Below, one piece after another: positions 1-64,000 of a DNA stretch of 64,000 nucleotides (its first letter is position 1; each line of letters begins with the position of its first letter). This stretch comes from Candidatus Moraniibacteriota bacterium (GTDB lineage: Bacteria; Patescibacteriota; Minisyncoccia; Moranbacterales; UBA9337). The stretch spans positions 62,605-126,604 of the forward strand of contig JALSQF010000003.1 of the NCBI GenBank assembly GCA_026985555.1, read 5' to 3'. The notes below the pieces were generated by a model. That model did not search any database. It saw only the letters and a program-made list of their open reading frames with translations, and was not told the origin of the DNA. Position numbers and translations under genes: made by a program.

Positions 1-88
1 CTTTTTGTTGTTCTTGATTAAGATTAGAAAGTAATTCATTCATAAATAGCAGTTTAACATAAAAGGATTTAGTTGACAAAAATTATTC

Positions 89-137
89 TTTCTGGCTATT
101 TAAATATCCATTTAAATGGATATTTAAATAGCCAGAA
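89..137. repeat. 48-bp perfect palindrome, copy 1 of 5 (TTCTGGCTATTTAAATATCCATTT|AAATGGATATTTAAATAGCCAGAA)
   Basis: Exact reverse-complement symmetry read directly. It contains three ATTTAAAT motifs and sits upstream of the GT2 gene promoter. Confidence 0.95.
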
Positions 138-183
138 ATTAAAAAATAAATTTTTAATAGTAGGACGTATTAAGATTAAGGTA

Positions 184-212
184 TTGACAAAAAAGAAAAA
201 ATATGCTAGTAT
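184..212 (+). promoter_or_regulatory. sigma70-like promoter TTGACA-N17-TAGTAT
   Basis: TTGACA at 184-189, 17-nt spacer, TAGTAT at 207-212, about 28 nt upstream of the ATG at 241. Confidence 0.55.
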
Positions 213-240
213 TTGAAGTTAAATTATAAAAAATAATTTT

Positions 241-1206
241 ATGCAAAAAATAACTCGTCAAAAAATATCCGTTATTATTCCCACTTATAATGTGGAGGAT
301 TTAATAGAACAAGCCATTAAATCTGTGCAATGGGCGGATGAAATTTTAGTAGTAGATTCTTTTTCTACCGATAAAACTGTTATTAAGGCTAAAAAATTAG
401 GCGCGCGAGTTTTAGCCCATGAATATGTTTATAGCGCTAAACAAAAAAACTGGGCTATTCCTCAAGCTAAATATGATTGGATATTACTTTTAGATAGTGA
501 TGAGGTAGTAACTAAAGAATTAAAAAATAATATTCAGAGATTGCTATCTAATCCACGAGAATTAAATCAATATGATGGGTTTGGTATCGCGAGAAAACAT
601 TTCTTTTTTGGAAAATTCTTGCGTTGGGGTGGTCGTTATCCTCTTTATAATATCCGTCTTTTTAGAAAATCTTGTCGTTATGAAGATCGCGATGTGCATG
701 CTCATATTCTTTTATCTAAAGAGAAAATTAAGAATATTAAAGGAGATATTCTACACTATAGTGATAGAACTTTAGAACAATTTTTTGAAAAATTTAATCG
801 CTATTCTACCTACCAAGCCAATTATATGTTGAAAGTTCATCAGCAGGGTTTAAATAAATTTCAATGGAGAGAAATATTAAATCCTTTTTATACAAAAGCT
901 TATTTGAAAGATATTTGGCAATTTTTACCTTTTACTCCTACCTTACGTTTTCTATATATGTATGTTTTACGTTTAGGATTTTTAGATGGGAAGTTTGGTT
1001 TTATGATAGCTTTATTATATGCTTTTCAAGATTATGTTTCTAAAACTAAATATATGGAATTAACAGGTAAAAAACCTAGTCTACGTTTATTAATTCAAGA
1101 AAAAATGATGCGTAGAATTAGTAAAATTAAAATTATTAAAACGGAAAAAAAAGCTTCCAAAAAATATAATCAGAATTTATCTATAGTAGATAGTGTTTAT
1201 AATTAA
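241..1206 (+). CDS. family 2 glycosyltransferase (LPS/glycan core type)
   Basis: N-terminal IIPTYN...VVDSFSTD and DSDE (DXD) motifs typical of GT2 (GT-A fold). Confidence 0.75.
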   Translation: MQKITRQKISVIIPTYNVEDLIEQAIKSVQWADEILVVDSFSTDKTVIKAKKLGARVLAHEYVYSAKQKNWAIPQAKYDWILLLDSDEVVTKELKNNIQRLLSNPRELNQYDGFGIARKHFFFGKFLRWGGRYPLYNIRLFRKSCRYEDRDVHAHILLSKEKIKNIKGDILHYSDRTLEQFFEKFNRYSTYQANYMLKVHQQGLNKFQWREILNPFYTKAYLKDIWQFLPFTPTLRFLYMYVLRLGFLDGKFGFMIALLYAFQDYVSKTKYMELTGKKPSLRLLIQEKMMRRISKIKIIKTEKKASKKYNQNLSIVDSVYN

Positions 1207-1232
1207 TTAATAATTATCAATAATTTAAATCT

Positions 1233-1928
1233 ATGTCTCATAATTTTTTCTACAATTTAAAAAAGCAGTGGCAATTAGTATTTTTTTCTGCATTGTTATT
1301 AGCTAGTATAAGTTTTGCTTTGAGCACTATTTTACCCATTAAATATGAAAGCACAGTAAGTATTTTGATTATTCAAAAACAATCAGTGGAAAAAGTGGAT
1401 GCTTTTTCAGCGGCTAAATCGGCTGAATACTTAAGTCAGATTTTTTCTAGAATAATTTATACTAATAAATTTTTTCAAGAACTTTTTCAATCACCCTATA
1501 AAATTGTTAATGATTTTCCTCGTGATCCAGAGGAATGGAAAAAAAGTTGGAAAAAAGCAGTGGCAGTTAAAAAAATTAATAACACTGGTATAATTAAGAT
1601 TTCCGTTCTTTCTTCTTCTAGAGATCAGGCGGAAAATTTAGCGCAAGCTATTGCTTGGAATCTTTCTCAAAATGGTCAAAAGTATCACGGAGGAGGAGAT
1701 AGAGTGGAGATTAAACTTATTGATGGTCCTATAACTCCCTTTGATTCCGCTTGGCCAAAGGTATGGCTAAATACTTTACTGGGGTTACTGGTGGGAGTTT
1801 TAATCGCTGGATCTATTATTTACTTTTTTCCAGATAATCAATTATTAAGAAAAAAGAAAAATAGTTTTTCTAGTCCAGAAGAGTATTTAACAGAATGGAG
1901 AGAATTGGAGGGTATTGACAACGAGTAA
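1233..1928 (+). CDS. Wzz-like polysaccharide chain-length determinant, short form
   Basis: N- and C-terminal transmembrane helices flank a periplasmic-type domain; it lies next to glycosyltransferase genes. Confidence 0.45.
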   Translation: MSHNFFYNLKKQWQLVFFSALLLASISFALSTILPIKYESTVSILIIQKQSVEKVDAFSAAKSAEYLSQIFSRIIYTNKFFQELFQSPYKIVNDFPRDPEEWKKSWKKAVAVKKINNTGIIKISVLSSSRDQAENLAQAIAWNLSQNGQKYHGGGDRVEIKLIDGPITPFDSAWPKVWLNTLLGLLVGVLIAGSIIYFFPDNQLLRKKKNSFSSPEEYLTEWRELEGIDNE

Positions 1929-2010
1929 CATTTCATGCTATAATAAAAAGTTAAAAGTTGATTAAAATTGTTAATTATGTTGTAATTCTTTTTTAAAAGG
2001 GTAGAAGTGA

Positions 2011-2072
2011 GAAAGAAAATTAGGAAAAATTTTCTTTCTTCTTCTGTCCTTACCCAGGACAGACAATTTTAA
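2011..2072 (+). terminator. two tandem hairpins followed by a T/A-rich run
   Basis: Inverted repeats gaaagaaaatt/aattttctttc and tctgtcc/ggacaga downstream of the Wzz-like gene. Confidence 0.4.
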
Positions 2073-2205
2073 AAAATCAAAAAGGAGGTAAAAGAATAAG
2101 ACGGGTTGGCGTTTCTCCCTGGAAAACGTCTGGCTAGTTGCCTAGCTAGCTAAAGTTCTTTAAGATTTCCTCTGTGGGCAGGAGGAAAAAATCAAGGAGG
2201 AAAAC

Positions 2206-2820
2206 ATGAAAAAGATTATTTTTCTCTTCTTTTTTTCCTTTTTTTTCTTACCCTTCTTAGCTTCGGCTGAGCAGGTAATTTTAACCGGTCCTCAGTGGGC
2301 CGTGGACAGGGTTTGTTCAGAGGTGCACTCGGTCCTGCCGGGTGCCTCTCTGACCCAAATTGTAAGGGAGGGTAACACCTCCCTACAATTTCGTGATCAA
2401 GATGGTATCACCCGGCGGGTAATTACCATCTCTCAAGTAGCCCTCACTAGCGAGGGCAGGGCCGTCTCCGATGAGGCCCTGACCCTCGTCGCGGTCTGGC
2501 AGGGGATTCCACCTGCCTACGAATACCGGGCTGGGTGCAGCGATGTGCCTTGGTCCAGATATTCGTCCGGGAGCCAAGTTTGGGCTTCGGCTCCCATGGG
2601 GCAGAGGGTCTATGAAATTGTTAAAAAAGACAACGGTATGGCCAAGACCAAGGCCGTTGTTTGTGGGAGGTGGCAATGTAGTGCATACTTTTGCTCGCCT
2701 CACCGGGTGCCACTCAGCTCCGCGTTGGCGAACCTGCCGGCCGGAGCGATTCGGCTGGTAAGACCCAGCGATGGGTCTCACCAGCCCGTAGAGACCGAAG
2801 GTCTCTACGTGGCACCCTAA
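2206..2820 (+). CDS. secreted cysteine-containing protein with a GC-rich body and AT-rich signal peptide
   Basis: AAGGAGG RBS. Hydrophobic signal peptide ends LASA. The body uses GC-ending codons (ctg, gcc, ggc, ccg) that are atypical for this genome. Confidence 0.6.
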   Translation: MKKIIFLFFFSFFFLPFLASAEQVILTGPQWAVDRVCSEVHSVLPGASLTQIVREGNTSLQFRDQDGITRRVITISQVALTSEGRAVSDEALTLVAVWQGIPPAYEYRAGCSDVPWSRYSSGSQVWASAPMGQRVYEIVKKDNGMAKTKAVVCGRWQCSAYFCSPHRVPLSSALANLPAGAIRLVRPSDGSHQPVETEGLYVAP

Positions 2821-2825
2821 ATTTC

Positions 2826-2890
2826 TCAGGGCAGCGTTCGTTTAGTGATTAATATAATTTTAATCCTAAACGGCGCTGTCCGTTTTTTTA
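2826..2890 (+). terminator. rho-independent terminator
   Basis: GC-rich imperfect hairpin (gggcagcgttcgttta ... taaacggcgctgtcc) followed by gttttttt. Confidence 0.5.
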
Positions 2891-2970
2891 TCTTGAAAAA
2901 ATATTTTTAAAACTTGATTTTTCAATAGCTTAGTTTAAAATGAATTTAAATAAGTCTTTAATGTTTTTCA

Positions 2971-5013
2971 ATGAAAATTAAAACCAAATTTTCTAGTTCA
3001 AGTATCAGACAAGAATTTTTAGAATTTATGAATAAACGAGGGCATAAGATTGTGCCGTCGGCTTCTTTATTGCCGGAAAATGATCCCACGACACTTTTTA
3101 CCGGATCAGGAATGCAACCAATGGTGCGGTATTTATTAGGAGAAAAATATCCCGGAGGCGTAAAGCGAATAGCCAATGTTCAAAAATGTTTTCGTAGTGG
3201 AGATATTGAAGAAGTGGGAGATAATCGGCATACTACTTTTTTTGAAATGCTAGGCAATTGGTCTTTGGGTGATTATTTTAAACAAGAACAAATTGAGTGG
3301 ATTTTTGAATTTTTAACTAAAAAGTTAGAGCTAGATCCTCAGCGGCTTTATGTTTCCGTTTATCGTGGGAATGAAAAATTAGGTTTGCCAAAAGAAGAGG
3401 AGGCGGTGAAAATTTGGCAAAAACAATTTCAAAAAGTAGAAATTGAAGCGAAAAGCGTTGATTTAATAGATTTAAAACAAAAGGGCGTAGATTTAAAAGG
3501 AAAATGTTTAGTGGATTTAGATAATAGAAATAGAATTTTTTATTATTCCGATTCGGAAAATTGGTGGTCACGAGCGGGAGCGCCACATAAAATGCCGCTG
3601 GGCGAGCCAGGCGGTCCTGACTCAGAAATATTTTGGGATTTTGGTCCAGAACATAAATTTCATGAAAATTCTCCTTGGAAAGATCAACCCTGTCATCCAG
3701 CTTGTGAGTGTGGGCGTTTTATGGAAATTGGTAATAGCGTTTTTATGCAATACAAGAAAACTGAAAATGGATTTGAAGAATTGAAACAAAAAAATATTGA
3801 TTTTGGGGGTGGTTTAGAAAGAATGACAGCAGCTGTTTTAGATAATCCTGATATTTTTTTAACAGATTTGTTTCAACTACCAATGAAAAAGTTAGATGCC
3901 ATTTTATGGTCGCAGAAAAATGCTGAACAAACGCAGAAAAATACAGAAAAAGTGACTGATTATAAAGAATCTTTTTATGTAGGTGATGATGAAAATATCA
4001 AACAATCTTTTAGAGTTATTTTAGATCACATTAAGGGAGCGACTTTTTTAATTAATGATGGATCTTTACCTTCTAATAAAGATCAGGGATATTTTACACG
4101 GAGACTTATTCGGCGAGCGGTAAGATTTGGACATCAATTAGGAATAAAAGAAAACTTTACTAGTCAGATTGCCGAAGAGGTGATTAAAACTTATGAGGAT
4201 TATTACAAAGATCTAGGAGAAAATAGAGATAAAATTTTAGGAGCACTGGAAGAAGAAGAAAAAAAGTTTAGGAAGACTTTAGTTAAAGGTTTAAAGAAAA
4301 TGGAGGCGATATTTGATACAACACCACGAGTTGTTAAAAATAAAGGTGAGGCGATTAGAATTGTAACGGGATATCATGCTTTTGACTTATACCAAACCTA
4401 TGGTTTTCCAATAGAAATGTTTATTGAAGAGTTGGATAAAACAGGAATTGAATATGATATAAAAGAAATTAAAAAATCTTTTCAAGAAGAGTTGCAAAAG
4501 CACAAAGATTTATCACGAACGGCTAGCGCTGGAAAATTTAAGGGAGGTTTAGCAGATAATGATGAAGCAACAACTCAATTACATACTATTACACATTTAA
4601 TGTTAGCTGGTTTGCGTAAAGTATTAGGAGAAGAAGTTAGCCAAAAAGGTTCTAATATTACTCCTGAGAGAATTCGTTTTGATTTTTCTTATAGTCAAGC
4701 GATGACAGAGGAGCAAAGAAAAGCCGTAGAAGATTTTGTCAATAATGCTCTAAAAACTGGTGGAAAAGTAGAAATAGCTGAAATGCCTAAACAACAAGCC
4801 ATAGATGAAGGAGTAACAGGCGCTTTTTGGGAAAAATATCCAGAGCAAGTTAAGGTTTATACCATTACTTCTCCTCAAGGTGAAATTTATTCTCGGGAGC
4901 TTTGTGGTGGTCCACATGTTAAAAATCTTTCAGAAATAAAAGGTACGTTTAAAATTCTCAAAGAAAAATCTAGCGGAGCAGGAATAAGAAGAATTAAAGC
5001 TGTATTAAAATAA
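2971..5013 (+). CDS. alaS: alanyl-tRNA synthetase, short form lacking the C-terminal domain
   Basis: Class II aaRS catalytic core (FTGSGMQ..., FFEMLGNWS) and editing-domain HxxxH (HTITHLM). It is 680 aa against about 870 for the typical enzyme. Confidence 0.8.
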   Translation: MKIKTKFSSSSIRQEFLEFMNKRGHKIVPSASLLPENDPTTLFTGSGMQPMVRYLLGEKYPGGVKRIANVQKCFRSGDIEEVGDNRHTTFFEMLGNWSLGDYFKQEQIEWIFEFLTKKLELDPQRLYVSVYRGNEKLGLPKEEEAVKIWQKQFQKVEIEAKSVDLIDLKQKGVDLKGKCLVDLDNRNRIFYYSDSENWWSRAGAPHKMPLGEPGGPDSEIFWDFGPEHKFHENSPWKDQPCHPACECGRFMEIGNSVFMQYKKTENGFEELKQKNIDFGGGLERMTAAVLDNPDIFLTDLFQLPMKKLDAILWSQKNAEQTQKNTEKVTDYKESFYVGDDENIKQSFRVILDHIKGATFLINDGSLPSNKDQGYFTRRLIRRAVRFGHQLGIKENFTSQIAEEVIKTYEDYYKDLGENRDKILGALEEEEKKFRKTLVKGLKKMEAIFDTTPRVVKNKGEAIRIVTGYHAFDLYQTYGFPIEMFIEELDKTGIEYDIKEIKKSFQEELQKHKDLSRTASAGKFKGGLADNDEATTQLHTITHLMLAGLRKVLGEEVSQKGSNITPERIRFDFSYSQAMTEEQRKAVEDFVNNALKTGGKVEIAEMPKQQAIDEGVTGAFWEKYPEQVKVYTITSPQGEIYSRELCGGPHVKNLSEIKGTFKILKEKSSGAGIRRIKAVLK

Positions 5014-5058
5014 AAACAATAAAAGATATTCAACTTAATAATTATTTAAAACAAAAAT

Positions 5059-6552
5059 ATGAAAACAAAAATTATCATAGGTCTAGGAATTATTGTTTTA
5101 ATCTTATCTGGAATATTTACTTTTAGTATTAGTAAATATTATCAAAACAATATTCAAAACAAACAAGAAGAAATCAAAATTAATAAAAATAATAACAAAA
5201 AAGATGGCAAGCAAGAAACAAATTCTCAATCAGAAGAAATGAAGCAGCAATTAAAAGACGAACAAGCAACGAATAGGGAAAAAGAAATTAATGCAGATAA
5301 AAAAACAGAAATCAAATCTGCTTTGGATAGATTTTTACTTAGTATTTATAATCCTCCCTATGCTTGGCGTTATGGACCTTATCGTGATAAAGATTTTGAT
5401 TATTATCAAAAAGCAGGTTTTGATAATTTTTTATGGGCCAGAGATGAAGCTAAATTAATGGAAAAAATACATAAATATCATTTTAAATATTTTTTGAATG
5501 TTAGAGCGCTATTTCCAGAAGAGGGGCCAGGAAATATTGATTACTTAAGGGGAGTTAAAAATCCTGATGAAGATAATGAAACTTATAATGTTAGACCAGC
5601 AGTGGTGCCAGAGGTTTTATTAAAAAAACTTGATATTTTAGTAGATAAGTATAAAGATGATCCAGATTTAATTGGTTACTGGATTTGTGATGAACCTTTT
5701 CCTTCCGCTTACAAAAATATAGCTAAAGTAATAGAGAGAATTAGACAAAAAGATCCCAAACACTATAGTTTAGTTAATATTGGTGATAATGAATATACTA
5801 CAGAAAAAAATATTGATAAGTTTTTAGAAATAACTAAAGCGAAGGTGCTTTGTTTTGATCGTTATAATTTTTTCAATGGTTTTGATAGAAATAGACAATT
5901 TTTACAACTGCTAGGGATGATTCGTCAAAAAGCTTTAGAATATAACATACCTTTTTATGGTTTTGTGCAGGCCGTTGGTACTAATGGAACTAGCGCTAGT
6001 GAATTAGATTGGCGAACGCCAAATCTCAATGAAATGCGTTGGCTAGCTTATCATATGTTAACTTATGGAGCTAAAGGATTACTTTGGTTTCATTGGGATG
6101 CCGAGGATTGGGGCGTGATACAAAATCCGGCTAGAAATAAGATTTATATAAATTTACAAAAAGTGAATAAAGAAATTAAATCTTTAGGAGATATGATGGC
6201 AAATTTAAAAACAGTAGATGTTTATCAAGTAAAAGGAGAAAAGATTATTGGACAAAGGAAGGAAGGCGATAAGAAATTTATTTATCCAGTAGATAATAAG
6301 ACTAGTTTAACAGTGGGAATGTTCAGTAGAAATGATGGAAAAGAATATTTTATGTTAACAAATACAAGTTATCGCACTTCGGTTAATTCGGAAATAAAAA
6401 TTCTTAAAGCAATTAATGGTTTAGAGGCATTTAACATTGAAACTAAAAAGTGGGAAACAATAAATATAAATGCCAATTCTGATAATACAACTTTCATGCT
6501 AGAATTAGAAAAAGGAAGTGGAAAGTTATTTAGAGAGAAAATGGAATTTTAA
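5059..6552 (+). CDS. membrane-anchored hypothetical protein, possibly a TIM-barrel glycoside hydrolase
   Basis: N-terminal transmembrane helix, Lys/Asn-rich linker, GYWICDEP-type motif. The family is not assigned. Confidence 0.3.
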   Translation: MKTKIIIGLGIIVLILSGIFTFSISKYYQNNIQNKQEEIKINKNNNKKDGKQETNSQSEEMKQQLKDEQATNREKEINADKKTEIKSALDRFLLSIYNPPYAWRYGPYRDKDFDYYQKAGFDNFLWARDEAKLMEKIHKYHFKYFLNVRALFPEEGPGNIDYLRGVKNPDEDNETYNVRPAVVPEVLLKKLDILVDKYKDDPDLIGYWICDEPFPSAYKNIAKVIERIRQKDPKHYSLVNIGDNEYTTEKNIDKFLEITKAKVLCFDRYNFFNGFDRNRQFLQLLGMIRQKALEYNIPFYGFVQAVGTNGTSASELDWRTPNLNEMRWLAYHMLTYGAKGLLWFHWDAEDWGVIQNPARNKIYINLQKVNKEIKSLGDMMANLKTVDVYQVKGEKIIGQRKEGDKKFIYPVDNKTSLTVGMFSRNDGKEYFMLTNTSYRTSVNSEIKILKAINGLEAFNIETKKWETININANSDNTTFMLELEKGSGKLFREKMEF

Positions 6553-6833
6553 TAATAGTTATTGATGATGTAAAAAATAGAGTATTTTAAATGAGAAGTG
6601 ATTTTTAAAAAAAATGCAAAAATTGATAATTAGCAAATAAAAAACAGTATATAAGGCACAAAAAATAATATTATTAAAATAAACTAGCAACAATAAATAA
6701 TTAGAAATGAGTCTTGATTTTTAAAATATTTCAGAGTGATTTTATTGAAAATGCAAATGTATTAAAATTACAACAAAGTTTTAATTTGCTATTGAAGTCC
6801 AAGTTGAGGTTAAGTTTTTAGAAAAATCATTTT

Positions 6834-9800
6834 ATGGAACAAATAAAATTTTTTAAAAAACCAAAAAATTTAGAAGCGGGGGAAGAACTATTTAAATTAT
6901 TTGAGAATAAGGATAGTATTTTTTTGGATGCTTTAAATAAAGTAATTCAAGGAAAAGATTGGGTTGATGAGCAAAAAAATAGAGTTAATAATTTCTCTGG
7001 ATCTTTACAGGATTATTTAAAATTAACTGAAATAAATGGAGTTAGTAGGGTGGGCGCTTTAAAAATTTTAAAAGGCCTACTAAAAGAAATAAGAAAATCA
7101 AAAAAAGAAGCTATTTCAGATGTAGAAAAAAAGAAACAAATTTATTTGCCTCTATCATATATTGAAAAGATAAATCTTTCTGAAATAGATTTACAAGAAG
7201 GTGATTTGTGGAAAGCATACCAAGAATTTTGGAATAGTTTACCAGACGAAGAAAAGAAATTTTACAAATTTAAAGATGAAATAGTTATTAGCAGGCAATC
7301 ACCAGATGCAAAAAAGCAAGCAGTTGTGGAAGCGGTATCTAATGCTTTAGATGCTATGAGAAATGTTCAAATTGGCGAAAAGGGTTTGGGGATTAAGCAG
7401 CTTTTGTCATATGTAGATGATGGCGGAGAAATTATTATAAAGAGTAAGAAAGATGGTGATAGAGCAAGGTTATTAAATATTAAAAAGGGGGCAGATAATG
7501 ATTATTATTCCAGTATAAAAAATATTGATAACTTTCCCAGTACTTCTGGTACAATAGTTTCTGTAAAATTAAAAAAAGAATTAACCCCGGAAAGAATTAA
7601 AGAAATAGAAAAACAAATTAAATACACTTTCAGATTAACTTTAGGAGCGCAATTAATTTTAAATGGTGAAGTTATCAATAATTATCAAAAAATCAAAAAC
7701 TTAAAAGGTAAAACAGCCAGTGAATATGAATCTACTAAAATAGTTCGTGTAGATATTAAAAATGATAAAATTCAAATTATAGATGGTGGGGTTGGTATGG
7801 ATGCTAAGACATTAAGCACAATGTTTGTTCCGCGTGCTGGCACTAAAAAGATGGCAATTAAAAAGGATAAATCGTTTCCAGAAGTTTGGTTATTGGAGGA
7901 TGAAGTTAATCAGGGAAAGGTATTTTTTTCTCGAGGTAATGAAATTTTAGAAGATGCAGACTTAAAAAATAGTAAATATTTAAATTACTCTCAAAATGGT
8001 CTTCTTTTAGAAGGACCAAATTTTAGAGTTCCAGAATCAAGGCAAGGTATTTTTCTTGATGAAACATTTTTAAATACAATTAACAAGATTGTTACAGAAA
8101 TTTTAAACTCCAACAAACTAGCTCAAGAAAAAGCACAGCTTTTAAATTCTATTTTGATATATTTAGATGAACAAATGCAAAAGAAAAATCTTGGTGATAA
8201 GCAAAAAAACAAAGAGCAAAATAGCGAAATTTTAACTCATATTAAGAAAATAAAAAAGCAGGCCCAACCATTAATTCAGGAATTACAACAAGAATATATA
8301 TTACTACCAAATCATCAAAAATGGCAAAATTTAGATTTAGATAACAGTAAGAGTAATAAAGAATTATTCTATTTAAATGAGAGATTGTTTGATTTTAAAA
8401 TAGAAAGTATTCCAGGCGTGGAACGCGCAGAGTATTTTAGAGGCGCAAAAGTTTATGGTGTAGATTTCAAAGAATTGGATCTAAAAGATAATAAATTTAT
8501 TGAATATAGAGGTAGCTATTTGTTTGATAAAAGGGTATTACAAATTTATGAGCAAGAAACAGATGATTTTAAAAAAGAATCATTAGAAGAATTGATTGAA
8601 TTATCTCTTAATCCGATTATTACTTCTTATGATGAGAAAGAAATTCATATATTAAGAAAAATATTGATCAAAAAACAATCTGTCAAAAAAAATAATAAAG
8701 AAAAACAAAGAGAGCAAGTAGAAACAATACAAAACTCAGTTTTAAGTGATTTATTCCTCAAAGAATACAAGGAATTAAACAAAAAAATGGGCACTTGTCA
8801 TGAAGTCACCTACTTAGAAAACGGTTTATTTGGTTTAAGATTTGAGAAAGGTTTTGTGCTGTTAGACAAAAATAGCCAAGAAAAAATGTCTATAGATAAC
8901 ATGGGTGCTTGTTATGAAGTTACCCAATTAGAAAACGGTTTAATTGGTTTAGGATTTGAACATGGTTTTGTGCTGTTAGACCAAAATAGCCAAGAAAAAA
9001 TGCGAATAGATGATATGGGTAATTGTTTTTGGCTAACTTCACTAGAAAACGGTTTAATTGGTTTAGGATTTGAACATGGTTTTGTGCTGTTAGACCAAAA
9101 TAGCCAAGAAAAAATGCGAATAGATGATATGGGTAATTGTTTTTGGCTAACTTCACTAGAAAACGGTTTAATTGGTTTAAGATTTGAGGATGGTTTTCAG
9201 ACTTTAGATTACTATCATTTTTCACAAAAAATAATAGGACAAGTTAACGAGAACGAATTAGTTGTTCAAATCAAAAATATAATAAATTCCTTAGATGATA
9301 GTTTAATTGACAAGACTGATATTGAAGAAATTTTAATAAGCAGGGTAAGAAACAAATTAAAAGAAATAGAAAAAAACGAACAAGATTTTGAAGGAATAAA
9401 TAATCTTCTTTCTAAACCAGAGCAGTTGTCTCAAGTATTTAGTTATTTACAAAAAAAGGAGCAACAATTTCAAGAATATCAAATTTCAACATATCTAAGA
9501 AATACTATTTTAAGTTTAATGACAGATCCAAAAACAACAGAACAGTTATTTTCTAAATTAGAAGATAACAGTCTTCAAGTAGAAATGGTTTTGAGTATTC
9601 AGAAATTTAAATTATTAGAAAATAATATAGAAGAATTTTCAAACTTATTAAAAGACATTGACAATCTCTATGAAAGAAATTTCTTTTACTCAATTGTAGA
9701 TAAATATTTAAATAATATAGATAAATCTAAACAAGATATTGGATTGCTTTTAGATAAGTTATCTCGTATAAAACAGGCAAGTATCTTTACTACCTTTAAA

Positions 9801-11855
9801 AGCGCTTTGCAAGGCGAGTATAATGGAAAATCAATTTTATCATATCTTGGCAAAGAGAAAGATCCTCAAATGCCAGCAGGTGTATTTTTAAAATTTTTAG
9901 AAAGTGATATAAATTTAGAGATAAAAGAAGCTGAAAGTATTATTCCTCAAAAAGCGGAAAATATTTTTGAAGAAAGTGGCATTGATCCAGTGGAATTATA
10001 CATTATTGCAGGACAAGGAAATGTTTCCGATGAAGACGTAATTAAAGTATTAAAAGAAAGACGAAAAAATAAGAAAGAAATTAGTTTAAATACAAGAGAA
10101 CTTATTGAAGAACAAATTAAAAAAGAAATTAGAGGACAATCCTCAGAAGAAGGAATTTATGTGAGGGAGATTTTTCAAAATGTTGGGGATGCAGTTTTAA
10201 AACAAAATCCAAATGTTTCTGAAAGAAATCAATTTAATATTTCTATTTGGCAAGAACAAGATACGAAAACAAACCAGTTATTTTTTGTAGAAAAATATGA
10301 AGATCATGGAATTGGTATTTCTTCTTTGGCTACTCTTTTAGTGGCTAAAATAAATAATAAAAAAGATGGAGATGCTGGATATTTCGGCAGTGGTTTTTTG
10401 TCTACTATGGAAGATGGGGATATTTTAGAAATAAAAACATCAACAGGAAATGGAGAAACAAAATATATTCAAATTAAAATTAAAAAAGGAGATGATCAAA
10501 AAGGAGTTGGATTTGATATTACTCAATATAAAAAAATAAATGAATCTTATCAAGGGACAACTATTATTAGAAAAACAGAGATGAATAAAAGCAAAATTAC
10601 GGAACTTGAGTTTGGGTTACTGGAAGCAAATATATTAAAAAACACTGCACTCTGGCAGGTTGATTTAGGCGACGGACAGCATATTGAGACATATCTTAAT
10701 GGCACGAAGATAGAAAAGCAAAGTATTACAAAGCAAGCGGAAACTTTTGAGCTTGATGGACAAGAGTATATGGTTAAACTGGAGCAAGGAAAATTTTCTC
10801 AAGTAGCACACGGAGATGGATTACGAATGAGTAATCTTGAACAGCGGTATTTGGAATTGGTTCCTAAACAAATTCAAGATATTTTTAAGGATTTAAATTT
10901 ATCAATAGTTTTAGATAAAAAGCTTCCTTTAATTAAAGATAGAAGTAGATTAGCTCAAGAGCAAAAATTTTTAAAGAAAATCCAGAAGAGTATTGCTAGA
11001 GCATCTGTTAAAATAGTGGCAAAAGAATTGTTAACTTCTCGGCGTAAGTTTGTTGGGTGGTCGGATGATTATTTCAATAATCCAAATTATCACTTATCCT
11101 ATGATAATCAAGATGGTGAAAGGATTGTAAGGTTAGCTAAACAACTTAATTCAGGAGCTGAATTATCAGATAGTGACTGGCAATGGCTTTCTGATGAAAA
11201 TGATTCAACATCAAAATTAGCTCGTTTAGTTGTTTTAGTAGAAGTGGATTATCAAAAAGAAAAAGTAACCTTGCATAATGAAAGAATAAAGATGTTGCAA
11301 AGAATTCAAGAAGAGATACAAGATAGTAAATTGTTCGCTATTTTACAAAAAGAAAAGGCAAGTTTAGAAAATACTTACACTTCACTATCAAGTAGTAATG
11401 CAAATGTTTATAGTAATATTTTTCCTTCATTTAAGAAGAGCATGATTGTTGCTATGGCAAACTTAGAACAGAGTGAGAATAAGGTTGATGATAATAATTT
11501 AAATCAATCGGAGAAAAAAAGATTAAATTCTTTAAAAGAAATCATTGCTTTACTTTATGGAAATAGGTTAAAAATTGAAGTAATAGAAAATAGCAAAAAA
11601 GCTGGTTATTTTCAAAGAAATCCACTGGGTAAAGATATTTTTGCAATTAATAGAATTATTTTAAATTCTTCCACAAAAAATCTAATAAAAACAGTTGTCC
11701 ATGAGTTAGCTCATTATGAAGAAGGAACCGAAAATCATGGATATAATTTTTCACATCAGGTAAAGGGTGTATTTGGGGATAAATATCGCGAAGTTTGTAA
11801 TTCTTTGTTAGGTTTAATTATTCAAAAGACTCCAATTTTGAAGCAAACTTTATGA
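6834..11855 (+). CDS. giant multidomain protein with two GHKL/Bergerat ATPase-like modules, an internal tandem repeat array and a C-terminal HExxH motif
   Basis: Module 1 has EAVSNALDAM (Hsp90-like N box) and IIDGGVGMDAKTLSTMFVPRAGTKK (G1 box). Module 2 has REIFQNVGDAV, EDHGIGISS and GYFGSGF. The C-terminus has VVHELAHYEEGTENH. Confidence 0.6.
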   Translation: MEQIKFFKKPKNLEAGEELFKLFENKDSIFLDALNKVIQGKDWVDEQKNRVNNFSGSLQDYLKLTEINGVSRVGALKILKGLLKEIRKSKKEAISDVEKKKQIYLPLSYIEKINLSEIDLQEGDLWKAYQEFWNSLPDEEKKFYKFKDEIVISRQSPDAKKQAVVEAVSNALDAMRNVQIGEKGLGIKQLLSYVDDGGEIIIKSKKDGDRARLLNIKKGADNDYYSSIKNIDNFPSTSGTIVSVKLKKELTPERIKEIEKQIKYTFRLTLGAQLILNGEVINNYQKIKNLKGKTASEYESTKIVRVDIKNDKIQIIDGGVGMDAKTLSTMFVPRAGTKKMAIKKDKSFPEVWLLEDEVNQGKVFFSRGNEILEDADLKNSKYLNYSQNGLLLEGPNFRVPESRQGIFLDETFLNTINKIVTEILNSNKLAQEKAQLLNSILIYLDEQMQKKNLGDKQKNKEQNSEILTHIKKIKKQAQPLIQELQQEYILLPNHQKWQNLDLDNSKSNKELFYLNERLFDFKIESIPGVERAEYFRGAKVYGVDFKELDLKDNKFIEYRGSYLFDKRVLQIYEQETDDFKKESLEELIELSLNPIITSYDEKEIHILRKILIKKQSVKKNNKEKQREQVETIQNSVLSDLFLKEYKELNKKMGTCHEVTYLENGLFGLRFEKGFVLLDKNSQEKMSIDNMGACYEVTQLENGLIGLGFEHGFVLLDQNSQEKMRIDDMGNCFWLTSLENGLIGLGFEHGFVLLDQNSQEKMRIDDMGNCFWLTSLENGLIGLRFEDGFQTLDYYHFSQKIIGQVNENELVVQIKNIINSLDDSLIDKTDIEEILISRVRNKLKEIEKNEQDFEGINNLLSKPEQLSQVFSYLQKKEQQFQEYQISTYLRNTILSLMTDPKTTEQLFSKLEDNSLQVEMVLSIQKFKLLENNIEEFSNLLKDIDNLYERNFFYSIVDKYLNNIDKSKQDIGLLLDKLSRIKQASIFTTFKSALQGEYNGKSILSYLGKEKDPQMPAGVFLKFLESDINLEIKEAESIIPQKAENIFEESGIDPVELYIIAGQGNVSDEDVIKVLKERRKNKKEISLNTRELIEEQIKKEIRGQSSEEGIYVREIFQNVGDAVLKQNPNVSERNQFNISIWQEQDTKTNQLFFVEKYEDHGIGISSLATLLVAKINNKKDGDAGYFGSGFLSTMEDGDILEIKTSTGNGETKYIQIKIKKGDDQKGVGFDITQYKKINESYQGTTIIRKTEMNKSKITELEFGLLEANILKNTALWQVDLGDGQHIETYLNGTKIEKQSITKQAETFELDGQEYMVKLEQGKFSQVAHGDGLRMSNLEQRYLELVPKQIQDIFKDLNLSIVLDKKLPLIKDRSRLAQEQKFLKKIQKSIARASVKIVAKELLTSRRKFVGWSDDYFNNPNYHLSYDNQDGERIVRLAKQLNSGAELSDSDWQWLSDENDSTSKLARLVVLVEVDYQKEKVTLHNERIKMLQRIQEEIQDSKLFAILQKEKASLENTYTSLSSSNANVYSNIFPSFKKSMIVAMANLEQSENKVDDNNLNQSEKKRLNSLKEIIALLYGNRLKIEVIENSKKAGYFQRNPLGKDIFAINRIILNSSTKNLIKTVVHELAHYEEGTENHGYNFSHQVKGVFGDKYREVCNSLLGLIIQKTPILKQTL
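8787..9230 (+). repeat. tandem 114-bp (38-aa) coding repeats, about 3.8 copies
   Basis: Units start at 8787, 8901, 9015 and 9129. Units 3 and 4 are identical over about 90 nt. Each encodes MGxC..LENGLIGLGFEHGFVLLDQNSQEKM. Confidence 0.9.
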
Positions 11856-11893
11856 TTTTAGTTAGAATTTTTTTAACTTAGTGTATAGTAAGC

Positions 11894-11938
11894 AAAAGTT
11901 TTAGATACTTATGGTAAAAAAACTAAATTTAAAAAATG
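11894..11938 (+). repeat. 45-bp direct repeat, copy A (copy B is at 12492-12535)
   Basis: aaaagttttagatacttatggtaaaaaa...aaaaaatg is repeated about 600 bp downstream at the 3' end of the GNAT gene. Confidence 0.8.
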
Positions 11939-12009
11939 ATTACAAAAAAATATGATACAGACAAGTAAAAAAGATTTATATTAATTTACAATATATCAAA
12001 TAGCAACAT

Positions 12010-12543
12010 ATGGAGAAACAAATTGAAATTTCAAGAGAAAAAAATGAACAAGGCGGGCAATTTGAATTGTTGAAACCAAATCAATTGCGGGATATAATAT
12101 ATCAAGACAAAAATTGGCCTGTAGATAATAGATTTTTTAGCACAGAAGAAGGAGGGGTTTTTAGATTTTTTTCACCAAGAGTATTCACTAGGCGTGATTT
12201 AAATGAATATAAATTTCCGGTAATTAAAGAAGATAGTCTGATTGTAGCGTTAGGGGTATTAGAAAAATCACCTTATAATGAAAATATTATATGGGTTAAA
12301 AGTGTTGCTGTTGATAAAAAATTTAGAGGAAAAGGATATGGCAAAAAAATAGTTGATGGTATATTTCAATATGCTCAAGACAATAATTTCATCTTGCAAT
12401 TATCTTCATTTACGGATGAGCGCAAACATAAAGAAAGTAATAGTAGGATAAAATATATTACTCAAGAAATTATGAGAAAATATCCACAAGTAAAAGTTTT
12501 AGATACTTATGGTAAAAAATTGAATTTAAAAAATGGAAATTAA
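12010..12543 (+). CDS. GNAT-family N-acetyltransferase
   Basis: VAVDKKFRGKGYGKKIV matches the acetyl-CoA binding motif (R/Q-x-x-G-x-G/A). Confidence 0.55.
   Translation: MEKQIEISREKNEQGGQFELLKPNQLRDIIYQDKNWPVDNRFFSTEEGGVFRFFSPRVFTRRDLNEYKFPVIKEDSLIVALGVLEKSPYNENIIWVKSVAVDKKFRGKGYGKKIVDGIFQYAQDNNFILQLSSFTDERKHKESNSRIKYITQEIMRKYPQVKVLDTYGKKLNLKNGN
12492..12535 (+). repeat. 45-bp direct repeat, copy B
   Basis: About 90% identical to 11894-11938. Confidence 0.8.
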
Positions 12544-13100
12544 AACACTCTGAGAATAATTTAGAAAAATTTGGGGTGATGAAAATTATTATTAGAGAAT
12601 TATTATAGAAGAGAATATTTTTGGCAATTTGTGCCATTAAAAAATGCATTTAAAGATAAAAGCAAACATATAGATAAAGAATTAAAAAAATAGTTAGGAA
12701 TTTCTCCACTTTTTACTAGTGTGATGATTTTAAATTATAATTTAAAGAATGCGTCAATTTGGTAAAAAAAATACAAAAAAATAAAAATGATTTACAACTT
12801 GTTAAAAAAAATAATATTATAAAACTACACACCATCCAAATAAAAATAAAAGTTTATGAGTAAGCAAATAAAAGTTATTGCTAGTGTAGTTATTTTATTA
12901 ATAACGGTATTTAAAGAAACAAAATTTTTTTAAGTATGCTATTTATAAAACAAAAAGAAAAACCTAAAAATTTTATTTTAAATAAACCATATTGGATTAT
13001 AATGAAAAGAGCTAACTCTTTAAATTCTTATTTTATTTTAGGAGTAAGAAACTTACAATTGATGGATGTTAAAAAAAATAAAAGCAATAGATTAATTTTT

Positions 13101-13688
13101 TTATTGTAATTTTTTATAAGTCATCTTTTTAAGATTTTTCCACCACTCAGTAAAAGTCGTTTGCTTCATTTCTTGTATAATTTGTTTAGCGGAAGTAGTT
13201 TCTAAAGCTTTTTCTACATTATCAATCCAATTTTGAGCAGAATAATAGCCAAGATCTAAATATTCTTTGGCTTGAAAAGCAGTTTCTAACCAATCGGCAT
13301 CTTTAGATATAATTCCTTCGGGAGTGTTTCTTTTTTCAAATTCATTAAAATATTCTTTCCACTTTCTTTCAATTTGTTCTCCTAAATCTGATATTTGTTC
13401 TTGAAAAGCTTTTTCTTCTGCTTCTTTTTTGGAAAAATAGCGAGCAGAAACTTTATTTTGATCGCCAATTCTAGCTTCTACATTGTCGTGTATAATCAAC
13501 ATAGTAGCTACTTTTTCTGCATTGGCATTTTCCATTGTGGCTAAAATATAACCAATTTGAGCAGCTCTTAAAGAGTGTTCAGCTACAGAAGGCGGATTAT
13601 TAACTCCAGCTAAATACCAGCCACTGGTTTTTCTCTGTTTGAGTTGATTGATTTCAAAGATGAAATTAACTATTTTTTTTATGTTCAT
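13101..13688 (-). CDS. HD-domain phosphohydrolase (YfbR-like 5'-deoxynucleotidase family)
   Basis: VAEHSLRAAQIGY ... IHDNVEARIGD HD motif. Confidence 0.7.
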   Translation of the reverse strand: MNIKKIVNFIFEINQLKQRKTSGWYLAGVNNPPSVAEHSLRAAQIGYILATMENANAEKVATMLIIHDNVEARIGDQNKVSARYFSKKEAEEKAFQEQISDLGEQIERKWKEYFNEFEKRNTPEGIISKDADWLETAFQAKEYLDLGYYSAQNWIDNVEKALETTSAKQIIQEMKQTTFTEWWKNLKKMTYKKLQ

Positions 13689-13705
13689 AAATTTAAAATA
13701 AGTTA

Positions 13706-14149
13706 TTATTTACCCATAATTTGAAGCGCTATTTGACGTTGACGAGAACGATCTAATTCAATAAAAAAGATTCTTTGCCAAGTACCTAATTGTAACTCAT
13801 TATTAACAATGTTTAGTAAGACAGAGGTAGGCAAATGAATAGCTTTATTGTGAGCGTGTCCATTAGCGCATTCTCCATCACACATATTAACTGTTCTGAT
13901 TTCAAAATTATCGTGTTGATAATTATAATTTTGAGGAGCTAATTTATTCAGTAAGTTTTTCATATCTTCTATTAAAAGAGGTTCAGCTTCATTAACAATA
14001 ACAGCAGTGGTTGTGTGTAAAGTTTGTATGTTGATAAGACCATTTTTAATGTTAGCTTCTTTTATTTTGCTTTGAATTTTATCTGTAATATCAATAAACT
14101 CTAAAGTTTCTTTAGTTGTTAATTTAATTATCTGGTTTTTAATTTGCAT
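13706..14149 (-). CDS. YjbQ/UPF0047 family protein
   Basis: TTAVIVNE ... GTWQRIFFIELD are conserved blocks of this family. Confidence 0.65.
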   Translation of the reverse strand: MQIKNQIIKLTTKETLEFIDITDKIQSKIKEANIKNGLINIQTLHTTTAVIVNEAEPLLIEDMKNLLNKLAPQNYNYQHDNFEIRTVNMCDGECANGHAHNKAIHLPTSVLLNIVNNELQLGTWQRIFFIELDRSRQRQIALQIMGK

Positions 14150-14285
14150 AATTGGTTTATTATTAACTAAAGATGATAAAAATATTTTAGCATAAAATAA
14201 ATAAAAATACTATGCATTTGAATCATTAAATTAACCGTAAAATAGAGCATTCAAAATGATTTAAAGGATAGAGATTTTAAAAAAT

Positions 14286-14335
14286 CTTCTGGCTATTTAA
14301 ATATCCATTTAAATGGATATTTAAATAGCCAGAAG
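14286..14335. repeat. 48-bp palindrome copy 2 (50 bp with its extended arms)
   Basis: Identical core to copy 1, in the divergent intergenic region. Confidence 0.95.
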
Positions 14336-14359
14336 GCAAAGAAAACTTGATTTTTTAAA

Positions 14360-14641
14360 TTGATTTATTTAAGTTTAAATAAACTATTAAAGGAGGAATA
14401 TGCAATGAAAAAAATAGTTTCCTTGACAGAGAGAATAAAAAAAGAGAACGAAATGGATGAAGATTTAACTGTTCTTTTAAAAAGAGCGCAAAGATTAAAA
14501 AAGAAACAGCTAGTGGAATATTATGGAGATATCATTTTAATTAAGGATGATCTGGAAAAATTTTTAACGAAAGAAATTAATGGTTATTTAATTAACGAAA
14601 GACTAATTAAGCATAGTTTTTTTGCGCAGGTATTTATTTAG
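14360..14641 (+). CDS. hypothetical small protein
   Basis: ORF with an AGGAGG RBS; no recognisable motif. Confidence 0.35.
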   Translation: MIYLSLNKLLKEEYAMKKIVSLTERIKKENEMDEDLTVLLKRAQRLKKKQLVEYYGDIILIKDDLEKFLTKEINGYLINERLIKHSFFAQVFI

Positions 14642-14688
14642 CAAAATTAATAACTAAATTTTTACATTCTAACTTAAAAAGTTATTAC

Positions 14689-14943
14689 GTGGTTGATTTT
14701 TTAATGGAAGCCGAGGAAAAAAAATCTAGTTTGGCATTACAAAAAGGAGGAGACTTTTGTTTATTAATGTTAATTTTCTTTCCAGAATTAGCTTGTTGTA
14801 AAGGAAAAACGCCTAAATATGTTTTTACATTAGGCAAAACTTTTTATTACAATTTTTATTTAACAAGTGAGAATGTAATAGGATATTATTTGTCTTCTAA
14901 TTTTTTAGAATTAATTCAAATAGGAAAAAATATCATTCAATAA
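14689..14943 (+). CDS. hypothetical small protein
   Basis: ORF only. Confidence 0.25.
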   Translation: MVDFLMEAEEKKSSLALQKGGDFCLLMLIFFPELACCKGKTPKYVFTLGKTFYYNFYLTSENVIGYYLSSNFLELIQIGKNIIQ

Positions 14944-14987
14944 CTAAAAAGCGGTTTAAAGCCACTTTTTTAATATTGAAGATATTT

Positions 14988-16646
14988 TTAAAGATAATAT
15001 TCTTTTTTTATTTCTTGGTCTGTTTTTTCTTTTTCTGAATTTATTTTTTGGCGAGCAATTTGGCGCAGTGTTTTTAAATCTTTTTTTTGAAGTTGGCGAG
15101 CATAATTTAAAAGTTTCTCTTTTTGATTAAAGCGCGGATTTTCAAGAACCTTAGCTAAAAGTATCTCTAAAAGGGCGCCTACTATTGGACCAGGTTTTAT
15201 TTTTAATTTTTGAATAATATCATGGCCATTGATTTTAAGTTGTTTAACGGAAAGAGGATCATGAGAAAGTTTTTTTACCATATATTGAAAATGGCGCAAT
15301 TTATAAGGAACAGCTTTAGGAACACCGCTTCCTAAACGATCGCTGATCCTAACATCAATTAAATCATTAATATTTTCTAGGCCTACTTTTTGAATAACTC
15401 TTCTTACTCCGTGTTCTCCTACCTTATCAACATCGTAATAAAACATATGATTTTTTACCAACAAAACCGTTTTATCAATAATTTTACGAGGAAATTTCAA
15501 ACGTTCTAGGATTTTTTGGGTTATTCTAGCGCCTATGTATTCATGTCCATAGAAAGTAGCATAGTAGCCTTCTCCTTTTTTGGCTTGAGGTTTACCTATA
15601 TCATGAAGCCAAGCGGCTAAACGAACTTCTAATTTACGGGAGGGACATTTTTTTAAGCTAGCCAACATATGTTTATAGACGGTGTTATAGGGTCCGTAAT
15701 AATGATGGCGATTTTGTTTTATCCCAATGGTCTTATAAATTTCGGGAATAATATATTTCATTAAATTTGTTTCTACTAACAATTCTATTCCCCAAGCGGG
15801 ACGTTGAGATAAAATTATTTTTTCTAGTTCATCACGAATACGTTCCGAAGAAATATATTTTAAAAGGTGGCTATTTTTTTGAATAGCTGAAAAAGTTTCT
15901 TTTTCTATTCTCCAAAGATTTTTATTTAAAGACTGCTGGTTTTGTTTTCCTTGACCTTCTCTGTTTTTAAGAAAATCTAAACTATCTCCTTGGCTTAATT
16001 GAGAGGTAAATCTAATGGCGCGCATCATTCTTAAAGCATCTTCATTAAAGCGATCATTAGGGTTAGCAACAGTGCGAATAAGATGTTTTTTTAAATCTTT
16101 TTTTCCTTGATAAAGATCTATAATTTTAAATTGAGAAGGAGTAAAAATTTTTAAAGCCATAGCGTTAATGGTAAAATCTCTCCGACTTAAATCTTCCTTT
16201 AATGTTTGAGCAAAGCGAATTTTATCAGGACGGCGATAGTCAGAATAAGTTGATTCAATACGATAGGTAGTAATTTCAATATTTCCAGTTTGATCCCAAT
16301 CATTAGATTTGTTTGATTCCCCTCTTTTTCTTTTTGTATTTGAATTACCTTTTTGCTTTTTTTTCTGGAAAGTTTTTTCTTTTTTTGAGGGAATATATTT
16401 AACTGGCAATATTACTGTTCCAAAATTATTTTCATATTTTGCTTCTGGAAAAACTTTTAAAATATCTTTTGGTTTAGCGTTGGTGGTAATATCCCAATCT
16501 TGCGGTTCTTTATTTAAAAGTAAATCTCTTACGCATCCTCCCACCAAAAAAGCTTCCCAGCCAGCTTGTTCTAACTGAGACAGAGTAAATAATATTTTAG
16601 GTGGTATCTTATTAAGCATAATTTTATAGTAGCAAAGGCTTGACAA
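14988..16646 (-). CDS. cca: CCA-adding tRNA nucleotidyltransferase
   Basis: GGCVRDLLL polymerase-beta head motif and HDIGKP HD domain. A Lys-rich insertion is present. The alternative start is MLNK at 16619. Confidence 0.8.
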   Translation of the reverse strand: MSSLCYYKIMLNKIPPKILFTLSQLEQAGWEAFLVGGCVRDLLLNKEPQDWDITTNAKPKDILKVFPEAKYENNFGTVILPVKYIPSKKEKTFQKKKQKGNSNTKRKRGESNKSNDWDQTGNIEITTYRIESTYSDYRRPDKIRFAQTLKEDLSRRDFTINAMALKIFTPSQFKIIDLYQGKKDLKKHLIRTVANPNDRFNEDALRMMRAIRFTSQLSQGDSLDFLKNREGQGKQNQQSLNKNLWRIEKETFSAIQKNSHLLKYISSERIRDELEKIILSQRPAWGIELLVETNLMKYIIPEIYKTIGIKQNRHHYYGPYNTVYKHMLASLKKCPSRKLEVRLAAWLHDIGKPQAKKGEGYYATFYGHEYIGARITQKILERLKFPRKIIDKTVLLVKNHMFYYDVDKVGEHGVRRVIQKVGLENINDLIDVRISDRLGSGVPKAVPYKLRHFQYMVKKLSHDPLSVKQLKINGHDIIQKLKIKPGPIVGALLEILLAKVLENPRFNQKEKLLNYARQLQKKDLKTLRQIARQKINSEKEKTDQEIKKEYYL

Positions 16647-16668
16647 AAAGTAAATTGTAAAGTAGTAT
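16640..16668 (+). promoter_or_regulatory. sigma70-like promoter TTGACA-N17-TAGTAT
   Basis: Consensus -35, 17-nt spacer, TAGTAT; about 130 nt upstream of the secreted-protein gene. Confidence 0.45.
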
Positions 16669-16801
16669 TTTAAATCACGTTATACATAGAAGGACTTTAA
16701 AAATAAAAGAAAAAGAAAAGGAGGTGAAGAAGTGAAGTTTTAAAATTTAAAAAAATTTTTTTATTTTGAAATTTGAAAAAAACAAAAAAAGGAGGATTAT
16801 T

Positions 16802-17758
16802 ATGAAAAGATCGTTTATTTTATTTTCGTTTATTTTGATGTTGCCGGCTATAGTTTTAGCTGGTCAGGCCAATTCCTCTTCTTCTGCTACTGCCAATGTG
16901 GGAGTGATGGCGGGAGGAGGATCGGCCAGTAGTTTCGCCGAAGGAGGAACGGCGGTAACAAACACCAATGTTTCTCCTAACATTTCGCCTAATATTAATG
17001 TGGACGTGGGAGTTAATCCCAATATCTCTCCGTCCATAAATCCTAGTCAGACTGTTTCGCCACAGACAAGATCTTCTGTGGCCATAGATAGTCATGACAA
17101 AATTGAGAACATTAACCGGCAACTGCCGGGGTCTCCTTTACTGGGAGGACCTAATGCCATGGAATATTTTGGTCCATGGCAGTTGCCGAAAACCCCCTGG
17201 AACGTATTTAGTCCTTATTTGGGCAGGTATGAAGTGCAAAATCCTGCCATTAGGATTGAATACGAAAAACTCTGGAAACATTTTTATCGGAATTACGAGA
17301 ATGTTTCCAGTGTAACCCAAGTCCCCTGGGGATCTGTATCTACTCAGGGGATGGTATTGGTGGGAGAAATGGCAGTCGTTCTTCATAAGGAACAGACCAG
17401 TGAAGATGGACTGCAAATTGCCCGTTATTTAGCTTCTGAGAATGGAGCTGACCTAGTGGAGTTTACACTGGGTTGGAATCAGCAGTCGGAAGCAGGAGGC
17501 TGGCACGTGGGCACCGGAGCTGGTGCCACCGGTGTTGTTGGTCCCCAGGAAAAAGTCGGAGTGTCTGGTGCCGGAGGGACCGGCGTAGGACATTCCTGGG
17601 TAAAAATAGAAACCTGTCCTTTCGTGAAAGCCAGATTCTGGCGCACTAAAGGGCAGGAGATAAAGATAAAAAAGATTACGTTAGAGACTAATAAGTCTCT
17701 TAGGCGTAATCATGTTCAAGAAAAATTTAAGACAATAAGAAAGGAGGGTAAGCAATGA
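16802..17758 (+). CDS. secreted Gly/Ser/Asn/Pro-rich protein with a GC-rich body
   Basis: AAGGAGG RBS. Signal peptide MKRSFILFSFILMLPAIVLAGQA. NISPNI repeats and Gly-rich tracts. GC is much higher than the flanks. Confidence 0.6.
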   Translation: MKRSFILFSFILMLPAIVLAGQANSSSSATANVGVMAGGGSASSFAEGGTAVTNTNVSPNISPNINVDVGVNPNISPSINPSQTVSPQTRSSVAIDSHDKIENINRQLPGSPLLGGPNAMEYFGPWQLPKTPWNVFSPYLGRYEVQNPAIRIEYEKLWKHFYRNYENVSSVTQVPWGSVSTQGMVLVGEMAVVLHKEQTSEDGLQIARYLASENGADLVEFTLGWNQQSEAGGWHVGTGAGATGVVGPQEKVGVSGAGGTGVGHSWVKIETCPFVKARFWRTKGQEIKIKKITLETNKSLRRNHVQEKFKTIRKEGKQ

Positions 17759-17883
17759 AAAAAATAAAAATTTTTATTTTGTGTTTAACGGCAACTCTTT
17801 TTCTCTCAGCCTGTGCTGGGGGAAAATACATTAATATTCAGCCCACTGCCCCTGTGGCAGGAACTGAAATTCCAGTGAAATAA
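17755..17883 (+). CDS. 42-aa lipoprotein
   Basis: AAGGAGGG RBS. ATGA start/stop overlap with the upstream gene. Lipobox LSAC. Confidence 0.5.
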   Translation: MKKIKIFILCLTATLFLSACAGGKYINIQPTAPVAGTEIPVK

Positions 17884-17889
17884 AAAAAT

Positions 17890-17998
17890 AAAGAGGAAAG
17901 AAAATCCATTTAGGATTTACTTTCCTCTTTTTTATTTCACTAAAAAATAAAAATAAAAAAGGAGGCCTATGTAAATACATAGTGCCTCCTGACCTGCT
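17890..17998. terminator. two hairpins between convergent genes (bidirectional terminator region)
   Basis: agaggaaag...ctttcctct followed by T-run; ggaggcctatgta...tacatagtgcctcc. Confidence 0.5.
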
Positions 17999-18000
17999 AA

Positions 18001-18546
18001 TTAATATGACACATTGACGCTAACCCCGCTGTTAAAATAAGAGTTAGCATTTCCGATGCTTTCAGCCCCGCCACCCGTTTGGGTGGTTATACTTACTCCG
18101 GGGGCAAAAACACCGGTGTAATTGTAGCCCTCTGTAAACCCAGCGGCGCGATGCTGGGTTTCTACGTATCCATTGGAACCGGCGTCCAGATAAATATTGA
18201 CGCCGTTGGTTCCAACGGTCCCTTTGAAACCATAAAAATTACTCTCTTCCGCAAAAACTGCGGAGCGAGAGTTACCCGTTCTGGCTCCGACTGTGGAGCC
18301 ATTCTGGTTTACCTCAACTCCTACTGGGAGATAATTTTCTCCCAGGATTACGCCTTGCTCGGCGTAATTATTTTGGGAAATAGAATTGATTACCGTAGGC
18401 ATGGGTCCGCCTACGGCCTCAATTCCGTTGTATGAGGAGGCACCGTTAAAAACGGTGACCCCCGTGGGCTGGGCCGCCAGGGCAAAACTGGCAAAACAGA
18501 AAATAGAAATTGAAAAAATTAAAGATAGAAAAAATTCCTTTTTCAT
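18001..18546 (-). CDS. secreted Gly/Asn/Tyr/Ser/Thr-rich protein with a GC-rich body
   Basis: AGGAGG RBS. Signal peptide ends ALAAQP. Composition is atypical for the genome. Confidence 0.6.
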   Translation of the reverse strand: MKKEFFLSLIFSISIFCFASFALAAQPTGVTVFNGASSYNGIEAVGGPMPTVINSISQNNYAEQGVILGENYLPVGVEVNQNGSTVGARTGNSRSAVFAEESNFYGFKGTVGTNGVNIYLDAGSNGYVETQHRAAGFTEGYNYTGVFAPGVSITTQTGGGAESIGNANSYFNSGVSVNVSY

Positions 18547-18784
18547 AGTATCCTCCTTTTCTTTTTTTGATTAACCTTAGCAAAAACAAATTGTTGTTTT
18601 TTTAAACCTCCTTTCTTGTTATTTTTTGCCTCGGTTAATCGTAATCGTTGTTAAATAACCTTTCAAAAGAATGTTAAGGAAAAAACTAATTTTTGTCAAG
18701 AGTTTAATCTTTTGAATAAATATTTTAGAAAAAGCATAATTTATTCTATAATTAAGATAGGTTATTAGAAATAAATTATTTTCT

Positions 18785-19741
18785 ATGTTGAAAAAAATAA
18801 TTTTTTTTATACTCATTCTAGGCGGTCTTTTTTTCTCGGATAATTTTTTTACTTTTCAAAAAAAAATAATTCCAATTGATAATTTTAAATCTCCTCTTTT
18901 TTTAACTAAAAAGCAAAAGTGTTTTCTTCCGTTGCATTATTCTTTAGGAAAATTAGATAATCGTTTTAATCTTACTTCAGAAGAAGCTCGGCAAGCTCTA
19001 TTGCAAGCGGAAAGTATTTGGGAGAAAGCAATTCGTATGAATTTACTGCAATATGATGAAAAAGCTAATTTTAAAATTAATTTTATTTTTGATCAGAGAC
19101 AAGAGCGAACTTTGGCTTATAAAAAACTATATGAACAATTAGATCAAGTTCAAAAAACCAAAGGAAAGATGAGTAAAGAATATCAAGAATTAATTAAGCG
19201 TTATCAGATTAAATTAGATGTTTATCAAAAGAGAGTTAAAAATTTTAATACTGATTTAAGCCAATACAATCAGAAAGTAGCTTATTGGAACAAAGAGGGT
19301 GGAGCGCCATCAGATGAATATAAAAAATTGCAAAAAGAAAAAAAAGAATTAGATAAACGAAGAAATAAAATAGAAACCAAAAGAAAGGAACTGAATAAAC
19401 TAATACAAAAAATAAATTTATTAGCCCAAAAAGAAAAGAAACTAGTGGAAAATTATAATAGCAATGTGAGAAAATACGAAAATAATTATGGTCAAAAATG
19501 TCACTTTGATCAAGGAAAATATTTTGGCGATCATATAGAAATTTATCAGTTTAATAATTATTCAGATTTGATTTTGGTTTTAGCGCACGAATTAGGACAT
19601 GCTTTGCAAATGAAACATGTAATAAATAGCCATTCTATAATGTATTATTTAGCAGGAGATCAAGATTTTAAAAACTTACAACCAACTAAAGAAGATATTG
19701 AAGAATTAAAAAAAGTGCTGAAAGAAAATCATTGTCTTTAA
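18785..19741 (+). CDS. membrane-anchored metzincin-like zinc metalloprotease with a coiled-coil region
   Basis: HELGHALQMKH (HExxHxxxxxH) followed by the SIMYY Met-turn. N-terminal transmembrane helix. Confidence 0.55.
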   Translation: MLKKIIFFILILGGLFFSDNFFTFQKKIIPIDNFKSPLFLTKKQKCFLPLHYSLGKLDNRFNLTSEEARQALLQAESIWEKAIRMNLLQYDEKANFKINFIFDQRQERTLAYKKLYEQLDQVQKTKGKMSKEYQELIKRYQIKLDVYQKRVKNFNTDLSQYNQKVAYWNKEGGAPSDEYKKLQKEKKELDKRRNKIETKRKELNKLIQKINLLAQKEKKLVENYNSNVRKYENNYGQKCHFDQGKYFGDHIEIYQFNNYSDLILVLAHELGHALQMKHVINSHSIMYYLAGDQDFKNLQPTKEDIEELKKVLKENHCL

Positions 19742-19780
19742 AGATTAAGAAATATTAAAAAATTGAATTTTATAAACTAG

Positions 19781-19852
19781 TGTCCCTGATAGGAATTGAA
19801 CCTATATCTAGTCCTTAGGAGGGACTTGTTCTATCCGTTGAACTACAGGGAC
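19781..19852 (-). tRNA. tRNA-Arg (anticodon CCT)
   Basis: 72-nt cloverleaf on the minus strand: acceptor GTCCCTG/CAGGGAC, anticodon loop CTCCTAA, T-loop TTCAATT. Confidence 0.85.
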
Positions 19853-19862
19853 AAAATAAAAA

Positions 19863-21119
19863 TTAAATTAGTTTTCTAATTAAATCGTATTTTTTCAAAG
19901 GTTTACTTAATTCTAAATAATAAATACTTTTATGTCCACCATGGGCAGAAGAAACGGATTCTCTTTTTTCGTTGTAAATTTTGATTATTTTAACAGGATA
20001 ATTGTTTTGAGGAGAAATTATTTCTATTTTATCATTAAGATAAATGGCATTATGAACTTTAATTTTAGTTAAATGATTGCGATAAGTATTATGTAAAACT
20101 TCTCCTACAAATTCATAAGAACTAGTGTTGTGAGAATTTTGAAAATTATGACCAGGTTCATTGCCCAAGAGAAATCCAGTGGTATAACCACGATGAATTA
20201 AAGAATTTAAATTAGTTTGTTCTTGTAAAAGGGCCAAATCTAAATTTTTTCTGGTTGTATTTTTTTCTAGTAAACGAGCTATCTTACTATAGGCTTTCAC
20301 AACGGTAGCTAAATAATAAACACTTTTATTGCGTCCTTCTATTTTAAAGGAACTAATCCCAGCTTTTTTAAGGGCAGATAAATAATGTAACAAATTAAGA
20401 TCTTGACTATTGAAAAAATAAGTGCCGTGCTGATCTTCCTCTAAATCTATCTCAAATTTTTTAGTTTGATCTTCCACACTCATAGTTTTTATGGTTTCTT
20501 TTTTCTGTTGGTAAAGCCAACGACAGGGTTGAGCGCAATCTCCTAAATTAGCGCTTCTTCCCGTCATCCATTTGCTTAAAATACAACGTCCCGAATAACT
20601 CATACACATAGCTCCATGAACAAAATATTCTAATTCTACTTCAGGCACTTTCTGGTGAATTTCTTTAATTTCTTGAAGAGTAACTTCTCTAGCTAAAATA
20701 ATTCTTTTAACACCTTGTTTTTGCCAGAATCTAACCGCTTGCCAATTAGTAGCATTGGCTTGAGTGGATAAATGAATTTCTATTTGAGGCAAATATTTTT
20801 TAACTAATTCTAAAATTCCAGGATCACTTATAATTATTCCATCTACAGGTATTTTTTTAATTTTGTAGAGATGTTTTTCTAATAAAGGGAGATGGCGATT
20901 ATGAGCGTAAATATTAAGGGTTAGATAAAATTTTTTCTTTTTTTTATGAGTATAGGTAACTCCTTTTTTTAATGTAGGTAGAGTAAAATCATTAATTCTA
21001 GCGCGCAAGGAAAAATCAGGCACGCCAGCATAAACAGCGTTAGCTCCATAGTTTAAAGCATATTGCATTTTGGAAAAACTTCCTGCAGGAGCTAATATTT
21101 CTAGAGATTTATTTTTCAT
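19863..21119 (-). CDS. peptidase U32 family protein
   Basis: N-terminal LEILAPAGS...AVYAG and cysteine-rich C-terminal blocks characteristic of the U32 (collagenase-like / RlhA) family. Confidence 0.7.
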   Translation of the reverse strand: MKNKSLEILAPAGSFSKMQYALNYGANAVYAGVPDFSLRARINDFTLPTLKKGVTYTHKKKKKFYLTLNIYAHNRHLPLLEKHLYKIKKIPVDGIIISDPGILELVKKYLPQIEIHLSTQANATNWQAVRFWQKQGVKRIILAREVTLQEIKEIHQKVPEVELEYFVHGAMCMSYSGRCILSKWMTGRSANLGDCAQPCRWLYQQKKETIKTMSVEDQTKKFEIDLEEDQHGTYFFNSQDLNLLHYLSALKKAGISSFKIEGRNKSVYYLATVVKAYSKIARLLEKNTTRKNLDLALLQEQTNLNSLIHRGYTTGFLLGNEPGHNFQNSHNTSSYEFVGEVLHNTYRNHLTKIKVHNAIYLNDKIEIISPQNNYPVKIIKIYNEKRESVSSAHGGHKSIYYLELSKPLKKYDLIRKLI

Positions 21120-21254
21120 AAACTATATTAAGATTTTATTTTTTAAATTTAATTAATCATAATATAAATAAAAAGTTTTACAAGTTTTTTATATTATCCT
21201 TGCCTTTTTTTGAAATAATAGTTACAATTTCAAAGTAATTTTTTAGATATTTAT

Positions 21255-22316
21255 ATGGAAATTCAAAAAGCATTGAGAGATTTTAAAACTAAAGTAGATA
21301 TAGAAATAGAAAAATATTTAAACAAAGTTATTCAAGAATCATCTAAAGAAGACAGATTTATAACTAATGCTTTAAAATATATTAAAAAGTTTTCTCTCAG
21401 CGGGGGAAAAAGGTTACGTCCTGCTTTAATGTATTACGCTTATTTGGGCGTAGGTGGAAAAAAGAGACAAGAAATATTAAAAACTTCTGTGGCTATAGAG
21501 TTAATTCATATTTTTCTCTTAATTCATGATGATATTATTGATAAAGATTTTAAGAGGCACAATGTAGATACAGTTAATTATTATTATCAAAAAATTGGAA
21601 AAAAAATGTTTCAAGATGAAGAACATTTTGGTAACTCTATGGCAATTATTTTAGGTGATATGGTGGGAGCATTAGGTAATCAAATAATTTTTCAATCCAA
21701 ATTTTCTTCTGATTTAATCATTAAAGCTTTAGATAAATTACAATCTATTGTTTCTATGACGGTTATAGGTGAAGCGCAAGATGTTTATATTAGTTACAAA
21801 AAACGCGCCACAGAAAAGGAAATTTTAAAAATGTATGAGAATAAAACAGCCAAGTATTCTTTAGAGGGGCCAATGCATTTAGGAGCAATTTTAGGAGGAG
21901 CGACACAGAAAGATTTAAATAAAATTAGTCAGTTTTCTCTTCCTTTGGGAATTGCTTTTCAAATTCAAGATGATATTTTAGGCATTTATGGGGATGAGAA
22001 AAAACTAGGTAAACCCATAGGATCTGATATTAGAGAAGGGAAACAAACCATTTTATTGATAAAAGCATTAAAAAAAGTTAATTCAAAAGAAAAAAAATTT
22101 ATGCAAAGTTTAATTGGAAAAAATAGAATTACTCTAAAAGAGATACGAGCTTATCGTCAAATAATGGAAAAAACGGGCGCAAAAAAATATGCGCAACAAT
22201 TAGCGCAAAGAAAGATAGATGAAAGTAAAAAAATTATTCATCAATTAAAATGGAATTTGACCGCTAAAAATTTTTTATTAGGAGTAGCTGATTATATGCA
22301 AGAAAGAGAGATTTAA
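21255..22316 (+). CDS. polyprenyl diphosphate synthase (trans-isoprenyl)
   Basis: LIHDDIIDKD (first DDxxD) and FQIQDDILG (second). Confidence 0.8.
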   Translation: MEIQKALRDFKTKVDIEIEKYLNKVIQESSKEDRFITNALKYIKKFSLSGGKRLRPALMYYAYLGVGGKKRQEILKTSVAIELIHIFLLIHDDIIDKDFKRHNVDTVNYYYQKIGKKMFQDEEHFGNSMAIILGDMVGALGNQIIFQSKFSSDLIIKALDKLQSIVSMTVIGEAQDVYISYKKRATEKEILKMYENKTAKYSLEGPMHLGAILGGATQKDLNKISQFSLPLGIAFQIQDDILGIYGDEKKLGKPIGSDIREGKQTILLIKALKKVNSKEKKFMQSLIGKNRITLKEIRAYRQIMEKTGAKKYAQQLAQRKIDESKKIIHQLKWNLTAKNFLLGVADYMQEREI

Positions 22317-22357
22317 TTATGGACAATCATAATTTGTTTTGTTAAAATGGTATTGTT

Positions 22358-23080
22358 ATGAAAAATAAAGGAAAAACAAAAAAAATAATGCCACAACATT
22401 TAGTAATAATCCCTGATGGTAATCGTCGTTGGGCAAGGAAACGTCATAAAAAACCATGGAAAGGACATGAAGCAGGAGCAGAGGCAATAGAAATTTTAGT
22501 GCGTCAAGGATTAAAACTGGGAGTAAAAAATATGTCTTTTTGGGGATCATCTCTAGATAATCTAAGTAAAAGGCCATGGCAAGAAACGAGAGCGTTATTA
22601 AAGATTTATGAAAAGTATTTTAAGCGATTATTAGAAAGTAAAGATATTGAAAAATATAAAGTGAGAATAAATATCATTGGACGTTGGGAAGAGCAATTTC
22701 CTCGTAGATTAAAAAAAATTTTAAAAGACGGTATTAAAAAAACAAGATCCTATAAAGAAAGAACTCTTAATTTCTTCTTAGCTTATAATGGAGATGATGA
22801 AATGTTACAAACGATTAAGAAAATAGTGGAGAAATATAATTCAGCCAAAAAAATAACAAAAAAAGTTATTAAGGAACATTTAATGACTAAAGATTTGCCA
22901 GAAGTGGATTATTTGATTAGAACAGGAGGAGAACCTCATTTAAGCGCTGGTTTTATGATGTGGGATACAGCTAATGCTCAATTATATTTTTCTGACAAAC
23001 TTTTTCCTGATTTCAAGGGGAGCGAGTTAAAATTGGCCCTAGAAGAATTTTCACAAAGAGAAAGAAGAAAAGGAAAGTAA
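22358..23080 (+). CDS. uppS: undecaprenyl diphosphate synthase
   Basis: IIPDGNRRWA signature. Alternative start at 22386 (MPQH). Confidence 0.85.
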   Translation: MKNKGKTKKIMPQHLVIIPDGNRRWARKRHKKPWKGHEAGAEAIEILVRQGLKLGVKNMSFWGSSLDNLSKRPWQETRALLKIYEKYFKRLLESKDIEKYKVRINIIGRWEEQFPRRLKKILKDGIKKTRSYKERTLNFFLAYNGDDEMLQTIKKIVEKYNSAKKITKKVIKEHLMTKDLPEVDYLIRTGGEPHLSAGFMMWDTANAQLYFSDKLFPDFKGSELKLALEEFSQRERRKGK

Positions 23081-23137
23081 AAGTAATAAAAGTAAAAAGA
23101 TTATTTATTAAATTAATAATTATTAAAATAAAACAAT

Positions 23138-23842
23138 ATGAGAAAAAAAATATTTCTAGCTATGTTTTTAGTAGCAGGAGTAATCCTTTTAGGAGGATGT
23201 AAGAAAAAAGAAACTCAACAAAATCAAATAAATACTTCCAAAGGATTATCTCAAAATAAACAAAATACAAATCAACAAAACATAAACAATAATCAACAAA
23301 CAAAAGAAAATAAACTAAGTAATTTGCCAGAATCTGTGAAAAAATTATTTTTATCTGGCAAAAAAATAAAATGTGTTTATAGTGATTCTGAATTAGGTAA
23401 TGGTAGTGTTATGGTGACAACTTATGTAGATACTAAAAGTAAAAATTATAAAACAGTTTTTACAAGTGCAGAGGGTAAAAAGAATACAGTAATTTTTGAC
23501 GGAGAAACTATGTATATGTGGACAGAGGGAGAAGAATCTGGTACAAAAATGGATCAGAGTTGTATTAAAAAATTAAAAGGTAGTTCCGATGTAGAACCTA
23601 ATTCAGAAGAAACTATTGAAGATGAGAAAGATGACAGTGAGTCTGTTGATATAGAGAAAAAATTGTCTCAAGGAGAAAATGTTAAGTGCGAAGCTATATC
23701 TAGTATAGATTTATCAGTTCCCAAAAATGTTAATTTTGTAGATCAGTGCGCTATGTTAGAAAAACAACAAAAAGCATTGAAAGGGCTAGAAAAGCAAATG
23801 GAAAATATACCTCAAATGCCAACGGGAGCTGAACCGAAATAA
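23138..23842 (+). CDS. lipoprotein, hypothetical
   Basis: Signal peptide with LGGC lipobox; Gln/Asn-rich linker. Confidence 0.45.
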   Translation: MRKKIFLAMFLVAGVILLGGCKKKETQQNQINTSKGLSQNKQNTNQQNINNNQQTKENKLSNLPESVKKLFLSGKKIKCVYSDSELGNGSVMVTTYVDTKSKNYKTVFTSAEGKKNTVIFDGETMYMWTEGEESGTKMDQSCIKKLKGSSDVEPNSEETIEDEKDDSESVDIEKKLSQGENVKCEAISSIDLSVPKNVNFVDQCAMLEKQQKALKGLEKQMENIPQMPTGAEPK

Positions 23843-23877
23843 ACGAAACATTTCAATCAGAAAAACAAAACTACTTT

Positions 23878-24801
23878 TTAAAAAGTAGTTTTGTTTTTTA
23901 ATAATGAAATAGCTATAGATTTATTTTTTATAAGATGGATAGTTTTGGTTTTTTTAAATTTTTTTATCCAAGTTAATTGACGTTTAGCGTAATTTTTTTC
24001 TGCTAAATAAATTTTTTCTTTTAACTTTTTTAAATTTTCATCTGTGTTTGGTTCTTTTTTTAAAAATTGAGATATGAGATAAAAACTTAAACCCAATCTT
24101 TCAATCTGTTTCCAGGTGTAACCTTTTTCATTTAATCTTTTAATTTCTTCTATCATATTTTGTTTCCAACGAATTTCAACATTTTTTTTAATCCTCTTCT
24201 TTAATTCTTCCCAGTTGTAATAAGGATACAAAAAAATAAAGTCATAAGGAGGGGGATTATACTGAAGAGGAGGAATATCACCTAGAGAATTGATAATTTC
24301 TAAAGCTCTGATTAAGCGTATTTTGTTGTGCGGACCAATTCTATGAGCTTGTTGAGGATTTCTTTTTTTTAGTTTTTGAAATAATTGAGAAGCAGTTTTT
24401 TGTTCCAGTTGTTTTCTTAAATGGAAATTGGGTTGAACTTGAGGAAATTGTTGTCCTTTGATTAAGGCATAAATCCAAAAAATACTCCCACCACAAATAA
24501 TAGGGAGTTTATTTTTTTTGAATATTCTTGGAATAAGTTCAGTTGTTTTCTTTTGAAAATCAACCACATTAAAGTTTTTATTTAAAGAAAGAAAACTAAT
24601 GAGATGGTGAGGTATATTTTTATAAGGATCTTTATTAATAGGAACAGCTCCTGTGTTAATTTCTGTATGGCGATAAATTTGACGAGAGTCTGCTGATATA
24701 ATTTCTCCTTGAAAATGAGAAGCTATCTCAACAGCCAAACTAGATTTACCAGAGGCAGTGGGTCCTAAAATAACAATAATTTTATTTTTTTTCTTTTGCA
24801 T
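23878..24801 (-). CDS. miaA: tRNA dimethylallyltransferase
   Basis: GPTASGKS P-loop, ADSRQIY motif. Confidence 0.85.
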   Translation of the reverse strand: MQKKKNKIIVILGPTASGKSSLAVEIASHFQGEIISADSRQIYRHTEINTGAVPINKDPYKNIPHHLISFLSLNKNFNVVDFQKKTTELIPRIFKKNKLPIICGGSIFWIYALIKGQQFPQVQPNFHLRKQLEQKTASQLFQKLKKRNPQQAHRIGPHNKIRLIRALEIINSLGDIPPLQYNPPPYDFIFLYPYYNWEELKKRIKKNVEIRWKQNMIEEIKRLNEKGYTWKQIERLGLSFYLISQFLKKEPNTDENLKKLKEKIYLAEKNYAKRQLTWIKKFKKTKTIHLIKNKSIAISLLKNKTTF

Positions 24802-24923
24802 AAAGATTAGTTTGCCTTTTTAATATATAATGTTATTATAAAACTAAGTTTAAGAAAAAAAGTCAATATTTTTTAAATTTCTTAACTTTAGTTTTTTTGA
24901 TAAAAAAAGAAAGGAGGATAAAA

Positions 24924-25256
24924 ATGAGTCTTTTTTCTGCAGGGATATTGTGCGGGGAATGTTATAGGTTAAAAGGAGATGACGAAAAAAGTTCTCGTCA
25001 AAAAATAAGATACAGAATAGAGGTTTTAGAATGTCTTCAAAAATTTAGAAATGCAGAAGTGTTAGTGTGTTTGGATGAGGAAGATATAGTTGGAGTAATA
25101 AATTTGACAGATTATTTAAGTAGATGTTGTTTTTTTTGCCAAGGAGATATGCCCTTGGTTTATGAAGAAATTAAAAAAATGTTAGAACAATCTGAAATCA
25201 AGGAGGGAATAGAGCGAAAATTAGAAGTGATTAATTTTCGTAAAAAAATAGAATAA
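24924..25256 (+). CDS. hypothetical Cys-rich small protein
   Basis: AAGGAGG RBS 8 nt upstream. CGEC and CCFFC cysteine clusters. Confidence 0.4.
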   Translation: MSLFSAGILCGECYRLKGDDEKSSRQKIRYRIEVLECLQKFRNAEVLVCLDEEDIVGVINLTDYLSRCCFFCQGDMPLVYEEIKKMLEQSEIKEGIERKLEVINFRKKIE

Positions 25257-25289
25257 CTTTTTTATAAGCAATCTCTTATAAGAGATTGC

Positions 25290-25877
25290 TTATTTTATTT
25301 TTTGGCGGTTTATTAAAGCGCTAGAAAGGGTTATTTCATCGGCGTATTCAATATCTCCTCCTGTGCTAAGTCCTCTAGCTAAGCGAGTAATTTTTATTGG
25401 ATATGATTTTAACTTTTCTTTGAGATAAAAAGCAGTTAAATCTCCTTCTGTAGTAGGGTTAGTGGCGATAATTAACTCCTCTGTTTGTTCTTTTTTTATT
25501 CTGTGAATTAATTGATTAACATTAAGATATTTAATTTTTTCTTCATTTTCTATAGTTCCTCCTAAAACATGATAAAGTCCTTGATATTTTTTAGTTTTTT
25601 CTAAAGCAATAATATCTAAAGGATCTTCTACCACGCATATTATTTTTTGGTTGCGGTTATTATTGTTGCAAATTTCACAATATTTTGTTTCGGCTAAATT
25701 ATAACAACGTTGACAGCTTTTTAAATTCTTTAGAGCTAATAAATTTTTAGCGAAATCGTCTATAATTTCTTTTTTCTGTTTGAAAAGATGGAGGACTAGT
25801 CTTTCTGCTAAACGAGGTCCAATGGATGGTAATTGAGAAAAATTATTGATTAATTTTTGAAAAGTTTTTGGATACAT
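25290..25877 (-). CDS. recR: recombination protein RecR
   Basis: C4 zinc finger CQRC...CEIC plus Toprim domain. Confidence 0.85.
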   Translation of the reverse strand: MYPKTFQKLINNFSQLPSIGPRLAERLVLHLFKQKKEIIDDFAKNLLALKNLKSCQRCYNLAETKYCEICNNNNRNQKIICVVEDPLDIIALEKTKKYQGLYHVLGGTIENEEKIKYLNVNQLIHRIKKEQTEELIIATNPTTEGDLTAFYLKEKLKSYPIKITRLARGLSTGGDIEYADEITLSSALINRQKIK

Positions 25878-25892
25878 AATTTTTTATTTTAA

Positions 25893-27284
25893 TTAAGTAT
25901 TCTCTTCTGCAAAATTTTCTGTGGCAGAATGAATTTTTTCTAAAGACTGAAAAGTAGTAGAGTTTTCATTAAAGTAAAGTTGTATTTTCCCCACTGGTCC
26001 GTTACGATGTTTAGCTACAAGAACATCTACTATGTTTTTATTAGGAGTATCAGGTTTTTCTCTGTCTTCTCTGTATAAAAACATAACAACATCAGCATCT
26101 TGCTCAATTGATCCAGATTCTCTTAAATCTGAAAGTTTAGGGATTTGAGGAGAACGTGATTCCACTTGACGAGAAAGTTGTGACAAAGCAATTACGGGAA
26201 CATTTAATTCACGGGCTAACTGTTTTAAAGAACGAGAAATTTCCGAAATTTCTTGAACACGGTTGTCTCCTCCACGTGAACGACCTTCCATTAATTGTAA
26301 GTAATCAATGATAATAACTCCTAATTGATGTTCCGCTTGTAATCTTCTGGCCATGGTGCGCATTTCCATAATATTAGCTGAACCAGTGTCGTCAATATAA
26401 ATAGGAGCTTCAGAAAGAATTCCCATAGCGTTGCTAATTTTCTCAAAATCACTTCCATTTTCTTTATCTCTTAATCGCCCGGTGCGTAAACGCCATAAAT
26501 CTATTTTTGCTTCAGCTGCTATCATTCTATCAATAAGTTGATCAGCTGACATTTCTAAGCTAAATATTCCTACAGGAGTTTTATTTTTTGTGCCAATATA
26601 ACGTGCTAAATCAAGAGCTAAAGTAGTTTTTCCAATGGAAGGGCGTGCTGCTAGAATAATTAAATCGGATTTTTGAAAGCCAGCTAGAAGATTATCTAAA
26701 TCAGGAAATCCGCTAGGGATGCCTCTTAATTCTCCTTTATTTTTATGCAATTCATCAATGCGGTTAAAGGCTTCTTCTAAAATGGACTTTATAGGAACAA
26801 AATCTTGTTTAATATATTTTTGAGATATAGCAAAAAGTTTTTGTTCTGCTTCGTCTAATATTTTTTCTGTGTCCTCACTTTCATTATATCCTAGTTCTAT
26901 TATCTCTGTGGCTGTGGTAATCAATTTTCTCAAAAGAGATTTTTTTTGGACTAATTTAGCATAATAAACAATATTAGAAGCAGAAGCTACGGAATTAATT
27001 AAGGAGGCTAAGTAAGAAGATCCGCCTACTTCTTCTAATTGATTTTTTTCTTCTAAACGGCTAGAAACACTAAGCATATCTAAAGGTTCTTGTTTTTCGT
27101 ATAAATCTAACATAGCTTCATAAATAAGAGAGTGTTTGTTTTGATAAAAATCATTACTTTTCAAAATGTCAGCTACTTTAATAATACTATCTTTTTCCAG
27201 CATTAAAGCGCCTAAAACGGATTGTTCGGCTTCAATATTATGTGGTGGTGTTTTGGCTTCTTTTTTTTGTTCTTTCATAAACAA
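25893..27284 (-). CDS. dnaB: replicative DNA helicase DnaB
   Basis: Walker A ARPSIGKTT, SLEMS, characteristic N-terminal domain. Confidence 0.9.
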   Translation of the reverse strand: MFMKEQKKEAKTPPHNIEAEQSVLGALMLEKDSIIKVADILKSNDFYQNKHSLIYEAMLDLYEKQEPLDMLSVSSRLEEKNQLEEVGGSSYLASLINSVASASNIVYYAKLVQKKSLLRKLITTATEIIELGYNESEDTEKILDEAEQKLFAISQKYIKQDFVPIKSILEEAFNRIDELHKNKGELRGIPSGFPDLDNLLAGFQKSDLIILAARPSIGKTTLALDLARYIGTKNKTPVGIFSLEMSADQLIDRMIAAEAKIDLWRLRTGRLRDKENGSDFEKISNAMGILSEAPIYIDDTGSANIMEMRTMARRLQAEHQLGVIIIDYLQLMEGRSRGGDNRVQEISEISRSLKQLARELNVPVIALSQLSRQVESRSPQIPKLSDLRESGSIEQDADVVMFLYREDREKPDTPNKNIVDVLVAKHRNGPVGKIQLYFNENSTTFQSLEKIHSATENFAEENT

Positions 27285-27413
27285 AATTGTTAGTTAATTT
27301 ATAATAACTTGATTTTAAAAAAAAGCAAATTTTATTTCATAAAAAATAAAATAAAAACCGTTATTAACGGCTTTTATTTTATAAATTTATTTTTAATAGA
27401 ACAAGATATTAAA

Positions 27414-27950
27414 TTATTTTATATCAGGATAAATTTTTAAAGCATCATTAAAACGATTAGTAAAGTTAAATAAGCCTACCACTGCAGTAATTTCTACGAT
27501 TTCTTTGTCTGAAAAATTTTCTTTCATTTTTTCTAAAAGCTCATTGCTAATTTTAAATGCTTCTTGAGTAACTTCTTTAGCATATTCTAAAGCTATTTTT
27601 TCTTTTTCATCGGAAACATCTTCTAATTTTGCAATATCTTCTTCTTGAATACCCATACTTTTCATTTTCATTTTAGTAATATCCACACAAAGTTCACACT
27701 TATTTAGTTCTGAAACTACATAAGCCACTTTCCATTTTAGTAAAGCATTAACAGGTTCATTATCCATTAGTGATTTGAATAATGCCATAAAACCAACTAA
27801 AGTATCTTCACAATTAGCCATAACCCGCATCCATTTAGGAACTTCTCCTGCTGTTTCTTTCATATGTTGAAATATTTCTTGAGTTTTTCCTTGTGCTTCT
27901 TCATCGGAAACCATATGGACAATGGGTTGATTGATTTTATTTTGAGACAT
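27414..27950 (-). CDS. carboxymuconolactone decarboxylase / AhpD-like family protein
   Basis: CMD-domain-like helical protein with a KCELC motif. Confidence 0.5.
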   Translation of the reverse strand: MSQNKINQPIVHMVSDEEAQGKTQEIFQHMKETAGEVPKWMRVMANCEDTLVGFMALFKSLMDNEPVNALLKWKVAYVVSELNKCELCVDITKMKMKSMGIQEEDIAKLEDVSDEKEKIALEYAKEVTQEAFKISNELLEKMKENFSDKEIVEITAVVGLFNFTNRFNDALKIYPDIK

Positions 27951-28175
27951 TTTTTTGTAGGTTAATCTTATTATATATCTATTATAGCATAATTATCTAT
28001 TTTTAACAAATTTTTGGACTAGTGTTGCGACATTTTTAATAAATTTTTTAAATTTATCTTTTGAGATTTTTAAGAATATAGATTTTAGAAGTTTTTTTAA
28101 AATAGAATATGTTTAGTTTTAATCAAAAATTATATTAAAAAAGTTGAATCAACTGATAAAATTTTTAAAAAATGC

Positions 28176-28223
28176 TTCTGGCTATTTAAATATCCATTTA
28201 AATGGATATTTAAATAGCCAGAA
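28176..28223. repeat. 48-bp palindrome copy 3
   Basis: Identical core. Confidence 0.95.
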
Positions 28224-28292
28224 AAAAAAGAAGAGAATTGAAAAAGATAAAAGATAAAAAAATAAAAGATGTTTATAATTATAAAATATAAA

Positions 28293-28520
28293 TTAAAATT
28301 GGGAGAAAACGGAAAAAGATCTAAAATCTAAATGAAAAAATAAGTTAAGATTTAATATAAGAAGTAAGCCAAAGACCATAATAAAAATACTAAGCATTAT
28401 TAAACTATGTGTTTTATTGATAGAATATTTAACAATGTGATAAATAATAAACAAACCTGCGACAAGAAAACTTAAGATAATAATTAGATATAAAAGAGAA
28501 AAAATATTTTTTAATAACAT
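28293..28520 (-). CDS. small membrane protein, hypothetical
   Basis: Two predicted transmembrane helices. Confidence 0.3.
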   Translation of the reverse strand: MLLKNIFSLLYLIIILSFLVAGLFIIYHIVKYSINKTHSLIMLSIFIMVFGLLLILNLNLFFHLDFRSFSVFSQF

Positions 28521-28538
28521 AGATTTTCAATTATTTAT

Positions 28539-29549
28539 TTAAATTAATTTTTGTTGTTGCGCTTGAGTAAATTTGTAACCCAAATGGTCATAAGCGTTTT
28601 TTGTAACTACTCTTCCGCGAGGTGTTCTGGCTAAAAATCCTATTTGAATCAAAAAGGGTTCATAAACATCTTCAATGGTTCGTATTTCTTCTGCTGTAGC
28701 GGCGGCTAATGTTTGAATTCCAACAGGACCACCTTGAAATTTTTCAATGATAGTTTTAATAATTTCTCTGTCAGTGGGTTCTAGACCAAAATTATCAATT
28801 TCTAAAGTGTTTAATGCTTCTTGAGATATTGATTCATCAATTATTGGTTTGTTTTTAATTTGAGCGAGATCGCGAACTCTTTTTAATAAACGGTTAGCAA
28901 TACGAGGAGTTTGTCGGCTACATTGGGCAATAATTTTTGATCCTTTTTCATCTATTTCAATGTTTAAAATTTTACTAGAACGTTGAATAATTTTTTGAAT
29001 TTCTTCAGTAGTATAAAATTCCAAGCGATTAATAACTCCAAATCTATTGCGAAGGGGATTAGAAATAGATCCTAAACGTGTCGTAGCACCGATAAGGGTA
29101 AATTTTGGCAAATCCAGTTGAAGTGTTCTAGCAGAAGGTCCTTTGCCTACGATTATGTCTAATTTATAATCTTCCATAGCAGGGTAGAGAATTTCTTCTA
29201 CTAATTTATTAAGGCGATGAATTTCATCAATAAATAAAACATCTCCATCTTGTAAATTGGTTAAGATAGATCCTAAATCTCCTACTTTTTCAATAGCTGG
29301 ACCAGAAGTTATTTTAATATTAACATTCATTTCTTTAGCTATGATATGAGAAAGAGTTGTTTTTCCTAGTCCAGCTGGTCCATAAAGAAGAACATGTTCA
29401 ATAGCTTCTTTTCTTTTTTTGGCGGCTTCTATTAGAATTTTAAGATTTTTTTTAGTTTTTTCTTGTCCAACGTATTCCTGAAAATTTTGAGGACGAAGGG
29501 TTTGATCTAATTGAATATCTTCTGATTGTTCTTGAGAATTGGTAATCAT
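28539..29549 (-). CDS. ruvB: Holliday junction ATP-dependent DNA helicase RuvB
   Basis: [13 protein letters not shown] Walker A, sensor motifs. Start placed at MITNSQ. The ORF track extends to 29651. Confidence 0.85.
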
Positions 29550-29728
29550 AAAAGTAAATAGTTTAATTTTAAAATAATAAAATGATACAGATAAACTTAT
29601 TTTATTATAATTTATATTTAAAATTATATCAGCACTTGACAAAAAAATCAAAGCATGCTAGTCTTGAAAGTCATCAGTAATTTAAGATAAAAAAATAAAT
29701 AGTAAGTAAGAATTAAATTCTTTTTAAT

Positions 29729-29874
29729 ATCTTGCAGACAATTGGGAGTTGCTATCTTTTGCTCTCAATCAGGGAACTTTATTAGCCCAGACATGGGCGT
29801 TTTGGTCAAGGCTGAAACGTTCCTCGGCACTGTTCTCTCCCCGAGGTTCCTATATTTCGGGTTGTCTGCAAGAT
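29729..29874. ncRNA. candidate structured RNA of unknown family, GC-rich and closed by a 13-bp long-range helix
   Basis: atcttgcagacaa (29729-29741) pairs with ttgtctgcaagat (29862-29874). At least four internal hairpins (attgggag/ctctcaat, gccca-gaca-tgggc, cgtttt/gaaacg, cctcgg/ccgagg). About 50% GC against about 28% in the flanks. Confidence 0.4.
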
Positions 29875-29924
29875 AATGAAAAGAATTTTTTTTATAAAAA
29901 AATAAAAATAATTTTTACAAATAA

Positions 29925-31400
29925 GTGCAAAAAATTAATAAGTCAAAAATATTTTTTTTAAGTAGTTTCAGTTTTTTAGTGGGAATTTTAGAAGAATCTT
30001 TTTTTCCTTTTTCTAAAATTATTCACTTGGAAATAATCGTAAGTATTCTTTTTCTTTGGTTAATAATATACCTTTTTGCTAATAAAAAAGCTAAAATTTC
30101 TATTGTTTTAATATTTTTTCTATTTTTAGGAGTTTTTAGAGTGCAATTAGCTTTAAAAGAAATAAATCAAGGTTATTCTTTTAATCAATTTTCTCAAAAA
30201 GGAATAATAGTTAATGATCCTATTATTAAAAATAATTATCAAAATTTAATAGTTTTAACTCAAGCTAAAGATCAAAAAAATAAAAATCAAAAAATAAAAA
30301 TATTAATAAAAACTAGTAAATATCCTCATTTCCAATATGGGGATAAAATAAATTATTTCTGTCAACCTAGAATTCCTCAAAATTTTTCTTCAGACTTTGA
30401 TTATAAAATGTTTTTAGCTAAAGATAAAATTTATTATGTTTGTTTAGATAATCACATTAAAATTATTCAGTCTAATCAAGGAAATTTTGTCTATAGTTTT
30501 TTATTAAAAACAAAAAAGAAACTAGAAAAAAATATAAATGAAAAACTTCCTCAACCCGAAGCAGCTTTAGCCAGTGGATTACTTTTAGGAGGAAGCCATA
30601 GAATGAGTTTGTCGTTACAGAAGCAGTTTTCTCAAACGGGTATGAGCCATATCGTTGCCGTTTCCGGATTTAATGTTACCATAATAGCTAATTATTTAAT
30701 ATTATTAGGAATTTTTTTGGGATTTAACAGAAAAAATGCTTTTTGGTTAGCTTTATTAGGAATTTTTTCTTTTATTGTTTTAATTGGTTGGCCAGCTTCA
30801 GCAGTGAGAGCGGGAATAATGAGTTCTTTTTTACTCTGGGCTATAAAAAAAGGAAGATTGGGAAATGCAATTAATGTTATTCTACTTGCTGTCGTAGGCA
30901 TGCTATTATTCAATCCACTTCTTTTGCGTTGGGATGTAGGTTTTCAGCTTTCTTTTCTAGCCACTTTAGGATTGATTTTATGGGCACCTCTAGGAGAAAA
31001 ATATTTTCTTCAAAAACATAAAACATTTGGTTTTGGAGAAATATTTTTTCTTACTTTAGTTGCTCAAATCTTTGTTTTGCCTATTATTTTTTCTAGCTTT
31101 CATAATTTTTCACCTCTTTCTTTGCTGGCTAATTTATTAATTCTTAGCGTGCTTCCCTTGACAGTTGGTTTAGTTTTTCTTTTGTCTATAAGTGTGATAT
31201 TTTTTCCATTTCTAACTTTATTCTTTGAATGGTTAAGTTATCTATTGCTTCATTATATAATAATTGTAATTAAAACTTTATCTAGCTGGGGCGTAGTCTA
31301 TAAAATAAATAATTTTTCATGGTATTTTTTTCTATTATGGTATATAATTTTATTTGTTTTTTATTTTTTATTAACTAAAAATAAGATTAAAGATAGATAG
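29925..31400 (+). CDS. comEC: ComEC/Rec2 DNA internalisation channel, membrane domain
   Basis: Polytopic; the SHIVAVSGFNV competence motif. Confidence 0.7.
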   Translation: MQKINKSKIFFLSSFSFLVGILEESFFPFSKIIHLEIIVSILFLWLIIYLFANKKAKISIVLIFFLFLGVFRVQLALKEINQGYSFNQFSQKGIIVNDPIIKNNYQNLIVLTQAKDQKNKNQKIKILIKTSKYPHFQYGDKINYFCQPRIPQNFSSDFDYKMFLAKDKIYYVCLDNHIKIIQSNQGNFVYSFLLKTKKKLEKNINEKLPQPEAALASGLLLGGSHRMSLSLQKQFSQTGMSHIVAVSGFNVTIIANYLILLGIFLGFNRKNAFWLALLGIFSFIVLIGWPASAVRAGIMSSFLLWAIKKGRLGNAINVILLAVVGMLLFNPLLLRWDVGFQLSFLATLGLILWAPLGEKYFLQKHKTFGFGEIFFLTLVAQIFVLPIIFSSFHNFSPLSLLANLLILSVLPLTVGLVFLLSISVIFFPFLTLFFEWLSYLLLHYIIIVIKTLSSWGVVYKINNFSWYFFLLWYIILFVFYFLLTKNKIKDR

Positions 31401-31432
31401 ATTAGGAACTGGAAATATGATATAATAAAAAT

Positions 31433-34015
31433 ATGTCTAAAAAGAAAAAGAAAGAGAAATCAAACAAAACGAAGAAAATTCAAGAAAAAGAAAGAGTTAA
31501 AGTAGAAACACGACGAAATATTGCAGCTATTTTGCTTTTTTTATTAGGAGTATTATTTGTGCTTGGTTTTATTGAACAAGCAGGAATAGTGGGGAGATTT
31601 TTTAATAAAATAGGGGGTTTATCTTTTGGATGGGGAAAGTGGTTGTTTCCTTTAATGCTTTTTTTAACTTCTTTAGTGCTTTTGTTTCGCAAAAAAAATC
31701 ATTTTTATATAACTAAAATAGCTGGCTTAATTTTAGTTTTTTTTGGTTTTCTAGGATTATTTCATTTTACTTTTTCCGAAAAAGAATTTTTAGCAATGGC
31801 AAAAGCAGGAAAAGGCGGTGGTTTTTTAGGATATTTGTTGGCTATTATTTTGTTAAAATTAACAGGAAAAATAGCGGGAATAATTATTCTGATAGCTTTT
31901 GCTTTGATAGGAATTATTTTAGCTTTCAATTTTTCTTTATCTCTTTGGTTACATAAAGTAGTTAATTTTTGGAAAGATATTTTCAAGAAAGATAACGAGT
32001 TAGAAGATCCGGTTCAAACTAGTGGGGAAACTAAAATTAATATTGATACAGAAAATTTAGAAGATGAAAATAATCATTTAGAAACAAATGTGCTAGAAAA
32101 AGTTGCTTTATCGTCTCAAGGAAATAAAGAAAAAAACGAGAAAAAGATAAGTGATTTAACAATGAATTCTCAAAAAAAGATCACTAAAGCAAAGCAGATA
32201 AATCATTCCGAACAATCTCCAGATAAAAAAAATAACATAAAAAATATTAAATTTTTAGATGAAAGTGAAAAAAACAATCAATTGACAAATAATTTAAATC
32301 AGCAGGAAAATCTTTTAGGAGAAAATAGTTTTCAAGAAAATAATTTATTTTTAGAAGAAAATAAGACTGGGAAGAAAAAAAAGGATTTTTTAGAATGGAA
32401 AATGCCGCCTTTCAATTTAGTGGAAGGTAGTTCTCAAAATTTATCAGTTAAAAAAAATACCCGCAAGGAATTAAAAGAGAAACAAGCTAGAATAGTGGAA
32501 ACTCTAAAACATTTTGATATTATTGTAAAACCAGTGGGATTTCAAGAAGGTCCTACCGTTATTCAATACACTTTTTCTCCGGCTATGGGAGTTAAATTGA
32601 GTAAAATAACTTCTTTGAGTAATGATTTAGCTTTAGCTTTAGCTGCTCATTCTATTAGAATAGAAGCTCCTATACCAGGGAAATCTTTAATTGGCATTGA
32701 AGTGCCTAATACTAATCGTTCTGTTTTAATGCCGAGAGAAATATTAAAGGATAAGTCATTTCAAAACTTTAAAGGTAACTTGCCGATAGCTTTAGGTGAA
32801 GACATAAATGGAAAGTATGTAGTATCTAGTTTAGCTCAGATGCCCCATTTATTAATAGCAGGAACTACAGGATCAGGAAAAAGCGTTACGATGAATGCTA
32901 CTTTATTATCTTTATTGTATAAGAATAGTCCGGAAGATTTAAAGTTAATTTTAATAGATCCAAAACGAGTGGAATTTTCTTATTATGATAATATTCCTCA
33001 TTTAGTTTCCAATGTTATCAAAGATCAAAATAGAATAATGAATGCTTTGAAATGGACAATTGAAGAAATGAAAAAAAGATATAAATTGATTGAATTATCA
33101 AAATCAAGAGATATAGAATCTTACAACGAAAAAGCTTTTTTAAATTTATCTTTTCCAGTAGAAGAAAACGGAGAAAAGAAAATTATTAAAAAAATGAGTT
33201 ATATAGTAGTAGTTATAGATGAATTAGCAGAGATAATTATTAATCATAAAAAAGAAGTGGAAAGTTATATTGTACAAATTGCTCAAATGGGTAGGGCAGC
33301 AGGAATACATCTTATAATTTCCACCCAAAAGCCAAAAGCAGAAATAGTAACCAGTTTAATTAAAAGTAATATTCCTTCTAGAATTGCTCTGCATGTTCCT
33401 AATCAGATAGATTCTCGGACCATTATTGATCGTGGAGGAGCAGAAAAGTTGTTAGGAAAAGGTGATTTATTATTTTTAGGACCTAATACAGATCAAATTA
33501 TTCGTTTACAAGGAATTTATGTTTCAGAAAAAGACATTAAAGCGGTTACTGATTTTTGGAAAAAACAAGGAGAAAAAATAAAACTAAAACAGCAATTGAC
33601 AGAAAAAAATGAGGATAATAAAACAGGCGAAAACAAGGAAGAAAATGAAAATAAAGAAGAAAAAAATGACTCTTTTTTAGATGGGCCCAAAGAAGAAAAA
33701 ATTGATTTTAATGATGAAGTATTTGATGATCAATCAGATGAATTATATTTAAAAGCAAAAGAAGTGGCTCTTCAAGCAGGAGAAATATCAGCTTCTCTTT
33801 TACAAAGAAGATTAAGTATTGGTTATCCGAGAGCAGCTCGCTTAATTGACACATTGGAAGAGAAAGGAGTTATTGGACCTCCTCAAGGATTTAAACCAAG
33901 AAAGGTTATTAGTAATGATAATGATAAAGATCAAAATCAAAAAAATTTTTCTAATGAAATTGATTATCAAGATTCTTTAGCGGATCAATCAAAAAGGGAT
34001 AAGTGGCAAATTTAA
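31433..34015 (+). CDS. ftsK: DNA translocase FtsK/SpoIIIE
   Basis: N-terminal transmembrane helices, Walker A GTTGSGKS, C-terminal gamma winged-helix (LYLKAKEV...LQRRLSIGYPRAARLID). Confidence 0.85.
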   Translation: MSKKKKKEKSNKTKKIQEKERVKVETRRNIAAILLFLLGVLFVLGFIEQAGIVGRFFNKIGGLSFGWGKWLFPLMLFLTSLVLLFRKKNHFYITKIAGLILVFFGFLGLFHFTFSEKEFLAMAKAGKGGGFLGYLLAIILLKLTGKIAGIIILIAFALIGIILAFNFSLSLWLHKVVNFWKDIFKKDNELEDPVQTSGETKINIDTENLEDENNHLETNVLEKVALSSQGNKEKNEKKISDLTMNSQKKITKAKQINHSEQSPDKKNNIKNIKFLDESEKNNQLTNNLNQQENLLGENSFQENNLFLEENKTGKKKKDFLEWKMPPFNLVEGSSQNLSVKKNTRKELKEKQARIVETLKHFDIIVKPVGFQEGPTVIQYTFSPAMGVKLSKITSLSNDLALALAAHSIRIEAPIPGKSLIGIEVPNTNRSVLMPREILKDKSFQNFKGNLPIALGEDINGKYVVSSLAQMPHLLIAGTTGSGKSVTMNATLLSLLYKNSPEDLKLILIDPKRVEFSYYDNIPHLVSNVIKDQNRIMNALKWTIEEMKKRYKLIELSKSRDIESYNEKAFLNLSFPVEENGEKKIIKKMSYIVVVIDELAEIIINHKKEVESYIVQIAQMGRAAGIHLIISTQKPKAEIVTSLIKSNIPSRIALHVPNQIDSRTIIDRGGAEKLLGKGDLLFLGPNTDQIIRLQGIYVSEKDIKAVTDFWKKQGEKIKLKQQLTEKNEDNKTGENKEENENKEEKNDSFLDGPKEEKIDFNDEVFDDQSDELYLKAKEVALQAGEISASLLQRRLSIGYPRAARLIDTLEEKGVIGPPQGFKPRKVISNDNDKDQNQKNFSNEIDYQDSLADQSKRDKWQI

Positions 34016-34085
34016 AAAAAAATCTTTATTTTATTATTTTTGTTTATTTAAATAAAAAGCAACAAATTTTTTATGAATTAATTTT

Positions 34086-34766
34086 ATGAATGGATTTAAA
34101 AAGAAAAAAGTAAGAGGACTTACTTTAGGTGAAAAAATGCAAGAATTACGTAATGAAAGAAGAATTAGTTTAAATGAAATATCTAAAAATACTCAAATTC
34201 CTATAAAATATTTAATTAATTTAGAAAAAGGAGATTATGAAAAATTACCAGCCGATGTTTATATTAAGGGATTTTTAAGAAGTTGCGCAGAATATTTAAA
34301 TGTGAATCCTAATATTTTATTGAAATATTATGAGAGAGAAAAAGGTATTCAAAGTAATATCAAAAAAACTTCTTCTAGTTTTCAAAAGAAAATTATTAAT
34401 TTACCTAAAATAGATTTCTTTACTTTTAAATTTAAATATTTTATTATACTAGTATTATTGGTAATATTAAGCAGTGGAGGATTTTTTATATACACAGAAT
34501 TAAATAAATTTATTTCTGCTCCTCGTTTAGTTGTTTTAATTCCACAAAATGGAGAGACAGTTCAAAAAACGGAATTAGTTTTAAAAGGAGTAACAGAAGA
34601 AAATGCAAAGGTAAAAATTAATCAACAACCAATATTAGTTAAAGACCAAGGTCATTTTGAAGAAAAGATTATTATTAAAAAGGGAGAAAATAAAATTATA
34701 ATTCAAGCGGAAAATCGTTTTCACAAAAAAACAGAAAAACAAATTATTGTTTACGGCAAATTTTAA
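34086..34766 (+). CDS. rodZ: RodZ-like cytoskeleton protein (XRE HTH plus transmembrane helix plus C-terminal domain)
   Basis: N-terminal HTH LTLGEKMQELRNERRISLNEIS and a single transmembrane helix. Confidence 0.55.
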   Translation: MNGFKKKKVRGLTLGEKMQELRNERRISLNEISKNTQIPIKYLINLEKGDYEKLPADVYIKGFLRSCAEYLNVNPNILLKYYEREKGIQSNIKKTSSSFQKKIINLPKIDFFTFKFKYFIILVLLVILSSGGFFIYTELNKFISAPRLVVLIPQNGETVQKTELVLKGVTEENAKVKINQQPILVKDQGHFEEKIIIKKGENKIIIQAENRFHKKTEKQIIVYGKF

Positions 34767-34800
34767 ATAAAATAAGTTTGGTAATTAAAAATTAAAAAAT

Positions 34801-35826
34801 ATGGTTAAAAAGAAAAGTGATAAAAAAGCTAGCAATAAAGTTGAAAATACTAAAGTTGCTAAAGTGGTAGACGAAATTAGGGGGAAGTTTGGCGAAGGAA
34901 CAATTATGAAATTGGGGGAAGTAAAAAAAGTAGATGTAGAATCTATTCCCACTGGTTCGGTTTCTTTAGATTTAGCTTTAGGAATAGGAGGTGTTCCGAG
35001 AGGAAGGATTATAGAAATTTATGGACCAGAATCTTCTGGAAAAACAACTTTATCCTTGCATATTATTGCTAATGCTCAAAAAATGGGAGGAACAGCTGCT
35101 TTTGTGGATGCAGAGCACGCTTTAGATCCAGAATATGCTAAAAAAATAGGAGTTAAGATAAATGATTTATTGATTTCACAACCAGACACAGGAGAACAGG
35201 CTTTGGATATCGTGGAAACTTTAGTGCGTTCTGGAGCTATTGATGTAATTGTAATTGATTCAGTAGCTGCTTTAGTTCCACGGGCGGAGATTGAAGGAGA
35301 AATGGGAGATCAGCACGTTGGCAGGCAAGCTCGTTTAATGTCTCAAGCTTTGCGTAAGCTGACAGCTATTATTGCGCGTAGCAATACTACAGTTATTTTT
35401 ATTAATCAAATTAGAATGAAAATTGGAGTAATGTTTGGTAATCCAGAAACGACTACGGGAGGAAATGCTCTAAAATTTTATTCTTCAGTTAGAATTGAAG
35501 TAAGAAGATCAGCTCAAATTAAAAAAGCGGACGAAGTAGTAGGGAATAGAGTAAAAGTAAAAGTAGTTAAAAATAAAGTAGCTCCTCCTTTTAAAACTAC
35601 AGAATTTGATATTATGTATAATGAAGGAATTTCTCGTTCAGGTGATTTATTGGACACGGGAGTAAAGTATGAAGTGATTAAAAAAGCGGGGAATTCTTAT
35701 TCTTATGAAGGAGAAAAATTAGGGGTAGGAAGAGAGAAAGCCAAAGCTTTTTTAAAGGAAAATAAAAAACTTTTTGAGAAAATTGCCAAAAAAATTAATA
35801 AAGTAGTAGAAAATAATAAAGATTAA
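34801..35826 (+). CDS. recA: recombinase RecA
   Basis: GPESSGKTT Walker A; the L1/L2 region is conserved. Confidence 0.95.
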
Positions 35827-36027
35827 TAAAGTTTTGTATTGAAAAAATAAATTATTTATTATCTTTTTCTGTTTTGCATTTTTATTTAAAGAAAATTAAA
35901 GCTTGAAATTGTTTTAATGGTTCAATTAATGTAAGCTTAATTTATTAAAAAAATAATAAGACTTTTTAACTTATTATTTTTTGTGTAAATTTTTGAAAAA
36001 TAAATCAAAAAGAATGTCTAATATTTT

Positions 36028-36594
36028 ATGACAACAAAGATATTAACTATTGTTCTTCCAGAATATAATTTAAATAGAAGGCCAAATTATCTTAAGATCG
36101 GTCAGAAAGTAGATACACTGATAGAGAAAAATTTATCTGATGGAGAATATCTTTATAGAGCGATAGGAAAAGATGATCATCCCCATCTTTCGTTAGATAA
36201 ATTGATAAATATTATTCTTCAATTAGGAACTGATAAATATGATTTTCAAAGAAAAGAAGTTTGTTTTGAAGAGTTTTCTGGATATGATCATGATATTCAA
36301 GCTGGATTTTTTAAAATAAAAAACCATAAAATTATCTTAGACAATTCTTATGAATATCCTTCGTTATTTGGTGATACTATAAAAAATTTTTATGAAAATG
36401 CCTTATTAGACAGAGGATTTAAAGTTAGAATTGATATCCTTATGATTTATGATGCTAAAAAATTAGTTAGAGCTAGAAAAACTAACCATAAAAAGAAAAG
36501 CGTAAATTCTGAACTAGAAAAATGTTTATATAAATTTAAAAATCCTCAACAAAAGAGAGATGCATTAGTAGCAATAGTTAAAATTTTAAGGTAA
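36028..36594 (+). CDS. hypothetical protein
   Basis: ORF only. Confidence 0.3.
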   Translation: MTTKILTIVLPEYNLNRRPNYLKIGQKVDTLIEKNLSDGEYLYRAIGKDDHPHLSLDKLINIILQLGTDKYDFQRKEVCFEEFSGYDHDIQAGFFKIKNHKIILDNSYEYPSLFGDTIKNFYENALLDRGFKVRIDILMIYDAKKLVRARKTNHKKKSVNSELEKCLYKFKNPQQKRDALVAIVKILR

Positions 36595-36660
36595 AGTTTT
36601 CTCTTGGATTTCAAATAGTATATAATATATATAAGTGCTGAAAAATTAAAAAGTTTAAGA

Positions 36661-39600
36661 TTAAAAACTAGTTACTCGCCTTACTTCTTCAAAAGTAGTT
36701 TTTCCTTGAATAATTTTTATAATTCCATCTTCATACATAGTTATCATACCATTTTGTACGGCTTTTTGTTTTATATCAGTAGCTAAAGCTCTTTGAGCAA
36801 TAAGATGGCGAATACTATCATCTACAACCAAAACTTCACTGATAGGCGCGCGTCCTTTGTAGCCGAGATGATTACATTTTTCACATCCGTTAGGTTCGTA
36901 AATATATTCTGGAAGAGTAATTTCTAAATCTTTTATTTTAGAAGAAACAGACTTAATAATTTTTTTAAATTCTTCTTTTTCTTCTGGTTTGATTTTTCTT
37001 CGTTTTTTACAGCTACATAATTTTCTTACAAGGCGTTGAGACATAAAAGCATTAGCAGAGTTGGCTAAATTATCAGCATCTACACCTAAACCTATTAGGC
37101 GGGGTGCTACTCCAGAGGCGTCGTTAGTACGCAAAGTTGATAAGAGTAAATGACCACTTATAGAAGCTTGCACTGTGATTTTAGCGGTTTCATCATCACG
37201 AATTTCTCCAACCATTAGAATATCGGGATTTTGCCTAAGAAGAGAACGTAGCGCTGTAGCAAAAGTATAATTCTTTTCTTTATTTACTTGAGTCTGTAAT
37301 ATTCCCTTCAGTTGATATTCAATGGGATCTTCTACTGTGATGATTTTTAATTCTGGCTGACTAAGTCCACTTAGAATGCTGTAAAGAGTAGTAGTTTTTC
37401 CTGAACCAGTGGGTCCAGCGTTAAGGAATAGGCCATTAGGTTTGCTTGTTTCTTGAATAATCCTCTTTAAATTATAAGGGAGAATTTCTAATTGTTCTAT
37501 ATCTTTAGCAATAGCCGAATGGTTTGAAAATTTCATTATAACTGTTTCACCATATCCTCCTGCTATAAATGATATTCTAATGTTTACTTTAGTTTCTTGA
37601 ATAATAGAATTATTTTCTATATAGAGAGTAAAACGGCTATCTTTTAAGCCAACTTGTTTTTCCGATTTGAGTCCGCTTAATAATTTTAATTTACCTAGTA
37701 AGAAAGGGTATTCATCAAGTGGAATTCTAGCCATATTTTGAATAACTCCATCAATACGATAACGTATAACTACATCTTTTTCTTCAGGCTCAATATGAAT
37801 ATCTTCTGCTTCCCAAAGAAGAGCGCCAGTTAAAATGTATTCAGTTAATTTTTTAAAAGGAGTTTTTTTAATTAAAGATTGAAACTTTTGAGGAGAATGA
37901 GAGTATTCTTTAATTTTGTCAATATTTTTTTTCTCTATGTTTATTCCTCTAGATAAGGATTGTTCCATTAATTTATTATAGAGATTTTTTAAGAATTTAG
38001 TTTCACCGGCTACTCTTTGGACTTCTTCTAATGAAGTGATTCCTTCTATGGCTTTGATAATTCCATCTTGAGCCATAGTAACCATACCCTCTTCAATAGC
38101 TGTTTGAGTAATAGTATCTTCACTTTCCATTTTTAAAATAAGTTGTTTAATATTTTCACTAACTGGCAACACTTCAAAAATACCTATACGTCCTTTATAA
38201 CCAGTGTAGTTGCAATGAGAACAACCCCGAGAACGATAAAGAAAATCTATGTTTTTAGGTATGGTAATATTTGAGCGAGGAGAAATAACAGAAAGTAGTT
38301 CTTTTAATAAATTAGCAACTTTGTCAGCAGGTTTGTATTTTTCTTTGCAATAAGGACATAGTTTACGAACAAGTCGTTGTGCCATAAAAATATTGGCTGA
38401 AGCAGCGATTAAATTAGGACGCGCTCCTAATTCTATAAAACGAGGAATAGTTCCTGCCGCATTATTAGTATGAAGAGTAGATAATACTAAATGTCCAGTT
38501 AAAGCAGCATTAATAGCAATATCAGCAGTTTCATCATCTCTAATTTCTCCTACAAGAATAATGTCAGGATCTTGTCTGACAATGGCTCGTAATCCTTCTG
38601 CAAAAGAATAATGGCGATCTGGAGCTACCTGGGTTTGAGAAATATTTTCAATTTGATACTCAATTGGATTTTCTATGGTAACAATTTTTACTCCGGGTTT
38701 ATTAAGCAAATTAATAAAAGAATAAAGAGTAGTAGTTTTTCCTGAACCAGTGGGTCCAGTAGTGAGAATCATTCCATTTGGTCTAGCAATTTCTTTTTTT
38801 ACTAATTCATAAGCTTTTCCTCTTAATCCTAACTTTTCTATAGTTAATAAAACCTTTCTTTGATCTAATAAACGCATTACAATAGTTTCTCCATAATTTC
38901 CAGGAAGAACACTAGATCTTATATCTATTCTTTCTTTATTTACTTTTATAGTGAAATGTCCATCTTGAGCAATATCATGAAGATTTATTTTCATTTTACT
39001 CATCATTTTTAAACGAAAGATTATCTGATGGTGAATTTTTTTTGGAAAAAAACCTATATCTTGTAAAACTCCATCAAGTCTATAACGTAAACGTATTTGA
39101 TCATCCTGTGGTTCTAGATGGATATCGCTAGCTCCCATTTTTAAAGCTCCAGCTATAATAGTGTTAATGATTTCTGTTGTGGGTAATTCTAATATCCTTT
39201 CTTTTAAATTGATAAGATTCTTAAATTTTTCTTCAAATTTATCTAAATCTTTTGTAGTTAGGTTGGCCTGAGTAAGATCTAAAAAAGTTAAGTATTTTTT
39301 TTCATTATATTTTTTCCAAGCTTTTTCTAAAGAAGAAAAAGAAACTATATAAGGAGATATTTGCCAACCTTTTTCTTTTTTAAGATAATCAAGATATTTT
39401 TTAAAACCAGGAAGAGCAGGATTAAATATAGCTAAACGAATACGTTTATTAGTTTTTTGAAAAGAAGCTATTTTAAATTTTCGGGCATCTTTTTCTGGAA
39501 TAATTTGAACTGTTTCAGGATCAATGGCAAAAAGGGAAAGATCTATATAAGGTAAGTGATTTTCTTTAGCTAAACGGAAGGCTAATTCTTCTTCAGAAAG

Positions 39601-39690
39601 ATGTTGTAATTTTTTAAAGGTTCTTTTTAAACGTTCTTCTTTTCTTTTTTTCCAGGGAGATAGAAATTTTTTCTTTATTATTTTGACCAT
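36661..39690 (-). CDS. tandem-fused double PilB/GspE-type type IV pilus / type II secretion ATPase
   Basis: Two complete N2 + ATPase + zinc-finger units. Walker A GPTGSGKTTTLYS occurs twice. The (D/E)IH(L/I)EP...RYR(L/I)DG block occurs twice. Cys4 clusters occur twice. Confidence 0.8.
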   Translation of the reverse strand: MVKIIKKKFLSPWKKRKEERLKRTFKKLQHLSEEELAFRLAKENHLPYIDLSLFAIDPETVQIIPEKDARKFKIASFQKTNKRIRLAIFNPALPGFKKYLDYLKKEKGWQISPYIVSFSSLEKAWKKYNEKKYLTFLDLTQANLTTKDLDKFEEKFKNLINLKERILELPTTEIINTIIAGALKMGASDIHLEPQDDQIRLRYRLDGVLQDIGFFPKKIHHQIIFRLKMMSKMKINLHDIAQDGHFTIKVNKERIDIRSSVLPGNYGETIVMRLLDQRKVLLTIEKLGLRGKAYELVKKEIARPNGMILTTGPTGSGKTTTLYSFINLLNKPGVKIVTIENPIEYQIENISQTQVAPDRHYSFAEGLRAIVRQDPDIILVGEIRDDETADIAINAALTGHLVLSTLHTNNAAGTIPRFIELGARPNLIAASANIFMAQRLVRKLCPYCKEKYKPADKVANLLKELLSVISPRSNITIPKNIDFLYRSRGCSHCNYTGYKGRIGIFEVLPVSENIKQLILKMESEDTITQTAIEEGMVTMAQDGIIKAIEGITSLEEVQRVAGETKFLKNLYNKLMEQSLSRGINIEKKNIDKIKEYSHSPQKFQSLIKKTPFKKLTEYILTGALLWEAEDIHIEPEEKDVVIRYRIDGVIQNMARIPLDEYPFLLGKLKLLSGLKSEKQVGLKDSRFTLYIENNSIIQETKVNIRISFIAGGYGETVIMKFSNHSAIAKDIEQLEILPYNLKRIIQETSKPNGLFLNAGPTGSGKTTTLYSILSGLSQPELKIITVEDPIEYQLKGILQTQVNKEKNYTFATALRSLLRQNPDILMVGEIRDDETAKITVQASISGHLLLSTLRTNDASGVAPRLIGLGVDADNLANSANAFMSQRLVRKLCSCKKRRKIKPEEKEEFKKIIKSVSSKIKDLEITLPEYIYEPNGCEKCNHLGYKGRAPISEVLVVDDSIRHLIAQRALATDIKQKAVQNGMITMYEDGIIKIIQGKTTFEEVRRVTSF

Positions 39691-39804
39691 TTTTTATTTT
39701 TATTTGAGTATTAATTAAAGAAAGTAGGATATAAAAAATAATTTATTTATAGTATAAACTATTTTAATTAGATAAACAACAATATTTTTTGTTCTTTAAA
39801 TTTT

Positions 39805-40965
39805 CTAATTCAATGTATTTTTTATAAGTTGCAAGGCTTCTTTTTCAGCTTCTTCTAAATTAGAAGCAGAAACATAAGCTACAATTAAATTATTTTCTTC
39901 TTGAAATCTAGAATTGTTAATCATTTTTTCTATTATATTAGGCACAGTAGTTTTGATAAATAATTTAAATTTTTGAGATTTTTCTTGAAAAATAGCTATA
40001 AAAACTTTTCCATTAGAATAATTGTTTTGAATTTTAGTAAGTATTTCTGGTAGATAATAAGGTTGAGTGCGAGTTTGGATAAAATCTTCTAAGGTTATAA
40101 TTGTCCAAGCCAAACCCAATCCATCGTCATATTTTAATTTTGACATAGCTTTTCCCCAAAGCTTTAGCAAAGATAATGGTTGTGTTTTATAAAGATGTCT
40201 GATTATTTCTTGTTGATCAGCTCCTTTTTCAATTAGTTGAGCTGAAATTTGGAGGGAACGAGGAGTGGTATTTTTTCTCTGAAAACTATTAGTAGCGCTA
40301 ATAATGCCACTCAATAAAGAATGCAAAATAAAATGATTAATATTTTGAGAAAAATATTTTTCTAAAAACAAGTAAACAATCTCACTATTAGATGAAGCAA
40401 CTACATTAACTAAATTTATTTGTCCGAAATTATCATTATGACTATGGTAGTCAATATTAACTACAGGAATTTCATAAAAGATGTCAGGATTTTTTTCATA
40501 AATTTCACCTAAAGATTCTTTATCAGGAATGCCAATGGTAATAACTAAATCATAATGAAAAACTGAGGGAATAAAAGAAAAATCGCGAGGATCAAAAGAA
40601 CCATACTCTGGAGTAACATAAATTCTTAATTCATTTTCTTTTTGTTCCACCTTTGTGTCTATTATTTTTTTATGTTGTGTATTGAAAGATAATACAAAAT
40701 CTTGCGCTCCTGTTATTTTTTCTTGAAGGTTAGAAGGTGTATCTAAAAAGGAAAATTTTTTCAAAGCAATATTTTTTTTCCATTGAGGAAAAATTAAAGT
40801 AGGATTATTGCCAAGTTGTTTGGATAAATTATAAATGCTCCAAGCGGAACCAATAATATCTCCATCGGCGTTAGAAGGAATTAAAATCAAAATATTTTGA
40901 CTTTTTTTAATTATTCTTGCAAATTGTTCTTCAGATGTTAAAACCATAGTGAGGCAGAATAGCAA
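39805..40965 (-). CDS. DHH/DHHA1 phosphoesterase (NrnA-like)
   Basis: DGD and DYHSHN (DHH) motifs. Confidence 0.65.
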   Translation of the reverse strand: MLFCLTMVLTSEEQFARIIKKSQNILILIPSNADGDIIGSAWSIYNLSKQLGNNPTLIFPQWKKNIALKKFSFLDTPSNLQEKITGAQDFVLSFNTQHKKIIDTKVEQKENELRIYVTPEYGSFDPRDFSFIPSVFHYDLVITIGIPDKESLGEIYEKNPDIFYEIPVVNIDYHSHNDNFGQINLVNVVASSNSEIVYLFLEKYFSQNINHFILHSLLSGIISATNSFQRKNTTPRSLQISAQLIEKGADQQEIIRHLYKTQPLSLLKLWGKAMSKLKYDDGLGLAWTIITLEDFIQTRTQPYYLPEILTKIQNNYSNGKVFIAIFQEKSQKFKLFIKTTVPNIIEKMINNSRFQEENNLIVAYVSASNLEEAEKEALQLIKNTLN

Positions 40966-41166
40966 AAGAACTTTAAATTGTCAACTTTTTGTACTGAATA
41001 ACTATATTTATAGGTATTTTTACTAAAATTTTAATTTAGTTTTTCAAGCTTAATTTTTAGAAAATTTAAAACCTGAATCAAGAAACTTTAAGTGTTTACA
41101 AAGTGTTTTATTTTAATTATAGTTTTAATAAATAATTTAACTAACCTTTATTTTTAGAAAAAACTT

Positions 41167-41216
41167 CTTCTGGCTATTTAAATATCCATTTAAATGGATA
41201 TTTAAATAGCCAGAAG
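41167..41216. repeat. 48-bp palindrome copy 4
   Basis: Identical core, in the divergent intergenic region. Confidence 0.95.
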
Positions 41217-41351
41217 AGACTCAAATTAAATTTTTATCCATTTTATGTTTTAAATTTTTTTAATAAAATACATTATGTTAAAAGTATATTGTCAGAAGAG
41301 GGAGAATATTTTATAATACTTATAAGATTATTATTTAATGTATTTTAATTT

Positions 41352-41933
41352 ATGATACTTCAAAAAAATAAAAATAAAAAAGATTCTAAAAAATTTAAGG
41401 TAGCTTTTCGTTTTGCAGATCCGCAAAAAATTATTGATAACCTAAAAATAAAAACAGGAAGTAAAATCGCTGATTTTGGAAGTGGATCAGGGTTTTTTAC
41501 AATACCTTTAGCTAGAAAAGTCGGAGAAAAAGGAGTAATTTATGCTTTAGATGTGCTTCCCTCAGCATTAGAATCCATAGAAAGTCAATCCCACACTTTT
41601 GGATTAGAAAATATTATTATTAAAAGAGTTGATCTTACTAAAGAAAAAGGAAGCGGTTTATCTAATGAAAGTGTGGATTGGGTTATCCTTAAAGATGTTT
41701 TATTCCAAAATCAAGAGAAAAAGCAAATGTTAAAAGAAGCTTTTAGGATTTTAAAAAAAGGAGGAAGTGTTTTAATTATGGAATGGAATGAAAATAATTT
41801 TGCTATGGGTCCTGACATAAAAAAAAGAGTATCCGTTGAAGAGTTGAGTAAAATATTAATAGAACAAGGTTTTTCTGTTAGTGAACCTGAAGAGGCCGGT
41901 AATTTTCATTATATTCTTATTGCTACTAAATAG
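41352..41933 (+). CDS. class I SAM-dependent methyltransferase
   Basis: IADFGSGSGFFT motif I. Confidence 0.65.
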   Translation: MILQKNKNKKDSKKFKVAFRFADPQKIIDNLKIKTGSKIADFGSGSGFFTIPLARKVGEKGVIYALDVLPSALESIESQSHTFGLENIIIKRVDLTKEKGSGLSNESVDWVILKDVLFQNQEKKQMLKEAFRILKKGGSVLIMEWNENNFAMGPDIKKRVSVEELSKILIEQGFSVSEPEEAGNFHYILIATK

Positions 41934-41953
41934 TTTTTTATTTTTTAAAAATT

Positions 41954-42895
41954 ATGCAAAAAGACAAAGATATGAAAAATGTTTTATATGATTTAGCTAT
42001 AGTTGGTGCTGGTCCAGCAGGATTAAATGCTTCTGTGTATGCTTCTAGATATGGATTAAAGAACGTGATTATTGGTCAGGTTCCAGGAGGATTAACTACA
42101 GAAACTCATGAGATTGGAAATTGGTTAGGGACAGAAAAAATTACAGGGGCAGAATTTGCTCAAAAAGCCTATCAGCATGCTCAAAATTTAAAAGCAGATA
42201 TAAAACTTAATCTAGTGGATAATATAAACAAAAAAGATAATCATTTTAAAATTATTTTAGATAGTAAAGAGGAAGTGTTAGCGCGAACAATTTTATTAGC
42301 ATTAGGTAGTAAACATAGAAAACTTAATATTCCAGGAGAAAAAGAATTGGCAGGAAAAGGTGTTTCTTATTGCGCTACTTGTGATGGATTTTTTTATAAA
42401 AACAAAAATGTAATTGTTGTTGGTGGAAGTGATAGCGCTGCTGTGGCAGCTATTTATTTAGGAGATATTGCTAAAAAAGTTTATCTTATTTATCGCAAGA
42501 ATCAATTAAGAGCTGAAAAATTTTGGCAAAAATCCATTCTTTCAAATTCAAAAATAGAGGTAATTTATAATACTAATTTATTAAAAATAGAAGGAAATAA
42601 TAAAGTAGAAAAAGTTATTCTAGATAATCCTTATAAAAATTCTAAAGAACTAAAAATAGATGGTGTGTTTGTGGAAATTGGATCCGTTCCTAATAATTTT
42701 TTAGCTAAGCAATTAGGAATTGAATTAGATGAAGATGGCTACATTAAAATTAATGCTGATGGAAGCACTAGTTTAAAAGGAGTGTGGGCAGCGGGAGATA
42801 TTACCACTGGTTCTAATAAATTTAAACAAATTGTTACAGCAGCTGCTGAAGGAGCGATTGCAGTTAATAGCATACAAAATTATTTAAAAAAATAA
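41954..42895 (+). CDS. trxB: thioredoxin-disulfide reductase
   Basis: GAGPAG FAD site, CATC redox-active cysteines, second GGSDSA NADPH site. Confidence 0.85.
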   Translation: MQKDKDMKNVLYDLAIVGAGPAGLNASVYASRYGLKNVIIGQVPGGLTTETHEIGNWLGTEKITGAEFAQKAYQHAQNLKADIKLNLVDNINKKDNHFKIILDSKEEVLARTILLALGSKHRKLNIPGEKELAGKGVSYCATCDGFFYKNKNVIVVGGSDSAAVAAIYLGDIAKKVYLIYRKNQLRAEKFWQKSILSNSKIEVIYNTNLLKIEGNNKVEKVILDNPYKNSKELKIDGVFVEIGSVPNNFLAKQLGIELDEDGYIKINADGSTSLKGVWAAGDITTGSNKFKQIVTAAAEGAIAVNSIQNYLKK

Positions 42896-42914
42896 AATAA
42901 AAAACAAGATAAAA

Positions 42915-44852
42915 ATGACAGAAGACCCTCTTAAAAAAATAAATCAGGAGTTATATAATCCTAAATCTTCTATTGATGAAAGAAAATTTGATTCTGGTCC
43001 TTTTGATATAGATAATTTTCCCAATCGTTCTAGCTTTATTTTTAAAGGCAAAAGCCGTTGGGAAAAAATGACTAAAGGATGGGATTATTGGCAAAAAATG
43101 GCTTTTATTATTGGATTAGTTTTAGTTAATGCTATGATTATAGGAAGCGTTTTTTGGATAGCTATAGTTAAATTTAAACAAACGGCTTTTTCTGAAAAAA
43201 AAGTAATGTTAGAATGGATGGGAGATAAGAATGTTCAAGGAGCAGATTTAGCTGAATTTGAATTAAAATATTTTAATAAAAATAGAACTAGATTAAAAAA
43301 TGTTGAATTAAAAATAGTTTATCCTAGAAATTTTATTCCAGAAAAAAATTTTAGATTTAAGTATCAAGGGAAAACTAGCAGTTTGTTATATATAGGCGAT
43401 TTAAAGCCATATCAGAAAGGAAAAATAAAAATTAAAGGACGTTTTTATGCTCCCGAAAGTTATGAAGGTTATTTAACCGCTTTTTTAAGTTATTATCCGA
43501 AGAATTTTAGTAGTAAATTTATAGCGCAAAAACAATATGTAATTAAAATTAAAAAGTCTCCTTTGGAATTGCATATTTTATCTCCCAAAGAAGTTTTAAA
43601 TAATGGACAAATTGAATATGAGATACATTGCAAAAATGATAGTCAGATAACCTTTAAAGATATTTATATAAAAGCAGAATATCCAAATAATTTTAGTTTT
43701 CAAAATGCTGATCCTTATCCAATACAAAAAGAGAATATCTGGTATCTAGCTTCTCTTGTTCCAGGTAATGAAAGCATTATTAAGATTAAAGGAACTTTAA
43801 AAGGTGTTACTGATGAAATTAAAACTATTACTGTTAGTGTAGGGAAAATTAACGAAGGAAAGACAGGATTTTTGGCTTATAGTATGTCTCAAAAAACTGT
43901 TCGTATTACATCTTCTCCTCTTTTTGTAAAACAATTAATTAATAATCAAGAAAATTTAAATGTTCATTTGGGGGATGTAGTAAGATATAAAATAAAATAT
44001 GGTAACAATAGCAAAGTCGGTTTAAGAAATGTAGTGATTAATCTCAAAATGAATACAAAGATTGTTGATTGGAGTAAGTTACGATTGCAAAAAGGCGCAG
44101 TAGATGCTAATACCAAAACTATTACATGGAAAGCAGTTGATATTCCTAAATTAGCTAATTTGTCTTCAGGTGAACAAGGTGAAATAGATTTTGATTTACC
44201 TATTAAAAATAAACTAGAAATTAATAGCCATCAAGATAAAAATTTTGTATTAGAAGGAGTAGCTACGATTGATAGCCCTGATTTACATATTGAAACATAT
44301 CAATTACCTAAAACAATAACTGTATCTAATCGTCTCATTGCTAAATTAACTTCTAAAGTTATTTTAGAAGAAAAAGGTTATTATAATGATTCTGAAATTG
44401 AAAATTTTGGTCCTATTCCTCCTGAAGTCAATAAAGAAACTACTTATGTTCTTCACTGGAAAATTACTAATGTTTCTAATGAAATTAAAGATGTTACTGT
44501 GAAAGCTTTTTTACCAACGGGAAATAAATGGAAGGGAATTGTTAAGCCAGAAAATGAGCATAGTAATATACATTTCAATGAACGAACTCACGAAATAGTT
44601 TGGAAAATTCCTTATTTAGAAAACGGAAAAGGTATTCTTGATTTTCCTAAAGAAGTTAGTTTTCAAATAGGAGTTGTTCCTCAAATTAATCAGGTTGGTA
44701 AAGAAATTTTATTATTAAATAAAGTAATTTTAGAGGCAGAGGATACTTTTACGCATGAAATTATTCATCAGGAATTAAAAGAAAAACGAACAAATCTAAT
44801 GGAAGATGCTAGTATTCCTCAATCAGCTTATAAAGTTATTAATGAATCATAG
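42915..44852 (+). CDS. membrane-anchored hypothetical protein with predicted repeated beta-sandwich domains
   Basis: Transmembrane helix near the N-terminus; repetitive beta-rich composition. The family is not assigned. Confidence 0.3.
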   Translation: MTEDPLKKINQELYNPKSSIDERKFDSGPFDIDNFPNRSSFIFKGKSRWEKMTKGWDYWQKMAFIIGLVLVNAMIIGSVFWIAIVKFKQTAFSEKKVMLEWMGDKNVQGADLAEFELKYFNKNRTRLKNVELKIVYPRNFIPEKNFRFKYQGKTSSLLYIGDLKPYQKGKIKIKGRFYAPESYEGYLTAFLSYYPKNFSSKFIAQKQYVIKIKKSPLELHILSPKEVLNNGQIEYEIHCKNDSQITFKDIYIKAEYPNNFSFQNADPYPIQKENIWYLASLVPGNESIIKIKGTLKGVTDEIKTITVSVGKINEGKTGFLAYSMSQKTVRITSSPLFVKQLINNQENLNVHLGDVVRYKIKYGNNSKVGLRNVVINLKMNTKIVDWSKLRLQKGAVDANTKTITWKAVDIPKLANLSSGEQGEIDFDLPIKNKLEINSHQDKNFVLEGVATIDSPDLHIETYQLPKTITVSNRLIAKLTSKVILEEKGYYNDSEIENFGPIPPEVNKETTYVLHWKITNVSNEIKDVTVKAFLPTGNKWKGIVKPENEHSNIHFNERTHEIVWKIPYLENGKGILDFPKEVSFQIGVVPQINQVGKEILLLNKVILEAEDTFTHEIIHQELKEKRTNLMEDASIPQSAYKVINES

Positions 44853-44861
44853 TTTTTAATT

Positions 44862-46004
44862 ATGAACAAAAAAAATCAGATAAGGCAAAAAAAGTTTTTA
44901 AAAACTAATTACGGGGAAATAGAGTCCCCCTTTTTTATGCCAGATGCTACCAGAGGTTTTGTTAAATTCCTTTCTTTAAAAGATCTTTCAAATATTAATT
45001 TAGAAGCGGTAGTAGTTAATACATATCATCTTTTTTTGCGACCAGGTCAATCTTTCTTTAAAAAGGAGAATATTCATAAATGGGGCAACTGGGAAATTCC
45101 TGTTTTATCGGATAGTGGTGGATATCAAGTTTTTTCTTTGATTCGTAGAAATAAAAAAATGGGAAAAATAACTGATAAAGGAGCTTATTTTCGTTCTCCT
45201 TTAGATGGAAAATGGCTCTGGCTTACTCCAGAAAAATCTATTGCTATGCAATTTGATCTTGGAGTAGACATGATGGTTGTTTTAGATGATCCTCCACAAA
45301 ACAATTTAAAAAAAGATAAAATAAAACAAGCAGTAGAAAGGACATTACAATGGGCGCGTCGTTCTGTAAAAGAATATAAAAGGCAAATAAGAAACAGAAG
45401 AATTAGTTTTAAAAAACGTCCCTTATTATTTGCCGTAATCCAAGGTGGTCCTTATCTTGATTTGAGAGAGTATTGTTTAAATGGATTAAAAAAAATAGCC
45501 TTTGAAGAAAAAGATGATATTTTCAAAGATTGGGATGGTTATGGTTTTGGAGGTAGACATGTTGATTCTCAAGGAAATTTTATGGAAGATATTTTAAAGG
45601 CAACGGCTAAAATGATACCTAATAATAAGTGGAAATTTGCCTTAGGAATAGGAAGTCCAGAAGACATTGTAAAAAGTGTTTCAATGGGTTGGGATATGTT
45701 TGATTGTGTAATTCCCACTAGAGAAGGGCGACATGGAAAATTGCTAATCAGAAAATATCCAAAAATAATAGTAAGAAATAAATTGAAATATGAAGTAGTT
45801 AATATTTCCAATCAACGTTTTAAAAATAATACAAAAATTATAGATAAGCATTGTCAGTGTGAATTATGCCAATATTATAATTTTTCTTTTTTACATCATT
45901 TATTTAAATACCAAGATCCTTTAGGAATGCGTTTAGTAGCTTTGCATAATTTAAAGTTTTATTTAGATTTAATGAATGAATTAAGAGATATACAAGTTGT
46001 TTAA
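44862..46004 (+). CDS. tgt: queuine tRNA-ribosyltransferase
   Basis: LSDSGGYQVFSL catalytic motif; CxCxxC...H zinc site (CQCELCQYY...H). Confidence 0.85.
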   Translation: MNKKNQIRQKKFLKTNYGEIESPFFMPDATRGFVKFLSLKDLSNINLEAVVVNTYHLFLRPGQSFFKKENIHKWGNWEIPVLSDSGGYQVFSLIRRNKKMGKITDKGAYFRSPLDGKWLWLTPEKSIAMQFDLGVDMMVVLDDPPQNNLKKDKIKQAVERTLQWARRSVKEYKRQIRNRRISFKKRPLLFAVIQGGPYLDLREYCLNGLKKIAFEEKDDIFKDWDGYGFGGRHVDSQGNFMEDILKATAKMIPNNKWKFALGIGSPEDIVKSVSMGWDMFDCVIPTREGRHGKLLIRKYPKIIVRNKLKYEVVNISNQRFKNNTKIIDKHCQCELCQYYNFSFLHHLFKYQDPLGMRLVALHNLKFYLDLMNELRDIQVV

Positions 46005-46016
46005 GTTGTATCTAAA

Positions 46017-46044
46017 TTTGACAAAAATATTTTTTTTGTTATAA
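46017..46044 (+). promoter_or_regulatory. near-consensus sigma70 promoter TTGACA-N16-TATAAT
   Basis: Read directly; upstream of nusA. Confidence 0.55.
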
Positions 46045-46086
46045 TAATATTAATTGGTAAAGAATTTTGATTTTTAAGATTCGTGA

Positions 46087-46113
46087 TTGCGGATCTTTTT
46101 TTAAACTAAAGAA
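46087..46113 (+). terminator. intrinsic-terminator-like hairpin plus T7 tract in the nusA leader (possible attenuator)
   Basis: aagattcg-tgattg-cggatctt stem-loop followed by ttttttt, about 45 nt before the nusA ATG. Confidence 0.45.
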
Positions 46114-46158
46114 AATTTTTTAATAAAAGTAAACACTATAAATATTAATTTTAAAAAT

Positions 46159-47367
46159 ATGTCGCAAAAAGTAAAAAAAGAAAAAGGATTAAACAGCGAG
46201 GAATTTCTCAGCGCTATTGATCAACTTTGTGAAGAAAAGGGATTGTCTAAAGAAAAAGTAATGGAAACAGTAGAAGCTGCTTTAGCAGCTGCTTATAAGA
46301 AAGATTATGGAAAAAAAGGGCAACACATTAGAGCTAAATTTGATTTAGTAACAGGAGGAACAGAATTTTATTTAGTGAAAGAAGTAGTTGATGAAACTAC
46401 GCGAGAAATGTCTTCGTTGGAAAATAATAAAGATAAAAATATCAACCAAAAAAAAGATAAATCTAAAAGTAATGAAACCAAATTAAATCGTTTTAATCCA
46501 GAAAGAGATATTCTTTTAGAAGAAGCACGGAAAATAAAAAAAGATGTTAAAGTCGGTGATACCATTGAAACTAAATTAGAAGCCAAGAGTAATTATGGAC
46601 GTATAGCTGCTCAAACAGCTAAACAGGTTATTATTCAAAGAATAAGAGAAGCAGAAAGAAATGCGATGTATGAAGAATATAAAGAAAAAGAAGGAGAAGT
46701 AATAAGCGGAACAGTGCAAAGAGTAGAAGGAAGTAATGTCTATATTGATTTAGGAAAATCAACTGGCGTATTACTTCCTAGTGAACAAATTCCGAGAGAG
46801 AATTATAGGATAGGACAAAGAATAAAGGTTTATCTAGCTAAAGTGGAAGTGGACACAAAAGGTCCTGGTGTTATCTTAAGTCGTAATCATCCTGAAATGC
46901 TTAGAAAACTTTTTGAACTAGAAGTTCCAGAGATATTTGCAGGAACGGTAGAAATAAAAGCAGTAGCTAGGGAAGCGGGAGAAAGGAGTAAAATTGCTGT
47001 AGAAGCTAAAGAGGAAGGAGTTGATCCGATTGGCTCTTGTGTTGGGCAAAAAGGAACAAGAGTGCAAACAATTATTGATGAATTAAATGGAGAAAAAATA
47101 GATATTATAGAATGGGATAAAGATCCAGCTAAATTTATTGCGTCTTCTTTAAGTCCCGCTAAAGTTTTGGCAGTAGATTTAGATGAAAAAAATAAGCATG
47201 CTATTGTTAAGGTCCCAGAAGATCAACTTTCGTTAGCTATTGGAAAACGAGGGCAAAATGTAAGATTAGCAGCTAAATTAACTGATTGGAAAATTGATGT
47301 GGAAGGGGCTAATTTAATTCAGGAAGAAGAACAAGAAAAGAAAAAAAAACCAAAGATGAAAATATAA
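46159..47367 (+). CDS. nusA: transcription termination/antitermination factor NusA
   Basis: S1 domain (ISGTVQRVEGSNVYIDLG) and two KH domains (GSCVGQKGTRVQ; AIGKRGQNVRLA). Confidence 0.9.
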   Translation: MSQKVKKEKGLNSEEFLSAIDQLCEEKGLSKEKVMETVEAALAAAYKKDYGKKGQHIRAKFDLVTGGTEFYLVKEVVDETTREMSSLENNKDKNINQKKDKSKSNETKLNRFNPERDILLEEARKIKKDVKVGDTIETKLEAKSNYGRIAAQTAKQVIIQRIREAERNAMYEEYKEKEGEVISGTVQRVEGSNVYIDLGKSTGVLLPSEQIPRENYRIGQRIKVYLAKVEVDTKGPGVILSRNHPEMLRKLFELEVPEIFAGTVEIKAVAREAGERSKIAVEAKEEGVDPIGSCVGQKGTRVQTIIDELNGEKIDIIEWDKDPAKFIASSLSPAKVLAVDLDEKNKHAIVKVPEDQLSLAIGKRGQNVRLAAKLTDWKIDVEGANLIQEEEQEKKKKPKMKI

Positions 47368-47465
47368 ACAAGGGAGAAGAATTAAAAAGTGAAGTTACCA
47401 ATAAAGAAGAAAAAGTAAAAAAAGAAGAAAAATAATTTAATAAATAAACTAGAAAAATCAATTAT

Positions 47466-48752
47466 ATGAAATTAAAAAAATTACCCCACTCTCAAGTAGA
47501 AATAAATTTAAGTATTCCTTGGGAAAAATGGAAAAAGTTTTTTCAAGAAACTATCAATAATTTTTCCCGAGAGATTAAAGTAGAAGGATTTCGTCCAGGA
47601 AAAGTTCCTCGTGAAATTATAGAACAAAAAGTAGGATTAGAAACCATACTTAATCAATCAGCGGAAAAAGCTATCCAAAATGATTATGCTCAAGTTATTC
47701 AAAAAGAAAAAATTGAAGCCATAGGTGCTCCACAGGTAGAATTATTGAAATTAGCCGAAGGAAATGATTTAGAGTATAAAATTATTACAGCCGTTATGCC
47801 AGAAGTTGAATTAAAAGATTGGGAAAGTGAAGTAAAAAGAATTAATAAAAAGTATGTAGATACAAAAATAGATATTAAGAAAGATAGAATAGATCAGGAA
47901 TTGAAAAAACTAGCTGAAAGTAGAGTAAAGTTAGTAGCCGTTAATCGTGAAGCACGATCAGGAGACAGTGTGCAAATTGATTTTGATGTTTTACAAAATG
48001 GTGTGATTATTGAAAATGGTTCTAGTAAAAATCACAATTTAATTCTAGGCAGAGGAGTTTTTATTCCTGGATTTGAAGAAAAAATAATAGGAATGAAAGC
48101 AGAGGAAGAAAAAGAATTTGAATTAAAATTTCCAGAAAATTATCATGCTAAAAATTTAGCAGGAAAGAAAGCTCAATTTAGAGTGAAAATGAAGGCTGTG
48201 CAAAAAAGAGAAACTCCTTCTATTGATGATAATTTTGCTACTAGTTTAGGTAAATTTAAAAACTTACAAGAACTAAAAGAGAGCTTAAAAGAAGGTTTAA
48301 CAGAAGAAGAAAAGATTAAAATTAAAAACAAACAAAGGGAAGAAATTTTAGATGCTATTATTGAAAAAATGAAAGTAGATTTACCTCAAATTTTATTAGA
48401 TGAAGAATTACACAAAATGACACACGAATTTGAAGATCAACTACAAAGATCGGGTTTAAATTTAGATGATTATTTAAAACAAATAAATAAGAAAAAAGAA
48501 GATTTGCAAAAAGGATGGAAGCCACAAGCTGAAAAAAGAATAAAATCATCTTTAGCTCTAGATTATTTAGCTAAACTAAAAGAAATTAAAGTTCCTTCTG
48601 GTGAAATTGAAGCGGAAATGAATAAAGTTTTACAACAATATAGAGGAGTTAAAGATTTGGAAAAAAATATTGATATGAAAAGATTATATGAATATGTAAA
48701 AGCCACTTTACAAAACGAAAAGATTTTACAAATATTGGAAAAAATGGAATAA
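47466..48752 (+). CDS. tig: trigger factor
   Basis: N-terminal ribosome-binding region and FKBP-like middle domain. Conserved tig-clpP synteny. Confidence 0.8.
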   Translation: MKLKKLPHSQVEINLSIPWEKWKKFFQETINNFSREIKVEGFRPGKVPREIIEQKVGLETILNQSAEKAIQNDYAQVIQKEKIEAIGAPQVELLKLAEGNDLEYKIITAVMPEVELKDWESEVKRINKKYVDTKIDIKKDRIDQELKKLAESRVKLVAVNREARSGDSVQIDFDVLQNGVIIENGSSKNHNLILGRGVFIPGFEEKIIGMKAEEEKEFELKFPENYHAKNLAGKKAQFRVKMKAVQKRETPSIDDNFATSLGKFKNLQELKESLKEGLTEEEKIKIKNKQREEILDAIIEKMKVDLPQILLDEELHKMTHEFEDQLQRSGLNLDDYLKQINKKKEDLQKGWKPQAEKRIKSSLALDYLAKLKEIKVPSGEIEAEMNKVLQQYRGVKDLEKNIDMKRLYEYVKATLQNEKILQILEKME

Positions 48753-48785
48753 TTTTTTAGTTTAATTATTTAATTTAATTAGCAT

Positions 48786-49382
48786 ATGAAAAAAGATATA
48801 AATAATCAATTATTAATTCCTACTGTTATTGAAAAAACTAACTATGGAGAAAGAGCTTATGATATTTATTCGCGTCTTCTTAAAGATAGAATAATTTTTA
48901 TTGGCACTCCTATTGAAGATGTTTTAGCTAACGCAGTAATTGCTCAATTATTATTTTTGGAATCACAAAACAATAAGGAGGATATAAAAATTTATATTAA
49001 TTCTCCTGGTGGTGTAGTTACTTCTGCTCTAGCTATTTATGATACAATGCAATATGTTAAACCAGATGTGCAAACTATTTGTATAGGAATGGCTGCTTCC
49101 GCTGCTTCTCTTCTTTTAGCGGCAGGCGCCAAGGGAAAAAGAATGATTTTACCTAATGGAGAAGTAATGATTCATCAAGTTATGGGAGGAGCACAAGGAC
49201 AAGCTACAGATGTGGATATTCATGCTAAACATATTTTAAGAACCAAGGAAAGATTAAATAAGATATTAGCAAAACATACTAAACAAAGATTAAGTAAAAT
49301 AGAAAAAGATACAGATAGAGATTATTTTATGAGTGCGGAAGAAGCAAAAAAATATGGGATTGTAGATAAGATTATAAAATAA
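48786..49382 (+). CDS. clpP: ATP-dependent Clp protease proteolytic subunit
   Basis: GMAASAAS active-site serine region and the His/Asp triad context. Confidence 0.9.
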
Positions 49383-49394
49383 TTTTTAGAAAAT

Positions 49395-49446
49395 GCTTCT
49401 GGCTATTTAAATATCCATTTAAATGGATATTTAAATAGCCAGAAGC
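49395..49446. repeat. 48-bp palindrome copy 5 (52 bp with its extended arms)
   Basis: Identical core; lies between clpP and the 23S leader. Confidence 0.95.
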
Positions 49447-49519
49447 TAATAAACTTTTTCTTTTTAAGAAATAGAATATAAAAAATTATTAGGAATTTAA
49501 TTTAAATATCTTTCAACTC

Positions 49520-49547
49520 TTGACAAAAAAAATAAATTTGTTATTCT
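49520..49547 (+). promoter_or_regulatory. candidate rRNA promoter TTGACA-N16-TATTCT
   Basis: Consensus -35 with a plausible -10; about 440 nt upstream of 23S. Confidence 0.35.
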
Positions 49548-49986
49548 GATGAGGCTTGCAAAAATAATTATTTTTTTAATTTAACTAATTGAAAAAACAA
49601 TCTATATCAAAAAATAATAAGCAAAAATATAAACGGTATTTCAATCTAATTTCATTTAAATCTATTTAATAGAAATAAAAAATGAAATAGAAATTAGTTG
49701 AATTCCGTTATGGCGGAGTTTTTTATTTGAAAATTAATTAAAAAGTTTGTGAAGAAATTGATATTTTAGATTATTAAAATATAAACTGAACTTAAAATCT
49801 AAAGTATTAATTTCCGCATAAATGAGTAAATTAAAAACAAAATAGAAAAGATGGTTTTATAGAAAGGAAATTATTTTTAAGCGGAAAAATAGTTTCTGAA
49901 ATAAAACCAAAATAAAGTAGGTAAGTAATTTTATTGAGTCAAAAATTAGTTAAGTTATTTTTAACTACTAATTTTGAAAGTAAAAA

Positions 49987-53056
<3,070 letters not shown>

Positions 53057-53181
53057 TTACTTTCATTTCATTGTAGCAATTACGCTAGCGTTTGTTACAA
53101 TGATTAGTAGTTAAAAGTAACTTAATGTAGTTATTTTAAATAATTTTGCAGATACCAACTGAAACTAGATGATATTATTTT

Positions 53182-53294
53182 GGTGGTTTTAGCGAGAGGG
53201 GTACACCTGTTCCCATACCGAACACAGTAGTTAAGCCTCTTAGCGCCGATGATATTGAGACTTAAAAGTCTTGAGAAAGTAGGTCGCCGCCAAA
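53182..53294 (+). rRNA. rrf: 5S ribosomal RNA
   Basis: CCTGTTCCCATACCGAACACAG...GCGCCGATG...GTAGG are conserved. Confidence 0.85.
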
Positions 53295-53317
53295 ATAATG
53301 TCATCTAGTTTTTTTAT

Positions 53318-53351
53318 TAAAAAATCAATATTTGTAAATATTGATTTTTTA
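53318..53351 (+). terminator. AT-rich palindromic hairpin plus T-run after 5S
   Basis: aaaaaatcaatattt-gt-aaatattgatttttt. Confidence 0.45.
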
Positions 53352-53413
53352 ATAAATTTTAGTTATGCTATTAAAGTGTTGAAATAATAATAGTATAAAT
53401 TACTAGGAAAAAA

Positions 53414-53500
53414 GGAGAGGTGCCTGAGTGGTTGAAAGGGGCACCCTGCTAAGGTGTTGTACCTTCACAGGTACCGAGGGTTCGAATCCCTCCCTCTCCG
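53414..53500 (+). tRNA. tRNA-Ser (anticodon GCT), class II with long variable arm
   Basis: Acceptor GGAGAGG/CCTCTCC, anticodon loop CTGCTAA, long variable arm, T-loop TTCGAAT. Confidence 0.9.
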
Positions 53501-53593
53501 CAAATTTGCAATTTTTGCATTTTTGGCTGAATTTGGAGCGGAGCAAAGCTCCTCTGAGGCCGCGCTTTGCGCGAAAAGGGCTGAATTTACAAG

Positions 53594-55233
53594 GATTTGC
53601 CACGCTCCGCGTGGTCAAAAAGAAATGTTTTGGTTTTGAATTTGGAAGTTCGAACCAATCTTTTTTAGAAAATCTCGAATCCCTTCGGGATTTTCTTTGG
53701 AAGCGATAATTTTGGCTTGTTTACTGTCTTTTATAAATTTCTCGGCGAGTTCGAACCGATTATCGCTTTTTTGCTCAAAAGACTTCAATTTGTCTTTCAA
53801 AACTTGTTTTTGATTGATGAGTTTGTTTTTCGCTTTCTGATATTCTTTGATGTTCAAAACACTTTCCAGATAAGCGTTCATCAGCTTTTTCAGTTTCTCG
53901 TCAATTTTTGCGATTTCTTGTTTTATCTTTTGAGCAAAAAAGTTTGATGATTGCGCCTTTACTTTTCTTTCTTTTTCAATCTCTTTCAACATCCAATCGG
54001 CGCAATCATCAGACAAAGAAACTTTTTGTATTGCTTCGTTGATTTGAGATGAAATTTTTTCTTCTCTCGTAAATACATTTTGCGTGCATTTATGGTTTGG
54101 GTTTTTCCTTGTGCAATAGTAGTAAATATATTCCTTACCGCTTTTCTTGATTTTCTTGTCCGCCGTGATTGAATATCCGCACTCTCCGCACTTGAAAATT
54201 CCCCGATAAAGAAAAAATTTCATCTTGTCCGCTTTTTACGGTTTGGACTTTCTTTTCATCACTTCTTGCACTTGGTCAAAAAGTTTCTTTGTGATAATCG
54301 GTTCGTGCTTTCCTTCGTAAAATTCGCCATTGTAGCGGATTAGTCCGTAATAGAAAGGATTTTGCAATAAATACTGATAATTGGAAACGGAAAGCATTTT
54401 TCCTCGCCGCCCGCGCAAGCCAAGCTCGTTGATAATCTTTCGGAGTTCTCTCAATGTGTATTTGCCTGTCGCGTAGGCCTCAAATGCCTTTTTTATGAGA
54501 GGGGCTTTTTCTTTATCCAAATAAATCATTTTTGTTTTCTTGTCGTTCAAATATCCCAAAGGGGCCATTTGAGGCCATAAACCTTGCTTTAACTTTTGGC
54601 GGTGTCCTCTTTTGATATTCTCCGAAAGATTATCAACATAATATTTTGACTGCCCAAAAGCGATGGAAAGCATAAATTTTCCTTGAGGAGTTGGGTCAAA
54701 CCAGAAAGTCGGGAATTTTAGCTCTTTGATAACGCCAATATCAACAAGATAAATAATTTGCCCGCCGTCAACGCTGTTTCTTGCCAGTCTGTCGGGGTGC
54801 CACGCTAAAATTCCCGTTGCTTCGCCCGCTTCCATTCGCTTTAACATATCGGCAAACATCGGTCGCCCGGGCTTTTTGGCGGTTTGTTTTTCTACGATAA
54901 TATCAACAATTTCCAAATTTTCTTTTTTCGCCAACTCTTTCAATTCCGCTATTTGGTCGGCAATGTTTCGCACTTGCCGATCTTCCGAATCGGTAGACTT
55001 GCGGGCGTAAATGAAAAACTTTCTGGTTTGATTTTTTGCTTTATTGTCTTTATTGTCTTTGCTCATATTTTTGGCAGTCAAAATATTAAAAAATTATTGC
55101 TTCCAAGTTTCGTCAAAGGCGAAACGAAAAAAGATTGGTTGGCAAAACTTCGTTTGCTTTGGGTTTTACCCAAACGAACTTCCAACTCCAACACCAAAAC
55201 ATTTCTTTTTGCCCGCGCGGAGCGTGGCAAATC
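53594..55233. mobile_element. serine-recombinase element bounded by imperfect inverted repeats (IR-L 53594-53666; IR-R 55127-55233)
   Basis: The reverse complement of 55127-55233 aligns with 53594-53666 at about 85% identity, apart from a 34-bp hairpin insertion at 55141-55174. The shared core is gatttgccacgctccgcg. Confidence 0.6.
53615..55081 (-). pseudogene. large serine recombinase interrupted by one in-frame TAA (fragments 54236-55081 and 53615-54223)
   Basis: The N-terminal fragment has the YARKST catalytic serine motif and resolvase domain. The C-terminal fragment has the zinc ribbon CGECG...YYYC and a coiled coil. Both fragments are in the same frame, separated by TAA plus four codons. 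Confidence 0.7.
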
Positions 55234-55691
55234 GCCCTAAAATGGGGTTTTGGCGCGCGTAGCGCGCCTGCCGAGCGGCTTTGCCGCGAGGCAATATCTT
55301 CCCAAAATGACAAAATCGTAAATTGGCGGTACTGTTTGGACGAAATTCTAACCTTTTTTGAGCAAAATCCAGAGGATTTTGAGGATTGAATCCCGCCCAG
55401 CGTTTCCGCCCGCCTCCGCTTCGCTGCGGCGACAGGCAAAACAGAAAATTTTTCTTTTCCTTAATTGAAAAAAATTTGGGCGTGTGAGTAAAAAATGTTT
55501 AGAAAAATTGTGCGAGAAAAAAATAAAAAAGTAGAGAATAAAAGAGAAATTAAAAACAAATAAAAAATTGTACTGAATTTTAATTTTCTACTAAAAATAT
55601 AAATTATAAATAGTAATAGATATGTATATAATAATTTAAAATATATGAGAATAATTTTTTTTAGAAGTAAAAATGTATCCTAAAATAGGTA

Positions 55692-55720
55692 TTGACAAAG
55701 CAGAAAAAATATATTAAAAT
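55692..55720 (+). promoter_or_regulatory. consensus sigma70 promoter TTGACA-N17-TAAAAT
   Basis: Read directly. Confidence 0.5.
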
Positions 55721-55773
55721 AAGAAGTTAAGTTAATTTAAAAAAGAAAAAATAAAGAAAAAAGGAGGGAAAAA

Positions 55774-55938
55774 ATGATTAAAAAAATAAAAATGAATTTT
55801 AATTTTTTATTTTTAAAAAAAGGAGATCTTATCCAGCTCTCCGTTGTGAGAGAGTTGGATAAGAGAGAAGACCAGCTCATGGAGTGTTTGTGTGAGCTGG
55901 TCTTGAATCACAGAGATAAAATTTCTGTGGTTAAATAA
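55774..55938 (+). CDS. 54-aa small protein (MIKKIKMNFNFLFLKKGDLIQLSVVRELDKREDQLMECLCELVLNHRDKISVVK)
   Basis: AAGGAGGG RBS 6 nt upstream and a consensus promoter. Followed by the hairpin accggagaaag...ctttctccggt plus T-run at 55945-55985. Absent from the ORF track because it is under 60 aa. Confidence 0.45.
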   Translation: MIKKIKMNFNFLFLKKGDLIQLSVVRELDKREDQLMECLCELVLNHRDKISVVK

Positions 55939-55944
55939 AAAATA

Positions 55945-55985
55945 AACCGGAGAAAAGTTATAATTCTTTCTCCGGTATTTTATTG
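55945..55985 (+). terminator. rho-independent terminator
   Basis: 11-bp perfect stem followed by tattttatt. Confidence 0.6.
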
Positions 55986-55995
55986 TTAATTAGAT

Positions 55996-57099
55996 TTAGC
56001 TTATTTCACGAGACCAGTCTTCAACAATTTTACTTGTTTTAAAATTATTAAGTCCTATTTGTCTTTGTTGTAATTTTTTAAAGTTTATTTTCTTAAAATC
56101 ATTTTCAAAATCATCTAAACTTAATAATATCCCGTTTGGTCCATAATAGGGGTATTTTATTTTTTGATTAAAATCTAAAGTAGGATCAATAATTTCTCTA
56201 GCACCAGTTTTAAAGTCGGAAGTAATAATGGGCAAGTTACAAGCCATAGCCTCAATTAAAACATTAGGAAATCCTTCTGCTTGAGAAGCAAAAATAAAAT
56301 AATCAGCCAGATTTAAATATTTGTAAACATTCTTTTTTTTGCCTAATAAAAAAACTTGTTTATTTAAATTGTATTTTTGAATTAAATTTTGCAAGTTATT
56401 TTTTTCTGGTCCCTCGCCAAGCACAAGCAACTTTTTTTTATGAGGTAATTTTCTAAAAGATTTAATTATAACTCCTATGTTTTTTAATTTATCTAATCTT
56501 CCAACGGTAATAAATATGGTGTCACGCTGATTTTTTAAAAAAAGCTTTGTTTCTTTGTGGTAAAGTTGTGTTATTTTAGCTGTGTTTACGGGATTATAAA
56601 TAACTTTTATTTTATCTAATGATATATTGAGTTGTGTAGCTAAATTTTGTTTATTTTCTTGTGAATTTACGATTATTTTTTGTGCTTTAGGATATAATAA
56701 TTTAGTGAATAATAAATAAAGTTTACCGATTAAACTAGATTGATTAAAGAAAAAAAAAGAGGTGCGAAAAGAAATTATAGCATTTTTATTGGTTAAAATA
56801 TTAACAAAATTAGCAATTTCTAAAAAACTGATTATTTTATAAGGTTGATATTTTTTAAGAAGTTTTTTTAATTTCCAGACGTAGAAAAGAAAAAAAGGAA
56901 TCATTAAAACATTGTTTTTTATATTAGAAAAGGAAATAATTTTAATGTTTTTTGGCAAATCATAAAAACGACTATCTTTTAAAAGAATGAGATGAATTTT
57001 AAATTTTTTAGATAATTTAGGTAAAATATTTGATAATACTCTTTCTGCTCCACCGGATTCTAGAGAATTTATCATAAAAAAGATGGTTTTTTTGTTCAT
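55996..57099 (-). CDS. family 4 (GT-B) glycosyltransferase
   Basis: EGFPNVLIEAMACNLPIITSD is an EX7E-type motif. Confidence 0.75.
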   Translation of the reverse strand: MNKKTIFFMINSLESGGAERVLSNILPKLSKKFKIHLILLKDSRFYDLPKNIKIISFSNIKNNVLMIPFFLFYVWKLKKLLKKYQPYKIISFLEIANFVNILTNKNAIISFRTSFFFFNQSSLIGKLYLLFTKLLYPKAQKIIVNSQENKQNLATQLNISLDKIKVIYNPVNTAKITQLYHKETKLFLKNQRDTIFITVGRLDKLKNIGVIIKSFRKLPHKKKLLVLGEGPEKNNLQNLIQKYNLNKQVFLLGKKKNVYKYLNLADYFIFASQAEGFPNVLIEAMACNLPIITSDFKTGAREIIDPTLDFNQKIKYPYYGPNGILLSLDDFENDFKKINFKKLQQRQIGLNNFKTSKIVEDWSREIS

Positions 57100-57129
57100 A
57101 AATATTTTTTTAAAATAGGTTGCATATTA

Positions 57130-59043
57130 TTAATTTTGATCAAAAAATTCTCTAAACCATAATTCTAAAGTTAGTAGTGCCCAAATACGATAAGCATGAT
57201 TTATTTTAGTATTTACATGAGTATCTAATAATTTTTTGATATTTTCTTTTTTAAAAAGATTTCTAGAGATTGCTCTGTTAGATAATAATATTTCATAAAT
57301 ATAATCTTTCATTTCGTTACGAAACCAATGTTCAATGGGAACACCAAAACCCATTTTTTTTCTATATAAAATTTCTTTAGGGACTAAATCTTTTTCTAAA
57401 GCCTTTTTAAGAATGTATTTCTTATTATTTAATCCTTTTAATTTTAAGTTAGCTGGTATTTGAGCGGTCATTTCCATAAATTTATGATCTAAAAACGGAG
57501 AACGACTTTCTAAACCATTAGCCATTGTGGCAATATCTACCTTAACTAATAAATCATCAGGTAAATAGGTGGCAATATCAGTGTAAATAGTTTGTTCCAC
57601 TTTATTTCTTGCTTGAGCTTTTTGAAAAGTATGTATTAAAATGTCGTTAGTAATTAAATTACCTACTTTATTTTGCATTTCGCTAGAGTATAAATTGTTT
57701 TTCGCCTTCCGAGAAAAATATTGAATATACGACAAGTATCTTTCGTTGTAGGGAAAGGATAAAGTTTCAGCAAAAGTTTGAGCATGATTAGTTAGAGTTG
57801 TTTTAAAAATGGAATTAATTAATTTTGCTACGGGTTTAGCTAACACATTATGTAAGGGTCCAATTTTGTCATACCATAAGCTAAATTTTTGTATACTGTA
57901 GCGTCCATAACCAGCAAAATTTTCATCTCCGCCATCACCATTAAGAGCAACCGTAACATATTCTCGTGTTTTTTGGGCTAAATAAAATGTTGGTAAAGCA
58001 CTAGAATCAGCGTAGGGTTCTTCATATTGTTTAACTAACATTGGTAGCATTTCTAAGGCATTGGGTTTAACAATGAATTTATGATGGTCAGTTTTATATT
58101 TATCGGCGATCATTTGAGCATAAATTGTTTCATCATGATCAATTTCATTAAAACCAATAGAAAAAGTTTTAATCGGTTGAGAGCTATTTTTAGCCATTAA
58201 AGCTACCACAGCACTAGAGTCAATCCCTCCAGACAAAAAAGCGCCCAAGGGAACATCGGAAATCATCCTTAATTTTACAGCCGTATTTAATTCTTCTAAA
58301 ATTTTATTTTTCCACTCGTTTTCATTTAAATGTAATTTGTGATTATAATTTAATTGCCAATATTTTCCTTTTTTTCTTTTTCCAGTATTACAATCTATGA
58401 TTAAGTAATGAGCAGGTTCAAGTTTTTGAATATTTTTAAATCCAGTTAAAGGGGCGGGACAATATTGCAAAGTCAAATAGTGGTGGATAGCTTCATAATC
58501 AACTTCTTTCTTGTATTCTGGTTGAGTAAGAATTGATTTTATTTCAGAAGCAAACATAAAAACGTTCGCGTCCTGATAATATTTAAATGGTTTTTTGCCT
58601 AGTCTATCTCTAGCGCAAATTAATTTATTTTTTTGATGATCATAAAGAGCAAAAGCAAACATCCCCCGAAGGTGTTCTAAAAAATTTATTTTATATTTAT
58701 CATACAAAGCCATAATAACTTCTGTATCTGTTTTTGATTGAAAAGAATAATTTTCTTTTTTTAATAATTCTCGTTCTTTTTGAAAGTTATAAATTTCACC
58801 ATTAAAAACAATAGTATATTTTTTCCCTTGGTGTTCATAGTGCATAGGTTGATGTCCCAGAGGAGAAAGATCAATAATAGACAAGCGTCTTTGTCCTAAG
58901 CCAATTTTTTTATTATCACTAATAAAAATTCCAGCATCATCTGGTCCTCGATGATCAATGGCTGTATTCATTTTGTCAATGGCTGTTTCATTTACAAATA
59001 AATTATTTTTTTGAAAGTATATTTTTCCAGTTATCCCACACAT
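57130..59043 (-). CDS. asnB: asparagine synthetase (glutamine-hydrolysing)
   Basis: N-terminal MCGI nucleophile Cys2, SGGIDSS PP-loop. Confidence 0.85.
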   Translation of the reverse strand: MCGITGKIYFQKNNLFVNETAIDKMNTAIDHRGPDDAGIFISDNKKIGLGQRRLSIIDLSPLGHQPMHYEHQGKKYTIVFNGEIYNFQKERELLKKENYSFQSKTDTEVIMALYDKYKINFLEHLRGMFAFALYDHQKNKLICARDRLGKKPFKYYQDANVFMFASEIKSILTQPEYKKEVDYEAIHHYLTLQYCPAPLTGFKNIQKLEPAHYLIIDCNTGKRKKGKYWQLNYNHKLHLNENEWKNKILEELNTAVKLRMISDVPLGAFLSGGIDSSAVVALMAKNSSQPIKTFSIGFNEIDHDETIYAQMIADKYKTDHHKFIVKPNALEMLPMLVKQYEEPYADSSALPTFYLAQKTREYVTVALNGDGGDENFAGYGRYSIQKFSLWYDKIGPLHNVLAKPVAKLINSIFKTTLTNHAQTFAETLSFPYNERYLSYIQYFSRKAKNNLYSSEMQNKVGNLITNDILIHTFQKAQARNKVEQTIYTDIATYLPDDLLVKVDIATMANGLESRSPFLDHKFMEMTAQIPANLKLKGLNNKKYILKKALEKDLVPKEILYRKKMGFGVPIEHWFRNEMKDYIYEILLSNRAISRNLFKKENIKKLLDTHVNTKINHAYRIWALLTLELWFREFFDQN

Positions 59044-59070
59044 TGTATTAATTATATAAGAATTTATTAA

Positions 59071-61206
59071 TTATTTTAATTTCCAAATATAAATTCCATT
59101 TTTATTATAAATCAGAGGATATTTTTTGGTAAGATTTTCTATGTGTGCTCCGTAATAGTTAGCTTTTAACCACCACTCTCTTTGAGCATAAAGATTATCA
59201 AATTTTTGCTTAGAATATAAGGCGTAAATAGATACTTGGTTAGATTTTGTTTTCTTGAGAATAGCTTCTCTTTTTTGGAGTGTTATTGTGACAGTGTCTT
59301 TTAATTGTTTTAAATCACTTAAAGCTTGATTTATCTCAGTTAAATTATTGAGATTATTTTCTTTGACTTTCTTTTTTAATAAGTTTATTTCAACTAATTC
59401 ATTTTGAAGAATTTTTTTTAAATTAACATTAATAGCATTTTGATAAAAAATATCAATTAAATCATCATCTTTTCCGTCAAAAAAATCTTTATTAGGAAAA
59501 GGTGTAATTTGTCTTTGAGAAAAATATTCAATTAGTGGTGAATTTCCTCGTTGAGTAATAAATAAAGAATTAGCAGGTGTATGTTCTTTAATCCATAAGG
59601 TTACTTGATATTCATCAGAGGTTATTAATGATTTTTTTTGTTGTGCAACATAAAATGATCCGATTAATCCTATATTAGATAGAATGAATAAAATTATTAA
59701 AAAAACATGATATTTTTTTTGAGAAAAAATTTTTTCTTTAGTTATTATTTTGAAAAAAAGAACCAACAAGACTAAAAACAAAATATCACTAATAATCCAA
59801 AATCTTTCAGGTAAATAGAAGTAATTTAAACGCGGAAGTATTTCGCTATAAATTAAAAATATAAAAACAAAAGGAAAAACTAAGAAAGAAAGAGTATTTT
59901 TCTTAAGTGATTTATAGTAAATTATATAAAGAAAAAATAAAAACAATATTAAAGGGCTAATGTAGTAAGCATAATATTTTATTAATCCTGTTAGGCCTGA
60001 CCAACCAACCTGATATTGAGAAGCATCTCCGCTATAATTACTTAGGAACCACCAGCGCCATTGGTTTATTTGAATGATTTGATGAAAGATTCTTTTAAAC
60101 GTATTTATTCCAAACTGAATAATATAAAGATGTTCTGCTAATAAAACAAAAATTAATAAAACAATTACGAAAAAAAGAAAAAGAATTATTTTATTTTTTG
60201 TATCTTGATAATAATATTTTTTATAGAAAAAATAAAAAACAAAAATTGTATGAATTATAAAGACAATTAAAAAAAATTCATGATAATTTAATCCTCCTAT
60301 AGCAATTAAGCTAGATAGTGCCCAATATCCAGCTTTATTTTGTTTAAAAGCTTGATAAATAAAATAAATATAAATAGGAAATAAAATAAGAAAAATAGTT
60401 TGCGGTCTAACCACATCCGTTTCCATATTTAAAACAGGAATACCAAAAGTGGAAAAAAGAATGATAAACTGACTTATTTTGTCGTTGATTTTTAATTTTT
60501 GAATAAATTGAAAAATGACCAATAAAAAAGTAAGTTGAAAAAAAACAAATACAGTAGAAAAAAAAGTATAAAGATTTATTTTAGAAAATTGATGCAAAAT
60601 AATAATAGCAGTTGAAAAAAATCCGCGATAATTATTGAGTATTCTATTATTATTAATAATTTTTTTTATTTCAATCATTTTAGAGTATCCATCCCATTCA
60701 GGTATAAATTTATAATAATGAAAGTTAATTAAATGTATTATTCCAAATAAAACAATGGTGACAAAGAGAGGCCAGTATTTTTTGTAAAACTTTAAAATAA
60801 TATTGATATTAAAAGAAAAAGAGCAGGGTTTCTTCCTTTTTTTATTTGGGATAGATAAGAAAATAGCAATTAAGGAAATAATAACACTAACTAATAAGAT
60901 GTTTTTTAGATTAAAAGATAAATTAAAAAAATAATTACTCAAAAAATAAAAAGGAGTATAAAGAGTAAAAAATATAGTTAACAAAAACAATATAAGTTCC
61001 AAATTATTTTCATATTCTAATCCGAAAATATAAATCAAATTAAAAGGAGTGATAAATAATAAATAAAATAACCCACTGATATTTAATAGGAAATTAAAGT
61101 TTAAAAATGAGTGTAATAAATAACCAGCTAAATAAATCAACAAAGTAACCAAATTTAAAGTAATTAAATTATTTTTTAGCCAAGAGTTTTTTGAATACTG
61201 TCTCAT
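59071..61206 (-). CDS. large polytopic membrane protein, possibly a GT-C-type glycosyltransferase or glycan polymerase
   Basis: More than 12 predicted transmembrane helices plus a C-terminal soluble domain; lies inside the glycan locus. Confidence 0.3.
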   Translation of the reverse strand: MRQYSKNSWLKNNLITLNLVTLLIYLAGYLLHSFLNFNFLLNISGLFYLLFITPFNLIYIFGLEYENNLELILFLLTIFFTLYTPFYFLSNYFFNLSFNLKNILLVSVIISLIAIFLSIPNKKRKKPCSFSFNINIILKFYKKYWPLFVTIVLFGIIHLINFHYYKFIPEWDGYSKMIEIKKIINNNRILNNYRGFFSTAIIILHQFSKINLYTFFSTVFVFFQLTFLLVIFQFIQKLKINDKISQFIILFSTFGIPVLNMETDVVRPQTIFLILFPIYIYFIYQAFKQNKAGYWALSSLIAIGGLNYHEFFLIVFIIHTIFVFYFFYKKYYYQDTKNKIILFLFFVIVLLIFVLLAEHLYIIQFGINTFKRIFHQIIQINQWRWWFLSNYSGDASQYQVGWSGLTGLIKYYAYYISPLILFLFFLYIIYYKSLKKNTLSFLVFPFVFIFLIYSEILPRLNYFYLPERFWIISDILFLVLLVLFFKIITKEKIFSQKKYHVFLIILFILSNIGLIGSFYVAQQKKSLITSDEYQVTLWIKEHTPANSLFITQRGNSPLIEYFSQRQITPFPNKDFFDGKDDDLIDIFYQNAINVNLKKILQNELVEINLLKKKVKENNLNNLTEINQALSDLKQLKDTVTITLQKREAILKKTKSNQVSIYALYSKQKFDNLYAQREWWLKANYYGAHIENLTKKYPLIYNKNGIYIWKLK

Positions 61207-62368
61207 ATTTTTCTATTGATTTTTGCCAAGAAAAATTTTGTTTAATGTGATTACGAGCTTTTTGTCCAAATATTTTTATTTTATCAGGATTATCAATTAA
61301 ATCAATTAATCTGTGAGTTAAAGAATTAATATCCTTAGGTTTTATTAAATAACCGCTTTGTTTATTTTTTATAATTTGATTGGTTCCACCAACATTAGTG
61401 GCAATGATGGCCTTTCCACAGGTTGCTGCTTCTAAAACAGAAGTAGGCAATCCTTCGGTATAACTAGGATTTACAAAAATATGAGATGCTTTTAAAATAG
61501 CAATTACTTCATGATGTTTTTTGCTTCCTAATAATTGAATATATTTTTTTAAACCTTTTTTCTGTATAATTTTTTGGAGATTTTTTTCTTGTGGTCCGGA
61601 GCCGATTATTAAACACACTATTTTTTTATTAGTTTCTTTTGATGTAATAATATTTTGTATAGCTTGAATTAAATCTTTTATTCCTTTGCCGTCAATTATT
61701 CTACCAACAAAGGTAATAATTAGTTTATTTAAATATTTTCTTTGAATGCTTTGAGAAAGTAAGATGTTATCTATATTTTCAATATCTATTCCTCTGTGGA
61801 TAACAGTTTGACAAGTATTTTTGTTTTTAGTTAGCTGATTACAAAAATTAGCTACTTCTTGGGAAATGGCAATAACTTTGTCGGTAGATTTTAAAATTAT
61901 TTTTCCAAAAGTATAGTCATAAATTTTAGCAATGAAAGTAACAAATTTTCCGCCAGATTGTACGAAATCAGAACCATGTTCAATATGTAGCCATTTTATT
62001 CTTTTAAATTTTGATAAAAATAATGATAGTATGGAGGTTGAAAAAAAACGAGTGTGAGAAATAATTAAGGTGTATTTTTTGTGAAATAAATTATAATACA
62101 GTTGCCAGAATTTTAAAGACCAAAATTTGGGTAGTGGGTAATTGGGTACAATTTCAAAAGCAGGAAAGCGTATAATCTTTATATTATCTTTTGTTTCTTG
62201 AAGCGGAGTATCCTTAGGTAAGTGTGGAGTAAATACTGTAATTTGATGTTTTCTTTTTTCTAAATAATTATTAAATTCAGCAGAATAAAATTCCAACCCA
62301 CCAATGTGAGGTGGATAGTAGGGAGAAAAAACTAATATTTTCATAAATTTGTTTGAATGTAAATGCAT
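61169..62368 (-). CDS. family 4 (GT-B) glycosyltransferase
   Basis: EGLPTSVLEAATCGKAIIATNVGG EX7E motif. Confidence 0.75.
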   Translation of the reverse strand: MHLHSNKFMKILVFSPYYPPHIGGLEFYSAEFNNYLEKRKHQITVFTPHLPKDTPLQETKDNIKIIRFPAFEIVPNYPLPKFWSLKFWQLYYNLFHKKYTLIISHTRFFSTSILSLFLSKFKRIKWLHIEHGSDFVQSGGKFVTFIAKIYDYTFGKIILKSTDKVIAISQEVANFCNQLTKNKNTCQTVIHRGIDIENIDNILLSQSIQRKYLNKLIITFVGRIIDGKGIKDLIQAIQNIITSKETNKKIVCLIIGSGPQEKNLQKIIQKKGLKKYIQLLGSKKHHEVIAILKASHIFVNPSYTEGLPTSVLEAATCGKAIIATNVGGTNQIIKNKQSGYLIKPKDINSLTHRLIDLIDNPDKIKIFGQKARNHIKQNFSWQKSIEKYETVFKKLLAKK

Positions 62369-62405
62369 TATATAGTATAATTAAAAAAAATTAAAGATTT
62401 GAATT

Positions 62406-63071
62406 ATGAAAAAAATTTTTCTTATTATTCCAGTTTATAATGAAAGCAAGGTACTGAAAGAAACATTAGAAGAAATTAAGCAATATGGATATGATAAAAT
62501 TATAGTAGTGGATGATGGAAGTTCAGATGATAGTTTTGATATAGCCAGAAAAGAGTGTTTAGCTTTAAAACTGGAAATTAATAGAGGAAAGGGAGCGGCT
62601 GTAAAAACGGGAATAGAAGCGGCTAAAAAATTAGGAGCAGATGTGGTTGTAACATTAGATGGAGATGGGCAACATAATCCTAAAGATATTAAGAAAATGT
62701 TACAATTAATAAATGATAAATATGATGTTGTTTTAGGGAGTAGATTAAAAAATCCTCAAGGAATGCCTTGGTATAAAATTATGCATAATCAAATAGGTAA
62801 TTTTTTTACTTGGATAATTTATGGATTATGGGTTAGCGATAGTCAATCCGGATTTAGAGCTTATTCTAGGAAAGCTATTGATTTAATAGATACCAAAACT
62901 GATCGTTATGAATATGATAGTGAAATAATTAGAGAGATTAAAAAACATAAACTAAGCTATACAGAAATTCCCATTGAAGTTCGTTATACACAATATTCTA
63001 TGAATAAGAAAAATAAACAAAATTTTATTAACGGCATAAAAACGTTAATTAAAATGTTAATTTATAGTTAA
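62406..63071 (+). CDS. family 2 glycosyltransferase (dolichyl/polyprenyl-phosphate sugar synthase-like)
   Basis: VDDGSSDDS and DGDGQH motifs. Confidence 0.75.
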   Translation: MKKIFLIIPVYNESKVLKETLEEIKQYGYDKIIVVDDGSSDDSFDIARKECLALKLEINRGKGAAVKTGIEAAKKLGADVVVTLDGDGQHNPKDIKKMLQLINDKYDVVLGSRLKNPQGMPWYKIMHNQIGNFFTWIIYGLWVSDSQSGFRAYSRKAIDLIDTKTDRYEYDSEIIREIKKHKLSYTEIPIEVRYTQYSMNKKNKQNFINGIKTLIKMLIYS

Positions 63072-63091
63072 GTTAATTTAATTTTTAATAA

Positions 63092-63469
63092 ATGTTAAAA
63101 GCTATACTATTTAAAATCTCTTTTTTTCAATGGTTATTGATCGTGGTGGCGCTTTTCTTTATTGTAGATAGAGTTAAAAAGTTTTTTAAAAAAGAATATA
63201 AACAAACTTTTTTAAAGTTTATTTTTAGTTTAATTATTTGGGGCGGTGTTTTATTTTTCTCTTTATTTCCAGATGTAGCTCGTCAATTATCAATGAAATT
63301 GGGTTTAGGTGAAAATTTAAATGTTTTAATTTTTTTTGGCTTTGTGATAGTTTTTATAATTATTTTTAAGATTTTAGAAATAGTGGAACGTAATGAAAGG
63401 AATATAACTGAAATTGTTAGAAAAAATGCGCTAAGAGATTTAGAAAAATATAAAAAGAAGAAAAAATAA
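63092..63469 (+). CDS. small membrane protein (GtrA-like?)
   Basis: About 3 predicted transmembrane helices, downstream of the DPM-like GT2. The assignment is tentative. Confidence 0.3.
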   Translation: MLKAILFKISFFQWLLIVVALFFIVDRVKKFFKKEYKQTFLKFIFSLIIWGGVLFFSLFPDVARQLSMKLGLGENLNVLIFFGFVIVFIIIFKILEIVERNERNITEIVRKNALRDLEKYKKKKK

Positions 63470-63506
63470 ATCTAAAATTCAACTAGTTGGCTTTTTTATT
63501 TTCTTT

Positions 63507-64000
63507 ATGTCTCAAAATAATCTACTTAAAAATATTCAAAATTATCTTTTTTCTCAACAAGTTTTACAAAAAAAAGATAAAATTATTATAGCTGTTTCAG
63601 GCGGTCCAGACAGTGTTTTTCTTTTGAATATTTTTAACCAATTAGCTAAAAAATATCAATGGAAATTAGGCGTAGCGCATATTAATTACAATTTAAGAGG
63701 AAAAGATTCTCAAAGAGATGAAAAATTAGTGGAAAATTTAGCTCAAAAATTTAATTATCCCTTTTATTTAAAAAAAATTTCCTTACAGAAAAAAAATGAA
63801 GTTAATGAAAATTTTTTAAGAGAAATTAGATATAATTTTTTTGAGAAAATTAGACAACGTTATGATTATAACTGGATTGTTGTAGGGCACAATCAAGATG
63901 ATCAAGCGGAAACCCTTCTACTTCATTTAATTAGGGGAAGTGGATTGCAAGGATTGTCCGCTATGAATTTTAGAAATAATTATATTGTGCGACCCCTTCT
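63507..64000 (+). CDS. tilS: tRNA(Ile)-lysidine synthetase, truncated at the window edge
   Basis: SGGPDS PP-loop at the N-terminus; not in the ORF track because it runs off the window end. Confidence 0.75.
   Translation, partial: MSQNNLLKNIQNYLFSQQVLQKKDKIIIAVSGGPDSVFLLNIFNQLAKKYQWKLGVAHINYNLRGKDSQRDEKLVENLAQKFNYPFYLKKISLQKKNEVNENFLREIRYNFFEKIRQRYDYNWIVVGHNQDDQAETLLLHLIRGSGLQGLSAMNFRNNYIVRPL

Follow-up and report, generated by a model that had tools for sequence, protein, structure and literature searches.

The window analyzed here is a 64,000-nucleotide stretch of DNA from a Candidatus Moraniibacteriota bacterium. Between a gene for RuvB on its minus strand and a gene for a ComEC-type protein on its plus strand lies a compact element whose letters at positions 29729-29874 are as the initial annotation gave them. 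The GC island described there is also present: GC content is 0.50 at positions 29750-29849 against 0.13-0.25 in the flanks and 0.30 in the whole window. As had been claimed, a perfect helix closes the element, but it is 14 bp long (29728-29741 / 29862-29875) and not 13 bp; it encloses a GC-rich core of 120 nt. Outward the inverted repeat widens to 27-nt arms (29715-29741 / 29862-29888) with 93% complementarity and two mismatches. Of perfect inverted repeats with 13 or more bp, 5 or more G/C and a loop of 20-200 nt, the window holds eight, this element among them; Markov-1 random sequences matched to it in composition would be expected to yield 0.075 per window. The plus strand folds at -58.9 kcal/mol (z = -5.32), a value that none of 200 shuffles equaled, and the minus strand folds much less well (z = -3.09). 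The element occurs once in the 64 kb, and is found in identical form on four other contigs of the same species. The features of the locus, in order along the window, are:

28539-29549, minus strand: RuvB gene, flanking the element
29623-29631, minus strand: extended -10 of the divergent ruvB promoter (TGaTATAAT), from a promoter scan, 4 bp from the -35 of the RNA; it belongs to the surroundings of the RNA and not to the RNA itself
29636-29641, plus strand: -35 hexamer TTGACA of the RNA's own predicted promoter, which matches TTGACA-N14-TGnTAnnnT exactly
29656-29664, plus strand: extended -10 of the same promoter (TG at 29656-29657, TAGTCT at 29659-29664)
29670-29714, plus strand: predicted 5' leader, variable in sequence and length between genomes
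29715-29727, plus strand: 5' arm of the outer extension of the closing helix, pairing with 29876-29888, from the inverted repeat
29728-29741, plus strand: 5' strand of closing helix P1, pairing with 29862-29875, from covariation
29742-29768, plus strand: hairpin P2, with an 8-bp stem (29742-29749 / 29761-29768) and an 11-nt loop (29750-29760)
29771-29838, plus strand: long arm P3-P3a-P4, with covariation in P3, P3a and P4
29771-29777 / 29832-29838, plus strand: P3, from covariation
29778-29784, plus strand: variable joiner between P3 and P3a, the site of insertions
29785-29787 / 29826-29828, plus strand: P3a, from covariation
29788-29794 (CAGAYNN) and 29824-29825 (UC), plus strand: conserved asymmetric internal loop
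29795-29806 / 29811-29823, plus strand: P4, capped by a tetraloop at 29807-29810
29840-29861, plus strand: hairpin P5, with an 8-bp stem (29840-29847 / 29854-29861) and a 6-nt loop (29848-29853)
29862-29875 and 29876-29888, plus strand: 3' strand of P1 and of the outer extension, from the inverted repeat and covariation
29886-29893, plus strand: run of eight U right after the closing helix, read from the sequence as the likely 3' end (terminator tail)
29925-31400, plus strand: ComEC-type protein gene, flanking the element

A scan based on RuvB, taking one genome per species, yielded 80 loci, the closest of which are from Candidatus Moranbacteria and from other Parcubacteria/Patescibacteria. 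In about 50 of these, Moranbacteria loci, blastn and nhmmer searches with the 174-nt element gave a match, each lying on the strand opposite ruvB and 150-500 nt upstream of it, with 62-84% identity over the aligned part (mostly 65-75%). From 34 of the homologous sequences a covariance model was built; it scores 35-147 bits in the window and at 56 genome loci of Patescibacteria, and it has no match in 24 RuvB loci, of which 23 belong to other phyla and one (L085) to Microgenomates. Metagenome contigs were scanned with a pattern taken from the RNA only (P1 plus the P2 loop), making no use of ruvB. This gave at least 119 stretches; 80 were retrieved and 76 of these carry the RNA, nearly all at full length. 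In total there are more than 130 sequences (56 genome and 76 metagenome loci) from Moranbacteria and related Patescibacteria. The RNA is present in every Moranbacteria-type genome examined, in one copy per locus and always beside ruvB. Viral contigs, scanned with two patterns, contained no match.

Is the fold itself conserved? A MAFFT alignment of 34 sequences made blind to structure (alignment A2) was scored against a structure that combined the fold of the window with inspection. Standard pairs form in 91.0% of the aligned cells, and sliding the 3' partner by 1-3 columns lowers this to 44-49%. Double changes occur in 30 of the 49 pairs (190 cells, against at most 65 in the slid controls); none of 500 shuffles reached any observed measure. 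The metagenome set took no part in model building, yet its alignment was fitted to the model; there 93.7% of cells pair against 41-47% in slid controls, with double changes in 32 of 49 pairs (372 cells). RNAalifold, run independently, recovers P1, P2, P4 and P5. The initial annotation had proposed looking for covariation in homologous regions, and both covariation and conservation are clearly present. Three G-U pairs are near-invariant to invariant (29-34 of the 34 sequences). One G-U pair of the P2 stem is kept in every one of the 34 rows of A2 and, in alignment A4, in 62 of the 63 rows with letters at that place. Since the complementary strand would have A-C in these places, the RNA is read from the plus strand of the window, opposite ruvB. 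No reading frame is conserved: of 105 sequences the best frame is open in 49, and core lengths modulo 3 are spread evenly over the three residues. A small protein gene was rejected on these two grounds.

The core of about 146 nt folds as a tight four-way junction of P1, P2, the P3-P3a-P4 arm and P5. P1 continues into P2 with zero unpaired bases between them, and three of the four joints have 1-4 unpaired bases. The annotation had counted four or more hairpins, one with a 13-nt loop; the closing helix of the conserved fold holds three arms, and the loop in question is the 11-nt loop of P2. A GCCCA-GACA-TGGGC tetraloop hairpin, likewise proposed, is without double changes, and 35-44% of homologues break two of its five pairs. 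This hairpin competes with P3a and P4, which covariation supports.

The helices differ in what they conserve. In P1 the top 10 bp keep their sequence (CUGUAGACAA / UUGUCUACAG) in most genomes; double changes occur in 7-8 of its 14 pairs, and 90-92% of cells pair. The P2 stem has 4-6 covarying pairs, with paired cells at 100% in A2 and 98.8% in A4, and its loop, CUAUCUUUU, is invariant across the 34-sequence alignment and is the sole conserved single-stranded stretch longer than 7 nt. Also invariant in this seed alignment are C-AGA...GG / CCUCG around the P3a-P4 internal loop, G-G / C at the top of P4, and a large part of the 10 inner base pairs of P1; the few most distant members (L053, L056, L059, L060 and L075) deviate at some of the invariant positions. 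P5, poorly conserved in sequence, has double changes in 7 of its 8 pairs, and its cells are 77-94% paired (94% in the independent metagenome set). Free variation is seen in P5, in the middle of P4 and in the P4 cap (UUCG, GCAA, CAAG or UCCG). Extra hairpins of up to about 100 nt occur only at the joiner between P3 and P3a (L013, L018, L044 and L045); a single site that tolerates insertions is what would be expected of a folded RNA with defined functional surfaces. Two motif readings were tried and rejected. A K-turn in the internal loop would need an invariant A at a position that covaries within P3a (U-A to C-G). In a reading as promoter mimicry, UAGACA is followed 12 nt on by UAUCUU, a spacing that is too short, and the motif is absent in UUGCAGGC variants.

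Upstream of the core, TTGACA (with at most one mismatch), a 17-nt spacer and TGnTAnnnT are found in 105 of 106 unique homologous regions. The distance from the end of the -10 to the core has a median of 51 nt (range 22-150), and RGUC(A/G)YY is conserved just after the -10 in homologues. Spacing predicts a transcription start near 29669-29672 in the window. The predicted promoter is near-consensus and sigma-70-type; similar promoters stand at other places in the window, which makes it the organism's strong general promoter type. At the other end a U-tract lies directly behind the helix in about a dozen homologues (L006, L007, L013, L018, L030, L046, L049, L051-L053, L055 and L075), and in most of the rest a canonical terminator hairpin stands apart, 10-30 nt beyond. 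From these signals we infer that the RNA is its own transcription unit, with expression, ends, abundance and processing all predicted from sequence. The initial annotation's readings of the element as a structured non-coding RNA or a stand-alone small RNA are thus supported by conservation, covariation, a promoter of its own and a terminator, and the element is best described as a putative gene for a stand-alone structured RNA.

Outside the modeled part of P1 the sequence is wholly different between genomes, and still the two flanks are complementary. Flanks of the same genome pair at -8.9 kcal/mol against -6.2 kcal/mol for flanks taken from other genomes (p = 4e-13), and the ungapped extension beyond P1 has a median of 9 bp, for a total of about 23 bp and up to about 32 bp. 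Such a long terminal helix would protect the ends of the RNA. Processing stems are well known from stable RNAs that RNase III cuts, namely the 16S and 23S rRNA precursors and the scRNA precursor of Bacillus subtilis. The 14 bp of P1 with the median 9 bp beyond it, and a leader of median length about 44 nt, fit the layout of RNase III precursors, in which the flanking helix spans about two turns, at least 22 bp. As in those precursors, the core is flanked by a long helix (about 23 bp) of variable sequence inside a primary transcript with leader and trailer; unlike in them, what the helix encloses is not an rRNA or an SRP RNA, and cleavage here is conjectural. RNase III may trim the terminal helix and so free the mature RNA from its leader. 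Trimming is superfluous where a U-tract directly follows the helix, as it does in some lineages, and there, in a further difference from the precursors, the helix may simply be the terminator stem. The order of leader, helix-flanked core and terminator is that of trimmed stable RNAs, and suggests that this RNA could be trimmed too.

A search of the whole window against Rfam 15 at the gathering threshold returned rRNA and tRNA only. The initial annotation had failed to match the element to known families, and this holds: with E up to 10 it has no meaningful match in Rfam 15. The consensus-like homologue L039, searched at the same limit, had chance matches only (eukaryotic snoRNAs and similar), and no riboswitch aptamer class of Rfam 15 matched either sequence. 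ARAGORN called no tRNA-like or tmRNA gene at the element. A gathering-threshold scan of 143 kb of Moranbacteria loci returned nothing at all, and is thus uninformative on canonical 6S, SRP and RNase P RNAs. In the literature on non-coding RNAs of Patescibacteria, Moranbacteria and Parcubacteria and on RNA motifs linked to ruvB, no description of this RNA was found. Inspection of the alignments revealed no conserved alternative pairing; what follows the core is a U-tract behind the closing helix or a separate, constitutive-looking terminator. The RNA looks like a new family of a familiar kind, the stand-alone, highly structured bacterial RNA.

By general kind, the nearest analogue is the raiA motif RNA (RF03072; ModT of Clostridioides difficile), which is no relative by any test made. 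That RNA is encoded at a single locus, is independently transcribed and acts in trans, with a function that is unknown (PMC12968392). It forms a four-way junction in which P1c stacks on P2 and one arm is bent by an asymmetric loop; its 5' and 3' ends pair as closing helix P1, whose inner part keeps its sequence, and its peripheral stems are variable or optional (PMC12968392). A conserved single strand of about 10 nt has been proposed as a KhpA/KhpB site, and the features of the family include the pseudoknots PK1 and PK2, the linker UUAGA(C/A)GUAA, and GU and GGU bulges in P1 (PMC12968392). Our RNA shares with it the single locus, the predicted transcription of its own and the proposed action in trans, the four-way junction, P1 adjoining P2, an arm with an asymmetric loop, a conserved closing P1 formed by the two ends, variable peripheral parts, and one conserved single strand. 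It differs in having no match to the Rfam model; its P4 is capped by a variable tetraloop, so that there is no PK1, and PK2 has no counterpart. Its P1 lacks the GU and GGU bulges; UAGAC is present but lies inside the P1 helix, and the conserved single strand is a hairpin loop of different sequence. The hosts and contexts are also distinct: raiA RNA belongs to Bacillota and Actinomycetota and lies in a comFC-raiA context, whereas the present RNA belongs to Patescibacteria and lies beside ruvB.

The sole constant neighbor of the RNA is ruvB. It is divergent in all genome loci and also in all 67 metagenome loci that include it, at a distance of 78-765 nt; the other 9 RNA-bearing metagenome contigs, out of 76, reach less than 250 nt beyond the RNA on its upstream side. 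The extended -10 of ruvB stands exactly 4 bp from the -35 of the RNA in 64 of 106 homologous regions; with this spacing the weak ruvB -35 has to fall within the spacer of the RNA promoter. Since the two promoters are interleaved, no breakpoint between them could spare both, and the order of RNA and ruvB is frozen. Strict linkage to ruvB is best explained in this way, and the explanation is sufficient. The interleaving is unusually rigid, and offers a clean case in which to study the freezing of gene order by shared regulatory DNA. The overlap also suggests that the RNA and ruvB promoters interfere with each other, and competition between them might have a role in ruvB expression.

The explanation that we favor, and which we hold to be about evenly balanced between right and wrong, is that the element encodes, as a gene of its own, a structured small RNA, which we call the Moranbacteria ruvB-divergent RNA; this RNA would be stable, act in trans and probably bind protein, and its linkage to ruvB would come from the interleaved promoters. 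As far as sequence can tell, it is a folded RNA under strong selection that is not placed to control a downstream gene. The junction, the 11-nt loop, the internal loop and the variable periphery, with its one site open to insertions, argue for a specific recognition surface rather than for simple base-pairing. In the proposed mechanism the RNA acts in trans as a stable folded molecule, and the P2 loop and the internal loop (C-AGA..GG / CC-UC-G) would form one recognition surface on neighboring arms. P2 is 8 bp high, and the internal loop lies beyond P3 (5-7 bp), the unpaired joiner and P3a (3 bp), so that the two loops would stand side by side if the joiner adds little height. They are possibly joined through UCU:AGA pairs, a modeled contact that rests on invariant bases and so is beyond the reach of covariation. 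The surface most likely binds a protein; a candidate partner, by analogy with raiA RNA, is a single-strand-binding RNA chaperone of the KhpA/KhpB type. Protein binding is probable from the pattern of conservation and from this analogy. The fixed position, the strong promoter and the many invariant bases, in a streamlined genome, point to an important function. The candidate phyla radiation makes up a large share of bacterial diversity and has tiny genomes, and to our knowledge almost nothing is known of its non-coding RNA biology. A covariation-supported family of this size with a defined fold is ready for deposit in Rfam, for probing and for tests of partners.

Other explanations fit parts of this evidence. 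One that we consider rather doubtful is a base-pairing small RNA in which the P2 loop is the seed for AAAAGAUAG-like mRNA sites and the remaining fold is a scaffold that shields and presents it. The loop, as the only conserved single strand of its length, would be the natural seed, and pyrimidine-rich loops are typical seeds in small RNAs of Gram-positive bacteria. There is also an analogy, though only that, with the cia-dependent csRNAs of streptococci, which cluster near ruvB and influence competence (PMC4211561). Both are encoded by small RNA genes near ruvB and have pyrimidine-rich unpaired segments; csRNAs, however, come in several copies, depend on CiaR, consist of two simple hairpins and are unrelated in sequence, and no link to competence is seen here. 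The exact complement of the loop occurs three times elsewhere in the window against 3.0 expected, each time in coding sequence and never at a start, and none was seen by eye in ruvB leaders. Complementarity to the 23S and 5S rRNA genes of the window is not beyond chance, a result that tells against the seed reading and on which rRNA pairing or mimicry was also rejected. Moreover, we know of few base-pairing small RNAs that retain a multi-helix junction with many invariant positions over so deep a clade. A lineage-specific 6S-like RNA that binds the RNA polymerase holoenzyme, which we judge distinctly unlikely, would account for the size (about 165-200 nt with the clamp), the long closing stem formed from paired ends, the long internal arm opposite it and the strong housekeeping-type promoter; canonical 6S RNA was not seen in the sequence examined, which covers small parts of these genomes. 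Unlike 6S RNA, the element has a base-paired four-way junction at its center and not an open bubble: the would-be bubble is filled by two strongly covarying hairpins, P2 (99-100% of cells paired) and P5 (77-94%), and a bubble flanked by two helices is not something that a hairpin loop can imitate. Nor is there an Rfam match to 6S, even with E up to 10. That the element is a very divergent SRP RNA, RNase P RNA, tmRNA, Y RNA or raiA motif RNA is highly improbable. Known RNAs can be atypical in the candidate phyla radiation, and the architecture recalls raiA; against this, Rfam searches of two members with E up to 10 and the ARAGORN search at the element were negative, and the consensus lacks the SRP domain IV motif, the conserved regions of RNase P RNA, and the pseudoknots and linker of raiA RNA. 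A DNA-level element, whether a miniature transposon with terminal inverted repeats or a cruciform palindrome, we regard as virtually out of the question: the long terminal inverted repeat with AAT on both sides would suit it, but there is a single copy per locus at a fixed position and none in viral contigs, the helices keep G-U pairs, which are mismatches in DNA, and covariation runs throughout the interior. A mobile element or MITE was rejected in the same way, there being one copy at a fixed site beside ruvB and no relative in the clade without the RNA.

The two flanking genes suggest readings of their own. The initial annotation had proposed a riboswitch or cis-regulatory leader of comEC, and in the window about 36 nt separate the end of the element from the start of comEC, which leaves little room for a separate promoter, so that read-through could feed comEC here. 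However, comEC adjoins the RNA only in this species. At six other loci annotated with Pfam the next gene is on the opposite strand and convergent with the RNA; it encodes a double-T2SSE ATPase in three, and TrmB, RadC and an unassigned ORF in the others. The ATPase, a fused, PilB/PilT-like protein of about 1005 aa, is the usual neighbor of the RNA; its gene lies at 36661-39690 in the window, separated from the RNA by a block of about 6.7 kb that holds comEC, ftsK and three more ORFs. This intervening block and the varied convergent neighbors leave no basis for a comEC leader or riboswitch; no riboswitch family matches, and inspection revealed no expression platform built on alternative pairing. 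Synteny has largely refuted this reading, and we take a device that controls comEC to be every bit as improbable as a divergent member of a known family. An RNA tied to RuvB or RuvAB is unlikely, though attractive for the linkage and the four-way shape. It would be either a four-way-junction decoy or cofactor for the Holliday-junction machinery, or a device for ruvB expression working through competition between the divergent promoters. In its favor are the divergent ruvB in every informative metagenome locus, although these were found without using ruvB, and the exact 4-bp promoter spacing. The RNA is itself a four-way junction, and it occupies the place of ruvA: in other phyla ruvA lies upstream of ruvB, with ruvC before ruvA, whereas RNA-bearing loci have no ruvA within 5 kb (in one case it is about 10.7 kb away) and have ruvC 2-5 kb downstream of ruvB. 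Yet RuvA is encoded elsewhere in at least one RNA-bearing genome (L136), and the RuvB of the window has the standard three domains and no extra one. Unpaired bases in three of the four joints, together with A-form arms, also set the RNA apart from a DNA Holliday junction. Promoter competition, for its part, needs no conserved RNA fold, and interleaved promoters suffice to explain the linkage. Strict linkage could reflect a functional tie, which in the explanation that we favor, an independent trans-acting RNA, is secondary. The most specific form of such a tie, in which the RNA junction binds RuvA, RuvB or RuvC as a Holliday-junction decoy and tunes branch migration or resolution, is very unlikely; it has a parallel in 6S RNA, which mimics an open promoter. 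If true, it would mean that such a decoy tunes recombination in DNA-scavenging ultra-small bacteria.

The promoters of the RNA (the structured small RNA gene on the + strand, divergent from ruvB) and of ruvB itself are interleaved, in the window and in homologous regions of the loci compared with it (L006-L165).
Window 29623-29664, both strands: interleaved RNA and ruvB promoters

On the - strand, ruvB has an extended -10 of the form TGnTAnnnT, and in 64 of 106 distinct regions exactly 4 bp separate it from the RNA -35; with so small a gap the promoter footprints must overlap. This overlap may have frozen the gene order and may place the two promoters in competition. On the ruvB side, the -10 ends only 7-8 nt 5' of the ATG in several genomes (e.g. 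L087, L089, L107, L141 and L158), which suggests that the ruvB mRNA is leaderless in such genomes. In another sub-clade (L033-L043, L094, L098, L123) a pyrimidine-rich motif, UUUUUUCCCUUUAUUAAGCC, is conserved in the ruvB 5' UTR.

On the RNA side, the predicted primary transcript is conserved at its 5' end (window 29665-29680 and homologues), which reads RGUC(A/G)YY, for instance AGUCAUC or GGUCGCUU; the remainder of the predicted leader is without conservation. Other promoters of the RNA promoter's form occur in the window, and the form looks like the strong promoter consensus of this organism.
Window 184-212, + strand: TTGACA, A-rich 17-nt spacer with TG, TAnnnT
Window 55692-55720, + strand: promoter of the same form

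What of the other ruv genes? The usual order ruvC-ruvA-ruvB is found in loci outside Patescibacteria (L058, L061-L084). In the RNA-bearing loci (L006-L057, L086-L165) no ruvA is found within 5 kb of ruvB; in one case, L136, it lies at a distance of about 10.7 kb. The ruvC gene of the RNA-bearing loci is downstream of ruvB, 2-5 kb from it. A small ORF just 3' of ruvB is kept in several relatives (L009, L010, L016, L020, L107, L140, L143); against Pfam it gave only very weak matches, all sub-threshold with E above 2.
Window 28293-28520, - strand: 75-aa ORF

Some homologues of the RNA carry an inserted GC-rich domain of 50-100 nt, always in the joiner, the variable stretch between helices P3 and P3a of the long arm. 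In L038 and L046-L052 the joiner holds smaller hairpins with a UUCG cap.
L013 4512-4746: homologue with inserted domain
L018 4671-4906: the same
L044 4433-4677: the same
L045 4654-4855: the same

In three of the six loci checked, the gene convergent with the RNA encodes a fused ATPase that is about 1005 aa long and combines an MshEN domain with two T2SSE domains of the PilB/PilT type. In the window, comEC, ftsK and three further ORFs form a block between this ATPase gene and the RNA, about 6.7 kb in length.
Window 36661-39690, - strand: fused double-T2SSE ATPase
L032 1571-4588: the same
L036 1581-4604: the same

The window also carries rRNA genes. The 23S match measures 3081 nt against a 2925-nt model, about 150 nt extra. 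Since the whole 64-kb window has no 16S gene, the rRNA genes seem to be unlinked.
Window 49981-53501: 23S rRNA, then 5S and tRNA-Ser

Perfect inverted repeats (at least 13 bp, at least 5 G/C) number eight in the window against 0.075 expected. Those with short loops are probably terminators. Among the further repeats are:
Window 14286/14323
Window 41166/41205
Window 49395/49434
Window 53945/53999
Window 54431/54622
Window 54710/54804

The three at 53.9-54.8 kb are within or close to ORFs.

Follow-up and report, generated by a model that had tools for sequence, protein, structure and literature searches.

Phage-type large serine recombinases (LSRs; A118/LI, phiC31, Bxb1, SPbeta) have a Resolvase, Recombinase and Zn-ribbon (coiled coil) architecture, are encoded beside their att site, and act on att sites with a short common core and a recognition motif whose distance from the centre is 5 bp less in attB than in attP; crossover takes place at a central dinucleotide, with cuts staggered by 2 nt. 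The locus analysed here belongs to a widespread and apparently undescribed family of mobile elements that shares this architecture, this att logic and this placing of the integrase gene. Serine integrases are in wide use as tools of genome engineering, and in nature they usually insert into protein-coding genes; they are not known to target tRNA genes, save for 14 unproven cases among 297 (Mageeney et al., 2020). The family differs from the phage-type systems in that it targets the final ~25 nt of tRNA genes, in that its members are islands of 2-12 kb with restriction-modification or toxin-antitoxin cargo and not prophages, and in that its predicted attP overlaps the 3' end of the integrase ORF and has a second, inverted attP-type copy upstream; moreover, no recombination directionality factor was identified in the family. 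Full-text literature searches found no published description of such an element.

Other described systems share single traits with the family. Islands of tyrosine integrases (P4-like elements; phage mv4 at the 3' end of tRNA-Ser) use the same insertion site, leave the tRNA intact, and have the integrase gene beside the tRNA together with small accessory cargo; however, their enzyme is of another family, and the elements described here have no long direct repeat of the 3' part of the tRNA, their common core being ~4-6 nt and their mimic of the tRNA end inverted, not direct. In the Hin/Gin/Cin/Pin systems the recombinase gene also lies within a segment bounded by inverted repeats and found in both orientations (for the family, across genomes), but they rely on small serine invertases (HTH at the C-terminus), on sites of 26 bp and on a Fis-dependent enhancer, whereas the family has an LSR, arms of 135-212 nt, one tRNA flank and integration-type breakpoints. 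The IS607 family, Tn4451 (TnpX) and Tn5397 (TndX) are likewise mobile units with a serine recombinase as the only or main gene. IS607 enzymes are small, with an N-terminal MerR-like HTH, and the elements lack terminal inverted repeats, a combination that is not found here; TnpX and TndX use GA-centred, loosely specific sites, and neither group targets tRNA ends or has 150-nt arms. Lastly, the FLP/FRT system of the yeast 2-micron plasmid has two identical inverted regions, kept identical, and two segments in both relative orientations; it is an analogy only, as it involves a tyrosine recombinase, a eukaryotic plasmid and copy-number amplification.

The recombinase pseudogene and its surroundings

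The window (the whole stretch of 64 kb that was analysed) carries a 23S rRNA (49981-53061), a 5S rRNA (53179-53295) and an intact tRNA-Ser(GCT) on the + strand (53414-53501; ARAGORN; Rfam 59 bits). On the - strand, positions 53615-55066 hold an LSR pseudogene of 483 codons, identified by its domains and by alignment to homologues: Resolvase (PF00239, E = 1.1e-19), Recombinase (PF07508, 1.7e-18) and Zn_ribbon_recom (PF13408, 1.6e-11) were all found with Pfam. The catalytic Ser motif FFIYARKSTDSEDRQ is kept in all homologues, and the closest solved structure in the PDB is the A118 serine integrase (4kis, E = 5e-9), matched by its C-terminal domain. The 5' UTR, a promoter-like region with the hairpin cgtttcgcc..ggcgaaac (55067-55126, - strand), is kept in relatives.

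The earlier note on this DNA had described a gene split by a single in-frame TAA and had proposed a pseudogene or a very recent inactivation. Both claims are borne out. The TAA (54236-54238, codon 277) falls between the Recombinase and Zn-ribbon domains, with KADK and then MKFF after it; codon 277 is CAG or CAA in eight homologues, and its column in the alignment contains a sense residue or a gap in all 13 homologues (Gln in 11) and a stop in none. A second stop had been overlooked, a TGA at 53615-53617 (codon 484) where homologues have TCG, TGC or TTG. With these two stops, the window copy lacks the intact ORF expected of an active integrase. Outside the stop, the protein still has 95% identity to homologues that are intact, and a recent inactivation of the gene is supported. 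An alternative genetic code that would make TAA a sense codon was ruled out, TAA being the main stop of the host.

Could the gene nevertheless work, through readthrough, recoding, or two cooperating polypeptides split at the RD-ZD linker? The position of the stop, precisely in the linker between the domains, the ATG four codons downstream of it, and the high identity of the rest of the protein would fit. However, the host uses the standard code (code 11), with TAA closing 36 of its 44 long ORFs, none of the 13 aligned homologues has a stop at this position, where Gln prevails, the tail is truncated by the second stop, and the distal att site is absent (see below). We regard a functional gene as extremely improbable.

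Inverted arms, leader blocks and helices inside the gene

The gene is flanked by two inverted arms. The tail arm, T (53498-53666, - strand; a putative P'-type half-site), comprises the last ~17 codons of the recombinase (53615-53666) and a hairpin-rich tail, so that the overlap of the left repeat with the 3' end of the gene, already seen before, stands. The upstream arm, T' (55127-55329, + strand), is an inverted copy of T with a 34-nt hairpin (55141-55174), and its + strand still codes for a C-terminal tail of the homologue type (..NISFCPRGAWQIALKWGFGARSAPAERLCREAISSQNDKIVNWR). The arms pair over 155 nt without gaps (53498-53652 with 55175-55329, 74% identity) and, beyond the 34-nt hairpin, at 53653-53666 with 55127-55140. 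Local alignment of the inverted repeat scored 115, compared to 16.5 +/- 2.1 for shuffled sequences (z = 47). The repeats first reported (53594-53666 and 55127-55233) are therefore real and significant but were drawn too short. Since the arms are longer, the left one begins within the final bases of tRNA-Ser, and the spacer of 94 bp thought to separate tRNA and element does not exist. Nor is the hairpin an insertion private to this copy; the upstream arm of relatives has it as a constant feature.

Arm comparisons place the quasi-palindromic core gatttgCCACGCtccGCGTGG (53595-53615, copy at 55213-55233) at the border between a conserved inner and a variable outer half of the arms, and sister clades have another palindrome in its place. 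The outer halves in the window copy are 59% identical to each other; the right one is 96.7% identical to those of two relatives (L001 and L040), and the left one 79-83% to its best match. By these identities, the left outer 92 nt and the right arm stem from two different arm lineages. The low identity of the window arms was consequently rejected as a measure of age, there being two arm lineages with the hairpins intact in each. A search of the arms against Rfam, with a permissive threshold, gave no match to an RNA family.

In relatives, 49 arm pairs have a median length of 143 nt (range 135-212 nt) and a median identity of 97.4%, and arm pairs were found even in a clade without nucleotide similarity to the window. 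Arms are 95-100% identical inside one element and diverged between elements. One pair of elements, P0075/P0076 (L142/L141), displays concerted arm evolution; it was also considered as a flip pair and rejected, because the arm alleles differ between the two elements.

Outside T', an internal junction of the putative attP type (55324-55353, + strand) joins TGGCGG (55324-55329) to a module that we call M (55330-55353). M resembles a tRNA 3' end in inverted orientation, with ATTCTAACC at 55345-55353 (reverse complement GGTTAGAAT) located 15 nt from the junction. It is followed on the + strand by three conserved leader blocks: c (55354-55372), b (55373-55409) and a (55433-55455), the last of which is similar to the 5' codons of the recombinase (NQTRKFF), and by a', a degenerate inverted form of a (about 55474-55509). 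The fragment 55373-55390, previously taken for an att remnant in direct orientation to the tRNA, is part of block b, a conserved leader block that is identical in two relatives (L001 and L018); the piece that does resemble a tRNA 3' end is M, and it is inverted. In relatives, the M, c, b and a blocks invariably accompany the cassette.

Unexpectedly, the body of the gene also contains nine nested inverted repeats at the DNA level (53752-55088), which are conserved and co-varying: H1 (53752-64/54293-305), H2 (53766-82/53926-42), H3 (53944-57/53999-54012), H4 (54013-28/54277-92), H5 (54047-63/54209-25), H6 (54428-45/54620-37), H7 (54639-59/55068-88), H8 (54696-709/55018-31) and H9 (54710-22/54804-16). 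A structure at the RNA level is not favoured, because G-U pairs (80) are no more frequent than A-C pairs (117).

Relatives, breakpoints and cassette orientation

The search for homologous elements elsewhere, as the earlier note had advised, was productive: at least 120 homologue clusters with 65-95% identity were listed, and about 60 loci, which share the same anatomy, were fetched; the homologues as a whole number roughly 8000. T is joined to the 3' end of a tRNA and the inverted T' upstream is joined to M; the 3' end of the recombinase abuts the convergent tRNA 3' end, and at every locus the outer arm end and the tRNA 3' end share 3-6 nt. The close clade sits at tRNA-Ser genes of four anticodons; a clade at ~60% identity uses tRNA-Gln, Lys, Arg or Trp instead. 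Among the 120 clusters listed, 60 have ORF tails that run into antisense tRNA (..WRRGRDSNPR) and 20 have tails that run into M (..WRCLLDEIRTFFEQNP). Homologues occur mostly in MAGs labelled Patescibacteria (CPR). Their elements are 2-12 kb long, and the usual cargo consists of small restriction-modification, toxin-antitoxin and other defence-type genes. A phage origin was rejected, with only three close relatives in IMG/VR.

Two loci, L143 and L144, locate the breakpoint. They are 100% identical over 3330 nt and split right after ..CAAATTGGCGG, one continuing into tRNA-Ser and the other into M, which brackets the breakpoint to the common CCGC(C)A. L143 is not the excised circle of L144, as its M differs from the distal M of L144. 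As the divergence falls exactly at the outer end of T, the crossover is placed there (GGCGG/CCGCC) and not at the palindromic core, which had been proposed as the att site and is replaced by another palindrome in sister clades. By the same breakpoint and by the overlaps of arms with tRNAs, the sequence CCGCAA at 53498-53503, where the tRNA 3' end meets T, is an attL-type junction and probably the crossover region of the window copy. In the tRNA-Ser, the T-loop TTCGAAT (53481-53487) is separated by a 10-nt gap from this CCGCAA; we infer that the 3' end of the gene is an attB-type (B) half-site.

The sharing between L143 and L144 also bears on an IS-like element, in which the 1.85-kb T'-recombinase-T cassette would be the mobile unit and insert between a tRNA 3' end and an M-like site. 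Such an element would agree with the recombinase being the lone gene in the window copy, with the many homologues on contigs of 1.8-2.1 kb, and with the inward-facing identical arms that have a tRNA end and its inverted mimic outside, as expected of a serine-recombinase insertion. However, L143 and L144 share cargo, M and cassette at 100% and differ only past the outer end of T, so the unit that changed its partner included cargo and M; the M, c, b and a blocks always move with the cassette, and the short contigs are accounted for by assemblies that broke at repeats (L060, L142). A cassette-less tRNA|M junction was found neither in 241 million metagenome records, a weak negative for the exact pattern only, nor in the 60 fetched loci, which also contain no T|T' or M|M' junction. 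We thus judge an IS-like cassette to be very unlikely, and return to an integrative element whose mobile unit extends beyond the arms.

Four M|host junctions were found (L013, L019, L022, L144). When tRNA and M junctions were compared, the distance between the arm end and a T-loop-like motif was 5 nt greater at M in 16 of 16 loci, involving four tRNA species (tRNA/M distances of 19/24, 16/21 or 18/23 nt). In serine integrases, attB is shorter than attP and the motif bound by the zinc-ribbon domain (ZD) is shifted 5 bp toward the centre in attB compared to attP (PMC3783163). At the level of sequence, the +5 spacing of the family matches this geometry of attP and attB half-sites, which suggests that the ZD binds the T-loop-like motif. 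Unusually for serine integrases, the host flank (the B' half of attB) shows no conservation.

The cassette is flipped relative to the tRNA in two loci (L057 and L027), compared to about 30 canonical ones, across genomes; in L057 the +5 spacing pattern is swapped. An invertible segment with its own recombinase had been put forward for this locus, in the manner of Hin, and at the level of the family the two orientations agree with it; the likeness to Hin fails on the type of enzyme and the size of the sites. A Hin-like phase switch, in which the recombinase inverts the segment between the arms and so switches the expression of a neighbouring gene, would be in line with both cassette orientations relative to tRNA and M, with arms that are 95-100% identical within an element and diverge between elements, and with the co-orientation of the flipped recombinase with downstream cargo such as HTH and methyltransferase genes. 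Yet the Recombinase and Zn-ribbon domains mark the enzyme as an LSR, unlike a small invertase with its C-terminal HTH, and the arms are 135-212 nt long as opposed to ~26 bp. Moreover, a tRNA 3' end invariably forms one of the flanks, and at the breakpoint a tRNA flank is exchanged for an M flank, as in integration. The window copy has no neighbouring cargo to switch, its recombinase gene is dead, and its outer arm halves are only 59% identical. A phase switch is, in our view, unlikely. Contig breaks at the arms are no proof of inversion, many being expected from assembly alone.

A probable integrative relic at tRNA-Ser and its wider meaning

We conclude, with a probability of about three in four, that 53498-55509 is the relic of an integrative element whose large serine integrase targeted extreme tRNA 3' ends, here that of tRNA-Ser. 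The element, which ends near 55509, is foreign DNA: its GC content is ~40%, above that of the host (~30% overall) and of the flanks (15-29%). The proximal tRNA|T hybrid site is present, and no second M or T module occurs elsewhere in the 64 kb, so the distal M|host (attR-type) site is absent. The recombinase is its sole gene, and an integrative element with the recombinase as only cargo, one of the layouts first envisaged, therefore describes the window copy at tRNA-Ser, but not its relatives, which usually carry cargo. In a metagenome scan with trigger factor for the empty tRNA-Ser site, only relatives of ≤55% identity were recovered, none with 23S, 5S or tRNA-Ser nearby. Having two nonsense codons, no attR-type end and arms of two lineages, the window copy is unable to act alone; it is a degenerate, cargo-less relic, a fossil that is itself of no engineering value.

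In intact relatives, the functional attP would be the junction of T, as the P' arm, with M, a conserved P arm that would mimic the tRNA T-loop and acceptor end. This attP would recombine with the tRNA 3' end (B arm), the crossover dinucleotide presumably lying within or beside the common CCGC(C)A, to leave tRNA|T beside the integrase gene and M|host on the other side of the cargo. A second, internal site of the attP type (M|T'), inverted and located just upstream of the integrase promoter, is present in every element; it is this site that creates the long inverted repeats around the gene, and as a result the cassette is found in either orientation between tRNA and M. Flipped cassettes may result from an inversion between the arms, or either attP may serve for integration. 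To our knowledge, recombination of attP with attL has not been described for serine integrases, and the flip may therefore need homologous recombination or alternative integration.

More tentatively, and with less than even odds, the family may be an unrecognised class of serine-integrase elements that joins the T-loop as ZD motif, two inverted attP sites and a cassette that folds as single-stranded DNA. The tRNA T-loop may be read as the zinc-ribbon motif of the integrase, so that tRNA 3' ends serve as attB; the two inverted attP sites may let integrase and cargo modules reshuffle or flip; and the arms, together with the nine co-varying helices, may be made to fold as single-stranded DNA. The latter hints at a single-stranded stage in the life cycle, e.g. 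uptake by natural competence.

If true, a large natural family directed at the 25 nt that are most conserved in tRNA genes would come with attB sites that almost any bacterium already has. Its att logic would be legible from sequence: the T-loop would stand for the zinc-ribbon motif, and specificity would reside in the acceptor end, which differs from clade to clade (Ser, Gln, Lys, Arg). The internal attP that is constantly present and inverted, the concerted arm evolution and the DNA-level helix network within the coding gene could reveal a new form of control or transmission of a serine-recombinase element. The mobile elements of Patescibacteria (CPR) are poorly known, and the family appears to be a main vehicle of small defence and restriction-modification islands in MAGs labelled as belonging to this group.

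The recombinase gene and its arms beside tRNA-Ser

The tRNA-Ser(GCT) gene of the window (53414-53501) is intact and directly follows the 23S (49981-53061) and 5S (53179-53295) rRNA genes. Between 53502 and about 55509, the DNA has a GC content of 33-48% (mean about 40%), compared with 15-29% in the flanks and 30% for the whole window. Here, on the minus strand (55066 to 53615), lies a gene for a large serine recombinase of 483 codons with Resolvase (E = 1e-19), Recombinase (2e-18) and Zn_ribbon_recom (2e-11) domains, the product of which was 95% identical to intact relatives in a protein search. A single TAA (54236-54238) interrupts the gene in the linker between the Recombinase and Zn_ribbon_recom domains, at a position where eight homologues have CAG or CAA; in addition, a TGA is found at codon 484, where homologues have TCG, TGC or TTG, with the frame open beyond it. 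The host code is the standard one (ORF coverage, 83%; TAA terminates 36 of 44 long ORFs). Since sense codons are found in homologues at both stops and the code is standard, the gene is a pseudogene that has suffered two point lesions but no frameshift, which bears out the proposal of the earlier note that an in-frame TAA splits it.

The inverted repeats described in the same note are real (alignment score 47 standard deviations above shuffled sequence) and longer than was stated. A repeat search returned arms of 155 nt (53498-53652 and 55175-55329; 74% identical) and a second pair at 53653-53666 and 55127-55140, the two pieces of the right arm being separated by a 34-nt hairpin. The last bases of the tRNA gene contain the start of the left arm, so that the 94-bp spacer previously placed between tRNA-Ser and the element does not exist. 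Because the right arm, read on the plus strand, encodes the C-terminal tail of homologues (..NISFCPRGAWQIALKWGFGARSAPAERLCREAISSQNDKIVNWR), it is an inverted duplicate (hereafter T') of the recombinase 3'-end and the sequence that follows it (the tail arm, T). The two arms of the window match at 54 of 59 positions in their inner part and at 57 of 96 in their outer part. Compared with relatives, the inner parts show 95-96% identity. The right outer arm matches the arms of two homologous loci, L001 and L040, at 96.7%; for the left outer arm the best match, in loci L009 and L024, reaches only 79-83%, with the hairpins perfect. The window element is thus a chimera of two arm lineages, and the low identity between its arms does not merely reflect age. 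No second copy of T, or of M, a conserved module that mimics a tRNA 3'-end, was found anywhere in the 64 kb of the window, so this copy has lost its distal att site and whatever cargo it had. It is a fossil.

In the same region (46105-53501), nusA, tig and clpP directly precede the 23S-5S pair and tRNA-Ser follows. No 16S gene was found within the 64-kb window and, given this gene order, the rRNA operon appears to be unlinked in this host. The 23S match covers 3081 nt, against a 2925-nt model, and the closest metagenome trigger factor is only 55% identical. A perfect 21-nt hairpin in the 5S/tRNA-Ser interval (53313-53356; tttattaaaaaatcaatattt and aaatattgattttttaataaa) is probably a terminator or processing stem of the rRNA operon.

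A family at tRNA 3'-ends and its recombination breakpoint

The protein search gave 7908 matches, the best 120 clusters of which are 65-95% identical; Patescibacteria/CPR is the label of the few source-named clusters and of most genome-collection loci. Among 48 genome loci, in essentially every one with a contig reaching that far, the recombinase 3'-end adjoins the 3'-end of a convergent tRNA gene. In the close clade this is tRNA-Ser, each of the four common anticodons being represented; a deep clade of about 60% identity has tRNA-Gln, Lys, Arg or Trp instead. The homologous ORFs extend through the tail, 60 of 120 ending in antisense tRNA (..WRRGRDSNPR) and 20 in M (..WRCLLDEIRTFFEQNP). Arm pairs, measurable in 49 loci, have a median length of 143 nt and a median identity of 97.4%; those of the deep clade are 186-212 nt long and 95-99% identical, though without nucleotide similarity to the window. 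Beyond the upstream arm, all close relatives carry M, then block c, block b and, outermost, block a, which is accompanied by an inverted copy, a'. The tRNA-like fragment at 55373-55390, regarded in the earlier note as a possible att remnant, is block b of this conserved leader, identical in loci L001 and L018. As cargo, the elements carry genes for restriction-modification, toxin-antitoxin or other defence-type functions. Full-text searches of the published literature found no description of this family, a new form of serine-integrase element.

The breakpoint can be located by comparing two loci from different samples, L143 and L144, which are 100% identical over 3330 nt (cargo, M/T', promoter, gene and T; a slash marks a junction) and diverge immediately after ..CAAATTGGCGG. 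Past this point L144, a complete 3.6-kb island whose distal M/host junction is near position 334, runs on into tRNA-Ser and then the host, and L143 into an M-type module. We collected 29 distinct M-containing sites, 25 of them M/T (attP-type) and four M/host (attR-type). Together, the divergence point and these junctions place the breakpoint at the arm's outer end, inside or beside CCGC(C)A, which in tRNA-Ser is the acceptor end, with discriminator G and (C)CA. It does not lie at the quasi-palindromic core within the arms, which had been proposed as the att site. The general idea of an integrative element at tRNA-Ser, with its recombinase between inverted repeats, is correct in part; the proposals for the att core and the att remnant are wrong.

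Several further loci are of note. Gene callers extend most homologous ORFs (P0002, P0004, P0006 and others) by 30-90 codons, via the arm, into antisense tRNA or M, so that the annotated C-terminus is set by the DNA junction that the gene currently faces. In the deep-clade loci L029, L047 and L048, the tails adjoin sequence in which ARAGORN finds no tRNA (e.g. ..CACGGGTACTTAACCCGACTAGC/CCGCAA); these partners may be tRNA ends that have degenerated, or targets of another kind. The L049 copy resides on a complete chromosome (OY969557.1) with three family copies, at tRNA-Lys, tRNA-Arg and one non-tRNA site; between its upstream arm and recombinase (4780-5310) is a 176-aa ORF with the peptide YHIVWGTKYRRKYL which, judged by eye, resembles an IS200/IS605-type transposase and is a candidate only. 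In L013, on a 706-kb contig, the upstream arm is absent and M-c-b-a (5908-6021) is in direct orientation, joining the recombinase reading frame at FFIYA. As block a is similar to the first codons of the recombinase (NQTRKFF), the two would be direct repeats, and the arrangement seems to have arisen by a deletion between them.

Proposed half-sites, and orientation of the cassette

M carries a T-loop-like motif, GTTCGRAY. The distance from the start of the motif to the end of the arm is 24 nt (or 21, or 23) at the M junction and 19 nt (or 16, or 18) at the tRNA junction, in 16 of the 16 loci where both junctions were measurable. This 5-nt shift is seen for tRNA-Ser, tRNA-Gln, tRNA-Lys and tRNA-Arg targets, and L057, with its flipped cassette, shows the opposite pattern. 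For serine integrases, attB has been shown to be about 10 bp shorter than attP and to have its zinc-ribbon-domain motif 5 bp nearer the centre (Rutherford et al., 2013; PMC3783163). By its match to this 5-bp rule, the shift suggests that the tRNA 3'-end is the B half-site, M the P half-site and T the P' half-site; M/T would then be attP, tRNA/T attL and M/host attR. According to Mageeney et al. (2020; PMC7192596), no tRNA-gene targets are known for serine integrases.

The integrated order is host/M' .. cargo .. M/T' - promoter - integrase - T/tRNA. With M/T' beside the promoter, the integrated element carries an internal, inverted attP-type site; an excised circle would hold two such sites, inverted relative to each other. 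The M modules, too, are paired in inverted orientation (165-237 nt, 95-100% identity): in L019, L028, L042, L048 and L144 they flank 2-4.6 kb of cargo, and in L022 they make up a palindrome without cargo. The integrase cassette is convergent with the tRNA gene in the window and about 30 other loci, and co-oriented with it in L057 (tRNA-Ser(+)/T'..integrase(+)..T/M) and, likewise, in L027 (tRNA-Gln). Both orientations would arise by inversion between the arms or by integration via either attP. No serine integrase is known to recombine attP with attL, which makes homologous recombination between the arms a serious candidate for the cause of the flip. Arm evolution is concerted: of 1721 positions compared between L141 and L142, 19 differ, 13 of them in the outer half of T, yet the two arms of L141 are 100% identical to each other. 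Contigs often break at the arms, as assembly alone would cause them to do.

The cargo itself can also be found in two orientations. L002 and L056 (2113-2168 and 11499-11554) have a 100% identical recombinase and the same 9.3-kb cargo (HTH, PLD-SNF2 helicase, MmeI-like methyltransferase and AAA_13) in opposite orientations, flanked by 56-nt inverted repeats of 89% identity that are not M/T-type sites; over six samples, one orientation is found in four and the other in two. At the far cargo end of L056 (11551-11700), a 39-nt tail-arm fragment fused to block b adjoins a complete tRNA-Ser. The arrangement resembles an attL-type site, either older or truncated, and suggests that elements accreted at the same tRNA.

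Inverted repeats within the recombinase gene

Nine inverted repeats of 13-21 nt (H1-H9), perfect or near-perfect and all mutually nested, with 41-528 nt between their arms, are found in the coding sequence (53752-55088). They are also present, with compensating changes, in L001, L016 and L056, and absent from the gene of L028, of the deep clade. In an alignment of 25 homologues, across which the repeats are conserved, 90.6% of the cells pair, against 39-53% with the partners slid by 1-3 columns, and 28 pairs are changed at both partners, against 6-13 in the slid controls. As the structure comes from a member of the alignment, the percentage paired is inflated; the double changes are less affected. 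Neither observed value was reached in 500 shuffles. G-U pairs (80) are not in excess over A-C pairs (117); the pairing is thus of the Watson-Crick type and symmetric between strands, and H1-H9 look more like a property of the DNA than a fold of the mRNA. When DNA parameters are used for folding, the genes lie 9-12 standard deviations below codon-shuffled controls (z = -1.8 for the L028 gene). H7 joins the 5'-untranslated and start regions to codons ~137-143, and the whole cassette, inverted repeats plus arms, could fold as a single strand. Several features of the family deserve experiments.
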